A stretch of 64,000 nucleotides of DNA from Spizellomyces punctatus DAOM BR117. Lineage: Eukaryota. Below the pieces are notes generated by a model. It was not told the origin of the DNA and did no database searches. It worked only from the letters and a program-made list of their open reading frames with translations. This document shows, piece by piece, positions 1 to 64,000 of the stretch. The DNA lies in assembly GCA_000182565.2 (NCBI GenBank), contig KQ257467.1; one strand, given 5' to 3'. Made by a program: the position numbers and the translations under genes. How positions within the stretch are numbered: the first letter of the stretch is position 1; every line of letters starts with the position of its first letter.

Positions 1-730
1 GTAGACTGGACTGACTGCAGAAAGGAGCAGGCTTACCATACTTTATGTCTCTGAGTGTTAGATTTACCGTCATTACCCTGAGGGTTTCCAATGGGCCCGC
101 GTGTGCACCAACATTCGATCGCGCAGAATATACAAATGCCCCATGGGTCAAATAAGGGTCGGGAGAGACAGTTGATAACAGTTCCGAACTAGATAAAGCT
201 GTGTGTGAATCATGTTTATACAAGAGCGCATGGGACAGTGGATTTGTTCTGGTGTATGCCGACAGAGTTTTCATTGCAGATTCAAAACAGCCAGTCCATC
301 TGGCATTCATCAGTCCATTACCATGATACGATTCAAACAAAAACCTTTAAAAATAGCCTAAGAAATAAGCCATGTCTATTGGAAGTAATCTGGGAGTCCG
401 CAAATAGTCGCAATGCTTGATTCCGCAGTTAATCCCCCGCCGTCAGGCAGATTGGTTTGGCATAAACATCCCTATCTTACGTGCACGCACTGGACTGCGG
501 CGACAAGTGAAAGAAATATCTCCGGATGCCGTTTCAATGCATGGATAAAAAGTTTGGACATCAAAAGATAAATCCCAGCCAGCAGGTTCGTCTTCCCTCG
601 CTGATCAAAGGCTCTTCCAAAGGAAAAGACATTGGCAAAACGTTCTTGTTTGCAAAGGCTATTTGTGAGCATCAAAGCGGCTGTGGATCCAAAGTCTGCA
701 CGGGAAATACCGCGCCGGTTTCTCTAGTTT
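1..730 (-). CDS. Probable multi-exon hypothetical protein running off the window start
   Basis: Minus-strand open segments end at GTAAG donors (...VQCVH|gtaaga near 480; ...aagtatg|gtaagc near 36) and have plausible AG acceptors. No recognisable domain; 5' end undefined. Confidence 0.3.
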
Positions 731-2601
731 GTCAACATATATCATATTTTTCATCCGATTTCATCCTTTATCGCAGGCCCTTCCCCCGAAGAGGATGCCA
801 TCATCACCCGAAGGCTCCGGCAGTCGTTGCTCCTTCCATTTCTGGCGCGCGCAAACGATCAGTCCCAGGCGCCCACCTCAAAGAGGTTAGTACGTTGCAT
901 TACTGCAACGGCCTTTAAAGTTATCCGGTTATGACTTTTCGACCGAGTTGAGTTTAGCGCCAAGTTCCCAGGGCGGGCTCGAGTTTTACGCCATCCCAAG
1001 GCGAGTGAAGAGAGAGTGGGGGGGATGCGAGAGAGGGTGCCTTTTTATAACCCTGGGGGACTGCGCTTTTTTTTTTGCAATTTCGGAATTCGTCGGCGGA
1101 AGATTGCGTATCCTGCGTACGTCATTCTTTTGAGCACGCCATGAACGCCCAATCATCGTCGTCGTTTCCACCTCCTGGCAGACCTCCTGGCGTGCGTTCG
1201 TTCCCCTCGCATGGCGCGTAAGTTCAGATTATGTAAACGCGTGAAGCGAGTCATTTGTTTATCTTGATTTTCCCACGGTCCTCCCCCAACGAGATGAAGA
1301 ACAAATATCGTTTGCATAGACAGCAAAGTTCAGTACTTGTTTCTGCCCAAGGATAGGGATAGTCTACTGCAAGGTTCTCGATGCATTGTGGTCAACTGGA
1401 CAGGTGGACGAACCGACGGGATGTAATTCTGTTCTCCATGAGCCGGATTCCTTTGCAAGCGTTGGGGACTGTTACAATCTGCTATTTCACAATCTTCTGT
1501 GTGGTGGATATCCCGCAGCGTCCTTTGTACCGCTCATTGACGATCTCCTGAGGTTCAATCTTTTGCTTGCAAGTGATGGATGGCGGAGCGTATCGAGAGG
1601 GACTGATTCGCGGCAATGAAAGACGCCTTGGATAGTGTAGCATGACCTCTGCCTGCCTAGCTTGGAGGAAAACAGCACAGACTCTAACGTGCAGTCTTTG
1701 TCGATGAATATTCGGAACCAGAACTACCGTGAAAGTTCATCATTACATTATCGACAATGTCCCTTGGCTGTCAACGTTATTTCTCCGGCTCAATTCCTCG
1801 CATCGGCTTGCTGATGGCAAATATTATCGAAATTGACCATAAACCTCTTCATCACAATCTTTAGGTACACTGAATCTGGAAAAGATAGGATTTCTTCACA
1901 TTTACGATGAAATAGTTCAATCGGTCCTATAATATTTAGATTTCTTCATTACCCAACGTATATTTTATTATCAGCTACACATCCCATGTCAGGAGCTGAA
2001 GAAATCAAGATAGATCTAAAGTTGGCGAACGATCTTGACATCAAGACCGCATGCACCGCTCCGTGAATGTACAATCAATTCTTGGAAATTGTATCGCATC
2101 CGAACAACATTTTTGGCCAAACCTCTAGTATCACGCCATTCAAATTGCAAAGAAGGCATGTAACTTGACCCAGGCATAGGAAAAGCAAAATACACCAGAG
2201 GGCAATACTGCTCTTTTGGCGCGACCGCACGACAGCGCTTCATCCGATCAGAGTACTTTTGATAACGGATCCATAGTCATTTTACTAATGCTATGAGTTT
2301 ATTAAAGGTAAATCAATACGCAGTAATCATGGTGCTAATGCGTTTAAAAAAGCTTGTCAAGACCTCTTTCCACCTGCTTCAAAACGTCCATCCCCATACA
2401 CTCGGCAACGGAAGGAAGTTCGGAGCCTCATCCCGTGACCGACACGCTAACCACGTGACTGCATGATGAGGAAATGACATCAGCGACAAGCATCTCCGCC
2501 TTCGCAAGCTCTTAAGTTTGAATGAACTCGCCAGGTATGCACCCATCACAAAAAAAGCCAAACACAGCCAAAAAGAAGGATTTACTCATATCGTTTATTC
2601 A

Positions 2602-3607
2602 ATGATTTCCTGCATAACAAAGGGCGTTGCACGCGCGCAAGGTTCACGTCCCTACCAAGAAGACAACTTTGCCATCGCAGACGAAACATTTGACAAGAGC
2701 GGCTTCGCACTCTATTCTGTGTTTGATGGACATGGTGGAGGGGCGGCATCTAAACATGCGGCGCAGAACCTTCCAAAAATCATTGTCAATTCCGAGGCAT
2801 TCAAAACTGGGGTATACGATCGGTCACTCCAAGAAGCGTTCCTGGCAGAAGATAAACGTCTTGCGGAAGAGTTGGGTGCAGAGGGACGGGGAGGTACAAC
2901 CGCTACCGTGGCGCTCATAGCCCAAAACCAGTTGTTTGTTGCCAATGTCGGAGATTCGACAGCTGTATTTGGCGCGACAGGATGGAACAGGGAATTATCA
3001 TGCTGTGAGATTGAGCAAGGAACACAAGGTGGATGATGAGGCTGAGGCAGCGAGGTTGGATGAGGCGAGCGCCAAAGTAAAGAGGGATAGAGTTGTTGGA
3101 CCGGGTCATGCTATTAACATGACGCGAGCGTTGGGGGATTTTGATTTTAAGTTGCCTACCAATGGTGCAAGTGCAGATTGGATTTCTCCGGTAAGGATAT
3201 CTCGCCAGTCTATCCTCTCCCGTCAATCATCTTTTTCTAATTGCATTGATAAAGGTTCCTCACATTACGCAAACAACCTTGTCCCCCGCCGACGATTTTT
3301 GTATTATCGCCTCTGACGGACTCTGGAACCATCTCGACGAGTTCCAACTTATACCCATGGTAAACATTCCCCTGTCTCCTCAAGTTGAGAATACCAACTC
3401 ACACAGTTTCGCTAGATTGCGGAAATGAGGAATAAAGGCAAATCCCCTCAACAGATTTGTGATGATTTTGTTAAAACTTTAGGACAGGTAAAACTGGCAA
3501 CTTTTTTTATCTATTCAACAGACAATTGCTGATGTTTTTATTCGTAGGTTAAAGGATCGGACAATATTACTTTTATTTTACTTGATTTCAAATGGGGGGA
3601 AGAATAG
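2602..3607 (+). CDS. Protein phosphatase 2C (PPM family), 3 introns, with a 1-nt frameshift near 2968-2970
   Basis: All PP2C motifs are present: RPYQED, VFDGHGG, GTTA, ANVGDS, TRALGD, IIASDGLW, GSDNIT. Introns ~3191-3254, 3360-3415, 3488-3547; stop TAG 3605-3607. Confidence 0.9.
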
Positions 3608-4395
3608 AGTAGATTTGAATAAATAAGAGATTTCGTTGTAGGCTTTGCATTTATTTTGTTCATGGCTGCCCAATGCCGGAACGCAGGAATGACATGCTGC
3701 AGACCATACGCCAAGTTATTGATGAAGAGCGGTTATAAAAAGTTGACGACATTGACATGGCAATAAGGAGTCTCGATGTGAGATGTTTTCATTGGGAGAC
3801 ACCATGACGGGTATGTACCACACACCAAATGACCCAAGAAGATATCCCTATGGGCTCTACGATGCTGTCAAGTGGTAAACGTTGTTCAAACAGGTTTTAT
3901 ACTAGGACTATTCCCTATGCGTTAGATAGCTCAACATCTCTATTTACGCCTACAGCTCCGATGGCAAACATTTCGGTAAAACATCTACCTCCACAGGCAG
4001 ACTAGATCTCATACCTTAGAGGACTACAGATGGGATGCTTTGGTGGCTTGGCATTGAAAAGCCGTTGGTCGTTAGCGAAAATGCTCTATGTCCCTGTCGA
4101 TATGCCTTCTGCAGAGGTTGATAAAAATGGTTGGTACAGCCTTGATATGTTCAAAGCGTCAAATATTCCACAAGATAATGTTGTAAAGCAAAAATGCTAT
4201 GGTGTTTCTGAGGACAATCATACCTCAGCTGGAAACGTAATTGAACATACCCATGCGAAACCCAGAAATGAGACATGATCATAAACACAATTCACAAACA
4301 TAAACATAAATCAATGCATGACTATGTATTTTGAAAAAAAGAGATCTAATCTATCAGCTATCTATGAAGGTATCATACTGCTTTTGTTCTGTTCT

Positions 4396-5637
4396 CTAGA
4401 TCCACATCAGCCCAACACTCAAAATACCCAGGACGAAGCATGTCATCTGCTTCCCATTGGCTTTAGATGCCGCGGAAGTTGAAACGCCGGCTTGAATGGC
4501 TTCTGCGGAGGTAGTAGCCGTACGAGTTTGTTCCCTTGTCTGAATATTGAGTTCATCTTGCGAGAGAATGTCAATGCCGCCAGCGACGAAAGGAACGTCA
4601 TTTGGAGGGTTCGGCAAATCAATTGGACGGAAAAAGGGCGGCTCGTTGGGATTGCCGGGCGGAGCCTGGGGTGGTGGTGCTGGGTTTGGGTTAGAAGGGG
4701 CGGGGAATGGCACATCATTTGGATTGGGAGCTGGTTGCTCTGTCGGCCGTGGTGCGGGAGGAGGAGGTGGAGGAGGCTGTTGGGTTGGGTCCGGTGTGGG
4801 GGCTGGCGGATTATTTGTTGGCTGTGGTGGAGCGGGATCTTCTGTTGGTGTCGGCTGTGGAGTAGGGACAATGGTCGTTTCCGGGCGTTGCGACGGAATT
4901 ACTGGTGAAATAGTGGGGATGGGTGGAAGGCTAACGGATACTGAGGGAACACTCACTGTAATGGGGGAAACAGTTGGAACGCTCACTGTGATTGGTGTAA
5001 CGGTCGGGACGTTTACTGTGATTGGGCCAACAGTTGGAACGCTCACTGTGATTGGGGCAACAGTTGGAACGCTCACTGTGATTGGGGCAACAGTTGGAAC
5101 GCTCACTGTGATTGGGGCAACAGTTGGAACGCTCACTGTGATAGGGGCAACAGTGGGGACGCTCAGTGTTATGGGAGCAACGGTCGGGACGCTGACGGTA
5201 ATGGGGAGAATCGTTGGGACGTCCACTGTAATGGGGCGGCCAACCGTCACTATCGGGTAGCGTATAGGAATGTTGACCGTAGTCGGGTTCGCGGAGGGCT
5301 TGCTAATGACGGTAGGAACAGTAGGCGTTCTAGCGACAGCTGTGGGGAAGACAGGAAAGAAATTTGTGATGGTTGGCTGTTCCTCGTGCTTTGTCGACTG
5401 CGTGTTGGTTGATTTCTTGGTGGTTGTTTGCTGGCTGTCGTGTTTCGGCTCCTTGCTCCTTGTGGCTTTTGAACCTAGGTCAATGACCTTATTGACTACT
5501 GGTTTGGTTGAACCCGGAGCCGAATAACGAAAAGATTCCGTTAGTGGGATGGCAGCGACATTTTCAGCTATCGGCGCCGAGTTCGCGGTCGTTGCAAGAG
5601 CAACCAGAAGAACCGGGAGCAGCCGCGATATGTGCAT
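4396..5637 (-). CDS. Secreted, probably GPI-anchored Pro/Thr/Val-rich cell-surface protein
   Basis: Intronless 413-aa ORF with an N-terminal signal peptide (MHISRLLPVLLVALATTANSA), tandem PITVSVPTVA repeats and a Pro-rich region. It ends with small residues then a hydrophobic tail (STSAASKANGKQMTCFVLGILSVGLMWI). Confidence 0.8.
   Translation of the reverse strand: MHISRLLPVLLVALATTANSAPIAENVAAIPLTESFRYSAPGSTKPVVNKVIDLGSKATRSKEPKHDSQQTTTKKSTNTQSTKHEEQPTITNFFPVFPTAVARTPTVPTVISKPSANPTTVNIPIRYPIVTVGRPITVDVPTILPITVSVPTVAPITLSVPTVAPITVSVPTVAPITVSVPTVAPITVSVPTVAPITVSVPTVGPITVNVPTVTPITVSVPTVSPITVSVPSVSVSLPPIPTISPVIPSQRPETTIVPTPQPTPTEDPAPPQPTNNPPAPTPDPTQQPPPPPPPAPRPTEQPAPNPNDVPFPAPSNPNPAPPPQAPPGNPNEPPFFRPIDLPNPPNDVPFVAGGIDILSQDELNIQTREQTRTATTSAEAIQAGVSTSAASKANGKQMTCFVLGILSVGLMWI
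4945..5250. repeat. Coding minisatellite, 30-bp unit, about 10 copies
   Basis: Unit TTGGAACGCTCACTGTGATTGGGGCAACAG. Near-perfect central copies at ~5034-5150, degenerate outward. Encodes PITVSVPTVA on the minus strand. Confidence 0.95.
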
Positions 5638-6673
5638 CTAAGGGAAGCGCAGAGAGTCGATTGGGGAGATGTTTAGCTGAGCTGACATGAGCGGGGGGGC
5701 AGCTCAGGAGCGAGATTAATAACTCTGTCATATCTTTTGCCTACGAAAAAGATGTAGAAAGACAAGAGCGGAAAAGTTGTGCAACTGCTAGTAATTTGGA
5801 AAAAAATGTAAGGTGGAGAAAAGGGAATAAACAGCAGGTGTGTGTAGCATCTTTTGCGAGAAGGAATTACAAGTTGCTTTTATTTTTTCCATGTGGAAAG
5901 TGTTCAATTTCACACTTACGTTTTTGAACACTCTCGAACGGGGAGTGGTGCGAGAGCTAATGAACGAATCATAATCAATTTGGGAATAATTAGGGAATTA
6001 ACTAGTTTGAAACATCTAAAGCGGCCTTAACTTTTCTTTACTTTTTACTTTAGTTGTTTTGAAAGCCAAAAGGCAAACACAGCAAAGTATTTTGGCTTGC
6101 GGCATTTTTCTTCTTTCTTTTTGATCTTTTTTGCCAGACAACAACCAATATGAGTCTTGGTGTTAAAAACGCCATGGAAAGTTGATCAAAAGCAATCATG
6201 AGTGGAATCAAATGATGGCATCCACATGGTAAGACTGACCGTTTGTGTTGTCGGCCGGTGGTGATTGTTCATCATGGCCAGTTGAGCACAAAGAAAGCAG
6301 CTCTTTGTCCATCAGAGTCCACCATCCATGGCCTTTTTGGTTCATTCTCGACATTGTCCACACGCACACAAGGAGACGGACATGCCGAGTCCCGCAAATA
6401 GTTATCGCTAAAGATGCTTAACGACAATGCATGAAAACCTACTCTTCTCCATCGTTCTTTCCTCTACAGATCTCCTTCATAAAAACCTTTGGGCTAAATT
6501 CCTAAAAGCCCCCCAATTGATGGCATTTTCCCAATTTTTTATCCGTTTGACGGCTCTTTGACTACGCCACGCTGTGCCACACGACGGACTTGCGTCGCTT
6601 TTGGGACGCTTGCGAGTTTCTTCTTTTGTCCTTGTCGAGATCCTCTTGCCAACGCACATTTACTCAGTCCAAT

Positions 6674-8079
6674 ATGCTCACCCCTATACCAAATGTGACC
6701 GCCAACGGCACCAAGAAAGAGGTTACGAACGGTACCTCTACAAAGACTCTGTGGGACACGAAAACTCAACAATACCACGGCGGTCAAGAGTGGCAGTTTT
6801 TAGACAACTTTATCGAAGATTTCAGTGTTACGACCAATGGTCTAGGAACTCCAAGAAAGGCCCTGCAGGCTGCTAGAGATGCGGTATGTCTTTCAGGGTG
6901 CCAAGAAAGAGCATCCACAGTTTGTTGACTCTTTCATTTTTGCATTTAGCTTGAAGTGTGCCACCACTACCCGCCAGCGGACCAAGAGCCTGCAAAGACA
7001 TACTTGGCAAACTTTTTGTGGCCGGAAGACTATCAAGATGTGCACTCTCGATTGCTACTTGGAAACGGAGCGTCGGAACTTATAGATCTTGTCACCCGAG
7101 CGGCGCCTGAGGGACCGTGGAAGCCAGGACCGTGGAAGATTCAGGTGTGTTCACAAGAGTGCCTACTACTACATATGCGAGAAGAGGGTCTACCCTTTCC
7201 CTCTTATATGCACTCTTCACTCTGACGAGCTCACTCATTGAACTTTTCTCCTAGTACAAAGAATATGAACGCTCGGCAATCGCTCTCGGTCGGACGGTTC
7301 TTAGACCTGACCATCCAACATCGGCAGCACTTACCTGCATCGTTAACCCCAACAATCCTACTGGAGATTACATGCCCATTGAAGAGCTTAAATCCTACAT
7401 TGAAACAACCGTCGCAGACAACACTGTGGTGATGGTTGGTGAGTACACCTACTTCACGAGCGCGGGCCCTGTGTGACTATATGCTCAAAGTACTTTTGTA
7501 GATGAATCCATGCAGCCTTGGCACTCACCTGAATTCCGCCATGATTCCCTTATTTCACAATCTGAATGGCTGAAAAATATGTTCAACACTCGTGGAATTG
7601 CAGTCTTTATCATGCACTCATGGACAAAGCTGTGGTCTTGCACCGGTCTTCGGCTAGGATCAGTTGTATGTCCTACTGTTGATCACTGTATCAAGCTTAA
7701 AAAAGTCCAAGTTCCTTGGTCTGTAAATCTTCCTGCATTGAAGTTCTTGGAAGTTGTCACGTCGGATGAAGAGAAGGATTATCTGGATGAGACTTGGGCT
7801 GTGACAAGCGAATGGCGCGCAAGTTTGGTGGAGCGTCTGGAAGAGCTTTGCAATGGACAGTGGGAAATCCATGGCAAACCTTTCCTCTCGTGGGTGTGGA
7901 TTGACATGAAAGACGCGCGGGTAGCAGCCGATGCCGTTACCCTTGCCAAGCGGGCAGGCGTCCCCGTACGTGCTGGTGTGCATGGGTACGCGTGTGACAC
8001 TTGTGTGAGGGCCGCTGTGAGGAAACCTGAGCAAGTGGATGTGTTGGTTCAAGCTTGGAAAGGATTAGTAGATGTCTAA
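6674..8079 (+). CDS. PLP-dependent class I/II aminotransferase-fold enzyme (HisC/CobD-like), 3 introns
   Basis: Motifs YHGG...DFSVTTNGLG, HYP, GNGASELI, YKEYERSA, VNPNNPTG, VDES and SWTKLWSCTGLRLG (PLP lysine). Introns ~6884-6949, 7145-7254, 7439-7501. Confidence 0.85.
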
Positions 8080-8481
8080 ACGGACTGGGTCTGCAGCGAC
8101 GTGCAGCGACGCATGGGATACTGGTAACTGGCGATCCACCCGATCGCGATATTATGGGAGAGAGCGGGAGTATTTATATTTCATAGACTACACATTGGTT
8201 AAATATTTCATTTTTCGAACCGTTCATTGTTCCGCGTGATTGTCACGCTTGCTCTGGTGTGCTAAATTTGGATCTTGACCGTACGGAGTGATCAACCTTA
8301 CAGGCTGGAACTTGCCTTTTGGCAAAGAAAAAGCATATCTCAGCACCAAGTGCACTGGGCACACACTTTGCTTTTTTACTAGGAAAAAAAAAGGTCCTCC
8401 AATACAGCTATATAAGAATGGCAAAGGGAAGACAGGACGTCATTTGATCTAGCTGCCCTTTTTAGATACATTGCGAACAAA

Positions 8482-8961
8482 ATGAGCTGGTATTCTGTCA
8501 GCATTACAAACATTCCCCAACCTTCCGCCATCCAGGGTCTTCAAACAACAACCTCGTTCCCAGCGCTTACTTTCCGTTCATCACCAATCTTGCCAAACAC
8601 CGACTATGTTTTCGGCCATAAAGACTTTAGCGAGCTCCGTGCACAGATATATATCTGGCTGGAACAACTTGCAGCTCGTAAAGAGGCAGGAAAAAAGCTC
8701 CGCATTGGCATAACGAACGATTACAAGAAAATTGCCAAACGTGATGGCGAAACCACCGTCGTCGTGATTGGTAAAGTCAAGGTTTCTGGGTCCTGGCTTA
8801 AGGGAGGCAAGCAGGCTGAATACATTGCAAGGGCCATTAAGACGTGCTTGGTTGATGCGGCGTGGAAGATATTGCCCGAGGAAGGGATTGTTTTAGGGGA
8901 CGATGATGCTAATCGGAAGGCGGGCTTGAAGAAGGCGATGTACATATATGCTATTTGGTAG
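8482..8961 (+). CDS. Hypothetical 159-aa intronless protein (possible permuted GIY-YIG-like fold)
   Basis: Clean ATG-to-TAG ORF with AAAATG context, a TATATAA ~70 nt upstream and an AT-rich 3' flank. Contains LRIGITND, ARAIK and MYIYAIW segments. Confidence 0.65.
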   Translation: MSWYSVSITNIPQPSAIQGLQTTTSFPALTFRSSPILPNTDYVFGHKDFSELRAQIYIWLEQLAARKEAGKKLRIGITNDYKKIAKRDGETTVVVIGKVKVSGSWLKGGKQAEYIARAIKTCLVDAAWKILPEEGIVLGDDDANRKAGLKKAMYIYAIW

Positions 8962-10070
8962 TCGGACTTGAACTGTATATACTTTTACTATTTAATCTCA
9001 ATTTATATATTCGCGGGAATTGTCGATAGTTTTGTGTTTTTTGACTGGAGAGCTGTCAAGTTCTCAAGGATAATCATAGTCAAAGCACATCCCCATTTCA
9101 CCTGTCCAGCAAACCTCCATCCAGATCCTTTCGGCAGACCAGTCCATATATTTGAATATAAGCTGGAGAATATCTGCTAAGAAAGGTATCTGTTATCATG
9201 AGAATCACATGGAAATGCTCGGAGTTTTTTGGCATGCTGCTAAATATACCTTGGTGGTTCGGGACCTTTCAAAGTGGAGCCGCTACCACGGCATTATAGA
9301 TATGGGTTATTTTTTCGTCAGTGAATATTCATACCGTACGCCTTTGTGTCAGACGCAATTGTTCTGCCAGCGCAAAACCTCATGTCTGTTGCAACGATCG
9401 GAATGAAGGCAATTCCTCGCAGATCATCATCCGACAATGCCAAGCAACCGCGAAACACCGATGATAAACTCATTTATTGCCCAATACCTGTACGACCAAG
9501 GGCAGTCATTGCCTCCTTTCTGGCGGGGATCGAGCAGACGTTACAGGGAGATGACCGTGACGGTGTCAAGTCCAAACATGACCAAGTCATCGGGAATTTT
9601 AATGGCTTAAATGCCCTTGTCGGAGGACCGGCACATGATGACATGCACACTATACCAATGGACCTATGTCGAGTGTCAGTCAATGTAACCAAGATGGTCG
9701 ATATCAAGGCCCGGTGATGGGGTAGTGCGAGGTATGCGAGAGGCATCCGTTCTAGGGCTATCAACTCTCGCCTAATAGACTTGATAGCAGGTCATGGAAA
9801 GTGGACGACAGTGCCCTGGTCCAGTGTACATAGTGTGTATCGGTAAACTACGTACAAATTGTAGTTCGACATTATATGGAGCAGGCTCGTGTTCGCTCGT
9901 GAGGCTTGCTGAAAAGGAAAGGATATCCATACTGTAATAAAACTATCCACCTCCGAATGTTCATTGTATAAGCCCATTGCAGATTGTTGCTCCTTTTTTA
10001 TTATGCAGAGATCATTCTATTCGCTCAATGCAATAAACGCCTACCTACACCAGCAAACAATTTCTAACTC

Positions 10071-11136
10071 CTAATTTCTAAAGCTAGGCAACCGCAGTAT
10101 CCCTTCAAGGATTTCCTCTGTTTCCAGACCACTCGCACTTGGCAAGACAATAACGCCATGTCCGCCCGAGCCTCGTCTCACAACCACATCATTAACAACC
10201 TGCATGCGGGGTACAAAGTCTTTTAGGCCGTTGGCAAGGTCGCATCCTGATGTTAGTGTATGCAGGATAACGGATGCCCGTGACAGACGTCGAGACAATG
10301 GTGGCTGGACCACCGCGGCCCTCAAGGCGTCGGACGTGCTAGACCCTCCGGTGTAGACGGTCGCAACGGAGGACCAGGAGCCTTCGGATGTGTACGGTAC
10401 GTCTGTCGGTGCAGCTATGATTAGGTAGTCGTACAGATCTCGAGTTTACCGTTCGTTGCCTTACCAGGGTTCCAAAATCCCAGCTGGTGCATAAGCACCT
10501 TTTCCGCCTCGCATTGCTCACATGGCACCACTGGAACAGGTACTAGTCTTCTAACAGGCAATAGCCCATCAGGTATCCCTCTTGGTGATGTGACCGCTCC
10601 CAACATTTGCTGAAGTGCCAAGCATTCATGTCCTGCCCAGAATCTGCGCGATCGTTCCTTTTCGCGACGATAGTGAGCGATGAAAGTACTCTTCCAGTCA
10701 ATCTGGTCGTCATCTCTTCTAGTCAATTAAATAACCAACCCAATTTAGATGCAACATTGGTGTTATATTTTGCAGCAGTATACCTTTCGACCGAATCTCT
10801 TTCAGTACGCGATCCATCACACTCTTCTTTGTCTTTGCGATGATATCGGATAAGCTTATCGGGTTCTACATCTTGAGCAAGACAGAGTGCACGCCAAAGG
10901 GACGCATCATCGGCTCGCTTTCGCCACCCTCTGTCTGCACTGCGAAGTTTTGTGAGAGCGCCTGGACCGAGAAACGCTAGTATTTGGAGCCAGATTTCGT
11001 GAGGAAGTTTAGGCAGAGGGTGGATATCAGATATCAACGCATCAACATTATTTGCTGAACGGCTGCCAGGTTCCTTTGGCTTCGTGGAACGTGGACGGAG
11101 GGAGGATGGGTCGGGGTTCGAAAGAATAGGAAGCAT
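10071..11136 (-). CDS. F-box protein, 2 introns
   Basis: F-box signature LPKLPHEIWLQILAFL...LRSADRGWRKRADDASLWRALC followed by IDWKSTF. GT-AG introns near 10719-10783 and 10416-10465 join three ORF-track segments. Confidence 0.8.
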
Positions 11137-11503
11137 CGCTCTCCACTTGTTATAAAGAATTTCCTTTGTCGGTTATCTTCTTTCTTTATTTCCATTCACA
11201 CCTTCCAGAGAGAGATCGGTTAGAAAAAGATGTTTTACCAAGTCCGAATCGAAGCAAATCGACCATCTCGTCATGCCCTGACCCAATGGCAACCGTTAAG
11301 GAATCGGAGATTTTAAGATGTGACCCTGTATTATTATGATTCAGAAGTTACTTTGAAATTGGCTATATTTTTAGTTGCTGCCCTTGTAAGTAGTCATGGC
11401 CACGCTTCGTTAATTGTTTTGATGTAAAGTGATGAATGAATAACTGGTTGTTTTAACAAAAGGATCTTAAATACCACAGGCTATCTTTCCACTTGTGCCA
11501 GAC

Positions 11504-14151
11504 ATGGACGACGAGGCAACCCCTAAACGGGATAGTGCCGTTGACATATCATATCCAGTCTCCAGTAACTCTGACGGAGAGTCAAAACCATCAGAATCAA
11601 GCCAGGCTTCCACACAGTTTCTACAACCTTTGGTAACTGGGGAAACACCATGGAATAACGACAAGCAACGACTTCGACCTCGTACTTCCCCCATCCCGTT
11701 TCATCCACTCCCACCCGGTGGTCGCCCACTCACTACTCTTCATTTGACAGCCCAACTTTCGACCATCCTTCTTCCGCCAAAAGTTCCTCCATGTCAAACA
11801 ATTTTATCGCCACCACAGACTCCAGTTACACTATCAACCCGAAAGAAGGAAAATAGACCTAGCTGGGACGACAACTTTGTTTCCGTTGAAGGAATGAAAG
11901 TAGGATCCCGAGGAATACCGACAAAGGTCGTCGACCGGAGCTATGAAGAAATTCTACAACGTCGAACACCTCGAGAGGATGACACTCCAAAAGTATCCAA
12001 GAAGCAAGATAACAATGCACATGAACAGCATAGTTGTGGCCGCATACAGAGTGATCCGACTCCTTATGCTCGCTCCTGTACTTCCCGTGTTCTCTCTGGA
12101 ACGTTTTCGAGAGATGGGATTCGATTAGTAGAGATTCCAGCATCCACCACGAGGAAGTTGTCATTCAACACCGTGAATGAGGATGGATTTTCTGAGACAT
12201 CTGAGGAAGAGGACGGGGCAGTTGCAGAGTTTGGACTGTACGCGACGGCACATTCCGATAATTTCAAAGATAGTACTGAGAGTAAATCGGAGAAAATATC
12301 AACTGGAGGGCATCCTTTTACGAAATGCTCAAAGCCTAAAGATGACATGCAAAGGAGACGAGAACAGGCGTTTGGTTTGGTCATTAATGGGTGTAATGTT
12401 AAAGATGAAGATTCGCCGCTGTCCGCCCAAGAGGCGTTGCAGGAACCAATATCAGTCGCTAATACCCTCGAGCCGCACGTTACAGAGCAAACTCCTTCAA
12501 ACAACGATCAAGACCAGCAGCCACAAACAATAGATACTCCCGGGGAGCACCTTGTTGAGGACCTGCCGTCTGCCGAGGAAAGTACCACCTCGGACTCCCA
12601 GCAATTCCAGTCCACCATGCCAATTACACAGTCAGGCGTCCTCGACTCCATCATCGACAATGACTTGATACAAGGGGATTTAGTGGGATGGACAGAAGTA
12701 GGCCAGGACGTTTTTTCCGCCTTCCATCAAGCCCAGGCTCGTCGTTTAGGTCGCGCACGTCGTGATGATGCATATCGCCAGCAGCTGCACACTCCTGCCA
12801 AGGCCAATGTCGCATTCGACCAACCTGGCGAAGTACATTCAAAAGCTCTCCCAGTTGTTCAAAGCAATTCTATTTCACATTCAACGTCCGTAGTAACAGA
12901 GGAGCCACTCCACCCTCTCGCGCGACACGGGTATACTACCACATCCACTTGGAAAGTTAAGAAAGACAAACGAATGCATCTACGTCCTGAGGTTGACGAG
13001 CGAGGCAAGATTACACGGAAATCTCGAACTCGCCCGGCCGAACCTACCTATAAAGATGGCTACCTGTTTGACACAAACTTGCCTCTCCGTCTCAATTTTG
13101 TCCATCCAATCCTTCTCCCCGATGGGACGGAAAAAGAAGATGATGGCATACCATCCGACAGTGACGATAACGTATCATCCACGGGTGAACCTTGTCGACC
13201 AGTTCTACCTGATCCATATGCCGAACCACTCAACCAAACAATGCTCGATCTACCGGAAGAACGGGCAACGGAAAGTCCCTGCCCTGAGCCTCCACAGCAA
13301 ACGGAACCTGTCGAAGAGGTTCGTCCCCCAAGTGCAGAAGCAGGTGCACTTGCCCCCGCCGTCGAATCTCCCGAAATATTGACAGACCCCGCCACAGCCC
13401 AATGGCGACACCAAAGAAACGTGGCCGCCCTTACCATGAAGGAGTTGAAAAAGATTTTTCCCCCTTTGATGAAGCAATACCTGGGACGACGACGGTCGGA
13501 TACAAAAGGAAGGGCGCGACATGCTTCCAAAGAACTCTATGAACCTCAACCCCATAACAAGAGAATGATACCGCCAAAACCTCGCCATCGTCATTCCCTG
13601 CTGGCAGGGAATGGCAACATTGGCTTACAGGTAAGGAAGACTCAACTTGACAATCCACGCTTGACGATTTCTCCTAATCTCGTTATAACATAAAGCAAAC
13701 AATGTGGAAAACTATGGATGCGGAATTTCAGGCACAGGGAAAGCATGTGCATTGCGACTTTGGTTCAACGCGGTTGCCAGGCCTCGCCTTATCCAACCCT
13801 TCATTGTCCGACTACAGCTCAAGCCCGCTGATCGTACCCTTTGGTCAATCGCACAGCAAGCAACTGACAAAAGGAAGCAGCGAGCCTCATTTGTCATTGC
13901 CCTTTAGCATTTCCTTGCCAACGCTAGTGCACCCGTCGGAAAAGTATAGGTTCAGAGTAAAACAGGCCTTACCGCACCATCCTGCGAGGAAGAAATGTCT
14001 TGACCTTCAGACCCGTACCTTGTCAGATCCTAGTATTTCATTATCGCTCTCGTCATCATTAGCATTGATGCGGTCGAAGCAGGCTAGTAACATTGAAGGG
14101 GCCAATCGTCCACTCATGTTTCCAGCAATTGTGAGCGGTGAATTAGGCTAG
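11504..14151 (+). CDS. Large, probably disordered hypothetical protein
   Basis: ~730-codon open frame rich in P/S/E/T, a CAG|GTAAGG donor at ~13631 and a downstream 149-codon frame. Exact ends uncertain; no domain recognised. Confidence 0.65.
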
Positions 14152-14318
14152 AAACTGCGCTAAGTTGGAAAGGCATATGTAGTGTATTAGATAGGATTAC
14201 TCAAATAGCCATCATGCAGAGACCATCTACTATCTAACGAATACATACAGCTAACAGTATCAGAATAGCCCAGTTTATAGGAACAATTAATAGGTAGAAG
14301 ATTCACTAAATCCTGTCG

Positions 14319-15287
14319 TCAGCGAGCAAACGCCTTGTGTTTACCTTTCGGTCGCCGGACCTTCACAAATATGATAAGAATACATGTGGAATCGGATGGA
14401 TCATGGTACCTCACCTGCGCGTCTGATGTACGTTTCCTCTTCGATCTTGATACTGGTTGGGTGGGTTTGGTCACTTCCTCCACCTCACCATTTCCCTGAC
14501 CTGAGTCGGCTGCCTGTGCATCCACCAAAGCTAGAAGGGAACGTTTTGGTAAGGTTCGCTTTGGAGGTCCATGCAGGACTCACGTTTTGACATCCTGGAG
14601 ACATCATCGATCAGCTGCTGGTCAGCCTCGCGCTGGATTCGAGCAGCAGACAAGTACTCTTGCAAAAAGATCTCCCGCATTTGCTGCACAAAGTCTGTTT
14701 TGAGCATGTCCCAGTACTGAGGGCGAGCGGGTACGTTTACTACCTTGAACTTCTCGGTTTCATTCTTCAACTTTTGAATAATGTTTACTCTCTCTTCCAT
14801 TAAATCCTCCATGTGTTGTTCATGTTCCGTCATTAGAGCCTCGCTGCACATAGAACTGTTATAACTCTCATCAACACGATGAACATGATCGACTGCTTTA
14901 CATAGCCTGCTCCTGTTTGGATACATGCTCGTGAGTTGAATCCCGGATCTTTTGACAGAGTCGATCGCATTCGGAGTGCAGTTTCTTTTCGCGGTCCGCA
15001 GCCTTTTTTCTCATTCGATCTTCAAGCTTGAACATCAGTATTTTTGGCCTTTATCACGACATTCTTTCCTACCCACTCTTGATGGCCGCCAAAATATTCG
15101 CCATATCCTCACTTTTCAACCGATAAGTACGCTGGAATGGGCAGTCAAAAATAATCGCTTACTCTGGGCTATCTCGCGCCAGCTCTCCACTGTTTTCTTG
15201 TAAGGACCCAGAGCTGGACTGCTGGCTCGACGGTTGAGGGAAGAGAAGTCGAGGCTTTGGGCCAACTTTTGCTTTCTTTGGGGGCAT
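14319..15287 (-). CDS. Hypothetical multi-exon protein with basic N-terminus and coiled-coil-like middle
   Basis: Exon MPPKKAKVGPKPRLLF...ARDSP ends at a GTAAGC donor. Further open frames (EHEQHMEDLMEERVNIIQKLKNE; RSKRKR NLS-like) lie downstream. Confidence 0.55.
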
Positions 15288-16398
15288 GTCCTGCAATTCA
15301 GAATGCGTATAACATTGGCCAAACTTTATTCCCACGTCCGGATGGTGTCCGAGACTGCTTAGTCAGCAGCACTCCGCCGTTGCAATCTACAATGCAATCT
15401 ACTTGTCATCTACTGTCCTCCACCCATCGCCAAGAGAGTTTCGTTTGTTTGTCCATTATATGAAATTTATTGCCAGCGCTTCAACCAAAGTTTAAACTCG
15501 TATTCCAATAACCACTCTCACCGTAATTGCCGCCTCACAACTAGTTTGAAGTCAATTCACTGCGGGTACTTTTGACTTTCGGGCTACATGCCCGCAAACC
15601 TTCACCACAATGGAATCCCAATAATATTGAGCAGGACATTTTTCTGATCTTCGGAGGGAACATTCTCGTGCCTTATCGCTGAGGTGACGCACTATGAAAG
15701 TGAAATTCGCAAGACTTGGGAATATATCCCTTACCAATGGCCATTGACCACCAACAACATGTCTTGATGACAGAGCACACGCCCTTGTTCACAAATCAGA
15801 TATGTACTTGAGAGGGATGTCCCTCAAAAGTGTGTAGGCTAGGCTCCTGTCTGCCTTGACAGCAAAGACCTCGCTCTTGGTAACCACACGAATCCCATCC
15901 TGATATGATCATTCATTTTGATCGAAACAACGGAGGACTTCAGCCAATCATGCACTGAGATCAAGCAAATGAACTCGCGTTGCTTACCGTTCACATATAA
16001 GGCAAACAGACTTGGCTAGCAAACCTGGTGCAAGGCCTTGTCTAATGATTGAGATTTCTGATACTAGCAGGGTGTTCTGGTAGTATTTCTTTTTTCATGT
16101 ATATTGAACATGTAGCATACATGATAATAAAAAAGAAGTGAATGGATGGTTTTACCATATTTACAGGTGAAAAAAAGAGATTTGGTCAAGTTCCGCATTT
16201 ACAGGCTAAAATGCTAGACGAACTTTTGTCCCGACCTACTGGTGGTATTCCAGTTGCAATCCGAGGTTCTCTCTGCTCAGCTGGTAAAAGTGAGGCAAGA
16301 AAGCCTCCTTTTGAAGCATGGTTTTCTTCCAGCTATGTTCAATAGATTACAGCCATCGGACCGTCAAGGGACGGTCTTTATTCCCTGACTTTCTCCTC

Positions 16399-19300
16399 AT
16401 GTCCTCCAGAATCCTTCTTCTCGCCTTGGCAATTGCTACTCTAGTGGTTCCCCTGGAAGGTACAACGTAGTCTTGGAGGTTTCTTGGGCCCCATGTGAAG
16501 CTAATTTTATTTTCTTGCTCACAAAGCTCAAACGGATGTGCTTGTATATCCTAATGCGTCCTATGCAGGCAGTGCATTGACCCTCCCATCGTTCCAGTAC
16601 TACTCCCCGCCCAACACCCAGGACTACACTCTTGGATCTGTTCGTGTGCCAAACAGTATTGCAGCGCTTTTCTACCAAAACCAAGATTGGGGGGTAGCTG
16701 CTGCTTTTTACGAAGATGTTGCAAGTGTCAATATATCCACTGCGAATTTGACAAGTATCACCGATTGGAATGCTTTGGTAGTCAGCTGTAAGTTTGTTAT
16801 CATACACTTGTTCAAATTATCAATGTTATAATCAATGTTGGCATTTGTAGTGAATTGCAACCCGACCTGCTCTGCAAAAGGCATCTGTACTTCCAGTGGC
16901 ACCTGCTCGTGTCCATCCAATTTTCGAGGAAGTGCTTGTGAAGAATGTAGTCCAGGTTACTACGGTCCAACTTGCCAGCCATGTCCGTCTTGTGGAAACG
17001 GATTCTGCAATGACGGTATCCACGGGAATGGTACATGCACTTGTAATGAGGGCTGGCAAAATGGCGGTGGTACTTGCGATACGTGCGCTACCGGGTATTA
17101 TTCAAATTCGACCGCCTGTTTAGGTATGTTTTTAGGAAGCTGGCTATGATCTTCTTGTCATCTCACTCTTACCTGCGGCAATCATTACAGCGTGTATCGG
17201 TTGTGGTGGCAGAGGAGAATGCACAACGACCGGAAGCTCCGCTGGAACTTGTACTTGCCAATGGGGATACAAAACAGGCAGCGATGGGATTACCTGCGGA
17301 TCATGCGCCGATAGTTTTTACAAGGACAGCAATGGGCAATGCGTTGGTAAGGGTTACATCCCGCATTCTCCTTTAGTAGTTAGATCCACACGATCAAATA
17401 ATGTATTTAACGCTGGACTTTCTTCCTGTAAGCATGCTTTCAGGGTTGCAAGCAATGCCGAAATGGGGACGGTTATTGTGAGGTATGCTGGCCAGGTAAT
17501 ACTCGCAATGCTTCCTATCCGCAAGTGTGCGATCAAGATCAAAGCTGTCCAATGGCGGCTTCGAATATGGGCCAATATTGGGATGGAACTACCTGCAACC
17601 GTAAGTCCCTTCCTTTTAATCAATCCTTCCTTCCGCTAAAATTCCTGTGCATCCCGTTACAGAGTGTGTTTTGGGCTGTGTAAAATGTCGTCAACCAGAT
17701 AAATGCGAAGACTGTGAAGGTACCACCGTGTCAGCTGGCTTGTCTGGTGCATGCACTACTATTCAGAACACCAAAGGGTGCAGAAATGCACCTACTGCAC
17801 CAGTACCTGGGCCTACGAGAGGAGACGGCCAGGCTTTTTACTCTGTCTGGATTGCCGACAAAAAGTATTGTGACGGTTGGTATCCCTTCCTTGCCGTGTA
17901 GCTCCATGTGTTAAGCCTAAGTATGCCCCTTATTACAATACATAGCATGTCCTCTAGGATGTCTTGGGTGCGGAAATCCAGCGAGCATAGTTATAAACCC
18001 GTCAGCTACAACCCGGGATGCCAACTGGAATAATCAGACGCAGAGAAATAACTTGGTTTGCACCGCTTGCGTTCCTGGATATAGCCTTGTAAGCGGCCAC
18101 TGCGTAACGAGTTGTAGCGCCGGCCAATACAATGAAGGCACTTCTACATGTCGAGGTGGGTCGTAAAAAAGCATAAGAATGTTGCCAGTTTTTGTTGCTC
18201 ATTTCATTTTTCCAGCATGCCATTCATCATGCGCAACGTGTTCCGGCCCTGGTCCTGGACGATGCACAAGCTGTCCTAATGGTATTACACTGTCAAATGG
18301 TACCTGTACACCTACCCTGTCATGTCCGGCGAACCAATTTGTGGTGAATCAACAGTGCTTTGGTAAGTCGTCATGGCTTTAGCAAGAACCTCCATAAGAT
18401 GTCTAATGTTTTCGTCTCAAAGGATGTCATCCTGACTGCCTTGAATGCACTGGACCTGCTTATACACAGTGCACCAGGTGTGCAAGCCCTCTTGTACTCG
18501 TGGGGAATCAATGTGCATTGGCATGTCCAGCAGGACAGTATATGACTTCGTCAACGGACAGGACCTGTACAGGTAAGCTCCTGTCGACCGAAACAGCATG
18601 GTTTCAATGCTGTGGTAGACTAATGTCAGGTTTTCCCATGAAGCTTGTCAAAATGGGTGCTCCACCTGCAACGGTATTGACAAATGCTTTACCTGCAGCA
18701 ACGGATACCAACTTTACCGGGGACAGTGTATTTCGTGTTCATCTCCCCAAGTATTGGATGAATTAGGCAATTGTATTAACCCACCAACAAGTATGTCGTT
18801 TTGTCTTCTTTGCAACGGTTTTGAGCGGGGGCTGATTCTGTACATACTTAGCTTCGTCATCGACGGATGCATCGTCCAGTGAGAGTTTTTCATCGACAGC
18901 TTCCTCAACAGCTTCTGATGTATCATCCAGTGAGAGTCTATCAGCAACAGAATCGTCAAGTTATGACATATCAACTCCGGCGCCATCCACCACTGCCTTC
19001 TCATCAACAGAAGGAGAATCCTCCAGTTCAGAGGAACCAACTTCTTCTCCATCGGCTACTTCCTCGTCATCAACCCTGTTTTCCAGCTCAGTGGAGCCAA
19101 CCACTTCATCATCGGCAACGGAGACGGAATCATCGTCTAGTATGACTGAAACCACAACCTCGATGCCCACTTCGTCCAATGACAACCCGTCGTCAACGGA
19201 ATCTAGCTCAACACCGTCGTCTTCCATCACAGACTCCTCATCATCAGAAGCCTTGTCCAGCTCAACTTCCGATACGTTGTCAACCACTGGGTCGAGCTCG

Positions 19301-22300
19301 CAAGAACCGAGCCCCTCACCAAGTGAGACGGTATCATCTGAACCAAGCCCTTCACCAAGTGAAACCGAGTCCTCAGCTCTATTGCCGACTTCAAGTGAAT
19401 CAAGCACCTTTTCAAGCGCATACTGGACATCAACAGATTTATGGAGTTCATCACTGTCAAGCGAGGAGCCGACATTTACACATCCCCCGAGCTCAAGTTC
19501 GTTTTCGTCATCCACAGAGTCTTCTTTCTCAGAAGAGTCTTCCAGCTCGTGGACGTCTTCGTCTTCCTATGAAATCACAAGCTTCTCTTCAAGCTCTTCG
19601 GAACCAACCTTTTCACCTACAGTGACATTAACAAGTTCGGAGGACCAAAGTTCCTCGTCTTCTACGCTGAATACATCGTCATCGTACGCGTCCTCGACAT
19701 CGGAGGAACCAACGAGTTCAGCATCTTCTGAATCGCCTTCACCGAGTGAGACATTGTCATCTAGCGAGTCATCAAGTTCAGCAGAACAAACTTTATCTTC
19801 CTCCGAATCGCCTTCACCGAGTGAGCCCGTGTCATCTAGCGCGTCATCAAGTTCAGTAGAACCAACTTTATCTTCCTCCGAATCGCCTTCACCGAGTGAG
19901 ACCGTGTCATCTAGCGAGTCAAGCTCAGCAGCGTCAACTTCGTTCTCGTCTGCTACCACCACGTCGTCATATTATGCGTCCTCTACCTCGATGGTAGAAA
20001 CAAGTTCGTCGACCTCTGAATCTCCATCGCCAAATGTGACAATCTCATCGACATTGTTATCTAGCGAATCAAGCTCAGCAGAGTCAACTCCGTTCTCGTA
20101 TGCTACCACCACATCGTCATCTTATGCGTCCTCTACGTCGATGGTAGAAACAAGTTTGTCGACCTCTGAATCTCCATCGCCAAATGTGACAATCTCATCG
20201 ACACTGTCATCTAGCGAATCATCCACTTCACAAGAGACGTCGCTTTCGTCTAATAGTTCATCGTCGTCGTACGCGTCGAGTACACCCATGCCGGAAACGA
20301 CTCTGGCACCAAGTGGGNNNNNNNNNNNNNNNNNNNNNNNNNNNNNNNNNNNNNNNNNNNNNNNNNNNNNNNNNNNNNNNNNNNNNNNNNNNNNNNNNNN
20401 NNNNNNNNNNNNNNNNNNNNNNNNNNNNNNNNNNNNNNNNNNNNNNNNNNNNNNNNNNNNNNNNNNNNNNNNNNNNNNNNNNNNNNNNNNNNNNNNNNNN
20501 NNNNNNNNNNNNNNNNNNNNNNNNNNNNNNNNNNNNNNNNNNNNNNNNNNNNNNNNNNNNNNNNNNNNNNNNNNNNNNNNNNNNNNNNNNNNNNNNNNNN
20601 NNNNNNNNNNNNNNNNNNNNNNNNNNNNNNNNNNNNNNNNNNNNNNNNNNNNNNNNNNNNNNNNNNNNNNNNNNNNNNNNNNNNNNNNNNNNNNNNNNNN
20701 NNNNNNNNNNNNNNNNNNNNNNNNNNNNNNNNNNNNNNNNNNNNNNNNNNNNNNNNNNNNNNNNNNNNNNNNNNNNNNNNNNNNNNNNNNNNNNNNNNNN
20801 NNNNNNNNNNNNNNNNNNNNNNNNNNNNNNNNNNNNNNNNNNNNNNNNNNNNNNNNNNNNNNNNNNNNNNNNNNNNNNNNNNNNNNNNNNNNNNNNNNNN
20901 NNNNNNNNNNNNNNNNNNNNNNNNNNNNNNNNNNNNNNNNNNNNNNNNNNNNNNNNNNNNNNNNNNNNNNNNNNNNNNNNNNNNNNNNNNNNNNNNNNNN
21001 NNNNNNNNNNNNNNNNTAATCAAGTCACGTCGTCGAGTTTGGTGGCAAGTAGTTCCCTGTCGGCTACGAGTACATCTCTCATTTTTGGGAGCACTATTAC
21101 TAGTGTATCTGTGACATCTTCTTCCGCGGGTGTTTCGTCTCCTGCTGCCACCATCTCGTCTGCTACAGGCTCCTCATCTCTACGTCTTCCATCACATCGA
21201 CAACAGAGGTGATCGCAGGAGGTAACCAACTGTCAAGTACCCCAGCCATCGGTCCGTCCTCATCGACTCAACACGAGACGGGCACCCCATCTACTTCCGA
21301 ATCCGTGTCAGGAACCCCTAGCGAGTCGTTAGGTTCTCCAATCGAAATGCTTGCACCTCCGCCAACATGGATCAAACAGTATTGGTGGATACCTGGTATT
21401 GGTGCATCTTTTGGGCTCGTGGGAGCATTTGCATGTCTTGCATGCGTTCGGACACGAAATAAGAGGAGAAGAGCTCTAAATACTGATCAACGGCTTCAGG
21501 AATGGGAGGCGGCTATGGTGAGGCATCGTGTGGAACAACTTGATAAACGGGGGTCACTTCTGCCTCTTGGAGCCGACTTTATGGATGGTATAGGTGCAGG
21601 GCTTCGGAAGACGGCGAACCGATTGTCGGCGGCGCTTCGTCGGCCCCTATCACTCATTCTAGGTGCCCCAGTGAATTTGAATGTACCGCCCGCTGGTTAC
21701 GCTCCGGCTTCCACTGGTGAAATGGTTGAAAAGAAACAAGATACAGATGTCGTCATTGCAGATGAACCATTACAGGACAATACACGGCGTAGGACATATG
21801 AAAGAGCAATGCAAGGGTCGTCCGGCAATATGTTGGGTAACATTCCTGAAGATGAAGTCACAAATGAAACGGATCTTATCCGATTCTCGTCTCCGCCGGT
21901 CCCGAAAGATCCCAAGGAAGGAGATCTTATGAGATTTTCACTTCCACCGGTCGCGGGCGGTAGTAAAGATGGTGGGTCGGTGCGGACCTCCACGGGCAGG
22001 TTTTCTGCCTTGCGCCGCGCTGGAAAAGGTATGGGAAAACTCGTCATGAACAAAACGCATAATGAATGTAGAAGATATAAACATTTTGTCAAAACTCATC
22101 AGGGCCTGCTCAACCTGCATCCATACCTGAAGAATCCAGTCTCCCCCAACGCCTACAATTAAATTACAACACAGACCTACGCATCGGCGAGCCTCTTCCA
22201 AGCAACAGCAACGAAAAGCGAATCTACGCTGGAACGCTTGCAAAAGACCAGGGCTTCATTCCTCGTCGTGTAGCCATCAAACACGTTTGGCGCAATGCCG

Positions 22301-23131
22301 CAGAGAGTGATGAGCAGGCTTCCGCCGCTTTTGTAAGGGAGGTGACCATCATGGCTGCATTAGCAACCAACGAAAATGTTGCTAGAATTGTTGGATACTG
22401 TACCGTCCCAAGGATTATTGTCACGGATCTCTATGAAGGTGATTTGGACTTTATTTTGGGGAATCGACGGTTTGAGTTGCCGGATGCTCGAGCCGTGAGC
22501 ATTCTCAGTGATGTTGCAAAGGCCCTGTCCGGTAAATAACTGTTTTCCAATTCGACATTAATGTTTTGGTTTTGAGAAAAAGAACCTAACTGAAAATCCT
22601 TATTTCTACCAACCAGCAACCCATGAAATGGGTTTCGCCCACGGTCGTATCCGCCCAGGCGCCGTCCTCCTCGAACGAGTTAAAAATCCCGCCCGTGTGT
22701 CCGTCAGAAACTCAATTTTAAGCTTTAGTCAATCCCAACAGCCGCGCACTTTTTGGCGGGCCCGACTGAATGACTTTAGCGCCAGTCGTCCCGACGGTGA
22801 ATCTGAATCCAAGGCGCGGATTGCGCCGCGGTATGCTGCCCCTGAATGTATTTTGACGGACAAGCAGATTACTACTGCTGGAGATGTTTATTCATTTGGA
22901 GTGTTGATATGGCAGTGTTTGACGAGGAGGACACCTTGGGAAGGGCAGGAAGATGGATACATTGTCTGGAAGATCTGTGAAGGTGAAAGGTTTAATCTGG
23001 GGGAAGTCGTCACGGGCGCTTCCATTGTGAGGAAAGAGCTGCTGGAAATCGTCCATCGATGTCTTGCCCCAGAGCCTTTTGTAAGGCCGACGATAGGACA
23101 GATTTTGGCAACACTGGAAAAGTTGAAATAG
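16399..23131 (+). CDS. Single-pass receptor-like pseudokinase with crystallin-like, EGF/furin-like Cys-rich and Ser/Thr-rich ectodomain (spans assembly gap)
   Basis: Signal peptide MSSRILLLALAIATLVVPLEA; Cys-rich exons (CSPGYYGPTCQPCPSCGNGFCNDGIHGNGTCTC; CHSSCATCSGPGPGRCTSCP); Ser-rich stalk; TM WWIPGIGASFGLVGAFACLACV followed by RTRNKRRR. Kinase fold: VAIK, FVREV, HGRIRPGAVLL, LNDFS, RYAAPE, DVYSFGVLIWQ, RPT. Confidence 0.8.
19722..20225 (+). repeat. Nested coding tandem repeats in the Ser-rich stalk: 3 x 75 nt then 2 x 150 nt
   Basis: GAATCGCCTTCACCGAGTGAG recurs at 19730, 19805 and 19880; GAATCTCCATCGCCAAATGTGAC recurs at 20018 and 20168. Confidence 0.9.
20318..21015. other. Assembly gap (N run)
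   Basis: About 700 N characters inside the repetitive Ser/Thr exon. Confidence 1.
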
Positions 23132-24430
23132 TAGGAAAGAAATAATACATACGATGCGTTTAACCAAAATCATCTATAGGTACGAATCATGTACTGAAAA
23201 TACTGACGTCTTCTCTATCTTAACAAAACACATACACACACAAGGCCGACACCAACCTCCCAAAAGCCATTAGCAACGAACCCAACCATCCGTCCATAGA
23301 CAAATATCCGTGATAACTACACAAAAAGGGAAACTAAAAAATACTAGACAAGAGACTACAGAAAAAAAAAGGGGGACAAGACTGCGGAACTGAACAAAAA
23401 AACGAGATGTTTCTTTTTGTTTCATTTCCCATCATCATGCACATCCAGACCAAATCAAAAGTCCCCCCCAAAGCTACCTTATCCCACCCCACTCGAGTAT
23501 ATACAAACCATTTCACTCGATCCACGCCCTCTCTATATATGTAAGAAAAAAACGGTCCACAGCCTATATACAATGCATTCGCGTTCAAAAAAGAGGTTTC
23601 GATGAGTTCCGGCCCGTCTGCATATTTCCTTTAGCTTCTAATCGGGTAGAGGGGCTTTGATTGTCACTTCGCGTGAGAGGTTGGGGGAAAGGATGTCCTT
23701 TCTGTTCGCCCACCCCCGCCACAATCCAAATAGGCAATCTCCCCAAAAGCGGGGAAAAAATGCGATGGATAGGGGGGAGAGGAAAAACAAAAAGGATCCA
23801 TGCGCCTAAGATATTGACAAAAGTAATATACCGGAAATAATACTGACAGGCGGGCGTATCCGAAATATGAGGCATATACACAAATATAAACGCATATACA
23901 GAGGCGTGGTGAAAGGGCGCGAAACGAGTCGATAACAGGTATAATTCGTGTCGAGGGTATGGGATATAAACAGTATGCGCTTTGCGCTCCTCCACCAATC
24001 AGTCGATTTCGGTAGAGGAACAAAAGCCCATCGAGACGCTAAACAGCGCCGGGTCGCAACGGGGAAACAAATTAGGTACGGATAAGAGTACGGAAAAGGG
24101 AAAGTACGTGCAGGAGGGAATGAAAAAGAAAGACAAGAAAATTGGGAAGGGGTTGACACAACAAACATGATGGTTCGTTCGAATAGGTGTGAGGCGGAGA
24201 GGCAGCGAAGGGAAAAAATGATGGGTCGTCATCGACAAAGCCGCACAACCGTAGGTGAAAAAAATTCGATGAATTCGATAGGATAAAAGAATGCGTAGAA
24301 GTTCTAACGTGCCTGCTGGCAGCTGGTGATTTTTTTTTGTTTTTTTGCTTTTGGATGTTCAGGTTATTCGATCAAATGGCTTATGGGTTTCGGTGAGAGC
24401 TATCCTCGGTGTGATGGAGAATCCAAGAAT

Positions 24431-26157
24431 CTATTGTCCCTTGCACCGCTTGGCTTTGATATGCCGGTGCAACGCGTCGAGCCTGGTAACTATGAGTAAC
24501 AGAAAGGATGAGATTCTGATTGGATTCTTGCTAATGACCAGTAGAGAGCCAAACGTACATGTCGTTTTGCAATCCTCGCACGAGTAAGGCTTGAAATTCT
24601 CCAAGTGGGTGGTGGAATGCCTCTTGAGGTCGTGTTTACGCATGAATCTTAAACGAATGGCAATAGCCTGTGAGCCTGAGACGGACGAGAGGCACACGGA
24701 AATCTTGTACTCACCCGCGCTTACAGACTTCGCAGACATACGGCTTGTCCTTCTGATGCTGCTTGTAGTGGTTCTTGAGGTTATACAACTTTTTAAAAAG
24801 CTTTCCACAGACACATTTGAAGCAGTTGTGCTCTCCACGAGGTCCTTTCTGCTTCTTGTCGTCGCAGCCATGACTCTCATTGACGAAAAGGTAGACGGTT
24901 TTGGTGTCAGAGCACACTCCCCCTTCAGAAAATTCCTCAGGGTCAATGTCTGAGAATGAAGACGTGGAAGCATCACCAAAAGAGGACACTGTAGAGATGG
25001 ACGATGTGCTGCGATGCCGGGGAGTCTTTGCGCTCTTTGGAGATTCAGTCTTGATCGTCGGTTCAGAGGGCGAGAAAACAAGCTCCCCAAAGAATGGTTG
25101 GGCCGGCGGAGATGCAATCGGCGACGATGGAGCTGACAAATGTTCCGGAGAAATGGGTGTCAGCGGCGACATTGGCGAAGAGGGAATATTTTCCATCGTC
25201 GGAGAGACGACAGTTGGCATCGGCGCGTCATCCTCAGGTGAACAAGGTGCCGGCGGTGTGAGAAGGGAGGGTGGGATCGTCAATTCGTAGCTGGTCTGAA
25301 TTGTCGGGTGCAGGGCCATTTCCATGTCGTTTACGCTCGGAGGAGCAAAGACATTGGCTGGGCTGACTGGTGTCGACATTTGATAGAATTGCGCCTGTTC
25401 ACGAGGTAAGTCTGTAATAATGGGGCTGTTTGTCACCACATCTGTAGACCCGCTCTGCTGCAAATGCCAAACTTTAGTCCCCTTGAATGCTGTAATTCCA
25501 CACACAGTCTCTAACCTTTCCATAGATGGCATCCGTCATAGCCATATTTTCCGAATTAGATGCATCCCACCCAGAAAGTCCCCATTCATAATCAGCAGGA
25601 TACACCGGATGGCGGAGCATGTTCTCGTTCAGGGATTGATGTGAAGGGTCGGGTAAAAGTTGCGGTTGGCAGTCTGACAGATGGATCCCGTTCATATAGC
25701 TTTCTAGGGCAACTGTATCATGCGCGATCGAGTGGAGATGCTGGGCTCCAGGTGACATTGGCAAGTCGACCGCTCCGTAACTTTCATCCAAACCGCAATG
25801 AAGAGCTCTTTCAATCGGCGACATGTGCGTTGTTTCCCAACTACAGTAGCCCTCATCCACGCGTCCAACAGCTTCTGTCGCGTCGTGGGCCATTAGCGGT
25901 GCAAATAATCGCGCGTCAATGTGGAATTGCGGATTGGCCAGCATATTGTCTTCGAGTGGCGAGCATGGCGGAGAAGGAAACTCGGCCTTGACATGGCACG
26001 TGACTGGTTTGGGTGCTATCGGACTCGCCGTCGGTGTTGTCGTTGTTGATGCTGTTGTTGCATGGACTAATACCGGACTTGAAATTCGTCCTGCAGCTCC
26101 CTTGACCGGACGCGGATGTTGCTGATGCGACACGAGAGGAAAAAAGGACAAGGTCAT
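24431..26157 (-). CDS. C2H2 zinc-finger transcription factor with three C-terminal fingers (Crz1-type finger array), 3 introns
   Basis: Spliced C-terminus FKCVCGKLFKKLYNLKNHYKQH-QKDKPYVCEVCKRGFMRKHDLKRHSTTH-LENFKPYSCEDCKTTFTRLDALHRH, preceded by a long S/P-rich region. Intron GTTAGA...TTGCAG at ~25460-25515. Confidence 0.85.
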
Positions 26158-28049
26158 AGTGTTTCTTTTGGCGTGTTCAGAGGCGTTTTGGAGGATGGCA
26201 CAAAAGTCAACAAGATATGCTGTATGAAACGATGATGCCTTTCGGGTTGATTTCACCACTGTACGAAATGGGAATGCGAGAAAAACACGCAAGAGGAGGA
26301 TGATTCAAAAACGAAAATGATGCTATTCTCCCCAGCCCGCGCCAATGATCCGTTCTTTCTCGTTTCGCCGTGTATCCAAGCGGGCGGCAAAAAGAAGGAT
26401 GAACCACCAAAAGAAGGACGAAAAGGGCAAAGATGCCGGGAGTAGCTGGGGGGAAAGGGGCGGAAAGGGCGGAAGGGAAGAAGAAGGCGACGACGACGAC
26501 GAGACTTTTTAAGTCCCAAAATCCCAAAGGCAAAAAAACCATCACCCAACTTTTTTCCCACGCGCTTATTTCTTTGGGTTGTGGTTATAGCTTAGATCAA
26601 CAACAAGAAGGTGTAGATATACAACCCAAAAGCCTCAAATGGGGTGCAGAGATTCCAATAGATTGGAGTGCATTCCACGCATGTGACGTATTGGATCCAC
26701 ATTTGTTCAAATTCTTCATTTCCAAATGGCCCGAATTTGGATATGGCGACAAATGGATACAAACCGGTGGCAATGAGCTTTTAGCCTTTAAACGGAAGCA
26801 AGACGGAGCGCCGCCAAACGGTGAGGGAGCCAAAGGTTTCTCTGCGCTTCCAAAAAAGCCGTTCGGAGGTTCGATCACCGCATGGCTCGGTGTTTAGTTT
26901 GATCTTGTAGGTTTTCTTTTTATTTTAGATGTGAGCCCCCATCCCAAGGATCCACATGGCTTTTCAGTTTGGTTGCTGTCGTTTCGTTTGTTCATTGCTG
27001 CAGGCCCCGTCCTTGGGCGTTGCTGGTTATAGACAAATGCCCGCTTGCGATCTGCGAAATGGCTGCCATGTGTGCAAACCAAAAAGGGCGCCGGCGCGTT
27101 CAACAACAGTTCGCGTGGTCTCCCCCAACTTTCTCTCCATGCATTTCTCGCTTCATATTTTCTTTGTGACCTTGGCGTAGAAACGGGCGTTGAAGAAATG
27201 ACGGTCATCTCAGCACATTTGTGTTGAAATTATATATAAAAAAAAAAACGGCACGTCAAACGGTGGTGAGATTCAAGTTCATTACACAATGTGTTCAAAC
27301 AGCTCCACAATTTAGCCGTCGTCGGTCCAGTCAGGGCGCGTTCGATCCTCGTTGCTGGCAGATTAGATGGGAATTTTCCCCTGGTTTGCCGGAATGAACG
27401 ATGACGGCGATACGACTTTGACCATGACATTCGTTTCGTTTCGATCGTCATTTCGATGAATCTTGTCTTCTCTTCGCCTTTCAAGATCCATTCATAAACA
27501 TGCTCCATCGGTTTGTATGGTCACAATGTCATCTCGCCCAGATCGTTGCGCGTTTTGCGTCTGCTTACTCTTTGGCATCTGTCACGTCAGGCTTCCGTCA
27601 GTGCGAAAAAGGCCCAGTCAAGAAGGGGGCAAATAGATGATCGGATGTACCTTCATGCTAGTACATTTGCGACTGGACGTTTATGATGGCTCTTGATGAT
27701 GATACAGAATAACTCGTTTTTGCGTTCAAGAGATTGAGTGAGCGTGAGAAAACAATGGGGGAGGCTTGGAGAGTTTCCCACGTCCGCCTAGCAAGGCAAG
27801 CCTTGACACTTGCCACAGCATTCTCACACTCCCAAGCTTCCTGTCATCCGGCAGCCAACTTAAGGCACTTCGGTCATTGCCATCCACCGCCCTTTTGTAC
27901 AGCTGCCGAGGTTTGCAGACATATGCTTCGACGATTTTACATGGCTAGCAAGATTCAAAAAGGGCTCACTGTGGTTTTCAGATTTTGTATCGTCCTCTTG
28001 GAGACTCCCTGTCAATTCTCCCACCTCAACTATTTCGAACCCAACGACA

Positions 28050-30103
28050 ATGACGTTGATCAAAAGCACCAACCAAGCGGCATTGGACAAGATCGATGAG
28101 ATCCGCAAATTGGGTCTCACTGCTCACATCTCCCTGCCGCAAATTGCAGTTATAGGCGACCAAAGCCGCGGAAAGTCCAGTCTTTTGGAATACCTCTCCA
28201 AAATCACGTTTCCAAAGGATATAGAAATGTGCACCACTTTTGCTACGCAAGTTGTGATGCGCACAGCTTCAAAATTCCACGCCAATGTGTCCTTGTCGCC
28301 GGAACGTGATGGATGCACCAAGCTTAAGGTCCCAAAAAAACCAAACGAGGTCAGCGACGTCATTTCGCACGCCAAGACCCTTCTCATGCAAGGTACTACC
28401 GGTGCGACGGTTGTCAAGGACATTCTCACCATTGAGCTGAGTGGTCCCGAGTATCCAATGTTAACGCTTGTGGATCTTCCTGGTTACGTCCACACACGCT
28501 CAACTGGTCAAGCGGTCACCATTGTCCAAGACATTGAAAACATTGCAGAAACTTATATCGCCAATGACAAGACAATTGTACTGGCCGTGATACCCGCCAA
28601 CAAGGACTTTGAAACAAACGTCGTGATGCAAAAAGTCGAAAAGCACGATCCAATGGGGAAGCGTACCATATGCGTCATCACCAAGCCAGACCTGATGGAC
28701 AGGTAGGTATCTCATCGTCTCGCTCTATGTTGACAATATCTCATGTTTTTCTGTAGTGGTACAGAACACAAGATTGTTGAGGTCATGAGTGGGAGGAAAA
28801 TGGAGCTGGAACTTGGCTATCATCTCATACGCAACAGAAGCTACGATGATTGTCAAGCGGACATCTCGGTTGAGCTTGCTTGCCAAAAAGAAAAGACATT
28901 CTTCGATAAAAAGCCCTGGAATGACATTCCGTCCAATAACCAAGGTGTTGAATCTCTCCGAAGCAAATTGCAGGACATCCTCTATGATCTCGTGGATGAA
29001 GAGTTTCCTAAAATCAAACTGGAAATCCGCAACAAGTTGGCAAAATGCAACGAGGAATTGGACGTCCTCGGTCCTACTCTCGACACAGAGCATGCACGCA
29101 GAGCCTTGTTGGTCGCAAACACAAACAAGTTCGTTGACACAGTGCGGCCCTTGATTGAAGGACACTACAGTCTGCTGGAGTATCCGTATGAACATTACAT
29201 CAGGGCAAAGATCCAGGGGCTAAATGAGACATTTTCGGCTACTATCCTCAAAACTGTTTCAGAGGATGAAATTTCAAAATTGGACATTGAGGGTACGATC
29301 AGCAAATCTAGAGGGCGAGAACTTCCTGGGTTCCTGCAGCACGAACCCTTTGTTGCCCTTGTAAGGGAAACCATAGCGGAATGGAATAAAATCACCAAGG
29401 CCCATTTTGGTATGCGTTGATCATAATTTTTCGTTATTGTTAACTCTCAATCCGTTGTTTCTGTGAGATGGTGTGTGGGTATGCAAACGACTCACAACAT
29501 GCTACTGGCAACTATCTTTTTTTTTCAGATGCTGTCTGTGTCCTACTCCATGATACGATGAACTATGTTATTGAGAAGGAACTCAGTCCACGTCTTAGCG
29601 CCACGTTTCATGGGGCAATTGAGGAGTTTGTCGACGAGTGCAAAAAGGATATGTACAAGCATGCGGACACCATGTTTAGGAGTGAACAATCGGTGCCGAT
29701 GACGTACAACCATTACTTTACTGAAACACTCGGCAAGTCTCGCTTGACGCATGTCGAAAAAAAGATCAAGTGCGTGGCACCTGGGGCCTTTGGGACATGT
29801 AATGCTCAATCTCTCCTCGATATCGTCCGCCCGTTTGTGTCCACATCCAACAAACAGTATGCCATTGAGGACATGACCTTTGCGATTCATGCCTACTGCA
29901 AGACTGCCGCAAAACGGTACATTGACGCCATTTGTTTATATGTCATCGAGGTTGTTCTCTTTGAGGATTTTTCTGGTCGTGCGAGGGAGATACTCAATAA
30001 CTGGCCTCTGGACCACGTGAAAGAGCCCAAGCGTGTATCGGAAAGGAGAAAAGAGCTGTTGAATGTTAAGGAAAAGCTGGAACCTGCGCTGAAAAAGATT
30101 TGA
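28050..30103 (+). CDS. Mx-like dynamin-related GTPase (~626 aa), 2 introns
   Basis: LPQIAVIGDQSRGKSS (G1), CTTFAT (G2), LVDLPG (G3), ITKPD (G4), RGRELPGF stalk motif and GED (AYCKTAAKRYID). Introns 28703-28756 and 29410-29528. Confidence 0.9.
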
Positions 30104-30266
30104 GAAACAAAAGGAAAGGAAACATATGAATAGGGTTTTTGCATTTTTTTTGCTATATAGGAATTACTTGTTGGTTCATACATTGCTAGAAAATAATCAA
30201 CAGAAAACGCATCTTGGCTGAACTCCCACCATTTTTCGCACGTACTGAAAAGCCTTTTATTTACTA

Positions 30267-33022
30267 CTACTTGGTTCCAGCTTTGTCAAAAAAGCTAGTC
30301 AGTTTACCTTTTTTGCTCTTTCCACCATTACTAGTGTTCTGCTTTCTCTTTATACCCACACTCCCTTGACTATTCTGGCCCGTCTCATTTCGTTGGACAT
30401 TTCCTTCACGGTCCGCTCGTTGGAGATCCAACGCAAAATGGTAATCAGCGTGCTCTGCTTGTGATTTCTCGTCTTGACCAATCGCTTTACTACATTTAGG
30501 ACACGCGACTGTCCCCGGTGGTTGTGGAGTTGCAAAAACGTCCAAGGGACGTCCCGTGGATCCGTGTGGTTCTGGGGGCGGCGATGTTGGAGTGGGCTCA
30601 GCATGCGATGCAGCAGTTGCATGTCCACCACCATCACCCAAAGCAGAGCCAGTCGCTGACGCCTTTCCAAACCATTTTGTCAAAACCTCACTCCCAGTCT
30701 CTTCCTGGACAAATCCAGATACAGTCAAGGCAATTGACGAACAGGGATACATGCGCTCGCCTCGAAATAACGTCCATGCTTTGGCGAGAATGTCGTCGGG
30801 TGAAGAAACATGATGACGCGGCGGCATGAGTGCAGATTTTGATCGTCTCCCGCCTGCAAACATATCGACTTTGGAGTGAAGCTGAAAACAAAAATAAACG
30901 AAAAAACCAAAACAAAATGAGGATGCTATATGGACTGATTCTGAAACCCATGGTCGAACTCACCGCCAAGGTCTTTGGCCACCTTTGATTCATCTCATAA
31001 TCATCCTGTAACCGTGTAAACAACTCGCTAGACAAGATTCCCAACCAATGTCGTGCTTGATCATCGTTCGTAATGGAAGGTCTCAAATTTTTGCAAGCAC
31101 CCATTGACTTGTTAACACTGTTCTCTTGCACTATTCTATTTGGGTGAGTCGTAACACTCTGATGACCTGGCAAGAATCACATGGGCTTACCTGCTTCATT
31201 GCATATTCCGCGACAGATGTTATGCAACCAGACACCTGTTGCGTCCCCAAATTTGGTTTTGAGTGCGTCCAAAGAGAATTTCCTGTCGCCATATAGCGTT
31301 GCTCATGAGAAAATCTGCTCTTCCCAACTGTCCAATTGATACACACCACAAATCACCGGCCATCTCTACTTGCAATTCGGATTCCACTTCTGCACCAAGT
31401 TTACCTATATCCAATATCAATGGCGTTAGAATAAATTCTGATATCAAACAGTTCATAAAGGCATACCTCCCAGAAACCGAATCTTTGACATTGGTAGTGT
31501 CTCCATATATTTCAACACCTGGCTCTCGCGCATGATCGTCTACAGGTGGTGATGAGCGCCGGAACATGTGTTGCGTCCTCAAAACCCAATAACTACCTGT
31601 TTGTTTGGTTTATTCATGCCAGAACAAAGTTTGGCGAGTGTCTTGTTATGGGCAATGCCTGCCACATGCAAAAAGGTCATGGAGGTGTGTAAGTGCGTAA
31701 GAAGACTAAATCGCCACAAGATGTAGGCAACGTACCTGTAGAGCAAGTGTAGTTTAACTCTTTGTAAACCGTATCACGAATCTCTTGACTAATGTCAGCA
31801 GCCAATCGGAGTTGCAAATCTCTATTCTCCATCTGATGAGTTTGCATCTACCAAGCCATCGCCGTGAGTCGTAACGAGACTCACCGCCATCCCCTTGACT
31901 CCGATAATTCTTCACCAACTAGAATCCCAGCACCATCCCATTGCACAATCGGTTCTCCTTGGTTGTCTTGGGGTATGTGCGCCAAAGACGCAATGCGGGT
32001 ATTGACCATGTCGGTAACGTCCAGGTATGCTTCATCTGTAGACAAATCATATAAATGTGAATTTCCAAAAGAAGGCAGCAGGTAACAAGCTACCTATGGA
32101 TGCTCGCTGGAATTTGGGGCAGAAGCGCTTAAATATAGCCATCACATTTCTGCTTGCGCGTCTGCATCTCGCCATTAGGTTTCGTTGAAAGAACAAGAAA
32201 CGTTACGAGAACATACCGATACGGCTCTAGAGACACCTATAATGAACATGCAGCTGTTAATGGAGTCCTTTACCGTCACCCTACGTAAATGATGCCATAT
32301 ATGGAGTCCCTACCTACCTTGTGCGTCTTGGCTGTTACATTCTCAGTATGATATTTTGGCTCTGCCTCTCCATTTGCATAGGTTGCAACTATAAGGAACT
32401 TCCATTCAGCAAAGCAGCAAAGCGAAAGGTGCAACGAAAAATAGTTGCAAATACCAACCATGGACCAACTTGACATCTAGCCAAGTGGACAGTCGTGTAA
32501 ATGAAAATGTGCATCAGGTCCCAGTTTGACTAGTTCACTCACCAGGACACATTTTTGCGGCTTCCCCGACAGTACAATGCCTATAAAGAGCCTCAGCATG
32601 GTCTTTACACAAAACCCTCCGCGCGAGCCACGTTACGCTACCGTTTGATACCCGCAGCACGAGCAGCGTAATTGACCGCAATCAATCCCTGCCATTGTTG
32701 TACGCACAATGGCACATCAATGGGTATGCCTAAAAGTTTTACCACGTGAATGACTGCCATTGCCAGAGTGCAGGAGTTGCAGATATCTACCCAGCCGCAC
32801 ATGTTCCACCTGAGCATAGCACGACGGTACCCAGTCAGGACCGCGAATGCGACCAAATATGGGTAAGATGTCAACATCATACCTGACAATAAAATGCATC
32901 CTATCAAGCGTCAAGAAAGGTAGGGTCAACACTAATGCTTGTAAATTCGCATTTTGGAAAGTGACATGTCGTACCAAATCAACGTGGAGGATAACTCTGC
33001 TCCTCTTTAAATTCTCCTCCAT
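30267..33022 (-). CDS. RAD30: DNA polymerase eta (Y family), many introns
   Basis: VILHVDL|DAFYCQ|VE, VQQWQGLIAVNYAAR, RASI|DEAYLD, TCS.GIAHNKTLAKL, UBZ zinc finger CPKC...EHADYHFALDL, basic NLS and C-terminal PIP-like KLTSFF. Confidence 0.93.
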
Positions 33023-33405
33023 GGGGCAAACCTCATGCACATACAAGATAAATGCCGACAAAGGACCCGCGCCATGCTACTCCAAAGAAATCCCCACCAA
33101 CAATAATCCAAAATGGAAATCAGAATGCAAAGCAGAGATCTTGAAAACGTTCGCCGACGAGGTGACTCATTTCATTATGCCAAATTGGGGTTGAAAGATC
33201 TGACGCGAGCAAACTGCCAGCGTTCGTCATGTAAAATCACCAAAGCGCTGACAAAAGTTGTGTTTTCGACGAGCGGATTTCCATTCATTTTGTTGTTGGA
33301 TTACAGCTCTTTACGAAGTAGAGGCAACTAGAACACACATATCTCGTATATTTTTGGCTATCTGTCGCTGTATTTGACTTTTTCTGGGGTGGAAGATTGT
33401 TCAAC

Positions 33406-35129
33406 ATGGTGGGGAAGAAACAATGAAAGTCATGTTCAGTACGATGCGGGATTGATTCATTTCCTTGCAGTATGACGGATATTACGATGAAGCGCATCAG
33501 TATATGCACGGAGGAATGGGTGGAGCTGGGTCCTTTGTAAGCCGTTTTCGTAATTTGCCCGATTTACGACATATGTTTACCATTGGTTACAATTACAGTC
33601 AGAAACGTTCCGATGCTATTCCGTAGCGATGATGCCGACAAGGAGCGAGAGACCTGAATTGCTATATGGCGGAAAGAGTATGTTTTTGGCGTGTGAAACT
33701 CTGATTTTCGTTTACGGGTTCGCAAATCTTACCGGAACTGAACCTGCTTGCGTGCCCGCAGTCGTCATGCCACAATCTGCACTGACAAAACTTTGTAAGC
33801 CTGTCGATTGGACTCACTGCTTCGCTTGTTGATAGCTGCTGATCCGCTCCTACTCTTCCATAAGCCGCCCTACATATCAGCTGGCCCATGTTGTTCCAGC
33901 TCACGAATCCCGCTCATGAGCGAGTCACCCACTCTGGCGTGCTTGAGTTTACAGCCGAGGAAGGAAGAGTATATGTACCACAATGGGTATGTCCTTGATA
34001 ACTGTCAGAAACGCACGCACACAAGTCCTTATCGCTCCTCCTAAGATGATGCAAGCACTGCTCCTGGAAGAGGGCCAATTCGTGCAAATCAAGAACGTCG
34101 AACTTCCCCTGGGCACATTTGTGAAGATCCAGCCGCAATCAGTCGATTTTCTGGACATTACAGACCCTAAAGCAGTACTTGAGCAAGCCTTGCGCAACTT
34201 TTCGACTTTGACGGAAGGAGATATCATTACATTCAAGTATAATGACAAATTATTTGATATTTTGGTGATGGAGACCAAGCCAGCTGGAAAAGGGATATCG
34301 ATTGTGGAAACGGATTTGGAGGTGTGATCTCTTTCTCCGCGGTTCTCTAGCAAAGGTCTCATGAGCATCTACAGGTTGATTTCGCAGCGCCTTTGGGGTA
34401 CCAAGAACCAGCACCTGTAGCAAGATCTACACCGACGCCTTCACTGGTGAGCTAGGCCACTGCCGCCATCGTGCGTATATACGGCGAAGCAAAATCTAAA
34501 CACACTGGACTTTCCAGATAGGGAGCACAACGCGCATCGCAGAACACACCATCGCTGAAGAGATTGGTTTTGTGCCGTTTGGGGGATCCGGGCAACGGCT
34601 AAGTGGCAAAATACCAGCAACCTCATCTTTGTAAGTTTGTCCGAAATCAAGCCATGCCGCTGCGTTTTACTCACAAAATGGATAGGAACACAACATCGGG
34701 TGCGAATGGACCACCAATTCCTGCTGCCCTGCGACTACCTCCGGGAAAACTCTTTTTTGGTACGATCAGCCTCTTTCTTGATGGGTCCATTTCGGAAATG
34801 ATTTTTTGACATGATGTTTAGGGTACCCTGTCGTTCCCCTCAAACAGAAAAACACCAACGCCGAGCCGGACGCGGTATGTCCCGTATTGCTGTGTCCAAT
34901 CTTGTTCATATATATGGCTGATCTCTGTTACAGGTATCCGCGACGACGTTCACTGGCCAAGGGCAAACCCTGAAAGCAGCCCGTCGGGGTGGGGGCACTG
35001 GTAGCAGTGGAGGCGGATCGGCATCGGGGAGCAGCGGCCCGTCATCGAGTGGTAAGTTGATCAGTGCAGCCCCGTCTTGTGTGTCTACCTGGTCCTAAAG
35101 GTTTCACTCCTGCGATAAATGGAGGATAG
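33406..35129 (+). CDS. UFD1: Ubiquitin fusion degradation protein 1
   Basis: FRCYSVAM, YGGK, MPQSAL, WPMLFQL, THSGVLEFTAEEG, PQSVDFLDITDPKAVLEQALRNFSTLTEGD, IVETDLEVDFAAPLGY, LRLPPGKLFFGYP, FTGQGQTL. 3' end depends on the last intron. Confidence 0.93.
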
Positions 35130-35327
35130 GTCCTAAATAATACTTGGTTACCTGTATTGTACATAAGGGTCAAATGGAATCCCACCCTTTATTTGCATTG
35201 CTCTTTTTTTCCAGTGAAACCAAGTTTAAATCACAATAACAACTTGCTGATTTGGGTCCCAGACAAATTCATCAAGAAATGATATTATACGAAAGCCAGT
35301 TACAGCCCACCACCCCACATCATGCAG

Positions 35328-37436
35328 TTAAGCTGATTCCTGCCTTGTGTTCGCTCCACCCGCATCGGCTCCGTCCGCGCCAGGTGCACCAGTGCCCGGC
35401 ACACCGGGCGCGCCAGCGCCCTGTGATCCAGGAGGGGCAACATCAGCACCACTGGCTTCTGCCCCAGTATACCCTTCAGTACCGTAACCCGGATACTGCT
35501 GATAATACTGCTGATAATAAGCATTCCAAGCTTCCTGGTCGTATTGCTGCCCTTCATACCCTTGTCCATAAGCGCTCTGATCCCACCCTGCGTAACCTGC
35601 AGCCCCACTCTGGTCATACCCTGCAGTCCCAGCAGCATAACCGCCAGTCGCGTCACCACCTTGAGCAGCTCCCCAAGCATTAGTGTTGTCTCCTGACGCG
35701 TAATTGCCGTAGTTACCGTAGCCATTGTAACCTTGCTGATTGTAGCCGTACTGAGGGTTACTGTCCCTGCGTCCTTGAACGCGGTCCATGACCATTTCTT
35801 TGGCACGATCGATATTCTCCTGAGGGCCTGATATAGTGACGTCTCGGTTCCCCTCGGGGTCGGCTTGCTGTTCAATTTGGATGCGGACATTACACGTTGC
35901 TTGGATGTTCTTGACTACTTCGCCTCCGCGTCCAATAATCAGCCCGACCTAATCGTGTGGTTATATACTGCAGCCAAGAAAACCCAAATGCAGGCGAACC
36001 AACCTTTTCAGTGTGAACTTTAATAGTTTCAGAGCTCCCACCATGGCCATATTGGTTGCCATAGGGCTGCGACATACCTCCAGGACCTCCGGGCTAGAAC
36101 GTATAGTAATTAATATCAGTAGAAATACCTAATTTTGCCAATCCGCTGAAACATACCCTGGACGGAGCATTTACTAAGTCGTCAATAAGAGCTCGGGCCA
36201 TATCAATGGCTTCTGGCGATCCAGATAGATTGATTTGTCGAAGATTGGAGGGCTGATCGCTCTGAGAGTCAGGCATAACTGCGATCCTTGCACCGCTGCG
36301 ATCCTGCAGAGAGTGAATCGTTTCCCCTCCGCGACCAATGACGAGACCAACTGCGCCGACAGACATGTAGTGAGGGCGACGATAACACAAGACCATATCG
36401 ATTGACAATTACCTTTGTGGGCAGGGATGCTCATTGTTTCCGTATTGGTGCTGCTGTTCCCTCCGTACGAGGGCATAGAGGAGGGAGGCCCCCGTGGTCC
36501 AGAGCCTTGATTAATTTGCTCTAGGATCATGCTCTTGGCTTGCTGGACATCTTCCGGATTGCCAGTTATAGTGGTTCGCCTTTCAGGCTCAGATCCCGCT
36601 AATAAAAAATAACACTCAGCACCAACTACAATAAAAGTAACAGAACCTTGATATGCATACCTGGAGCAAACTGGACCTTGACATTGCAGGTTCGTTCAAT
36701 CCTCTTCATGTTCTCCCCAGCACGACCGATGACGAGACCAACCTACATCGACGGCGTCATGACCTGCACGCACACACAAAAAGTGGCGCACGAACCATCG
36801 AGTCCCCACCGACAATCGCACTTACGTATTGATTTGGCACCGCTATTTCTTCGGTGGTTTTCAACGACGCGCTTGAAGAAGGACCGTAATGCGATGTGGT
36901 TCCTTCAGAGTGACCAAGGCCGTAGCGTTGTCGTCCTCCCGATCCACCGTCTCGACTCCCATAGTCATACTGATCCCGGTCGTCACGGTCATAGCGATCA
37001 GAGTCCGAAGCGTGCCTCTTGTTGTCCCGCTCCGACGAGAAGTCGTCTCGTCGGTAATCTTCTTTTCTATATCCTGAAGAAGGTGGACGGTAGTCATCCA
37101 CCTCTGAGTGACTACGCTTTACACCTTGACCGCTTGCATCACCACTACTGGTATCGCCGCCTGTGATAAACAAGAGTAAGCTTCTTGGATTCTCCTAGTG
37201 AATCAGAGAAATGTACGCTTTATCCTCACCTTTTGCAGCAGCAGCTGTCAGACGTGCCGCAATCGCTTTTGCACGTTCGAGAGCACTTGTGTAGTCGACC
37301 TATGCAAGACACCACAATGTGAGCATCTCTCCCAGCCCATGTCCAAGACAAGACTTACCGCAGCTGATGCAGGTGCAATAGAAGATGATGCTTCTCCAGT
37401 GAGAGCATCTGGTGGCTTCACTGCGTTGTAGGTCAT
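35328..37436 (-). CDS. KH-domain RNA-binding protein, far-upstream-element-binding (FUBP/KHSRP)-like
   Basis: Three KH GxxG loops (VGLVIGRAGENMK, VGLVIGRGGETIH, VGLIIGRGGEVVK) and a C-terminal Tyr-rich motif DQEAWNAYYQQYY. Confidence 0.85.
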
Positions 37437-38561
37437 GTTTCCAACCGTGAAATGTGTGATCTTTGAGGGTAAAGGAATCTCGTTGCTCCCCCCGTGCAAC
37501 CCGTTCAACTTTCTCGATTTGCAGCCGTCCATGATTCTAACCAGCATTCGAATGCGATTAGCTAACCGATCGGAAAGTGACGAAGGTTCCAGCGCCAGAA
37601 GGGACACTTTTTCCTTCGATAAGCATCTTTACGTATCCCGTGCCAAGGCCAAACGTTTTATACCGTTGACCACGGAGCAACTGCTGCAGACAGCACTGCG
37701 GTAAAGTGATCTATCATTCTAAACAGAGAAGGAGTAGCGAGAAAACGTGGTTGTCAAGTATGATGCCCAAAGCCTGGAGGAAATGGTCCAATAACAAACA
37801 AACAAGGAATCCCTGAATGAAAAAAGATGGACCAGTTTTGGATCCTTCCAAGACGGAACAAGTATCCGTTCTATTTAGGGGCTCAGTGGAAATAGATTCA
37901 TCTACGTCTATCTGTTGGCCAACTCGTCTGGTAGGTCATTAATAACTTCAGATCATTGTTTTTCATCAAGAAGATGACTTGTCTTGTTTTGCTAGGGTGA
38001 TAGTGAGACTACCGTGATACTGCGTCGCTCACTCATCTTTCGCATCTGCTTCCATGGGCCTACTTGGCTTATAGAGAGTAATAGTGTGATTGCATCATGA
38101 TGCAATGAATACTGCTTTTTAGATGTGGGTAAGTTCTGATTAGCAAGACAGAAAAACATGTCTACTATCAACTTAAATGAACAAGGATGAAGAAGAGAAT
38201 AAAAAAACTGATAATAGCCAACATGAAAGCGCCGATATATATGGCCTCGGACAAAATATACTTCTGCTTTCTTTGTTGGACATATAGAAAAATACGTGGA
38301 TCACGAACTGGATCGGTCTGACAAGACGAAACTAGATCAACTCCATTCAACGTCGAAACAATTGCGAGACCTAATGTAGCAAAGAAGCAACCTCTGTTCA
38401 GAAATAACCGCCATACACATGCCAGGGAATATACAAATGAGATAAAATGTCTATTGTTAGCATATACAATATCATAGCTCCTCAAAGAAAATATATATGA
38501 AAATGCCTCATAAAGGCAATAAGGATGTGCGATAAAGAAAGCGGAGAGCAATTTCTCAGTA

Positions 38562-39077
38562 CTATGTCAGTAAACGGGTCTCCTCCGCGGTCTCGACTTT
38601 CGGTTCGTAGGCGGGCAGAGGCTCAGCGTCCGCATAGTCTGGCAGCCTCAGCCTTCTCGGATCCATCTCCACCTGTTCACCCGCCCAACGAACTCGTTCC
38701 TCCTCCTCACGCATTCGGCGAACAGCCATCGTCAGCGCGGTAATAGCGGCCGGGAACACCGTGCAGGCGCAAACTACCACGAGAATTGTTGGTGCTGGTG
38801 GTGGGACAAGAGCAGCCAAGAGAGCAATAACGGGGATCAGTGCAAACAGTAGGGCAGAGAGAACTAGGAGACGGAGGATAGTGATGTGGGTTTTTATGAG
38901 GAGAGCGGCTGGTGGTATATAGTAGTACGGGGGAGCGGGCTGGTTTGACGTGTCCCGATGAAAAAGCGAGAAAAAGATGGAGGAAGTCAACGCATTGGGG
39001 GGTTGTGACGGTAGCTGGGGAGAAGACGAAGAGACTATTGCTGTATAAGGTAGTGGTAGGCCGACATCCGTGGCCAT
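38562..39077 (-). CDS. Small two-TM membrane protein with PY motifs
   Basis: Intronless 171-aa ORF with two hydrophobic segments (ITILRLLVLSALLFALIPVIALLAALV; ILVVVCACTVFPAAITALTMAV) and PPYY, LPDY, LPAY motifs. Confidence 0.7.
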   Translation of the reverse strand: MATDVGLPLPYTAIVSSSSPQLPSQPPNALTSSIFFSLFHRDTSNQPAPPYYYIPPAALLIKTHITILRLLVLSALLFALIPVIALLAALVPPPAPTILVVVCACTVFPAAITALTMAVRRMREEEERVRWAGEQVEMDPRRLRLPDYADAEPLPAYEPKVETAEETRLLT

Positions 39078-39802
39078 TGCTTTTGAAAATGCTCAACTCA
39101 ACGAGGAGATAACAAGTCACACTCGAGACCTTTTAGCTTTCAAAAGCGCTGGCTGCGGAACACGTGACGTGAAGGCAGTGGTCCAAGGGGGAAGCCGCTT
39201 GTGTTTTCGTTCTGTTACTCCAACAAAGAGTTTTGATCTGCTGAGGGGCGGGCGGCGGACAAGGTTCGTAGAAAATGTGGTCAAAGGGACGGCGAGAGAA
39301 GCGGCGGCGCTTGTTTTGATCAAGTGCTTGCGATCAAATGCTGCTTTTTGCTTGCGGATATTCATAGCAGCCATGTGATTACGAAAGACGTGCAAGGCCA
39401 AGGATCTCGTCGCAATACGTAGCAATACGTTTCTTTATGCATAAATGCTTGAAAGGACAGGACATGGATGTTCGTCTGACAAGTATCAAGGATATGAAGT
39501 GCTCTTGGGGGTTGGTCAAGTGTTGGAGCGATGCCTACAATTAGATGTCTTTCAAACGTTATAGGATGCATTTTGATTACTTGTCATGGCTCGATGTCAG
39601 TTCGCACAAAAACCCGATGATGGTCAAAAATGCCCAAAGCAGATATCATGCAGAATGTCATTAGGTGCTGAAAAGCGATGAGGAACATTTGTGACCGATC
39701 CAAAGGCACCCTGGCCATTTCGATCGATTTGGGCCGCGTCCAAGTGATATAAAATCGCTGGGCAAGGCTCTCCATTTCCTATTTTTCGTCCAGATCTGCA
39801 AT

Positions 39803-40551
39803 ATGCTCGTGCTTATAGTGATTATCCTACATCTAGTGGACGGCATCCAAGGGCGTCAGGCGCCATTAGTAAGTGCTGGCTGGACTCGCCGAGTGACCTT
39901 TATTTGATTTTGCGAACGCTGTTCCTGATGCACTGTTCAGTAGACGATATCCCCAGGTTTAGACCTCTTTGGCGGGACATCTCCTTGGAATGTGTCAGAA
40001 TGGGAAGCCATAGATGATCGGTAGGCATAGCGTACGATAGTCCCTCTCGTATGTTGAACTAAAACAAAGAACAACGAAATCCTAGAGTTCGAGGAGGCAC
40101 GTCTGAAAGTACCCTGGAACTTGTTCAGAATAACACAGTGCTCTTCAAAGGCTACGTTGACACGGAAATCCTCGGCGGAGCTGGCTTTGCATCTCAGAGA
40201 ACCCGTGGGAACTTGATGTTGGATCTTTCTTTGTATACGCATCTTCAGATCCAGGTTGCAGCATCGGATCAAAGAACCTATTCGCTGAATCTCTACACTA
40301 GCCCCGAAAAGCCGAGCTATCCATACTCTCGTCTTACATACAAGTACAGCTTCAATCCCCAGGGCCATGCAGGCGATTTCTCTGCACCGTGGGACGATTT
40401 TAAGCCGTTCTGGAGGGGAAAGGAGGTGGATGGCCCTAAACTGGATGCTAGCTCCATCCAAGGCCTAGGAATTATGTGTCAGAGCTTTTTTGGAGCGCAG
40501 GAGGGCGATTTTCAGCTTGTAGTTGCGAGAATCTCTGCCGTCGTTAAATAA
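39803..40551 (+). CDS. CIA30/NDUFAF1-family domain protein, 2 introns
   Basis: WEAIDDR|VRGGTS, ILGGAGFASQRT, PWDDFKPFWRGKEV, LGIMCQSFFGAQEGDFQL. The proposed first exon is MLVLIVIILHLVDGIQGRQAPL|gtaagt. Confidence 0.85.
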
Positions 40552-40747
40552 CTCGTCGAGATATTTCTGTAGACTTGTAGTAGATTCAGTATAGCAGATA
40601 TAATGGCTTACATGAACATTGGAAACTCTCGTTGCTTTCACCGAATCCACAACACCCCGCACGTGGGCATATAGCAACCGACCATAGTAACGGTCCCCGC
40701 GAAGATCCAACGCTCAACTTGAACGCTTTCCAGACCACTTTGGCGAA

Positions 40748-41865
40748 ATGTCACTGAATTTGGCGTCGCCAAAAAGAAGTATTGTAGGAAAGTTATTCAA
40801 TCTGTCCGCAAAGTGACAAAGCAAAGACTTATCGTTTCCAATAGGCAGTGTCGGAGCAGTTGCCAAACTCTTTCTCAAGACCTATACGCATTTGCATACA
40901 TTCAACGAACATGCGCTTCTCAAGACGATATTGCACCAGAGGCACCGACCTGTGATAACAGTTGGAAATCATTTATCCGTCTTGGATGACCCTATGCTGT
41001 GGGGTAGGCGGCGCGAATGACTTTACGTACGCCATTGCGAGACTTACCACTGGTTGCTCGAGCCAGGCATATTGCCGTGGAAGATATTGACAGACCAACA
41101 CCGCATGAGGTGGTCACTAGGTGCTAAAGAGATTTGCTTCGGTAATCGGTATGAGTTGTCCGAAAATGTATCTAAATGTTTACGATTGCATCTAAGCTTT
41201 TGGCTCCAATAGTGTGACAGCATGGTTTTTCGGTTCCGGGCGAGTGATTCCAATCGTGAGGGGTGACGGGATCTATCAGCCGGCAATGGACCTGGCTATT
41301 CAAAAACTGAACCAGAATGGGTGGGTGAGTTTTACAGGGGACAAGACATGACTGCCATGGAGGAAAAGTTATCTCATGTTGTGATCCAGGTGCACATCTT
41401 CTCTGAAGGACGTGTAAACCAAGAGTCTACCATGTTACCCTTCCGATGGGGAATAGCAAGGCTTATTATGGAATTAAGCCAACCCCCAATAGTCGTACCA
41501 TTTTGGCACAAGGTGTAGGAAAATAGTCGATATTTATAGCGGATTGGTACCAACACTCTTTCCATCGCAAGGGCCTCGAGTCCGTCATGCCTGAGAACAC
41601 AAAGTTCTACTTTCCCCGTCCAAATAAGGAGCTAATTCTCGCATTTGGCGAACCGATCGATTTTGGCAGCAATGGAATATTGGATTCTGTTAAAGAGCTG
41701 GATGATACTGAAGCCCGTATTCGGCTAACGGATTACATTTTTCAACAAACTGTGCAAGTGCAAAGGGATACGGAGAGGAAAATTGGAGATCCAGACTGGA
41801 GGACGCGTGGACGACCGCTCAAGGGAGTGGATGATGAGCCGCCTAAAATGGGAGATCCATCTTGA
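40748..41865 (+). CDS. TAZ1: Tafazzin (monolysocardiolipin acyltransferase)
   Basis: ITVGNHLSVLDDPMLWG (HxxxxD), RWSLGAKEICF, RGDGIYQPAM, VHIFSEGRVNQ, PFRWGIARLI. Start codon approximate. Confidence 0.9.
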
Positions 41866-42008
41866 GCTCCGATGCCCCATTATTCGTATTTAATTCTTCA
41901 ACTGTTTCATGGCATATTAGGGTATTCGACTAGATGTACATCTATTGTAATAGTAAACACGCCTCTGTATTGAGCATCTCTCTAGTCTGACTGAGTGAAA
42001 GTCGCCAA

Positions 42009-43281
42009 CTATAAGTTTATCAATGTCCGAAATCGACTTAACCTATCCATGGCTGTATCGGATCCACTCCAGACTTCACGTCCATTCTCCATTTTAATCA
42101 CTGGGCATCCCACCTGCTCCAGCGTAAAACTGGCACTAACACTTCCGTAACAGGCTGCAGCAATGGGGTCCTTATTTGACAGGAGATGACCCGCCATCCA
42201 CCCACCAAGAAACGAGTTTCCCGCTCCAGTCACATCTACAATTGCAGTTGGATTGCCTTGGGCGACAACTGTCCAATAAGCTGGCACCAGAACGGGTACC
42301 GCTTTCGGTGGCACAACAAGGCATCCACGCTCTGCTGCTCTTAACAAAAGCGTCGGCGGAGGAATTCTAAGGGCTTCAAGCGATGCAAGAATGCACGACA
42401 CAAGCTCATTCAGATCATCAATTGCACAGTTGACCTCCTGCCTGCCAACCGGTGATCGCGAGGCTTGATTTATTACTCTCCAAGTAGAAAGTGCTTCGGT
42501 GGCAAGCTGTTTTGCTTCCTCGTGGTTTGGCGACACGACATTAGCGAAACCGCATGCAGTCAAGAACTCGTTCCAATTGGTTGACCGACACGATTCGGGA
42601 GATGGTTCCCAGACAATACAGGGACTTCGATTCTGTGCGCGCCCTTGTAGCCGTTTTCGAAAGGCTTCTACCCAAGCAATCAGCCTTGCTGGAGACGTGA
42701 TGAGGTGTATGTACTCAACGGTGTCAATCCACTTTTCCGGAAATTGATCTGGTAGAACGCGAAAGAAACGTGCATAGGATTCTAAGGAATGCACCAGTCA
42801 AACAAACAGGATATTAAATTGTCCCTCAGCAGAATGGAACTTACATGTACCTTCCGGGGTTTGGTACTTGAAAGCACGATGTCCAGGTTTATTTTCGGCC
42901 CCGAATGTGTTCCATGCCCTTGGCTGTGGCTGTCCCGATACACGCCTCACCAATAATGAAATGTGAAGGTCATTCAATCTCGGCACCACATCTGGCGGAC
43001 ACTCATCCCCAATATTGGCAATATATCCGAGTCTCTTTGATAATGTAGGTGAAGGCAGCCAAATACGAGCACCTGGATAAACTTGATGTCAAAGTTAAAG
43101 TTGGACGGAAAAGACCGAAACAAAGCTCACCTATGATCGCATGAGCACCCGCCCCACCCATCACGCCATAATTCTTTGTTCCATCCTCCAAGACAATATC
43201 GTCAATGATTAGCGAGCCAGCGCTTGCGATGAGAGGATTGGATTCGTCGGACGCGAGCGTTTCATCAACTTTCGTAGCCAT
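42009..43281 (-). CDS. PfkB/ribokinase-family protein, MAK32-like
   Basis: GSLIIDDI, MGGAGAHA, IVWEP, VVSPNHEE, VDVTGAGNSFLGG, YGSVSASFTLEQVGCP. 2 introns. Confidence 0.85.
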
Positions 43282-43518
43282 TGTGTGTCGTTTTGCAAGT
43301 TTACGGCCTGCCCGCCCCAAAAAGGTCTCCTCGAGCGGTTGATAAATCGATCGTGATTACGCAACACGCGACACATGGTTTGTGTTTTTGCTCTGGCAGA
43401 AGGGCATTCGGCTAGCAGAACACTCCTAAGCAAAGCAGTGTTGCATTCCTGCAGCAGGAACTGCAAGTTGCTCGCATTGTAGCTGCATGGAAGAACTCGT
43501 TCGGCCTGTGCAAAAGGA

Positions 43519-46500
43519 ATGGACATCCCCAAGCCATGCGGCGAAAAGCAGCCAAGGAAAACAGTGGAGGTTGTGCTCCAGCTAGCCGACTTTACGAATA
43601 TTGACGTGTATCTACGAGGGTGAGAGTTCACCGCTTACTGGATAGGTTAGCGTACATGGTGACTTAACCATCTTGTTAGGCTATATCAGTTCCATTGTCG
43701 ACTTTACGCGCTGGTTCCTGTGTACGAGCGGGGTCGGTTGATAAGGCGTGACCGAGTCGATGGCATTCCTACCATTTTATTACCGACAGAAGAACAGGGA
43801 TCCTTTGAGCCTGTGCTACCGTTTGTTGCAGGTTAGTTACTAACGGCATCAGATTGCCATCAACTGCATTTTACACATCAATAAATCTTTTTGAAGAAAC
43901 TTCGAAAGAGCTCCGGTACAACTGCTTTCCTAGTTATGTCATGCAAAGACAAAAGTGCCCTCTGCATCAAGTCTGCTCTTGGAAATGTCGCCCATCTCAA
44001 AACAGCTCGACGCCAAATGTGTGGATAACAAAGAGCTTTTACATCTCACGCGAGGCGGAACGTGTTGCCCTCCACACAGGTGTCGTTTTCCGGATTGACC
44101 TAGACGTAACGCTAGGTGAAATTGAACCGTTAGAAGATGAGTCTGGCCAATGGGATGCGCACCTTGATATTGAACTATGGCATTGCGAAGATGAAAGGTG
44201 TGTTTCGTAGGGGTTCAGTTCTGGGGTAAACCGGTAGCGTAACATTACCTTGCCTGGACAAATGCATTAGTTTGACTGACGACCCAAACTTACGAAATGT
44301 ATCCCTCAACCCTCCCATTACGCTCCAGGATGGCGAATCCGGATGATTTCACCTTTCAGCAGTTGCGTCGGTTTCGTCTATCGAAATTGTTGTCATCGAA
44401 TTCGCCGTCTACACAGTTGCATCAGTATGCAAGTGTGTGTTTCAGCAGTCCCTTCTTCTCTGCGTGCAGTTTACTGGTGTCCGCTTCCACGCTGGGATAT
44501 CATATGGACGATCCCGTCGAAATACCAAGAACGGTGATATGGGAGGATTCTGGGCTCGGAAATGTGCTGGGTCGCTTTTGGAAACAATGGATCCCGTCAG
44601 ATTCCTCGAATGGAGTGGATCCAAGACATGATCGGCTGGCGGACGTCCTGTCCGATGAACTACACAGGGAGCGTAATACAGGCGCACCATTCACACCGCT
44701 ATCCGCAGATGGAGGATTGGTACGTATGTTTGGCGTATGCATACCCCTGCGCGAAAACTCATAGCTCAAACCCCTTTACTCCCAGAGCGCATTTGGGACG
44801 TACTACACCAAATTAGTGTACCGAAGCCTGCATATCCTTCTGACCTTGTATCTTTTGGTTGGAAATATTCGGGTTTCATCGATAGAAGACGCTTCATTAA
44901 CAGCGCACCTGACTGCTCATGACATTGCGGCAGTTTTCAAATGTGTACTGGGTGGGGATGGTGCCGAGGAAGGGCTTGGTGAAGATGAGGACGATACGTC
45001 CATTGACCACGCCGATAAATTACGGATACTCAGATATTGTGATGATATTTTACAGGAATACTTACAGGTACGTGTACAAGGTAGAGGAGTCCCACATTGA
45101 GACCACCTGTGCTGATTTGTATTGAGTAGTCCGAAACATCTTCGCTAATATTCGAGGAAAGAATGGGTGAATTACTAGAACGGCTCCTACATCTGGTACA
45201 GTATTTTGTTTTCTTCTCCTATGCACAGGTTTGCATTAACACGCTATCATATCGTAGAGTCGCACGATATGGATGACATTCTTGAAGCAGCACGTCATGT
45301 TATCGCTTGCGGAGGTTGCCGTACTGCGATCCGCGTGGGCCAAACGCAATTATTCATTATTCTGCCGTCACATTATACCCGCAGTCCAACTACCGGCGCG
45401 TGGTGGCCTTACAAGAATGTAGGTATTTTCGGAAGAGCAGCGATTCATTTTTCTGCGCCCTAATATTAATCCTTCTGCAGTGCTCACGAGAGCATCTTAC
45501 GTCAACGCTTCCCAGCAATGTTGGTTTCTGAAGAACGGCAGCTCCCCATTCCAATTGTTATCGATCAAACTACCTTGCAATTTTACGTTGACCGGCCTTT
45601 ATCCCCAATATCCATTGCGGCGTTTCGACGTCCGCGTACTTGGACCATGAGCAGTGGTTTGAGCCTTGCACCATCAGAGTATGGGCAATCGAGTGTAAAA
45701 AGCCTGATGGGATCACCTCTTTTGGATGAGGATGCTAGTGTGATGGGTATCCGACCTCCTCGAAGTGTAATGTCGGATAATATGTCGATTACGAATGTGA
45801 ATTCCAGTGACACGGCCGGCAATCATGTCGAAACGGAGTTGGAGTGGTTGGTTGCAAACAGATCGGATATGGTGACCAGGGGCGGATGTCATTTGGTCGT
45901 TTTCGTCCACGGACTTTTGGGTATGTAATTCGACATCATGTATCATCCAAGCCTCTGTTGATCGCTTATCTCAAAGGGTCTGCTTATGATTTTCGGCAAC
46001 TCAAGAACAAGGTGATCTATGCAAGGCATAACTTCAATATACCATCCAATGGCATTGTGTTCCTGAACAGCAATTGCAACGAAGAGGATACCCTTGATGA
46101 TATATCTGTTTTAGCGGATCACCTGGTGTCGGAAATTGTTGAGTTTGTGACCGAAGAGCGGTTGCGAGTAGAGAGAATGAGGTAAATACTAACAGTACCT
46201 AGCAGCAAGTATGTTTGGCAGGCAAGTAATATCAGGATCCAGTTTTGTGTGTCACTCGCTAGGAGGGATCATTGCTCGATGTGCCATCGAAAAACCTGGG
46301 ATGGAGATTTTCCGGGACAAGTATGACACATTCATCACGTTAGCTACGCCCCATCTTTCGGGAGCCCTATCAAAGAATCGACTGTTGACATTTTGTAAGC
46401 CCCAGTTGAATGCTTCAAGGCCTTCGCATATGATGTAAATCTAATTGCCTCATTCCAAAATTTCTTGACAGTGGCAACAATGTATCAGTGTATCGACCGC

Positions 46501-46983
46501 TCGGCTTGCATAGATCAGCTGTTAATGAAGGATAATGCAAACCTACAAGAGTCCTTCATGTACAAACTCGCCACAAATGCGTCAGCACTAGGCGCCTTCA
46601 AGTGTGTTCGATTGTTGGCATCCTCGCAAGATGGGTACGCGGACGTGGAGAGCGCATTAATCGGGCTTGGAGGTGCTAGAGAGATACAGAGGGCATGCGG
46701 ACAAGGATGTATTGGCGTATTCGGTTCTTGTGAATCCTATTCTCGAGTGGATGCGGAGGGAACGGCGTCGACAGGAGATGACCAAAGTGATCAAGATGCA
46801 TACAAAGATATGCTGGTTGCTTTGTCGGGCGTCCTTGCTGGTGCAAAGGTGGAGAGATACATTGTTTGGTTCCCTAGTTTGGCTGGAACGACTGATTTTC
46901 TTGGAAGACGAGCGCATGTAGCAATGTTGGAGGATCCAATGTTTTTGGAAATGGCGGTTGTGATTTGTAGATTGCTTTTGTAA
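43519..46983 (+). CDS. FAM135-like protein with C-terminal DUF676 alpha/beta-hydrolase, many introns
   Basis: N-terminal TVEVVLQLADFTNIDVYLRG.YQ resembles the FAM135 start. C-terminal motifs HLVVFVHGLLG, SFVCHSLGGIIAR, FITLATPHL, LLASSQDGY, GRRAHVAML. Confidence 0.85.
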
Positions 46984-47796
46984 CTAAATCTGGGCAGTGG
47001 ATTTATCGCTCGTAATGTTGCTGTGTTAGCATTTGCCGATGAGAATTAGTAGTCATGAAAGATGTGGGACACTGGACGTGATTGCAAGATAATCGTGTGT
47101 TCTCGCATCATCCGAGACGTTATTGTGACACATCGCAAACCACGACGGAAACCTTTGTCTAAAAAGACGATGCAAGGGAGTGTACTTGCACGGTCTTTGG
47201 CTAGGGAAAGACAGGGCGATAGGCTTGAGAGATGCTTGGCTCGGGAGGTTTAGGCACGCGTTTCTAGACGTTTTCTTTTACGCAACTTTGGAGCACGTCG
47301 GCCAAGTAAACTGTCAGGTCATACACAGGGATGCTACCGCAGCCTCCTTCGAGGGACAACCGGATAGGTTATGCAGCTATCGGGTACCGCCACGACATTG
47401 ACGTGGTGTCGAATGTGGCCATACCAATTTTTTGCCAATGGGTATTTGAGTTCCTTTCAAGACGAAGCATAGCATTCTGAACACCTACCACCATGTGCAA
47501 TATCGGGTATGCAAGTCGATCAATGTTTCTGACACCGGTTCACATAGTCCCTGCATGGGTAGATGCATGACTTCATCCTTGTGAGATGTCATTAATTTGT
47601 GGAGAACCCAGAGTGACCACGTCCGTAACGAAAAAATCACGTAAAAAGCAAGAACCGTACGATCAACGTCGTATGGCGTCATTTCTAGTGGGGTATATAA
47701 GGGTGGCCTTTTTGGAAATCCCACCTTTTTAGGCGTTGACCCATAAACACCTACACACACAGCATCTGTTTTCCAGTATCAAAGATTTATAAACTC

Positions 47797-49094
47797 ATGT
47801 CAGCTCTTTCAACCAGCGACAAGGTGATCCAAGTCAACCTCAAAAAACACGTCCCAGAAGGACCTGTCACCGAGGATGCGTTTGACATTGTCCAAGTGCC
47901 AGCCCCTAAACCAGAAGATCTAAAGGATGGAGAGGTCCTCTTACGAGCCATTTACGTTTCAGTGGAGTGAGTGTTTGTCAGATCTCGGCAGTTTGGATCA
48001 GGTGAATCGACGGCTTAATTTTGCAACAGCCCTTACATGCGAAGCCGGTTTATCAACAAGCCAGGGTATCTCCTTGGACCATTCCAAATCGGACAACCGA
48101 TTGAATCTGGGACAGTGGCCGTCATTTTGGCCTCAAAGAGTTCAAAGTACAAGGAGGGAGATATCGTTCAAGGATTGTTACCTTGGGTTGAAGTTCTAGC
48201 AAGGGATCCCAAAGGCTTGAATCATGTGCAAAAGGATGCAGGATTCCCATGGAGCTACTATCTGGGTGCTTGTGGTGAGTCAAAGTAGGTGTTGCTGTTT
48301 CTGAGGAGCGTATCTTGACGACCGTGGATTGTAGGCATGCCCGGTTTGACAGCCTATGCCGGTCTCGACAAGATTGCCGAACCCAAAAAGGGAGAGGTAG
48401 CGCTCGTCTCTGCAGCCGCTGGAGCCGTCGGGCAACTCGTCTGTCAGATTTTGAAAAACGTACGCGGAGTAAAGGTCATTGGTATTGCTGGTGGTTCACA
48501 CAAGATCGACTTTCTCAAAAAAGAGATTCATGTGGATTCAACAATCGACTACAAGTCGGAGAGCTTGGCAAAGAAAATAGCAGAGGAAGCTCCGGAGGGC
48601 CTTGACATTTATTGGGATAACGTACGTAAAAAACAAAAAATCAAAAACAAAAAACGTCAAGTTTGTCGATAAGATACAAATTCCGGCAAGTTTTCTTTAT
48701 TAACGCCATGCTGCGTTAATAGGTCGGCGGCGAAACGCTGGAACTTGCTCTCCGCTATTCCCGTCCGCACATGCGTATTCCCGTCTGTGGAATGATATCT
48801 CAGTATGATCTCTCCGAGCAAGAGCAGGCGCCTCTGAGAGGTGCCACCAGGATTGTCTGGAACCGTATCCGAATTCAAGGCTTTATTGTCGGTGATCTCT
48901 GGGCTGAATATTATGACCGATTCCAAAAAGATATGCCCGAATGGATTCGACAGGGCAAAATCAAGGTTGTGGAGGATCTGGTCAAGGGAGGGTTGAGGAA
49001 TGCCCCAAAGGCCTTTATTGGGATGATGAAGGGTGACAACTTGGGCAAAAGGGTTGTGGAGGTGACCAGTGGCATTGATCCCTATCGCAAATAA
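47797..49094 (+). CDS. NADP-dependent alkenal/prostaglandin reductase-like oxidoreductase (zinc-independent MDR family), 3 introns
   Basis: GEVLLRAIYVSVDPYMR, GMPGLTAYAGL, VSAAAGAVGQLVCQ, GLDIYWDNVGG, CGMISQY, GDNLGKRVV. TATATAA at ~47694. Confidence 0.92.
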
Positions 49095-49369
49095 CCAAAG
49101 ATCCAATCTGTACATGTGCTAAATAGTGCGTAAATAAACAAGAAATACAATAAAAAAAAGTAAAAGTAACAAAAATATGCACCCATCAAGAATCGAACCC
49201 GCATGTGAAACGTGATTCAACCGCCCCGCAGGTGGCGCAGAAGGCCTAGGATGGGTAAGCACTCCGAGCGTTAAGATTTTGATATGAGTAGACAATGTTC
49301 TCGGGGTGGGGAGCTGGTGGTGGAAAATTGTTTTCTTTCTTGCCATCAGCCAAAGAAATCTTCAAGCCG

Positions 49370-51770
49370 ATGATAATGCGTGATGAGGACAAGGAAACTA
49401 CAGATTCTGGTTATCATACAATGTCTGAAGACGGAAGCGTTCGCTCATCCTGCTCGGAGGACGGTTATCCGACTCAACCAGCAACTCCAGTGACAACAGT
49501 CAACATTTTGGAGTATCTCGCAGATGAAGGCGACGTACTCTCTGACCCTTCTCTCACAGACGATGAAAAGCGCGAGAAAATGACTAGTCTCTTTATTCGG
49601 GTGGCGTCCGCTTTGGACGTGGAGAGCATGAAGAGCTTGCTACAAGGCGAAAAGGGACGAACAGTGTGGATCGATGTGGATTGCAGAGACGAGGAGGGAA
49701 ATACGGCGTTAGTCTATGCCGCGGCTTTGGGATGCGATGCAATGGTGTCTCTACTATTAAAAAATGGCGCCAATGTGAATGTTTGCGACAAGAGTGAGTT
49801 TTTTGAAAAGTGGCTATATGTGCGGGTTGAACTTTTTGAGTGATTGATGCCTTTAATTGACAGACGGTTGGTCACCTCTATTCTGGGCTTGTACAAACAG
49901 CCAAACGTCTACTGCCCGCCTCTTGATTGAGCACGGCGCCGACAAGAGTCTGCGATCAAGTTCCGGTAGATCCATACGTGACCTTTTAGGCAAAAAAGTA
50001 AACGCAGGAAACAGAGGAATTATCCGTGTCCTTGAATGCACAGGTGATGGCTACATGGATGACACTGAAAGTCTAATGGGAAGTGAATGGAGCGTCTATG
50101 ATGATGAGAGCGTGGGAATCGGGGAAAGCGAGTGGAGCATGCAACGAGAAGAGGAAGAGCAGATCCCATTTGATTGGTCAGGTTGTCCTTTAGATCAGAT
50201 GCTGGTCTTTGGCTCAGACACCCTCGATCACATACTCGATATTGCGGTATTAAAAGTGTGGTTGATCTGGCTGACCCGACATCGGCAGAGACAGAAACAA
50301 AAGCCATTCACCGCGGCGAATATCCTCTTTTTGTGCGCGCGATATGCACATCATTATCACGGGAACGATCTGGTACAGGAATTGTTTGGGCGAGCGGTCG
50401 ATAAGATTATTGAAATTGTTCGGGTAAGCAGAAGATGCAGTTAAAATCAATTTATTCTTTCAGTCTGTATTCACGCCTTGTGGCAGTCCAATCGGGACGA
50501 TTCAGCCCTCTTGGCTTATTGGATAGCCAACAGTCTTCAGCTGCTGTATTACCTCAAACGTGATACACACCTCGTTCTCTCGACGCTCAGCACACAAACA
50601 ACACTGTCCGAGCTCATTAATGAGCTGTACAATATTTTCATTCGGGAGATAGAGTCACGTCTCTTGTCTGTTCTGGATGCGGCATTGATCGACTTTAGTG
50701 GCACAGACGACGAGGATCTGTCGCATCAACGCCGCAAGCAACCGCGGTCAAAAGGATCATCGCGAGGGGTGGTGTTTGAGAATGCGTTGTTGGGGAAGAT
50801 GAGCCGAAGAGGGTGGGATTGGGACTGGAAAGTCCCAAATGTAAATATTGGGATAGCTCTTGGAGTGAACGTTGCGGTCGGAGGTGGGGCATCTGGTGTA
50901 TTGTCATCGACATCCCCACCCAAGAAGCTCCGACGGCCGCGCCAACCTGCCACATCACCTGTCGTTGCAAAGTCGACGTTGTCCACCACTCCACCCACCC
51001 CGCGCACCGTCACTACCCTTTTAACCCACACCTTACACATTCTCCAGCAAACTCAAAACCACCCACATATCATCAACAGAACCTTCCATCAACTCCTCCA
51101 TTTTCTCTCCACGACTGTCTTCAATCATATCCTCACGTCACGAACGTCCTCCAATCCGCTATCCAAATCTGGCGCTCTTCAGATTCGTCTCAACATATCA
51201 CATCTCCAAGACTGGATACGGGATGTGGGACACACATACATTCCCTCCAGCAGTGTCTCATTGGAGCAACGTCTTACTCCGATTGTGCAGCTAACAAAAA
51301 TACTTGGGATCTTGACAAGTCTAGAGAGCATTGACGACTTTCTAGAGATCAAAAGCGTTGTTGTGGATGGACTGGGATTTTTGCAACTGCGGCGAGTCAT
51401 TGAAGGTTATCGATACGAAGTGGGAGAACCTACTATCGCAACCGATATATCAGAGTACATTTCTCGCATGTGCGAAACTCTTGAAAATGATGACACCGTT
51501 CCTGACGAAGAGACCATGAAAGGCACAGATGAAGAAGGAGAAGAGGAACAAGACGGCCTTGCTAACCCCAAACGGGATCCTTGTATTGACTTGCTGGATC
51601 CTGGATTTATGTTACCCTTCCAAGTTCCAGTTTATTTGGATGACGATGAAGCTGGAGGGTTAGGATGGGGCATGGGAAGTCCTTGGATAGAGCCGGACGT
51701 TGTCGGGTTTTTGGATGAGCAAGGCGTTGGCGAACAGTATAGTTTAGCTAGTAGTTTTTGTCGTAGTTGA
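49370..51770 (+). CDS. Ankyrin-repeat plus DIL (dilute) domain protein
   Basis: Ankyrin repeats (DEEGNTALVYAAALG...LLLKNGANVN; DGWSPLFWAC), FDWSGCPLDQMLVF, LAYWIANSLQLLYYLKRD and DIL-type ALQIRLNISHLQDW. Confidence 0.85.
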
Positions 51771-52138
51771 ATTCTTAGTTTTTTTCTTTTTTTTCCTCTT
51801 TTCTTGTATTCTTTTGTATAGGTCTGTAACTAGCTTTTTGTTACGATGTAGGCGATCTAATATAGTTTGCACCTCTTTTTTGATAGTTTGGAATGTTTGA
51901 CGGTCGATAGCAAATGAGTTTTCTTGTCAATCTCCCTGAAGGAATTGAATTTAATCGACTTGAACTTTGGCATAAAGTTGCTGTTCGTTGACGAGTTGAT
52001 GTTAATAAACGCATCTTTGTCGGTGATACATTGGCATGGCAACAACACGTCATTTTGATGTTGTCATCTCTGGAGCATCCTTTGGTTTGCTCTTGCTTTT
52101 CTACTTTTTGCGTTTGCTTTGTACAGACAAATGACAGC

Positions 52139-54481
52139 ATGGAGAATGCATTTTCACCCCGTGTCAAGTCCCTCATCGGCATAGCACCCAACGACAGAGC
52201 GCATGCGCAAAATATCAAAGACGCTCTACTGGAAGACCGACTGAACTTTTCTGTTCTCCCCGACTGTACGCTCTAATGTGCTACTAATGTTGGTTTTCAT
52301 TGGTGTAGGGTCGATTAAACTTATTCATAATTCAATAGGTGAAGATCCAAGGACGGTGGATGCTGATATTCTTTTCAAGGCGTCGTCTCAAGTTCGCTCT
52401 GTAGCGGTCGCCGTCCACATGTTTCCTGGTTACCCTCCATGGAGGGACGAATTTGACTGGGCCAGTGACGAGATGCGTTATGTAGGGTGAGCGCGTTACA
52501 ATAAATAAGTGGGCCGAGGGATCACTTTTCTCATGTTGCTTTTTTGTCATGTATGGGATAGATGACGAAGCGATGTGTGGAGATGGCGGAACATGGATGT
52601 GCATATTTGGCATGCTGTGTATTGGTAACGATATTAGAAAGATTGTTAGGCGATGTACGTGTGGAGCCACTTTTGTCTTTTTGCCATATCAGAATGTCAT
52701 GCTGAATCTAGCCTTGTTAGATCCTTTTCACCGTATCTGATGGCGATTCGTCTCTGATTCCATTTCTATTACGAGATCTCCTGGTAACAACAGAGTTAGA
52801 AGCTGTGTTGGGTTCCAAATTGGTTAGTGTCATGATTATTAGTTTTTAATGAAGGTGATACTCATTATTCTATGTACAGATCTTTACTATGCGCATACTC
52901 ATGGGAACGCCTCTTGCCATGAACATTCGAAATATTCTTTGGCATGGATTCGCTCATCCAGCGGAATTTGAACCGCCTGCGAAAATTTATTTCGCCTTCT
53001 TTATGATGATTTTGCTTGAGGTTGTTACTAGAGCGCGCGAATCACTCGGCAAGCTATCGCATAGATCGAAAATAGCCTTTGAGAGCACGCCCTTGGAGGA
53101 AATTGATCAGCAGTATTCCGCCGTATGTTTCAATGAAGGTATGTGTAAAAGTTTTTGCAGTTTCCAAATGTTTATCATTAACAAATGGAATAGATTTGCC
53201 CCCCGCAACTCTCCCTGCTTCGTCCTTGGAACCAATTGTTGGTCTCATTACCTTGTCAACTTTCCCCTTACCGGGAACCATCGACTACAACATGTTCTCG
53301 CTCCTTGCCTATGCGGTAGGAGACTATCATACCTTCCTGGTATCGTCCATACCGATGCTAGAGCACGCTCTTCGGATTGTTTATGTCCGTGCTGCAGGGG
53401 AAGACGCTTCAAGGCTTTTGGTTGCAGATAATAGAGTGATGTATCTGACTTTGGATGAAATGCTCGCGGATGGACGGGCCCTTTTGACTGAGCAGCTCGG
53501 ACACTGCTGCGTGGTGAGTAATGTGGCCTGTGCTGCTTTATATTGATCCAAAAGTTAATAGTCTGGTTTCAGGAGTTATTATTAGATATGTTCAGTTTCC
53601 CAGCGGGACCACGGCTTCGAGATAGGCTTTCACATGGTGAAGCCAATAACGTTGTCGGATCAACAGCCTCTAGACACATTTACATCAATCCAACCATTAC
53701 CCAAACCTTTTTTTCTCTCCTCATTTACTTGATGTGGATCTATTCTCCTGCGGCTGGGGGATTAAAGTTCAGTGGCCTCGTGGCGACTTGCGTAGATTTT
53801 GTGAAGCACTATCATAGCCGATACCACCCAGTCGCACGTATTCGCCAAGAGCTGGTAAAGGCCTTTGTGGAGATTGACAGATGCTTCCATACCATGTGCC
53901 AAGCTGCGTACACGCTGGCAATACCTATTGAAGAAGAGGATACACAAACAGTTTCCCTCGCTGGCGAATGGACACGGATGAGCAAACTGCCTTATCCATT
54001 ACAGCAAAATCTCTATACAGTAACTCGCCTTCTTTGTCAGCAGCCAACCCGTTTGTTTACTTTTCCACCGAGCTGTCTCAGTCAACGGTCCATTTCCCAC
54101 GCCCTCGAAACCCTCCCCCGATGCCACTTGCCCCAACCTCAACACAAATTTCCATACGTCCACGTCATCCGCATCCTCAGTCACATCCGTCAAACCATCT
54201 GCAATTTAGAAACCAAATCCCAAGTAACGCGTAAACGCATGACAATCATAACGGGAGGGGGTTCAGTCATTGCGGTGCTATGGACTGTCTTGAGTATCTT
54301 GGAGCAATCCCTTGTTCCCGGGTCCGACTTTTCCAGCAACGTATTGAAACGAATTGCCACCGTTGTGGATCGATGTGCGGCGATTGTTAAAGGCGGGGAA
54401 TGGTGGAAGGTGCAAGGAGAGGTTGAGGCTTGGGTAATGGAATTGAAGGGTAACCATCAACGGAGACGCTTTGGTGATTAA
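52139..54481 (+). CDS. ERMARD: ERMARD-like (DUF4209) protein with two HEPN-type RxxxxH motifs
   Basis: PFLLRDLL...EL, GTPLAMNIRNILWHGF, PMLEHALR, YLTLDEML and GPRLRDRLSHGE match recalled ERMARD/C6orf70 motifs. Confidence 0.8.
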
Positions 54482-54819
54482 TAGACTGGAAGTGGTTGCA
54501 CTCGTACAATGTTTTTACTGGCATACTTTACTATCACGGTTGTATACCCTTTACTTCATTTGATGATGAGAATCAGCAATACTCTGTCCCACTTTCTTGA
54601 AAGTTTTGATGGGCATATATAAGGTTAGGTAAATATCAAGATGAACGTTGCACAACCTTTTGGGCCGAATTCACGTGATCAAATGTTTTACTGGCTAATT
54701 AATCGAGTAAACTTTCAAAATCACGACGAATATCAATGTTTGAAAAAAGGTCAAAACATCCTAAAATCAAAATACTCCCTAATCTGCCTACGGTTGAACA
54801 GAGATATGGACTCACAAAT

Positions 54820-57261
54820 TTAGGCAACTGAACTCGCAGTCTCCGTCGCGGATGGCTCCACCGAAGGTGGAGCCCACAGCACTTCGTCCCCCTCCCCTGC
54901 TTTTGTACTGCTACTCCTAGAACTAGACATTTCTTTTACCCGCTCAACAGAAACGCTCACACCTCTCTCAAACCCAACGCGTTCCAAAATCTCTGGCAGG
55001 GTATCCCGATATTTTAAATGCCCTTTGACAATATCCGACAAGTCCACATTATCAACAATATTGCGTCCTTTTTCGCATTCTCCAATACGAATCTTTCGTA
55101 AGCCCGCAACGCCGTTCTTGGCTTGGCTCGCTCGATACAAGTATGATAGAAACCAATCCCCCTTTGCATACCCGTTTACAACCCGCCCGCTGACCACACT
55201 TGCTACTTGACGCCATTCCAAAGGGTTGACGCCTACGGGTGCTCCGAGTAAATAGGCTTCGTCAACAATACCATACGCCTTCATTTTCGAGAGTTCCAAG
55301 AGACAGTAGAATATGGTTCTCGCGCCGAGAGACCAGCCTATGAGCGTCACAGGGCGCTTTCCTTGAACGTATTTAGCTAACACATCCCTGGCAAGGACGA
55401 GACCCGCCTTTCTAGCGCGGTCCAGACCAATCGTCCACGGGTTGTCCACTAAATATCCCATTTGCAACAGACCAACGGGCCACACAAGGGCAGACATGAG
55501 ACCCGCTAGCATCGTCTGCTTGAGAACAGCAGTTGTACCATATGTAACAGCTGTGGATGTCATAAAAGACTGAAACGCTTTCCCGAGGTCCAGCAAGTGA
55601 TGGGGATCAAAGGACAGGGCAGTGACCTCTGAGAAGGGTGCGTAGGCGGGAAGGACTGTCCAAGGGTCTGTAATATCGGATTCAGTGGTTAGCCAGCCGG
55701 AAATGGGTATGATGAGATGTAAAGATTGTGTGTTTGAATTTCCAGCATGCGGATTGGGCGGTGGTGTCAGGGAGTGGAAGGCAAATACTGAAAGAGATCC
55801 CAGGCGGCGATTGAACCGATAAGCTGTTGGTACAATGTGTTGCATTAGATATAATTCATCTGTTTCAACGCGGATATGATCGACTCGCACCTGTAAGACC
55901 ACCTCCTGTCACTCCAAAGAGCGTGCCAACAATAGCTACACCGGCAGTAGTACCCAGAGTTGCGCATAAACCGGCGTGTGCCGCCAATCCGAGGCCTGAG
56001 AACAAGCCTCCCAAACCTGCTCCAATCATTGGTGCTGCAAGTCCTTTTTGGCGCCATCATTGTCGACAAGTGAATACGAGTGTGTTCATCATAGAATGGA
56101 TGAACGATGATGTTCCTTACTTACCCCCTGTCAGTCCGATGACCACACCTCCCCCGACGGTCGCCAACCCTACTCCAGCCCACCGCTTCCACTTTTCCCT
56201 TGTTTCTTCCAACTGTGGTACAGTTCCATCATTGTCCTGCCGCTTAATGTGCGATTCTTCCCAAAGCTTTTCGGCAACGATATGCTCGACTTCCTGCACC
56301 ATCAGTCCCCTTGCTTTGCTTTCCTCCATCTCGTCCCTTCCATCCGCGTCATAAACACCATCCCAAATGAGTAACGACAGTCTCCTTAATATAGTTCTCA
56401 GACGGGCATCGTAGCGAAGTTCACTTGACTTCATAACAGTTTCTTGAAGTGATGAAAAGATGAGATTGGAAAGAATAAGGGATATGGCGTCACGTTCGTC
56501 GCTGCGTTTGACGGTGTGGTCAGAGTTGGTACCGTCTGCGGCTTGTGCCCTTACGGCGGATGCAGCGGCCTTTATAGAACTGGAGAGACTTTGTGAGAGA
56601 GATTCAATCGTTACGCCGTGATTTGAGAGATCTTTGATGATATCGAGTTCTGAAAACAGTACAAGAGAATGGATCATTACGCTGCCATTATCCATTCCTG
56701 AGGCAAAATGAAAAATCTACCTTTGCCTTGCAGCGCATTAGAAGTAGCAATTCCGTGCAGTAATTGCTGTCGCCATGTACGATAGGATGTTACGGATGGA
56801 TGACGCGACGGATCCGTCTCAGAATCCTTTGCTTCAAAGACGCTGGTCACTTTTGACCAAAAGCCTTTCCCATTGGAGTCATCCTGTTGTCCTTCCCCGC
56901 TAACAGTACCTTCTTCAGAAAGTAAACTTGTGGTAGACACCTTCTCGCTCAATTCATCATCTGTTAAATGCTCTACGTCCTCCTCGTCGTCGTCCTTTGG
57001 CAGGACCTCCCAATTACCGGCAATGAGTCTTTCCAGCGCTGTCTCTTCCGACTCGGCGAGTAGCCATACTAGACCAATGTATGCGAAAACGAGGTCGTCT
57101 GAAATATGGAACTGGTGAGACGCTGGACTATACGGTGGCGCTGGAAAACTCGGGTCGGGAACATCATCTGCGAGTGAACTGGTTCGAGGTGGTAATGGAG
57201 GCGGTGAGTCCAAATGTTCTGAGCCCGCCGCTATATTCACTGCTAAGGGAGTATCCGGCAT
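54820..57261 (-). CDS. DUF726/TMCO4 (Mil1-like) membrane-associated alpha/beta-hydrolase
   Basis: YDARLR, VGLATVGGGVVIGLTGG|LAAP, IPISGWL, LVDNPW, GKRPVTLIGWSLGARTIF, VVSGRVVNGY, DWFLSYLYR, GHLKY. Confidence 0.9.
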
Positions 57262-57376
57262 GGGCAATCCACTGTTGAATGGTGAACAAGGCAAGTTGCC
57301 GTTTTTGCACGTAGGAAGCGGGGGGAGATTGGAGAGGCCTTAAACCTCGGCTGGGCAAATGCTCGCAAGCCTCGCG

Positions 57377-57413
57377 ATGAGTCATCAGACGGGACGCGTA
57401 CGTGTTCGCGAAA
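57377..57413. promoter_or_regulatory. Candidate cis-element cluster in a divergent promoter (AP-1/Gcn4-type, MCB and SCB-like sites)
   Basis: ATGAGTCAT at 57377, ACGCGT at 57394 and CGCGAAA at 57407, within 40 nt of a ~230-nt intergenic gap. Consensus match only. Confidence 0.3.
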
Positions 57414-57494
57414 GGTGTTCCAAAAAGGTGTTGAGTTTAAGGAAATCTTTGGAAATTAGGGCTGGCAGGAAAAAACCCTTTTCGCTACTCTGTC

Positions 57495-58304
57495 ATGACG
57501 CTACAAGCAACGCTCGCCTTTGTCGTCATCTATGCTGCTTTACAGCTTGCATTTTTTGTCCCGTTCGCTTCCGCTGATGAGCATAACCCAAAGCAAGCAG
57601 CCCCTCTTGCCCGCCAATTAGTGTCCTTATCAAAGATTGGTGAGCTGGCAACCGTGATGGCTCCTGGAGTGCGCGCGGGTAGGAAGCACTATCCATTTAG
57701 CACGCCAGAATATGTGTCGGACGAATGTCCGTCTTCAGGAAGTCCTCTTTTGTATCTGGTTACATGGGGCGTACGTATAGCAAGCATTCCCTTTCGCTGC
57801 GGGGATTGCAACCGTTATCACTCACAGTACCATTTTTTTAATGGCATGCATGTAGACGCACGCACGTAATGTTAGAGCTAGTCCACATGCATCCGTCTCT
57901 TTCCGGCATCCAAACTTTACTCTTACACCACCGGACTCTCGCGGGGAACTGGATGAAGCTCGCGTTTCATTGTTGGGAGATTTGGTCCGAGTCGAGGGAG
58001 ACGATGAGGTGCGTCGCGGTCGTGAAAGAGAACGTTTATGAGCAGAATTAAGGGGTTGCGTTCTTAGATAAAGAAGGCGCAAGAATGTTTTTTCGCGCGG
58101 CATCCAGATGCCAAAGAGTTTCCACACCATTCAGCTTTTTATCGCTTGGAGGTTCAGGATGTGCGATGGATTGGGGGTTTTGGAGATAGACATTTCAATG
58201 GATGGATACCGGCTGATTTGTATCTAGACAATCCCCAAGGATCCGCGTTGCAAATGCAGGGAAACGGGTTAAAGAGACGAGGCAAGAGATCCAGGATCGA
58301 CTAA
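57495..58304 (+). CDS. Secreted CREG-like pyridoxamine-5'-phosphate-oxidase-fold (split-barrel) protein, 2 introns
   Basis: Signal peptide, then ARQLV, YPFSTPEY, ARVSLLGDL, CFFARHPDAK, FYRLEV, WIGGFGD...GWIP. Stop TAA 58302-58304. Confidence 0.85.
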
Positions 58305-58471
58305 TTGTTGATTTGTTAGACTTGTTTGGCAAGGACGTGATGCAATGATGCAGTTGGAGATGGATTTTTCTTGATATTCTTTTTATCAAGGATTAAAGAT
58401 AGGATCCATCGACAATAGCATTACCCTCCAAAAATATCATTAGCGTCAATAGTAAATATATCTACAAGGTG

Positions 58472-60895
58472 TTATGGGTCAAACTCGAGATTGACCAACA
58501 TGACTGCCGAGTCCATGAGAACATGAATCGCCATCACCATGGTAAGCACAAACGTGCGAGGATTTCTACTAACAAATTTCACCCATTCCTGCCAAATCTT
58601 TCGTCCCGTCATCCGATGCACAAGCCAGAATCCCACCAAAGAACCCAACACTTCAGATACAAACGTCGAGAGTGTTTCAAACATCACTCGTCGATACCGA
58701 GTGTCGTCGAGAAGGATGGTTAGAGATGGGTATGCACCCGCATTTGGACCACGTCTGATCGCAGGTATCGAGACCACAAAGCAGACCATGGTAATGAGTT
58801 GAGCGACAGCGTTGAAGGCCTGGAACAGTACTTGGGCTTTGGTATAATCTGTGTAAGACCATGTTTCTGTTGCCTCGCCGAGAGGTGGAAGGGAATAGCG
58901 ACTATTTGGCGTATTATCGTTCACTTGATTGACGGAGGTGGTTGATTTGATTGCGACTGTGGATCGAAGGTGGTTGCGTTTGTTGGGAATGGACGTCGTC
59001 GCAGCCCTTTCTAGGGTGCTAAACTTGGTTTCGCTATTGGCCATTCCTGCTTCTTGGTCCATGCTAGGCTCGGAAATTCCTCTGACAGCGCTGTCGGCCT
59101 TGTTCTCATCGGTGGGGTTATTAAATTCTGCCAGTTCACCGTCCAGTATATCGAGACCGAGACTACTCATGGATCCCGATGCAGTCCGGGTCATGATACT
59201 AGCAGAATCTGAGACGCCGTGCTGAGCTGCAAAGAAGGCTTTCAGAACGCCTGCTTTGTTCCAGTCGCTGAGCCAGATCATGATACGGTGATAATAACGA
59301 GATGTCCTGAATGTAACCCAGGCGACTCTCTGTAAAAGTAAAACTAGCCGTTAGTGTACACGATAGGCAACATTCAAACGTGGAATCCGCTCCTTTACCT
59401 GCACGAAATTGATTGCTCCGAATAGAATGATGGTCCAAGTCGACGAGAACGCCGCTGTAAAGACATTCCTATAGACTGGATACAACCATTAGTTTCGAAA
59501 AGTCCATCTGAAATGGTCTCTCCTCAGAGTACATACGCATCCAGTAAATCATATCACAGAAAAATGTGTATGCATAGATTGTGTGCCGTGGTCTACAAAG
59601 AGATGTTCAATTAAATGTTTACGGATGCTGCAAACTAGAGGAGACAACTATACCCAAGTTTTGCATGCAGGAGGATAGTGCCAATGGTAGTGACACCGAC
59701 AATAAACAACCGTAATGTGTAGATAAGAACTGCAGGTGGAGATGACATTACAGTTAGAATAAACGTGAATGGACCAGAATCCGTTGGTGACAGCGTACCC
59801 AAATCGAGCCAGAGAGGATGGGGGGTTGTTTTAAAGTACGCCCAAGACCACACCTTCAGGACTTGAGCGTCAATTCACAAAAGATTGCTAACCCCAAGCA
59901 GATTAGGCACTTACTTGACCGATAAAGTACGTTGATGCTCCAAAGCATATCGACACTAAGAGCCAGAGAATTTGTACGGTCGGCAAAGGCTCGTTTTCAA
60001 GTTTATGCATCGCCATATCGTGTCCTGATCCAGTTTGCGGAGATTCCAGATGGTGCGGGATGACCTCCTTTGCACATTCACCGGCCTCTTCATCTTCCAC
60101 ACCATTACTCACGCTTCGTACATGTTTGGAATTCACATGGGAAGCCAAAGGACTGATATCCGCGGTTTTTGCTATCAAGCGCATTTTGGCTTCCCAATGC
60201 TTCCGCTCCCACATATTCCTCAAAACCGCATAGTGCATTCCGTAGCCTGTGCAAACAAGGGTATTGAAAACTACCCATAGCTTGCTTGATACCAGCGCTT
60301 GGCGAGGAGAGTACCACACAACGGTGTTCATGACGACGGTGATGACAAGAGGCGGAATGCCAAAGCAGGCTAAATCTCCCCATGAACGGGGCCATAGATA
60401 CGGCGAGAAATTATGTATGGCCAATCCGACACATCCCACCGTCGAAAGGATATATATGGGGAAAAAGACAACATTGTACATCCACCAGTTGAGCGGGAAA
60501 GAGTAGTCTGCGGGGAGGATACCGATATTTCCCCATTCGTGAATAGTGTGCAGTGGTCCCCCGTTGTGAACGTCCACAGTCCCGAGAGGAATATTGATAT
60601 ATCCTACGAAAATAGCGATGCAAAAGGACCAGCATAGAAGACATACGGTCAATGGGTATCGGCTCAACCCTGCCGCAACAAGATAAAAGCCGGCGCTGCA
60701 TTTTTTTCGTCGATGGGTTCCCTTTCCTGCATGTCCTGGCCGTCTTGCAAGTTTTACACTACTTCGATTGGGGTGGTCGGATTTTTCGGCGGGCGACGTT
60801 CCAATGGAGCTACTGCTGGGCTGCCCTACGGTGGAAGCCGGCCGCATTGGGGAGGTCACAGTGTGAAGACCGTGTGCTCTTGAGGGTTCTACCAT
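58472..60895 (-). CDS. Multi-pass membrane protein of unknown function
   Basis: 330-aa and 269-aa open frames plus small exons between them, with many hydrophobic helices separated by two long polar loops. No family recognised; start uncertain. Confidence 0.7.
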
Positions 60896-62583
60896 CCTTC
60901 CGAGTCCCGTGCGCCCTTATGTACCCAAAGAAAATACTTCCGTCTCCAGAGAACAGGTCTTGTTTGCCGTTGTCTCAAGGGGAGAAGGTAACTACATCGA
61001 TCTAAGGAGACAACAGTCCAATGTCCATACGCAATTATTTGGTTGGCAGCTATATCCGGGAATCTATTCTAGTATTGAATAACATTTGTTTGTGATCGTG
61101 GGTAGTTGAGGTCCGGCAAGGAGCAGCCCTGGTTGTGGAAAAAGTGCGAACAGTAAATAGCGTTATGTTAGGCACTCAGCTTAAGGTTAAATGGCCTTTA
61201 ACAATATTTGGACCAGAAGTGTTTGCGTCTGGTGGAGTTCATACCCTGTTCCTCGGAACGATCTTTTGTTTGCATTGTTTTGACCGGAAATGTCGCCCGA
61301 TACTCCGCTGACGTGAATAAATAACAAGAAAAGGACCGATTTGTTTGCCTGCACTACAAGCACTTGCATATGATGGGCATTTGGCTGAGCCAAAATAAAC
61401 ATCGGACTATTAGCTATATAGCGAGTGAAGGGCGAGCTCCGAACAGCCGCGGTCATTTATAGTGGAAACTCATAAGTTTACGATCCTGGTGAACAACGAC
61501 TGCAACATTGTAAGCAAACAAGTACGGTCAACAGTCTACATTGAAAACTTTTAAGAGTACAAGCATTATGCCATGAGCTTGGAATAGTACAAGTGAATTC
61601 CATACCCACCAGGCACTGCTTTCATATCCTTGCCAGACTATCGCCTGTCGTGGTGAATGCCACATTTATGATATTTCAACACAACTTCCCAACATTGCTC
61701 TACTAGTATGTACGCTGACCAGACTTATCCGCAGGCATAAGCACAAGCCGCCCGCCTATTATTCCTTGGGTCCACCAACTTGGACAATAAGATGGCATTT
61801 TGCAGCTTGGTTATTCATGCACCCAAAGGTCATACATTTACGGAATACCACATCTTATTCATGTGACGCTACAATGTTGCATATGAATAATCCTGATACT
61901 CGTCAAGGGTTTCAAGATACTGGCTCTTCTACTTTGCGCCATTGGATTGGTTCCCTACATGGCATAGGATACAGACACACGGGATGAACGTCTCGTTAAA
62001 GCCTCCAACGGGATCAATTGGTGGATGCTCTCTTCAAGCATAAGCAAGCAAATGTATCGTTCAACTGTGTTTGAATGCCTGACACAAAGAGGATTCGTAG
62101 CAGGATATCCTAAAGTTGGAATATGCCCATAAATGCGTTACTAAAATCAGGAACAAAGACACAAAATCGCTGAACCAGAAATAGTCGCTGACTGGAGCGG
62201 TCATAAATTGGGGGATCCCTAAATAACAATGAGGGTTATGATGGCGGTATTCGGGACTTGGGTCACGAGTAAGCAGAAGAAACAGGCGCTGGAAATAAAC
62301 CTGTTGATGGGGGTTTGTCTGTATATTTGTGTGTTGTGTCTACGCTTTGGAAAAAAGCACACTAGTTTCGCGTGAACAAGTTAGTGGAGGTTTTCCCTTT
62401 TCTTTGTGTTTGGTTTGTTTGAAGGTGGGGTGCCCCATTTCTGTTCTTGGATTGTAGCAAAGGGCTGTTAAAGACGGGGGCCGTGAACGTGTTGGCGGAG
62501 ACGTGAACAGACGAATACACACGGCTAGAACGAGCGTATACGAGCGGTTGTGTGCTTTTTGAAACGGTTTTGGCGGTTTCGAG

Positions 62584-64000
62584 ATGGGGAATACTGGATC
62601 AGCGCTGTCGGAACCCGTCGGGCCCAACCCCGCCGTCAAGACCACCCCATCAACACCATCACCGTCGACACCGTCCTCAAGGGAGAATGCCAAGGACAGG
62701 TGGGATAAAGTCGATGTAGAAGATGGAACGCGAGCAAGGATTCTCGAGTCCCGGGAACTTGAAGAGGATGCCACGGTTCGGTTTGGGATGAACGGCACGT
62801 CTGGGAATTCGGAGCGGAGGTCAAGTTTGCTGGCTGTTATGGATGGGGTTATAGACGGCTTGTTTTTGGCAGCTGGGAGTGTTCGAGGGGTTGGGGGGTT
62901 GATGGGGAGTGAGGATCGAGTGGTGCCAGAGAGGTGTGCGAGTGGACGGGAGAGCGAGGTGAGGCTTCCTGGAGGTTACAAAAATGGTATGTTGGCAAGT
63001 TAAAGCTGTGTTTGTTTGAGCTAGTCAGTATCGCTTATATGCTTCACAGCCTTTATAAACTCCACATCCTACACCCATCTCAACCGAATGAGCGGCGCAT
63101 CTCGTGAACTAGACCGTATGGAAGCCGGTGTGCCCGATGAGATTATTGAAGACCTTGGATCCCGCTTGTCCCAAACGGCCATTGACCAGCCCATTCAACA
63201 AGTGTTTGCAACACCCCAGGTTCAGAGTACTATAAATGTGGAACCTTACGGGATCATTGAGCCCATGTCAACGGTCGTTGACACGACACTAGTTGTGCAC
63301 CCAGCACTTGAATACAGTGCAATCGACAAAGTATTGGAAAAACACCCCTTAATGGATCAATCTGAATCCTTGATCATGACCCCCTACATGCAAGACTCTG
63401 ACACTGATATCCCAAAACCCGATATCCGCACCAACGTACTCGGCTCAGATATCATCACTCCGGAACCGACACCCATCACCGAACACCCTCCTACCCCGAA
63501 CGCCCCAAAACTCAGCCGGATACCAAAGTATAATTCATGTTCGACTTTGTTTGTTGAGGCAACGATCAGTAATGCGGATTTGAATGACACATTGCGTTGG
63601 TATGTTTATCGTACCAGTTTTTGAAAGGCGAACACTTACTGACTTGTATGGCTAGTGTGGCATCGGCATTGGTCAACCACATGAAAAAGAACCTTCAAGA
63701 CCAAACATTTAAAACCGATAACATATTTTCAGAAGAATTGCATCCGCTTTCTGTAAGTACTCCCAAAACAAACACAAACAAAACGTAGACAAAAGTTCTA
63801 AGATGAGACCAATGTAGCAACATATACAATTCTACCGTCGTATGCCGAAGGAAGACGATATTTTCAAATTCCTCGAATGTTTGTTCAATGCAGCGGAACT
63901 AACCGCTGAATGCGGAATCATTACCCTCGTAAGTATCAATTTGCACCCATTCACAAACCAACAAGGAGGTTGAACGCATTTGACAATCTTGCAGATTTAC
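62584..64000 (+). CDS. CCNY: Cyclin Y-like protein (3' end beyond window)
   Basis: MGNTGS myristoylation-type start; KYNSCSTLF, TLRCVASAL, IFSEELHPLS and IFKFLECLFNAAELTAECGIITL|IY closely follow recalled cyclin Y sequence. Confidence 0.85.

Follow-up and report, generated by a model that had tools for sequence, protein, structure and literature searches.

Our data point to a single gene of the chytrid Spizellomyces punctatus DAOM BR117 which would encode a type I membrane receptor of about 1,900–2,000 residues, ending in a pseudokinase that would transmit without phosphotransfer; we give this reading a probability of roughly 60%. The locus lies at positions 16399–23131 (plus strand) of the window, by which we mean the whole stretch of 64,000 nucleotides that was analysed. 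Along this one strand, a signal peptide and an N-terminal domain of 87 aa come first; they are followed by nine 8-Cys modules, a stalk, a transmembrane (TM) helix, a juxtamembrane region and a kinase domain, the series being broken by an assembly gap of 699 N and by a clash of reading frames. A previous sequence-only reading had placed the locus in a fungus-like genome, which agrees with the host being a chytrid and not a member of Dikarya. No paper on this locus was found in the literature searched here.

The kinase domain is encoded by exon A (22103..22531, +) and exon B (22617..23131, +, stop codon at 23129–23131). Both exons gave Pfam matches above the cutoff (PK_Tyr_Ser-Thr with E 2e-9 for exon A; Pkinase with E 1.6e-13 and PK_Tyr_Ser-Thr with E 4.7e-12 for exon B), in line with the kinase fold that had been proposed from the letters alone. 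In the AlphaFold2 model of the orthologue P0001 the kinase fold is intact, with pLDDT at or above ~90 for the greater part of residues 236–540; the confidence is lower in two blocks (~261–280 and ~421–460) and falls to ~51–56 in the insert described below, and strands beta7 and beta8 are placed at residues 386–391 and 415–420. Foldseek returned FGFR, FES, Eph, KIT and BRAF kinases with TM-scores on target of 0.62–0.86; for FGFR, Eph, KIT and BRAF the E values are near 1e-17. The profile matches and the model together identify the domain as a eukaryotic protein kinase fold.

In alignment A1 (24 rows: five orthologues and 19 relatives) there is no variation at the Lys, Glu, His and Phe positions and next to none at the DFG Asp. 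The VAIK Lys (22279–22281), the alphaC Glu (22339–22341) and the Asp of DFS (22772–22780) are kept in the window and in all five orthologues. The catalytic Asp is replaced by Arg (HGR), the Lys of HRDxK by Arg, the metal-binding Asn by Ala and DFG by DFS, all of these changes being fixed in the clade, and the degenerate Gly loop (22189–22227) reads SNSNEK in S. punctatus and SN[SN][KH]EK across the clade. All five orthologues read HGR[VIL]RP[GR]AV (HGRIRPGAV at 22640–22666 in the window) and [NG]DFS, the APE motif lies at 22838–22846, and a conserved, basic, clade-specific insert of about 20 aa (22682–22756) precedes the DFG position. Under the definition given in PMC13519141 and PMC4718504, a pseudokinase has lost at least one of the VAIK Lys, the HRD Asp and the DFG Asp; with Arg in place of the HRD Asp in the window and in five of five orthologues, the domain is, by sequence, a pseudokinase. 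The motif calls made earlier (VAIK and the alphaC Glu kept, Gly loop lost, HGR, catalytic-loop Asn absent, DFS) were all borne out by the 24-row alignment and the AlphaFold2 model. In a pairwise HMMER comparison with KIT the catalytic loop fell on PARVSVRN and DFG on TFW; this was overruled by the family alignment and by the AlphaFold2 strands, which place HGR and DFS at these positions.

Some proteins classed as pseudokinases retain activity, and the domain might on this account still be an enzyme, i.e. an atypical kinase or another ATP-using transferase in a catalytic receptor. The intact predicted fold and the Lys, Glu and Asp kept in all orthologues agree with such a possibility, and these three residues may permit nucleotide binding. 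We consider it quite improbable nevertheless, given that the catalytic Asp, the HRDxK Lys, the metal-binding Asn and the Gly loop are all altered and fixed in the clade, and that HRD is kept in 35 of 36 relatives and DFG in 36 of 36, so that the loss in the pseudokinase clade is both specific to it and coordinated.

A search with the kinase C-lobe among proteins of 299–2000 aa yielded five proteins, all from Spizellomycetales and distributed over four genera, with 55–96% identity. Compared with P0001 of S. 'palustris', the locus is 96% identical within its kinase, and 89% identical across the TM helix plus juxtamembrane region. Between P0001 and P0002, P0003 and P0004, respectively, the kinase is identical at 236/305, 236/305 and 220/305 positions with no gaps (72–77%), whereas the juxtamembrane region is identical at 21/78, 30/92 and 42/122 positions (27–34%), with 78–122 positions gapped. 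In the tree the stem of the pseudokinase clade measures 1.66 changes per column and its tips 0.06–0.19. The difference between the kinase and the linker, together with the presence of the same changes in all five orthologues, indicates a conserved pseudokinase; the possibility raised beforehand that the locus is a decaying copy of an active kinase was looked at by orthologue identity, and the pattern is the opposite of the one that decay would leave. No full-length orthologue model was present among the proteins of 299–2000 aa, and the search over all lengths gave only one cluster at E < 1e-30.

The nearest kinase relatives (P0044, P0035, P0067, P0121, P0089 and others) are 23–31% identical to P0001 in A1 and up to 35% elsewhere; P0013 and its relatives come mostly from metagenome and read-archive assemblies. 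The 19 relatives in A1 possess HRDxK..N, D/E-FG (DFT in one row) and a Gly-rich loop, and they therefore look active. In 28 relatives the sequence extends 25 aa or more upstream of the kinase, and 21 of these possess a TM-like segment. Although only the kinase domain was used to retrieve them, the relatives have ectodomains of the Furin-like_2, VSP, GF_recep_IV, Ephrin_rec_like and fn3 types. The locus has in common with them a pre-kinase motif (ALPGFLxLxYxTDLR in the relatives, ALPQRLQLNYNTDLRIG in the locus; the motif in exon A reads LPQRLQLNYNTDLRIG), a lengthened beta7–beta8 region and a SPRYAAPE motif, and its exons are matched by the laminin-EGF, furin-like or VSP-type Cys modules in their ectodomains. 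Unlike the locus, many relatives have membrane-proximal fn3 domains in place of a long mucin stalk, and they are devoid of the ~20-aa insert. Judged from these alignments the locus is kin to the receptor kinases; the tree warns of a long-branch join of the pseudokinase clade with P0089 and P0123, and its placement inside the receptor group carries no sister claim. The tyrosine-kinase catalytic loop is HRDLAARN or HRDLRAAN. The locus reads HGRIRPGA and its active relatives HRD[IL]K[ST]xN, which sets them apart from the tyrosine kinase group; among solved kinases, the closest ones come from both TK and TKL. Atlas look-ups gave generic kinase clusters only, and no second kinase in the window was matched by the kinase relatives.

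The 5' part was modelled by hand from the open reading frames; the 12 introns of the locus are all phase 1 and GT-AG, with a length of 60–86 nt, and splicing yields 1,084 codons without a stop up to the gap. Exon 1 (16399..16459, +) contains the ATG at 16399 and the putative signal peptide MSSRILLLALAIATLVVPLE, followed by A after splicing; the N-terminus, MSSRILLLALAIATLVVPLEA, is signal-peptide-like, as had been supposed, and the exon 1–2 join is identical in the public model SPPG_07946 (P0006). Exon 2 (16527..16787, +) encodes the 87-aa N-terminal domain, which has no Cys and is 100% identical to P0006 of S. punctatus DAOM BR117 and 92% identical to the S. 'palustris' model P0007. It gave no Pfam match, and its AlphaFold2 model, built from 3 sequences, was uninformative (pLDDT 39). 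The UniRef label 'FAS1 domain-cont...' on SPPG_07946 receives no support from Pfam.

Exon 3 (16851..17123, +) encodes two 8-Cys modules (16 Cys) that belong to the laminin-type EGF class, with matches above the cutoff to Pfam EGF_laminin (PF00053; E 9.4e-9, 35.7 bits, cutoff 21) and EGF_Teneurin (E 6.4e-9, 36.2 bits, cutoff 24.3). Exons 4–10 (17191–17346, 17433–17600, 17663–17875, 17946–18155, 18216–18362, 18423–18572 and 18644–18790, +) are bounded by phase-1 introns and contribute one putative laminin-EGF or furin-like module with exactly 8 Cys each, which brings exons 3–10 to 72 Cys in nine modules and substantiates the Cys-rich exons of the sequence-only reading. Queried as single exons, exons 4–10 gave only sub-threshold Pfam scores, to EGF_laminin, Furin-like, Furin-like_2, GF_recep_IV and VSP; the furin-like and growth-factor-receptor profiles (PF00757, PF15913, PF14843) remained under their cutoffs with E 0.013–0.76 per single exon, and exons 5 and 6 had no Pfam match even below threshold. 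The exons with sub-threshold furin-like scores align to ectodomains of the relatives that are above the cutoff for Furin-like_2, VSP or GF_recep_IV. Over 73 aa, exon 3 shares 49% identity with the ectodomain of P0044, an active receptor kinase (pairwise E 2e-17, tblastn E 1e-12), and exons 4–10 were matched in tblastn by ectodomains from the kinase relatives P0035, P0067, P0080, P0089 and P0121. With SEG on and E <= 1e-3, 7 of 163 proteins matched the Cys-rich exons by ectodomain tblastn, namely five relatives and two public models of the locus itself; the P0067 ectodomain matches with SEG off as well. When the exon translations were compared by tblastn with the remainder of the window, no paralogues came to light. 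No exon gave a Pfam match to the WSC domain and the tail is a kinase fold, which separates the locus from wall sensors of the WSC/Mid2 type.

Exon 11 (18852..20317, +) is a mucin-like, Ser/Thr-rich stalk that is open to the gap; its 489 aa include 221 Ser, 74 Thr and 37 Pro, no Cys and no stop. Tandem repeats of 75 and 150 nt occupy 19730–20221 of the stalk, and the gap (20318..21016, 699 N) comes directly after the repeats. Ser/Thr-rich sequence resumes behind it (21018..21346, +) in two frames: frame 1 is Ser/Thr-rich from 21018 to ~21179 and meets a stop at 21210–21212, and frame 2 is Ser/Thr-rich at 21176–21346 and runs on into the TM-kinase open reading frame. A mucin-like stalk of more than 500 aa had been proposed, and the residues before the gap together with the stretches after it make this length credible. 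Among 56 GT-AG candidates of fitting length, no intron joining the two post-gap frames has the donor or branch-site features of the gene. The frame clash (~21170–21212) may be either an assembly indel or a real interruption of the gene.

The latter case would make the locus a recently broken pseudogene of this strain, with a real frameshift near 21175 and no functional receptor, an outcome that the in-frame stop without an intron solution and the very low RNA coverage described below would fit. We give it very little credence: the clash is situated ~155–195 nt from a contig end beside the gap, and assembly errors are common at such ends; moreover, the remaining exons are all intact and free of stops, the kinase and the TM and juxtamembrane region have diverged little from those of S. 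'palustris' P0001 (96% and 89% identity), and the family is conserved across genera.

The TM helix (21383..21448, +; WWIPGIGASFGLVGAFACLACV) is followed by the basic flank RTRNKRRR (21449–21472), and both are conserved in P0001, so the single TM with a basic stop-transfer described earlier stands. The juxtamembrane region (21449..22028, +), likewise foreseen as long, comprises 206 aa and is separated from the kinase exons by a phase-1 intron (22029–22102). It is mostly predicted to be disordered, as pLDDT is below 50 for most of P0001 residues 69–235. The motif DL[IM]RFS occurs in it at 21872–21889 and 21923–21940, and two to three copies are found in each of the five orthologues.

Two or three genes may exist here instead of one, in which case a secreted or wall-bound Cys-rich mucin-like protein would end in or near the gap and a membrane-anchored pseudokinase would start from Met21347 with ~11 extracellular residues (signal-anchor, N-out). 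The public models all divide the locus: SPPG_07946 (242 aa) and the S. 'palustris' model g02161 cover the 5' end only, g02163 starts with the Met just before the TM helix, and P0001 begins at MLAPPPTWIKQYWW. The Ser/Thr frame behind the gap is closed by the stop at 21210–21212, which no intron repairs; the flank that follows the TM helix is strongly basic and would also turn a short N-terminus outward. The RNA run X3 supplied 228 reads from ~6% of the run, with zero depth at 19092–21983, and among these reads there were neither splice joints nor reads bridging the gap region. Run X4 had no reads matching the locus. X1 and X2 are genomic pieces that include the introns and do not cross the gap, one of them with an unmatched 22-nt tail which is presumably a cloning-vector polylinker.

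Despite these points we regard the division into several genes as unlikely, albeit worth serious attention. The public 5' models are weak evidence for it, because exons 3–4 of SPPG_07946 use frames without a Pfam match where the Cys-rich frame scores above the cutoff. Upstream of Met21347 the TM frame continues for 81 codons without a stop, the last 57 of them with 26 Ser or Thr; with Ser/Thr-rich coding on both edges of the gap, which comes just after the repeats, it is hard to fit in the end of one gene, a promoter and the start of the next. In addition, the relatives join homologous ectodomain modules and this kinase subfamily in single proteins, and the match of their ectodomains to the Cys-rich exons supports one gene.

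If the locus is one gene, as we prefer, its product would carry a Cys-rich head that binds an external ligand or surface and a stalk of 600 aa or more, rich in Ser/Thr and presumably O-glycosylated, that holds this head off the membrane and through the wall. The pseudokinase would be descended from an active family of single-pass receptor kinases at the TK/TKL border; its lineage would have lost the catalytic Asp and Asn together with the Gly loop, gained the conserved ~20-aa insert before the DFG position, and come afterwards under strong constraint across Spizellomycetales. The inward signal may be passed without phosphotransfer, the kinase fold and the motifs of the disordered juxtamembrane region of ~200 aa with its repeated DL[IM]RFS acting as an allosteric partner or a docking scaffold for an active kinase or adaptor. 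Adhesion, mechanosensing and substrate recognition, which the sequence-only reading had suggested, would be candidate roles. A more elaborate version is speculative and rather doubtful as a whole: Spizellomycetales may keep a working receptor-kinase system with laminin-EGF/furin-like ectodomains, a kind of system that Dikarya, according to the sequence-only reading, essentially do without. In it the pseudokinase would be a dedicated non-catalytic co-receptor with a glycosylated stalk of 600–800 residues, a wall-spanning sensor of contact or strain shaped like Wsc1 but joined to a kinase-fold scaffold, its basic insert and DL[IM]RFS motifs serving as docking sites.

Parallels to such a receptor exist in several lineages. 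Yeast Wsc1 and Mid2 bear their Cys-rich head or glycosylated tip on a long stalk rich in Ser/Thr, with a single TM and a cytoplasmic tail. They have no kinase domain, and the resemblance, on which the idea of a wall-spanning sensor is based, is an analogy only. The ErbB-type ectodomain is furin-like and Cys-rich, resembling the head of the locus, and EGFR and ErbB4 figure among the solved kinases that lie closest to P0066, an active relative. In HER3, EphB6, EphA10, PTK7, ROR1, ROR2, RYK and STYK1, all single-pass, the kinase fold signals without phosphotransfer, according to PMC13259870. In contrast to these animal receptor tyrosine pseudokinases, the active relatives of the locus read HRD[IL]K..N and not HRDLAARN/HRDLRAAN, which suggests that activity was lost independently, in a kinase lineage other than the animal tyrosine kinases; the mucin stalk and the insert are likewise specific to the locus in this comparison.

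Entamoeba histolytica PATMK has a signal peptide, 25 CXXC repeats in the ectodomain, one membrane span and an intracellular kinase without a Gly-rich motif, and the available portion of PMC2211552 discusses it as a possible pseudokinase and states that catalytic residues are kept. Compared by architecture alone, PATMK and the locus have in common the signal peptide/Cys-rich/TM/kinase layout and the absent Gly-rich motif; PATMK differs in its kept catalytic residues and its amoebozoan origin, and that portion of PMC2211552 describes no long Ser/Thr stalk. The Dictyostelium GDT and DRK proteins provide a non-animal example of a signal peptide, one TM and a C-terminal TKL-group kinase, and fungi have lost the TKL group in its entirety, as stated in PMC1420674. 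Compared by description, the ectodomains of these proteins (GDT, DRK, TIG) differ from that of the locus.

Receptor kinases and pseudokinases are central to animal and plant signalling, and the well-studied fungi are generally considered to lack them. One 2026 paper makes mention of chytrid LRR receptor-like kinases. The present analysis reveals, in a chytrid, a receptor-type locus that combines an animal-style Cys-rich head with a pseudokinase strongly constrained across four genera, and the split and partly wrong-frame public models make the protein invisible to proteome-based surveys. Spizellomyces punctatus is genetically tractable. If the locus is one gene, it would be an entry point to the sensing of surfaces or of their own wall by early fungi, to the non-catalytic re-use of kinase folds outside animals and plants, and to the losses that occurred on the way to Dikarya.

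Read from its sequence, the locus at 16399–23131 on the plus strand has the anatomy of a type I receptor with a kinase fold that is predicted to be incapable of the usual phosphate transfer, because the catalytic base, the metal-binding Asn and the Gly loop are all absent; the Lys–Glu pair and the Asp of the DFG are retained. Both of its two kinase exons (A, 22103–22531; B, 22617–23131 including the stop codon) match Pfam kinase families. In a family alignment of 24 rows (A1), comprising five Spizellomycetales pseudokinase orthologues and 19 relatives, no variation is seen at the beta3 Lys, the alphaC Glu, the His or the Phe. The catalytic loop of the five reads MGFAHGR[VIL]RP[GR]AVLL against xGIxHRDxKxxNxL in the 19 relatives, the DFG position [NG]DFS against D/E-FG (DFT in one row), and the Gly-loop position SN[SN][KH]EK against a Gly-rich loop. 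AlphaFold2 supplied with A1 returned a confident kinase fold over residues 236–540, with beta7 at 386–391 and beta8 at 415–420, which Foldseek matched to the FGFR3, FES, Eph, KIT and BRAF kinases. The sequence-only reading had assigned HGR to the catalytic loop and DFS to the DFG position, and its assignments were correct, since the alignment and the strand positions of the model both place these residues there. A pairwise HMMER comparison of the S. 'palustris' orthologue (P0001, model g02163) with KIT proposed PARVSVRN as the catalytic loop and TFW as the DFG, and was overruled by A1. Between beta7 and DFS, the pseudokinase clade alone carries an insert some 20 aa long, KNxxRVSVRxS[IL]LxF...QPR[ST]FW (22682–22756); it is conserved in all five orthologues, yet its AlphaFold2 confidence is low.

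The C-lobe query matched five proteins, without exception from Spizellomycetales: S. 'palustris' (96% identity), Powellomyces hirtus (71%), Geranomyces michiganensis (69%), Fimicolochytrium jonesii (67%) and G. variabilis (55%, partial coverage). In the kinase domain P0001 has 236/305, 236/305 and 220/305 residues in common with three further orthologues (P0002, P0003 and P0004, respectively), ungapped, against 21/78, 30/92 and 42/122 in the juxtamembrane region, with 78–122 gapped positions. Compared with the window itself, P0001 reaches 96% identity over the kinase exons and 89% over the exon that encodes the transmembrane (TM) helix and the juxtamembrane region. The idea of a decaying copy of an active kinase, which the sequence-only reading had named as one outcome that would count against it, does not fit a kinase whose identity between these orthologues lies far above that of the juxtamembrane region. 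The pseudokinase clade is fully supported in a quick maximum-likelihood tree that covers 60 kinase domains; its stem measures 1.66 changes per column against 0.06–0.19 at its tips, which reads as rapid change at first and strong constraint since. One protein of 129 aa (P0022) is 63% identical to the pseudokinase N-lobe (query residues 279–353) and may be a truncated model of another orthologue or paralogue.

Searched exhaustively against 1.84 billion representatives, P0001 gave one cluster at E < 1e-30, that of the orthologues. In all, 522 matches reached E ≤ 1e-10 and 31,309 reached E ≤ 0.001; the best matches after the orthologue cluster have about 30% identity. The nearest single-domain relatives look active from their residues and have in common a pre-kinase motif, ALPGFLxLxYxTDLR, of which the locus version is ALPQRLQLNYNTDLRIG. 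Among the non-pseudokinase members of the receptor group of the tree, HRD is present in 35 of 36 and DFG in 36 of 36, and a TM-like segment, mostly with a basic flank, was found in 21 of the 28 relatives of this group whose sequence extends 25 aa or more upstream of the kinase. The solved EGFR, CTR1, FAK, ErbB4 and BRAF kinases lie at roughly equal distances from one active relative, P0066; its receptor-kinase family therefore falls on the TK/TKL border and does not strictly count as a tyrosine kinase family.

The gene model was built by hand on the plus strand from stop-to-stop ORFs and junction sequences. All 12 introns of the modelled gene are GT–AG, in phase 1 and 60–86 nt long, and the spliced 5′ part has 1,084 stop-free codons. 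Exon 1 (16399–16459) encodes the signal peptide and exon 2 (16527–16787) a Cys-free domain of 87 aa, whose translation is 100% identical to SPPG_07946, the public model from this soil chytrid, S. punctatus DAOM BR117; the domain has no match in a Pfam search and its AlphaFold2 model (pLDDT 39) is unusable. The Cys-rich exons follow at 16851–17123 (exon 3), 17191–17346 (4), 17433–17600 (5), 17663–17875 (6), 17946–18155 (7), 18216–18362 (8), 18423–18572 (9) and 18644–18790 (10). They carry 72 Cys, 16 in exon 3 and exactly 8 in every one of exons 4–10; the pattern is very regular and makes nine modules, two in exon 3 and one in each later exon, with phase-1 introns on both sides. Exon 3 matches Pfam EGF_laminin (E 9.4e-9) and EGF_Teneurin (E 6.4e-9), each above its cutoff; the Cys-rich exons after it have sub-threshold Pfam matches only (furin-like, GF_recep_IV, VSP), and two of them none. 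Exon 11, from 18852 up to a gap of 699 N (20318–21016), encodes 489 aa with 221 Ser, 74 Thr, 37 Pro and no Cys, and contains tandem repeats of 75 and 150 nt at 19730–20221, immediately before the gap.

The main rival to a single gene is that the locus holds several separate genes, and it rests on the public models, which split it. SPPG_07946 (P0006, 242 aa) has exons 1–2 as in our model, enters other frames in exons 3–4 and stops at 17376; the annotated acceptor of exon 3 lies near 16896, against 16850 in our model. Model g02161 of S. 'palustris' (P0007) uses the same alternative frames in the Cys-rich exons (16851–17376), and g02163 starts at a Met right before the TM helix. Several of the Cys-rich exons are open in two of the three plus-strand frames. 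The alternative-frame models match no Pfam family at E ≤ 0.001, and we read both as mis-predictions. Relatives retrieved by their kinase domain alone have ectodomains that match the Cys-rich exons of the locus, which supports both the Cys-rich frames as those that truly code and the co-occurrence of such an ectodomain with this kinase subfamily within one protein. Five of these proteins match 16399–18800 at E ≤ 1e-3 with SEG filtering on (163 proteins were examined and seven matched, two of the seven being the public models of the same locus); P0067 matches with SEG off as well, and P0044 shows 49% identity to exon 3 across 73 aa (E 2e-17). Pfam domains in 15 relatives include fn3 in nine, Furin-like_2, VSP or GF_recep_IV in four, and Ephrin_rec_like with FG-GAP in one.

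Two sequence runs, X1 and X2, are genomic pieces, neither of which crosses the gap. About 6% of the raw RNA run X3 gave 228 reads over the locus, with a depth of 0.04–2 in scattered bins, zero depth at 19092–21983 and no splice joints. The depth of X3 rises to about 40-fold at 23189–23400, 58–270 nt beyond the stop codon; the reads of this pile-up have the first-mate orientation of most of the sparse gene reads and diverse loose ends at 23284–23362, and they could represent the 3′ UTR of the gene in a 3′-biased library or another transcript. Further downstream, ORFs with C2H2 zinc-finger-like sequence lie on the minus strand (24431–26304), with zf-H2C2_2 as the sole Pfam match (E 2.4e-4, below its cutoff). 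Upstream, an open frame of 740 aa on the plus strand (11471–13693) matches no Pfam family at E ≤ 0.001.

Downstream of the gap, a Ser/Thr-rich plus-strand frame extends from 21018 to about 21179, with its stop at 21210–21212, and a second Ser/Thr-rich frame, from 21176, is stop-free into the TM helix (21383–21448), which is followed by the basic flank RTRNKRRR; the post-gap frame and the TM–kinase frame thus clash at 21170–21212. Of 56 length-compatible GT–AG pairs that would join them, none resembles the other introns of the gene in its donor or branch site, so the clash may be an assembly indel some 155–195 nt from the contig end or a genuine interruption. The juxtamembrane region, in an exon ending at 22028, spans 206 aa and is predicted by AlphaFold2 to be mostly disordered. 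It contains two copies of the motif [ED]DL[IM]RFS in S. punctatus (21872–21889 and 21923–21940), and two or three copies of DL[IM]RFS are found in five of five orthologues: three in Powellomyces and G. michiganensis, two in Spizellomyces and G. variabilis. Set in an otherwise poorly conserved linker, this repeated motif may serve in docking or sorting.

Full-text literature searches brought up no paper that deals with the locus, nor any that describes Cys-rich receptor pseudokinases from chytrids. A 2026 paper mentions chytrid orthogroups with LRR receptor-like kinases (PMC13618815), and the Dictyostelium kinome paper, which gives an account of TKL receptor kinases, describes the TKL group as lost from the fungal lineage (PMC1420674). 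The closest architecture described outside animals and plants is that of Entamoeba PATMK, for which a signal peptide, 25 CXXC repeats and a single TM span are reported together with a kinase that has no Gly loop (PMC2211552).

Non-catalytic signalling is proposed here on the analogy of animal receptor pseudokinases (PMC13259870) and of those plant receptor kinases that are described as signalling non-catalytically (PMC11259431). Under this proposal, the Cys-rich head would bind an external ligand or surface. A long Ser/Thr stalk is also a feature of the yeast wall sensors Wsc1 and Mid2, which the stalk of the locus resembles; at the locus, the stalk could bring the head through the cell wall. 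The conserved kinase fold, together with the basic insert and the DL[IM]RFS motifs, may serve to draw in an active kinase or an adaptor, or to activate it allosterically.

What the first reader, a model, noticed from the sequence alone, without database searches (positions are those of the whole stretch)
16527..16787. Beta/gamma-crystallin-like domain at the tip of the receptor
Seen: exon 2 encodes VLVYPNASYAGSALTL...LGSVRVPNSIAALFYQNQDWG. This follows the Greek-key pattern (aromatic-x4-F/Y-x-G, then S-V/I-R-V, then a second aromatic hairpin) of beta/gamma-crystallin domains. Established: microbial members bind Ca2+ or glycans. Inference: this is the ligand-binding head held out on the EGF/furin/mucin stalk. 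I do not recall a crystallin-EGF-mucin-TM-pseudokinase architecture being described.
Basis: inference. Interest (0 to 1): 0.7.

Follow-up and report, generated by a model that had tools for sequence, protein, structure and literature searches.

The report
Crystallin-tipped chytrid receptor pseudokinase
A soil chytrid fungus carries a gene whose outermost part is a diverged beta/gamma-crystallin-type domain without the usual calcium motif, very probably held out on a long stalk above a membrane helix and a catalytically dead kinase; databases split the gene into pieces, and what the tip binds is unknown.

Summary
Exon 2 (16527-16787) is real and encodes the quoted motifs. The crystallin call holds on sequence evidence (about 85%). 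A profile of four chytrid head sequences finds Protein S in the PDB at E=5e-5; 11 of 14 hits at E<=1 carry crystallin-family names. Against it: no Pfam match (0 of 5), the second Greek key is weak, and both AlphaFold models were unusable. The canonical Ca2+ motif is missing in 4 of 4 heads. The head is spliced in frame to EGF/CxxC repeats, and a Fimicolochytrium orthologue is colinear over about 600 residues. A conserved TKL-type pseudokinase with a membrane helix lies 2-3 gene models away in 5 of 5 assemblies where a head was found. One continuous gene is likely (about 75%) but unproven: an N run and a frame slip interrupt the stalk, and no RNA supports it. Ligand binding by the head is inference only. 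I found no description of this architecture in seven paper searches, and the scan had not noted it on other DNA. Verdict: new variant of a known kind, interest 0.5.

The parts
16399..16459 (+). Exon 1: start codon and predicted signal peptide (residues 1-21 with the first codon of exon 2)
   Evidence: Hydropathy 2.06 over residues 1-19; orthologues P0004 and P0007 have a similar hydrophobic leader. No signal-peptide predictor was available.
16527..16787 (+). Exon 2: single diverged beta/gamma-crystallin-type domain, residues 22-108, no cysteines, three N-glycosylation sequons, canonical Ca2+ motif absent
16851..17346 (+). Exons 3-4: EGF/laminin-EGF-type repeats, in frame with the head through the acceptor at 16851 (the public model uses 16897 and goes off frame)
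   Evidence: Pfam EGF_Teneurin E=6e-9 and EGF_laminin E=9e-9 in exon 3, weak hits in exon 4
17433..18790 (+). Exons 5-10: CxxC-rich repeats (72 Cys and 26 CxxC in residues 109-600, EGF part included)
   Evidence: colinear with P0007. Exons 5-7 gave no significant Pfam hit and exons 8-10 were not scanned.
18852..20317 (+). Exon 11: Ser/Thr-rich stalk (60% S+T over 484 residues) with 75-bp and 150-bp tandem repeats; runs open into the N run
20318..21016 (.). Run of 699 N inside the stalk; continuity of the reading frame across it is not shown
21018..21385 (+). Membrane-proximal Ser/Thr-rich stalk, with a frame slip near 21170-21185 that no plausible intron explains
   Evidence: S/T richness changes frame there; all candidate introns are at most 53% A+T with no branch site, against 54-73% A+T in the 12 modelled introns
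21386..21472 (+). Single predicted transmembrane helix followed by a basic stretch
   Evidence: Hydropathy up to 1.82; conserved in the 6 of 10 kinase-half models that reach it; coordinates
21872..21940 (+). Two copies of a conserved cytoplasmic D-L-[IM]-R-F-S motif
   Evidence: 2-3 copies in 10 of 10 kinase-half models
22103..23131 (+). TKL/TK-like pseudokinase (exons 22103-22531 and 22617-23131; domain from 22177): VAIK kept, no Gly-rich loop, catalytic Asp and Asn replaced, DFG reads DFS

Best explanation
The exon encodes a Ca2+-independent, diverged beta/gamma-crystallin-type domain that caps a type I surface receptor conserved in Spizellomycetales chytrids: signal peptide, crystallin head, EGF and CxxC repeats, long stalk, one membrane helix, TKL-type pseudokinase. 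Most likely working: the glycosylated head is the outermost contact and grips a polysaccharide of the cell's own wall or of the substrate. The rod and stalk act as spacer and force link, as in yeast Wsc sensors. Clustering or strain rearranges the cytoplasmic part, which signals as a scaffold and not by phosphotransfer. Shown: exon structure, in-frame fusion of head to EGF/CxxC, conserved linkage to the kinase half, loss of catalytic residues, loss of the canonical Ca2+ motif. Strongly indicated: crystallin kinship (about 0.85). Inferred: one continuous protein (about 0.75); the head as a binding module (about 0.55); a glycan as ligand (about half of that); scaffold signalling.
For: Fold: phmmer top two of 5 PDB hits are Protein S (E=0.011, 0.04). 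Chytrid-only profile A4: Protein S E=5e-5, and 11 of 14 hits at E<=1 are named Protein S, beta/gamma crystallin, clostrillin or spherulin 3a. hhalign probability 85.8%, E=5e-6, over 62 columns. The best A4 match in 5 prokaryote genomes (E=4e-6) is a Crystall domain. End-to-end register with three crystallin domains. Atlas feature hits are crystallin-clan clusters (weak). Architecture: 11 GT-AG exons give 1084 residues with no stop. P0007 is colinear over about 600 residues. Head and kinase models lie 2-3 accession numbers apart in 5 of 5 assemblies with a head model. P0007 ends in an off-frame stalk repeat, not a true C-terminus (score 88; 0 of 40 shuffles reached it). Four kinase-half models start in S/T/N-rich sequence before the helix, with no leader visible by eye. 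The catalytic Asp is absent in 8 of 8 aligned kinases. Precedent: a crystallin-fold homologue of MiAMP1 binds beta-1,3-glucan (10.1101/127746, passages); Wsc1 has a head, S/T stalk and helix and acts as a nanospring (PMC9024836, abstract and passages).
Against: No Pfam or PHROGs match, and no crystallin match in NCBIfam, for 5 of 5 head sequences. The second half alone is weak: z 2.8, 2.0, 1.8, -0.6 and 3.2. There is no internal two-fold repeat, though three control crystallins show one. Two unrelated repeat proteins outrank the crystallin hits. A4 found nothing in 3 of 5 genomes that hold crystallin relatives. P0004 alone ranks a glucoamylase above Protein S. Direct BLASTP with the best genome hit gave E=0.10. 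No public model joins head and kinase; there is an N run and a frame slip. The head is the least conserved part, and most of its invariant residues fall at positions that are structural in crystallins (the role assignment is recalled). The stalk is S/T-rich here but Cys-repeat in Fimicolochytrium, so the spring analogy is not general.
Confidence: 0.45

Rival explanations
1. Same receptor and fold, but the head is a protein-contact module (cell-cell adhesion, self-recognition or receptor clustering) or a stable structural cap, and any ligand binds the better conserved EGF/CxxC region.
For: Head 39% identical against 50% for EGF/CxxC and 73% for the kinase (the 50% is inflated by cysteines). Some crystallin domains self-associate (PMC3551895, passages). 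The Wsc1 head is needed for clustering (PMC9024836, passages).
Against: The head is kept at the tip in all three genera where it was found, with 23 invariant columns in 4 sequences. No direct evidence for a protein partner.
Confidence: 0.25
2. Two separate genes: a secreted or wall-anchored crystallin-EGF-stalk protein and an adjacent membrane-anchored pseudokinase, or a gene broken in this strain.
For: All 5 annotated assemblies split the locus. There is a 699-N run and a frame slip. No spliced reads were seen.
Against: S/T-rich stalk is open on both sides of the N run. The kinase halves have a helix but no visible leader. The Fimicolochytrium model ends off frame inside its stalk. The public Spizellomyces models go off frame right after the head, so the splits look like prediction errors.
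Confidence: 0.2
3. The head is not a full crystallin domain: only the first Greek key resembles crystallins, and the rest folds into another beta sandwich.
For: No Pfam hit. The best PDB alignments cover profile positions 3-50 of 83. The second half is weak and there is no internal repeat.
Against: Weaker hits extend to positions 61-72. hhalign aligns 62 columns. Length and spacing fit a whole domain with only short indels.
Confidence: 0.12
4. The head binds Ca2+ through a non-canonical site and reports external calcium.
For: Motif 1 is near canonical in Geranomyces (ADVLSS) and Fimicolochytrium (LDTLTS).
Against: In this gene motif 1 reads DYTLGS and motif 2 ITDWNA; 0 of 4 heads carry a canonical motif. 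Sites are built from half-sites of both motifs (PMC2929430, passage).
Confidence: 0.08

Closest known systems
Microbial beta/gamma-crystallins: Myxococcus Protein S (1prr, 1nps), clostrillin (3i9h and variants), spherulin 3a (1ag4, 1hdf)
   Same: Best PDB matches by sequence and profile; Y-x4-Y-x-G hairpin, S-x-x-V-P strand and domain length.
   Different: No canonical N/D-N/D-x-x-S/T-S motif, shortened second hairpin, no detectable internal repeat, N-glycosylation sequons, and fused to a eukaryotic receptor ectodomain.
Entamoeba transmembrane kinases (PMC2880585, passages)
   Same: Signal peptide, CXXC-rich ectodomain, single helix and tyrosine-kinase-like domain.
   Different: No crystallin head appears in the passages read. 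They are a large family, whereas one copy was found here. Their pseudokinases are defined by truncation or stops, while this one is full length and 73% conserved across genera.
Animal receptor tyrosine pseudokinases such as PTK7, ROR, RYK and HER3 (PMC13259870, abstract)
   Same: Single-pass receptor with a dead kinase fold that would signal without catalysis.
   Different: Different ectodomain. The kinase is nearest to TKL kinases CTR1 and MLT/ZAK, then CSF1R. No orthology was tested.
Yeast Wsc1-type wall sensors (PMC9024836, abstract and passages)
   Same: Small N-terminal head, glycosylated S/T-rich stalk and one helix.
   Different: The Wsc head is a PAN/Apple fold. Wsc sensors have no EGF/CxxC rod and no kinase domain.
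Secreted crystallin-fold proteins without the Ca2+ motif: Ecp4/Ecp7, MiAMP1, Sp-AMP3, WmKT (10.1101/127746, passages)
   Same: Crystallin fold without the Ca2+ motif; Sp-AMP3 binds beta-1,3-glucan.
   Different: Small, free, disulfide-bonded proteins. This head has no cysteine, and none of these appeared in my PDB searches.

Membership tests
beta/gamma-crystallin superfamily | Y/F-x4-Y/F-x-G hairpin in Greek key 1 | tested here: met
   Present in 3 of 4 heads, this one included; absent in Fimicolochytrium. Signature from PMC3551895 (passage).
beta/gamma-crystallin superfamily | Same hairpin in Greek key 2 | tested here: not met
   0 of 4 heads match the pattern. The Gly is invariant, but the hairpin is one residue short in three heads and has an insertion in the fourth. 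PMC3551895 notes that signatures vary widely in diverged members.
beta/gamma-crystallin superfamily | Significant profile similarity to solved members | tested here: met
   A4 against the PDB: Protein S E=5e-5 and 0.0052; hhalign 85.8%. The best alignments cover only the first 50-62 positions.
beta/gamma-crystallin superfamily | Match to Pfam Crystall, Crystall_3 or Inhibitor_I36 | tested here: not met
   0 of 5 alignment members at E<=10, subject to HMMER's filters.
beta/gamma-crystallin superfamily | Double Greek key eight-stranded fold | tested here: inconclusive
   AlphaFold2 pLDDT 38.6 and 42.8; fold searches on these models are meaningless.
Ca2+-binding beta/gamma-crystallins | N/D-N/D-x-x-S/T-S motif in both Greek keys | tested here: not met
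   0 of 4 heads; the three control domains have 1, 2 and 2 motifs.
Type I receptor (pseudo)kinase | Ectodomain, helix and kinase on one polypeptide | tested here: inconclusive
   Conserved linkage in 5 assemblies and open stalk on both sides, but an N run, a frame slip and no spliced RNA.
Pseudokinase | Loss of at least one of the VAIK Lys, HRD Asp or DFG Asp | tested here: met
   HRD Asp absent in 8 of 8 aligned orthologues; Lys and DFG Asp kept. Criterion from PMC4718504 (passages).
Pseudokinase | No phosphotransfer in vitro | not testable with these tools
   Needs an assay; PMC4718504 warns that sequence alone does not predict nucleotide binding reliably.
Furin-like Cys-rich repeat | Pfam Furin-like match | tested here: inconclusive
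   No such hit for exons 5-7 scanned singly or for whole P0007 at E<=0.01; exons 8-10 were not scanned.

The most novel reading that the evidence does not exclude
Spizellomycetales chytrids have an animal-like receptor pseudokinase, conserved across genera, that uses a crystallin-fold head related to microbial Protein S as a glycan sensor for wall or substrate contact during zoospore settling or rhizoid growth. It would be an undescribed use of the fold as a eukaryotic receptor head, hidden because every annotation I saw splits the gene.
Probability: 0.2. Interest if true: 0.75.

Novelty: new variant of a known kind. Interest (0 to 1): 0.5.

Why it matters
Single-pass receptor kinases with large Cys-rich ectodomains are typical of animals and amoebae and are not a feature of yeasts and moulds (recalled). 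A conserved one with a dead kinase in zoosporic fungi gives a concrete candidate for how chytrids sense surfaces or their own wall. It would also add receptor head to the known uses of the crystallin fold. In practice, the public gene models in five assemblies look wrong (off frame after the head, or cut in the stalk), so architecture searches cannot find it. The value is capped because each module is known, the ligand is unknown and the family was found in one fungal order only.

Tried and rejected
AlphaFold2 with one sequence (pLDDT 38.6) and with five (42.8): unusable. Foldseek (0 matches at E<=0.001) and VIA-align (best Z 3.3 and 3.5, no crystallin listed) on those models say nothing either way. 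Homodimer prediction of the head: no verdict, score 0.02 against a mark of 0.32; not used as evidence. RNA: no RNA holder listed. Four runs laid: two gave unspliced contigs, one gave sparse short reads with no joints, one gave nothing. Metagenome scans with the kinase alignment (0 of 177 candidates) and the head alignment (0 of 109) found no relatives. Plasmids: no match. Phages: 511 records; the 30 listed have E 1-8 and are nearly all DNA polymerase, taken as chance. NCBIfam gave one chance hit and PHROGs none. Own genome: no second copy of the head or kinase and no PF00030 or PF03995 match. P0005 (TPR) and P0006 (InlB-type repeats) were rejected as repeat-summed noise. P0013 shares only EGF repeats. 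The UniRef label 'FAS1 domain-containing' on P0002 got no Pfam support for exon 2. An intron as the cause of the frame slip was rejected. A conserved programmed frameshift is unlikely because the slips here and in P0007 go in opposite directions. Bacterial origin of the head was not tested; the similarity is too weak for a tree.

Full report
Observation. The interval 16527-16787 is one exon bounded by AG and GT. The translation of exons 1-2 is identical to the named record SPPG_07946 of Spizellomyces punctatus, so the window is from this chytrid or a very near relative.

Gene model. Eleven GT-AG exons from 16399 to 20317 give 1084 residues without a stop: leader, head, EGF repeats (Pfam E=6e-9 and 9e-9), CxxC repeats and a stalk with 60% Ser+Thr. 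A run of 699 N follows. After it, S/T-rich sequence continues, slips frame near 21170-21185, and leads into a predicted membrane helix, a basic stretch and a kinase fold in three exons. No candidate intron explains the slip: all are at most 53% A+T with no branch site, against 54-73% A+T in the 12 modelled introns. A one-base sequencing error near the gap edge is the simplest reading, but this is inference. The public 242-residue model uses an acceptor at 16897, not 16851, and reads the EGF exons off frame.

Relatives. A search of 1.84 billion representatives gave 8 hits at E<=0.001: self, two chytrid orthologues, three proteins with Pfam Crystall domains (E 3.5e-4 to 7e-4) and two unrelated repeat proteins that rank above those three. 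Heads were found in S. 'palustris', Geranomyces variabilis (two assemblies) and Fimicolochytrium jonesii. The Fimicolochytrium protein P0007 is colinear with my model over about 600 residues, including the head-to-EGF junction, which confirms the splice independently. Its stalk is made of Cys repeats, not Ser/Thr. The kinase half has orthologues in Spizellomyces, Powellomyces, Geranomyces and Fimicolochytrium. In 5 of 5 assemblies with a head model, the kinase model lies 2-3 accession numbers away on a contig of the same length. I found no head model for the other five kinase-half models. No public model joins the two halves. P0007 ends in an off-frame copy of its stalk repeat (score 88, 13 of 20 identities; 0 of 40 shuffles reached it). 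Six of 10 kinase-half models include the helix, and four of these begin in S/T/N-rich sequence with no leader visible by eye. I put one continuous gene at about 0.75. No spliced RNA was seen.

Is the head a crystallin? For: the top two of 5 phmmer hits in the PDB are Protein S (E=0.011, 0.04). A first profile of five heads, with a long off-frame tail, gave two hits, both Protein S (E=0.0023, 0.023). I then dropped P0011, which is nearly identical to P0004 in the head and carried that tail. The four-row, 83-position profile gave Protein S at E=5e-5 and 0.0052. Of 14 hits at E<=1, 11 are named Protein S, beta/gamma crystallin, clostrillin or spherulin 3a; two more (3hzb, 2kp5) I recall as flavollin and hahellin; one (LapA3) is unrelated. 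The five further hits at E 1-10 are unrelated. hhalign against three bacterial domains gave 85.8% (76.8% with the first profile). In five prokaryote genomes chosen for holding crystallin relatives, the profile gave 4 matches in 2 genomes. The best (E=4e-6) and one weak match are Crystall domains, one has no Pfam hit and one, with stops, was not scanned. Atlas feature searches point to crystallin-clan clusters (0.93 with recognition below the threshold; 0.87), which is weak.

Against: no Pfam hit for 5 of 5 heads; a weak second half and no internal repeat; nothing in 3 of those 5 genomes; P0004 alone ranks Protein S second at E=0.11; both AlphaFold models failed. Overall about 0.85 for kinship and a whole double Greek key. 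Formal membership by fold is untested.

Calcium. The canonical motif is N/D-N/D-x-x-S/T-S in each Greek key (PMC3551895 and 10.1101/127746, passages), and half-sites of both motifs combine (PMC2929430, passage). In register with three control domains, this head reads DYTLGS and ITDWNA. No head of the four has a canonical motif, though motif 1 is close in Geranomyces and Fimicolochytrium. Canonical Ca2+ binding is unlikely here.

Cytoplasmic part. [quoted passage not shown] Its nearest solved relatives are CTR1, MLT/ZAK and CSF1R. It is 73% identical to the Fimicolochytrium domain, against 50% for EGF/CxxC and 39% for the head, so it is kept under selection despite the lost residues.

Mechanism. 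The best reading is a surface or wall sensor. The Ca2+-free crystallin head binds a polysaccharide, the rod and stalk space it from the membrane, and clustering or strain is passed to a scaffold pseudokinase (0.45 overall). The analogies are Wsc1 (PMC9024836, abstract and passages), glucan-binding Sp-AMP3 (10.1101/127746, passages) and receptor pseudokinases (PMC13259870, abstract). No ligand is shown. Rivals are a protein-contact or structural head (0.25), two genes or a broken gene (0.2), a non-crystallin or half-crystallin fold (0.12) and a Ca2+ sensor (0.08); these overlap in part.

Novelty. The nearest architecture is that of Entamoeba transmembrane kinases (PMC2880585, passages). Seven searches aimed at this protein or architecture listed nothing that describes it, judged from listings. 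I also searched passages of PMC5168858, PMC7549232, PMC4695807 and PMC10574481 without finding it. The library lacks most subscription papers, one key crystallin review was not held, and I opened no supplements; domain tables in chytrid genome papers could list it. Earlier scan notes showed no look-alike. I rate it a new variant of a known kind, interest 0.5.

Noticed in passing
window:21872-21940: A D/N-L-[IM]-R-F-S motif occurs 2-3 times in otherwise variable juxtamembrane sequence in 10 of 10 orthologous models. It resembles a clathrin-box-type endocytic motif (recalled, untested) or a docking site.
   Followed up: partly
window:16851-16897: Public Spizellomyces models go off frame right after the head (acceptor 16897 in this species). 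Probably misprediction, but a real short secreted isoform is not excluded without RNA.
   Followed up: partly
P0007 residues about 630-1240 against window:18852-21385: The stalk is a Cys-repeat array in Fimicolochytrium (40 C-[VI]-C motifs in the protein) but Ser/Thr-rich here: the spacer has been swapped while its flanks are conserved.
   Followed up: partly
window:19730-20221: Recent 75-bp and 150-bp tandem duplications (93% identity) in the stalk suggest ongoing length change.
   Followed up: no
window:24711-25535 (-): An ORF that ends in a C2H2 zinc-finger-like pattern lies downstream, convergent with the receptor gene (read by eye).
   Followed up: no
L022:443-2730: In a cyanobacterial genome, two adjacent ORFs carry a crystallin domain and a C-terminal Cys-every-fifth-residue repeat; a cluster mate of P0008 is named CefA.
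   Followed up: no
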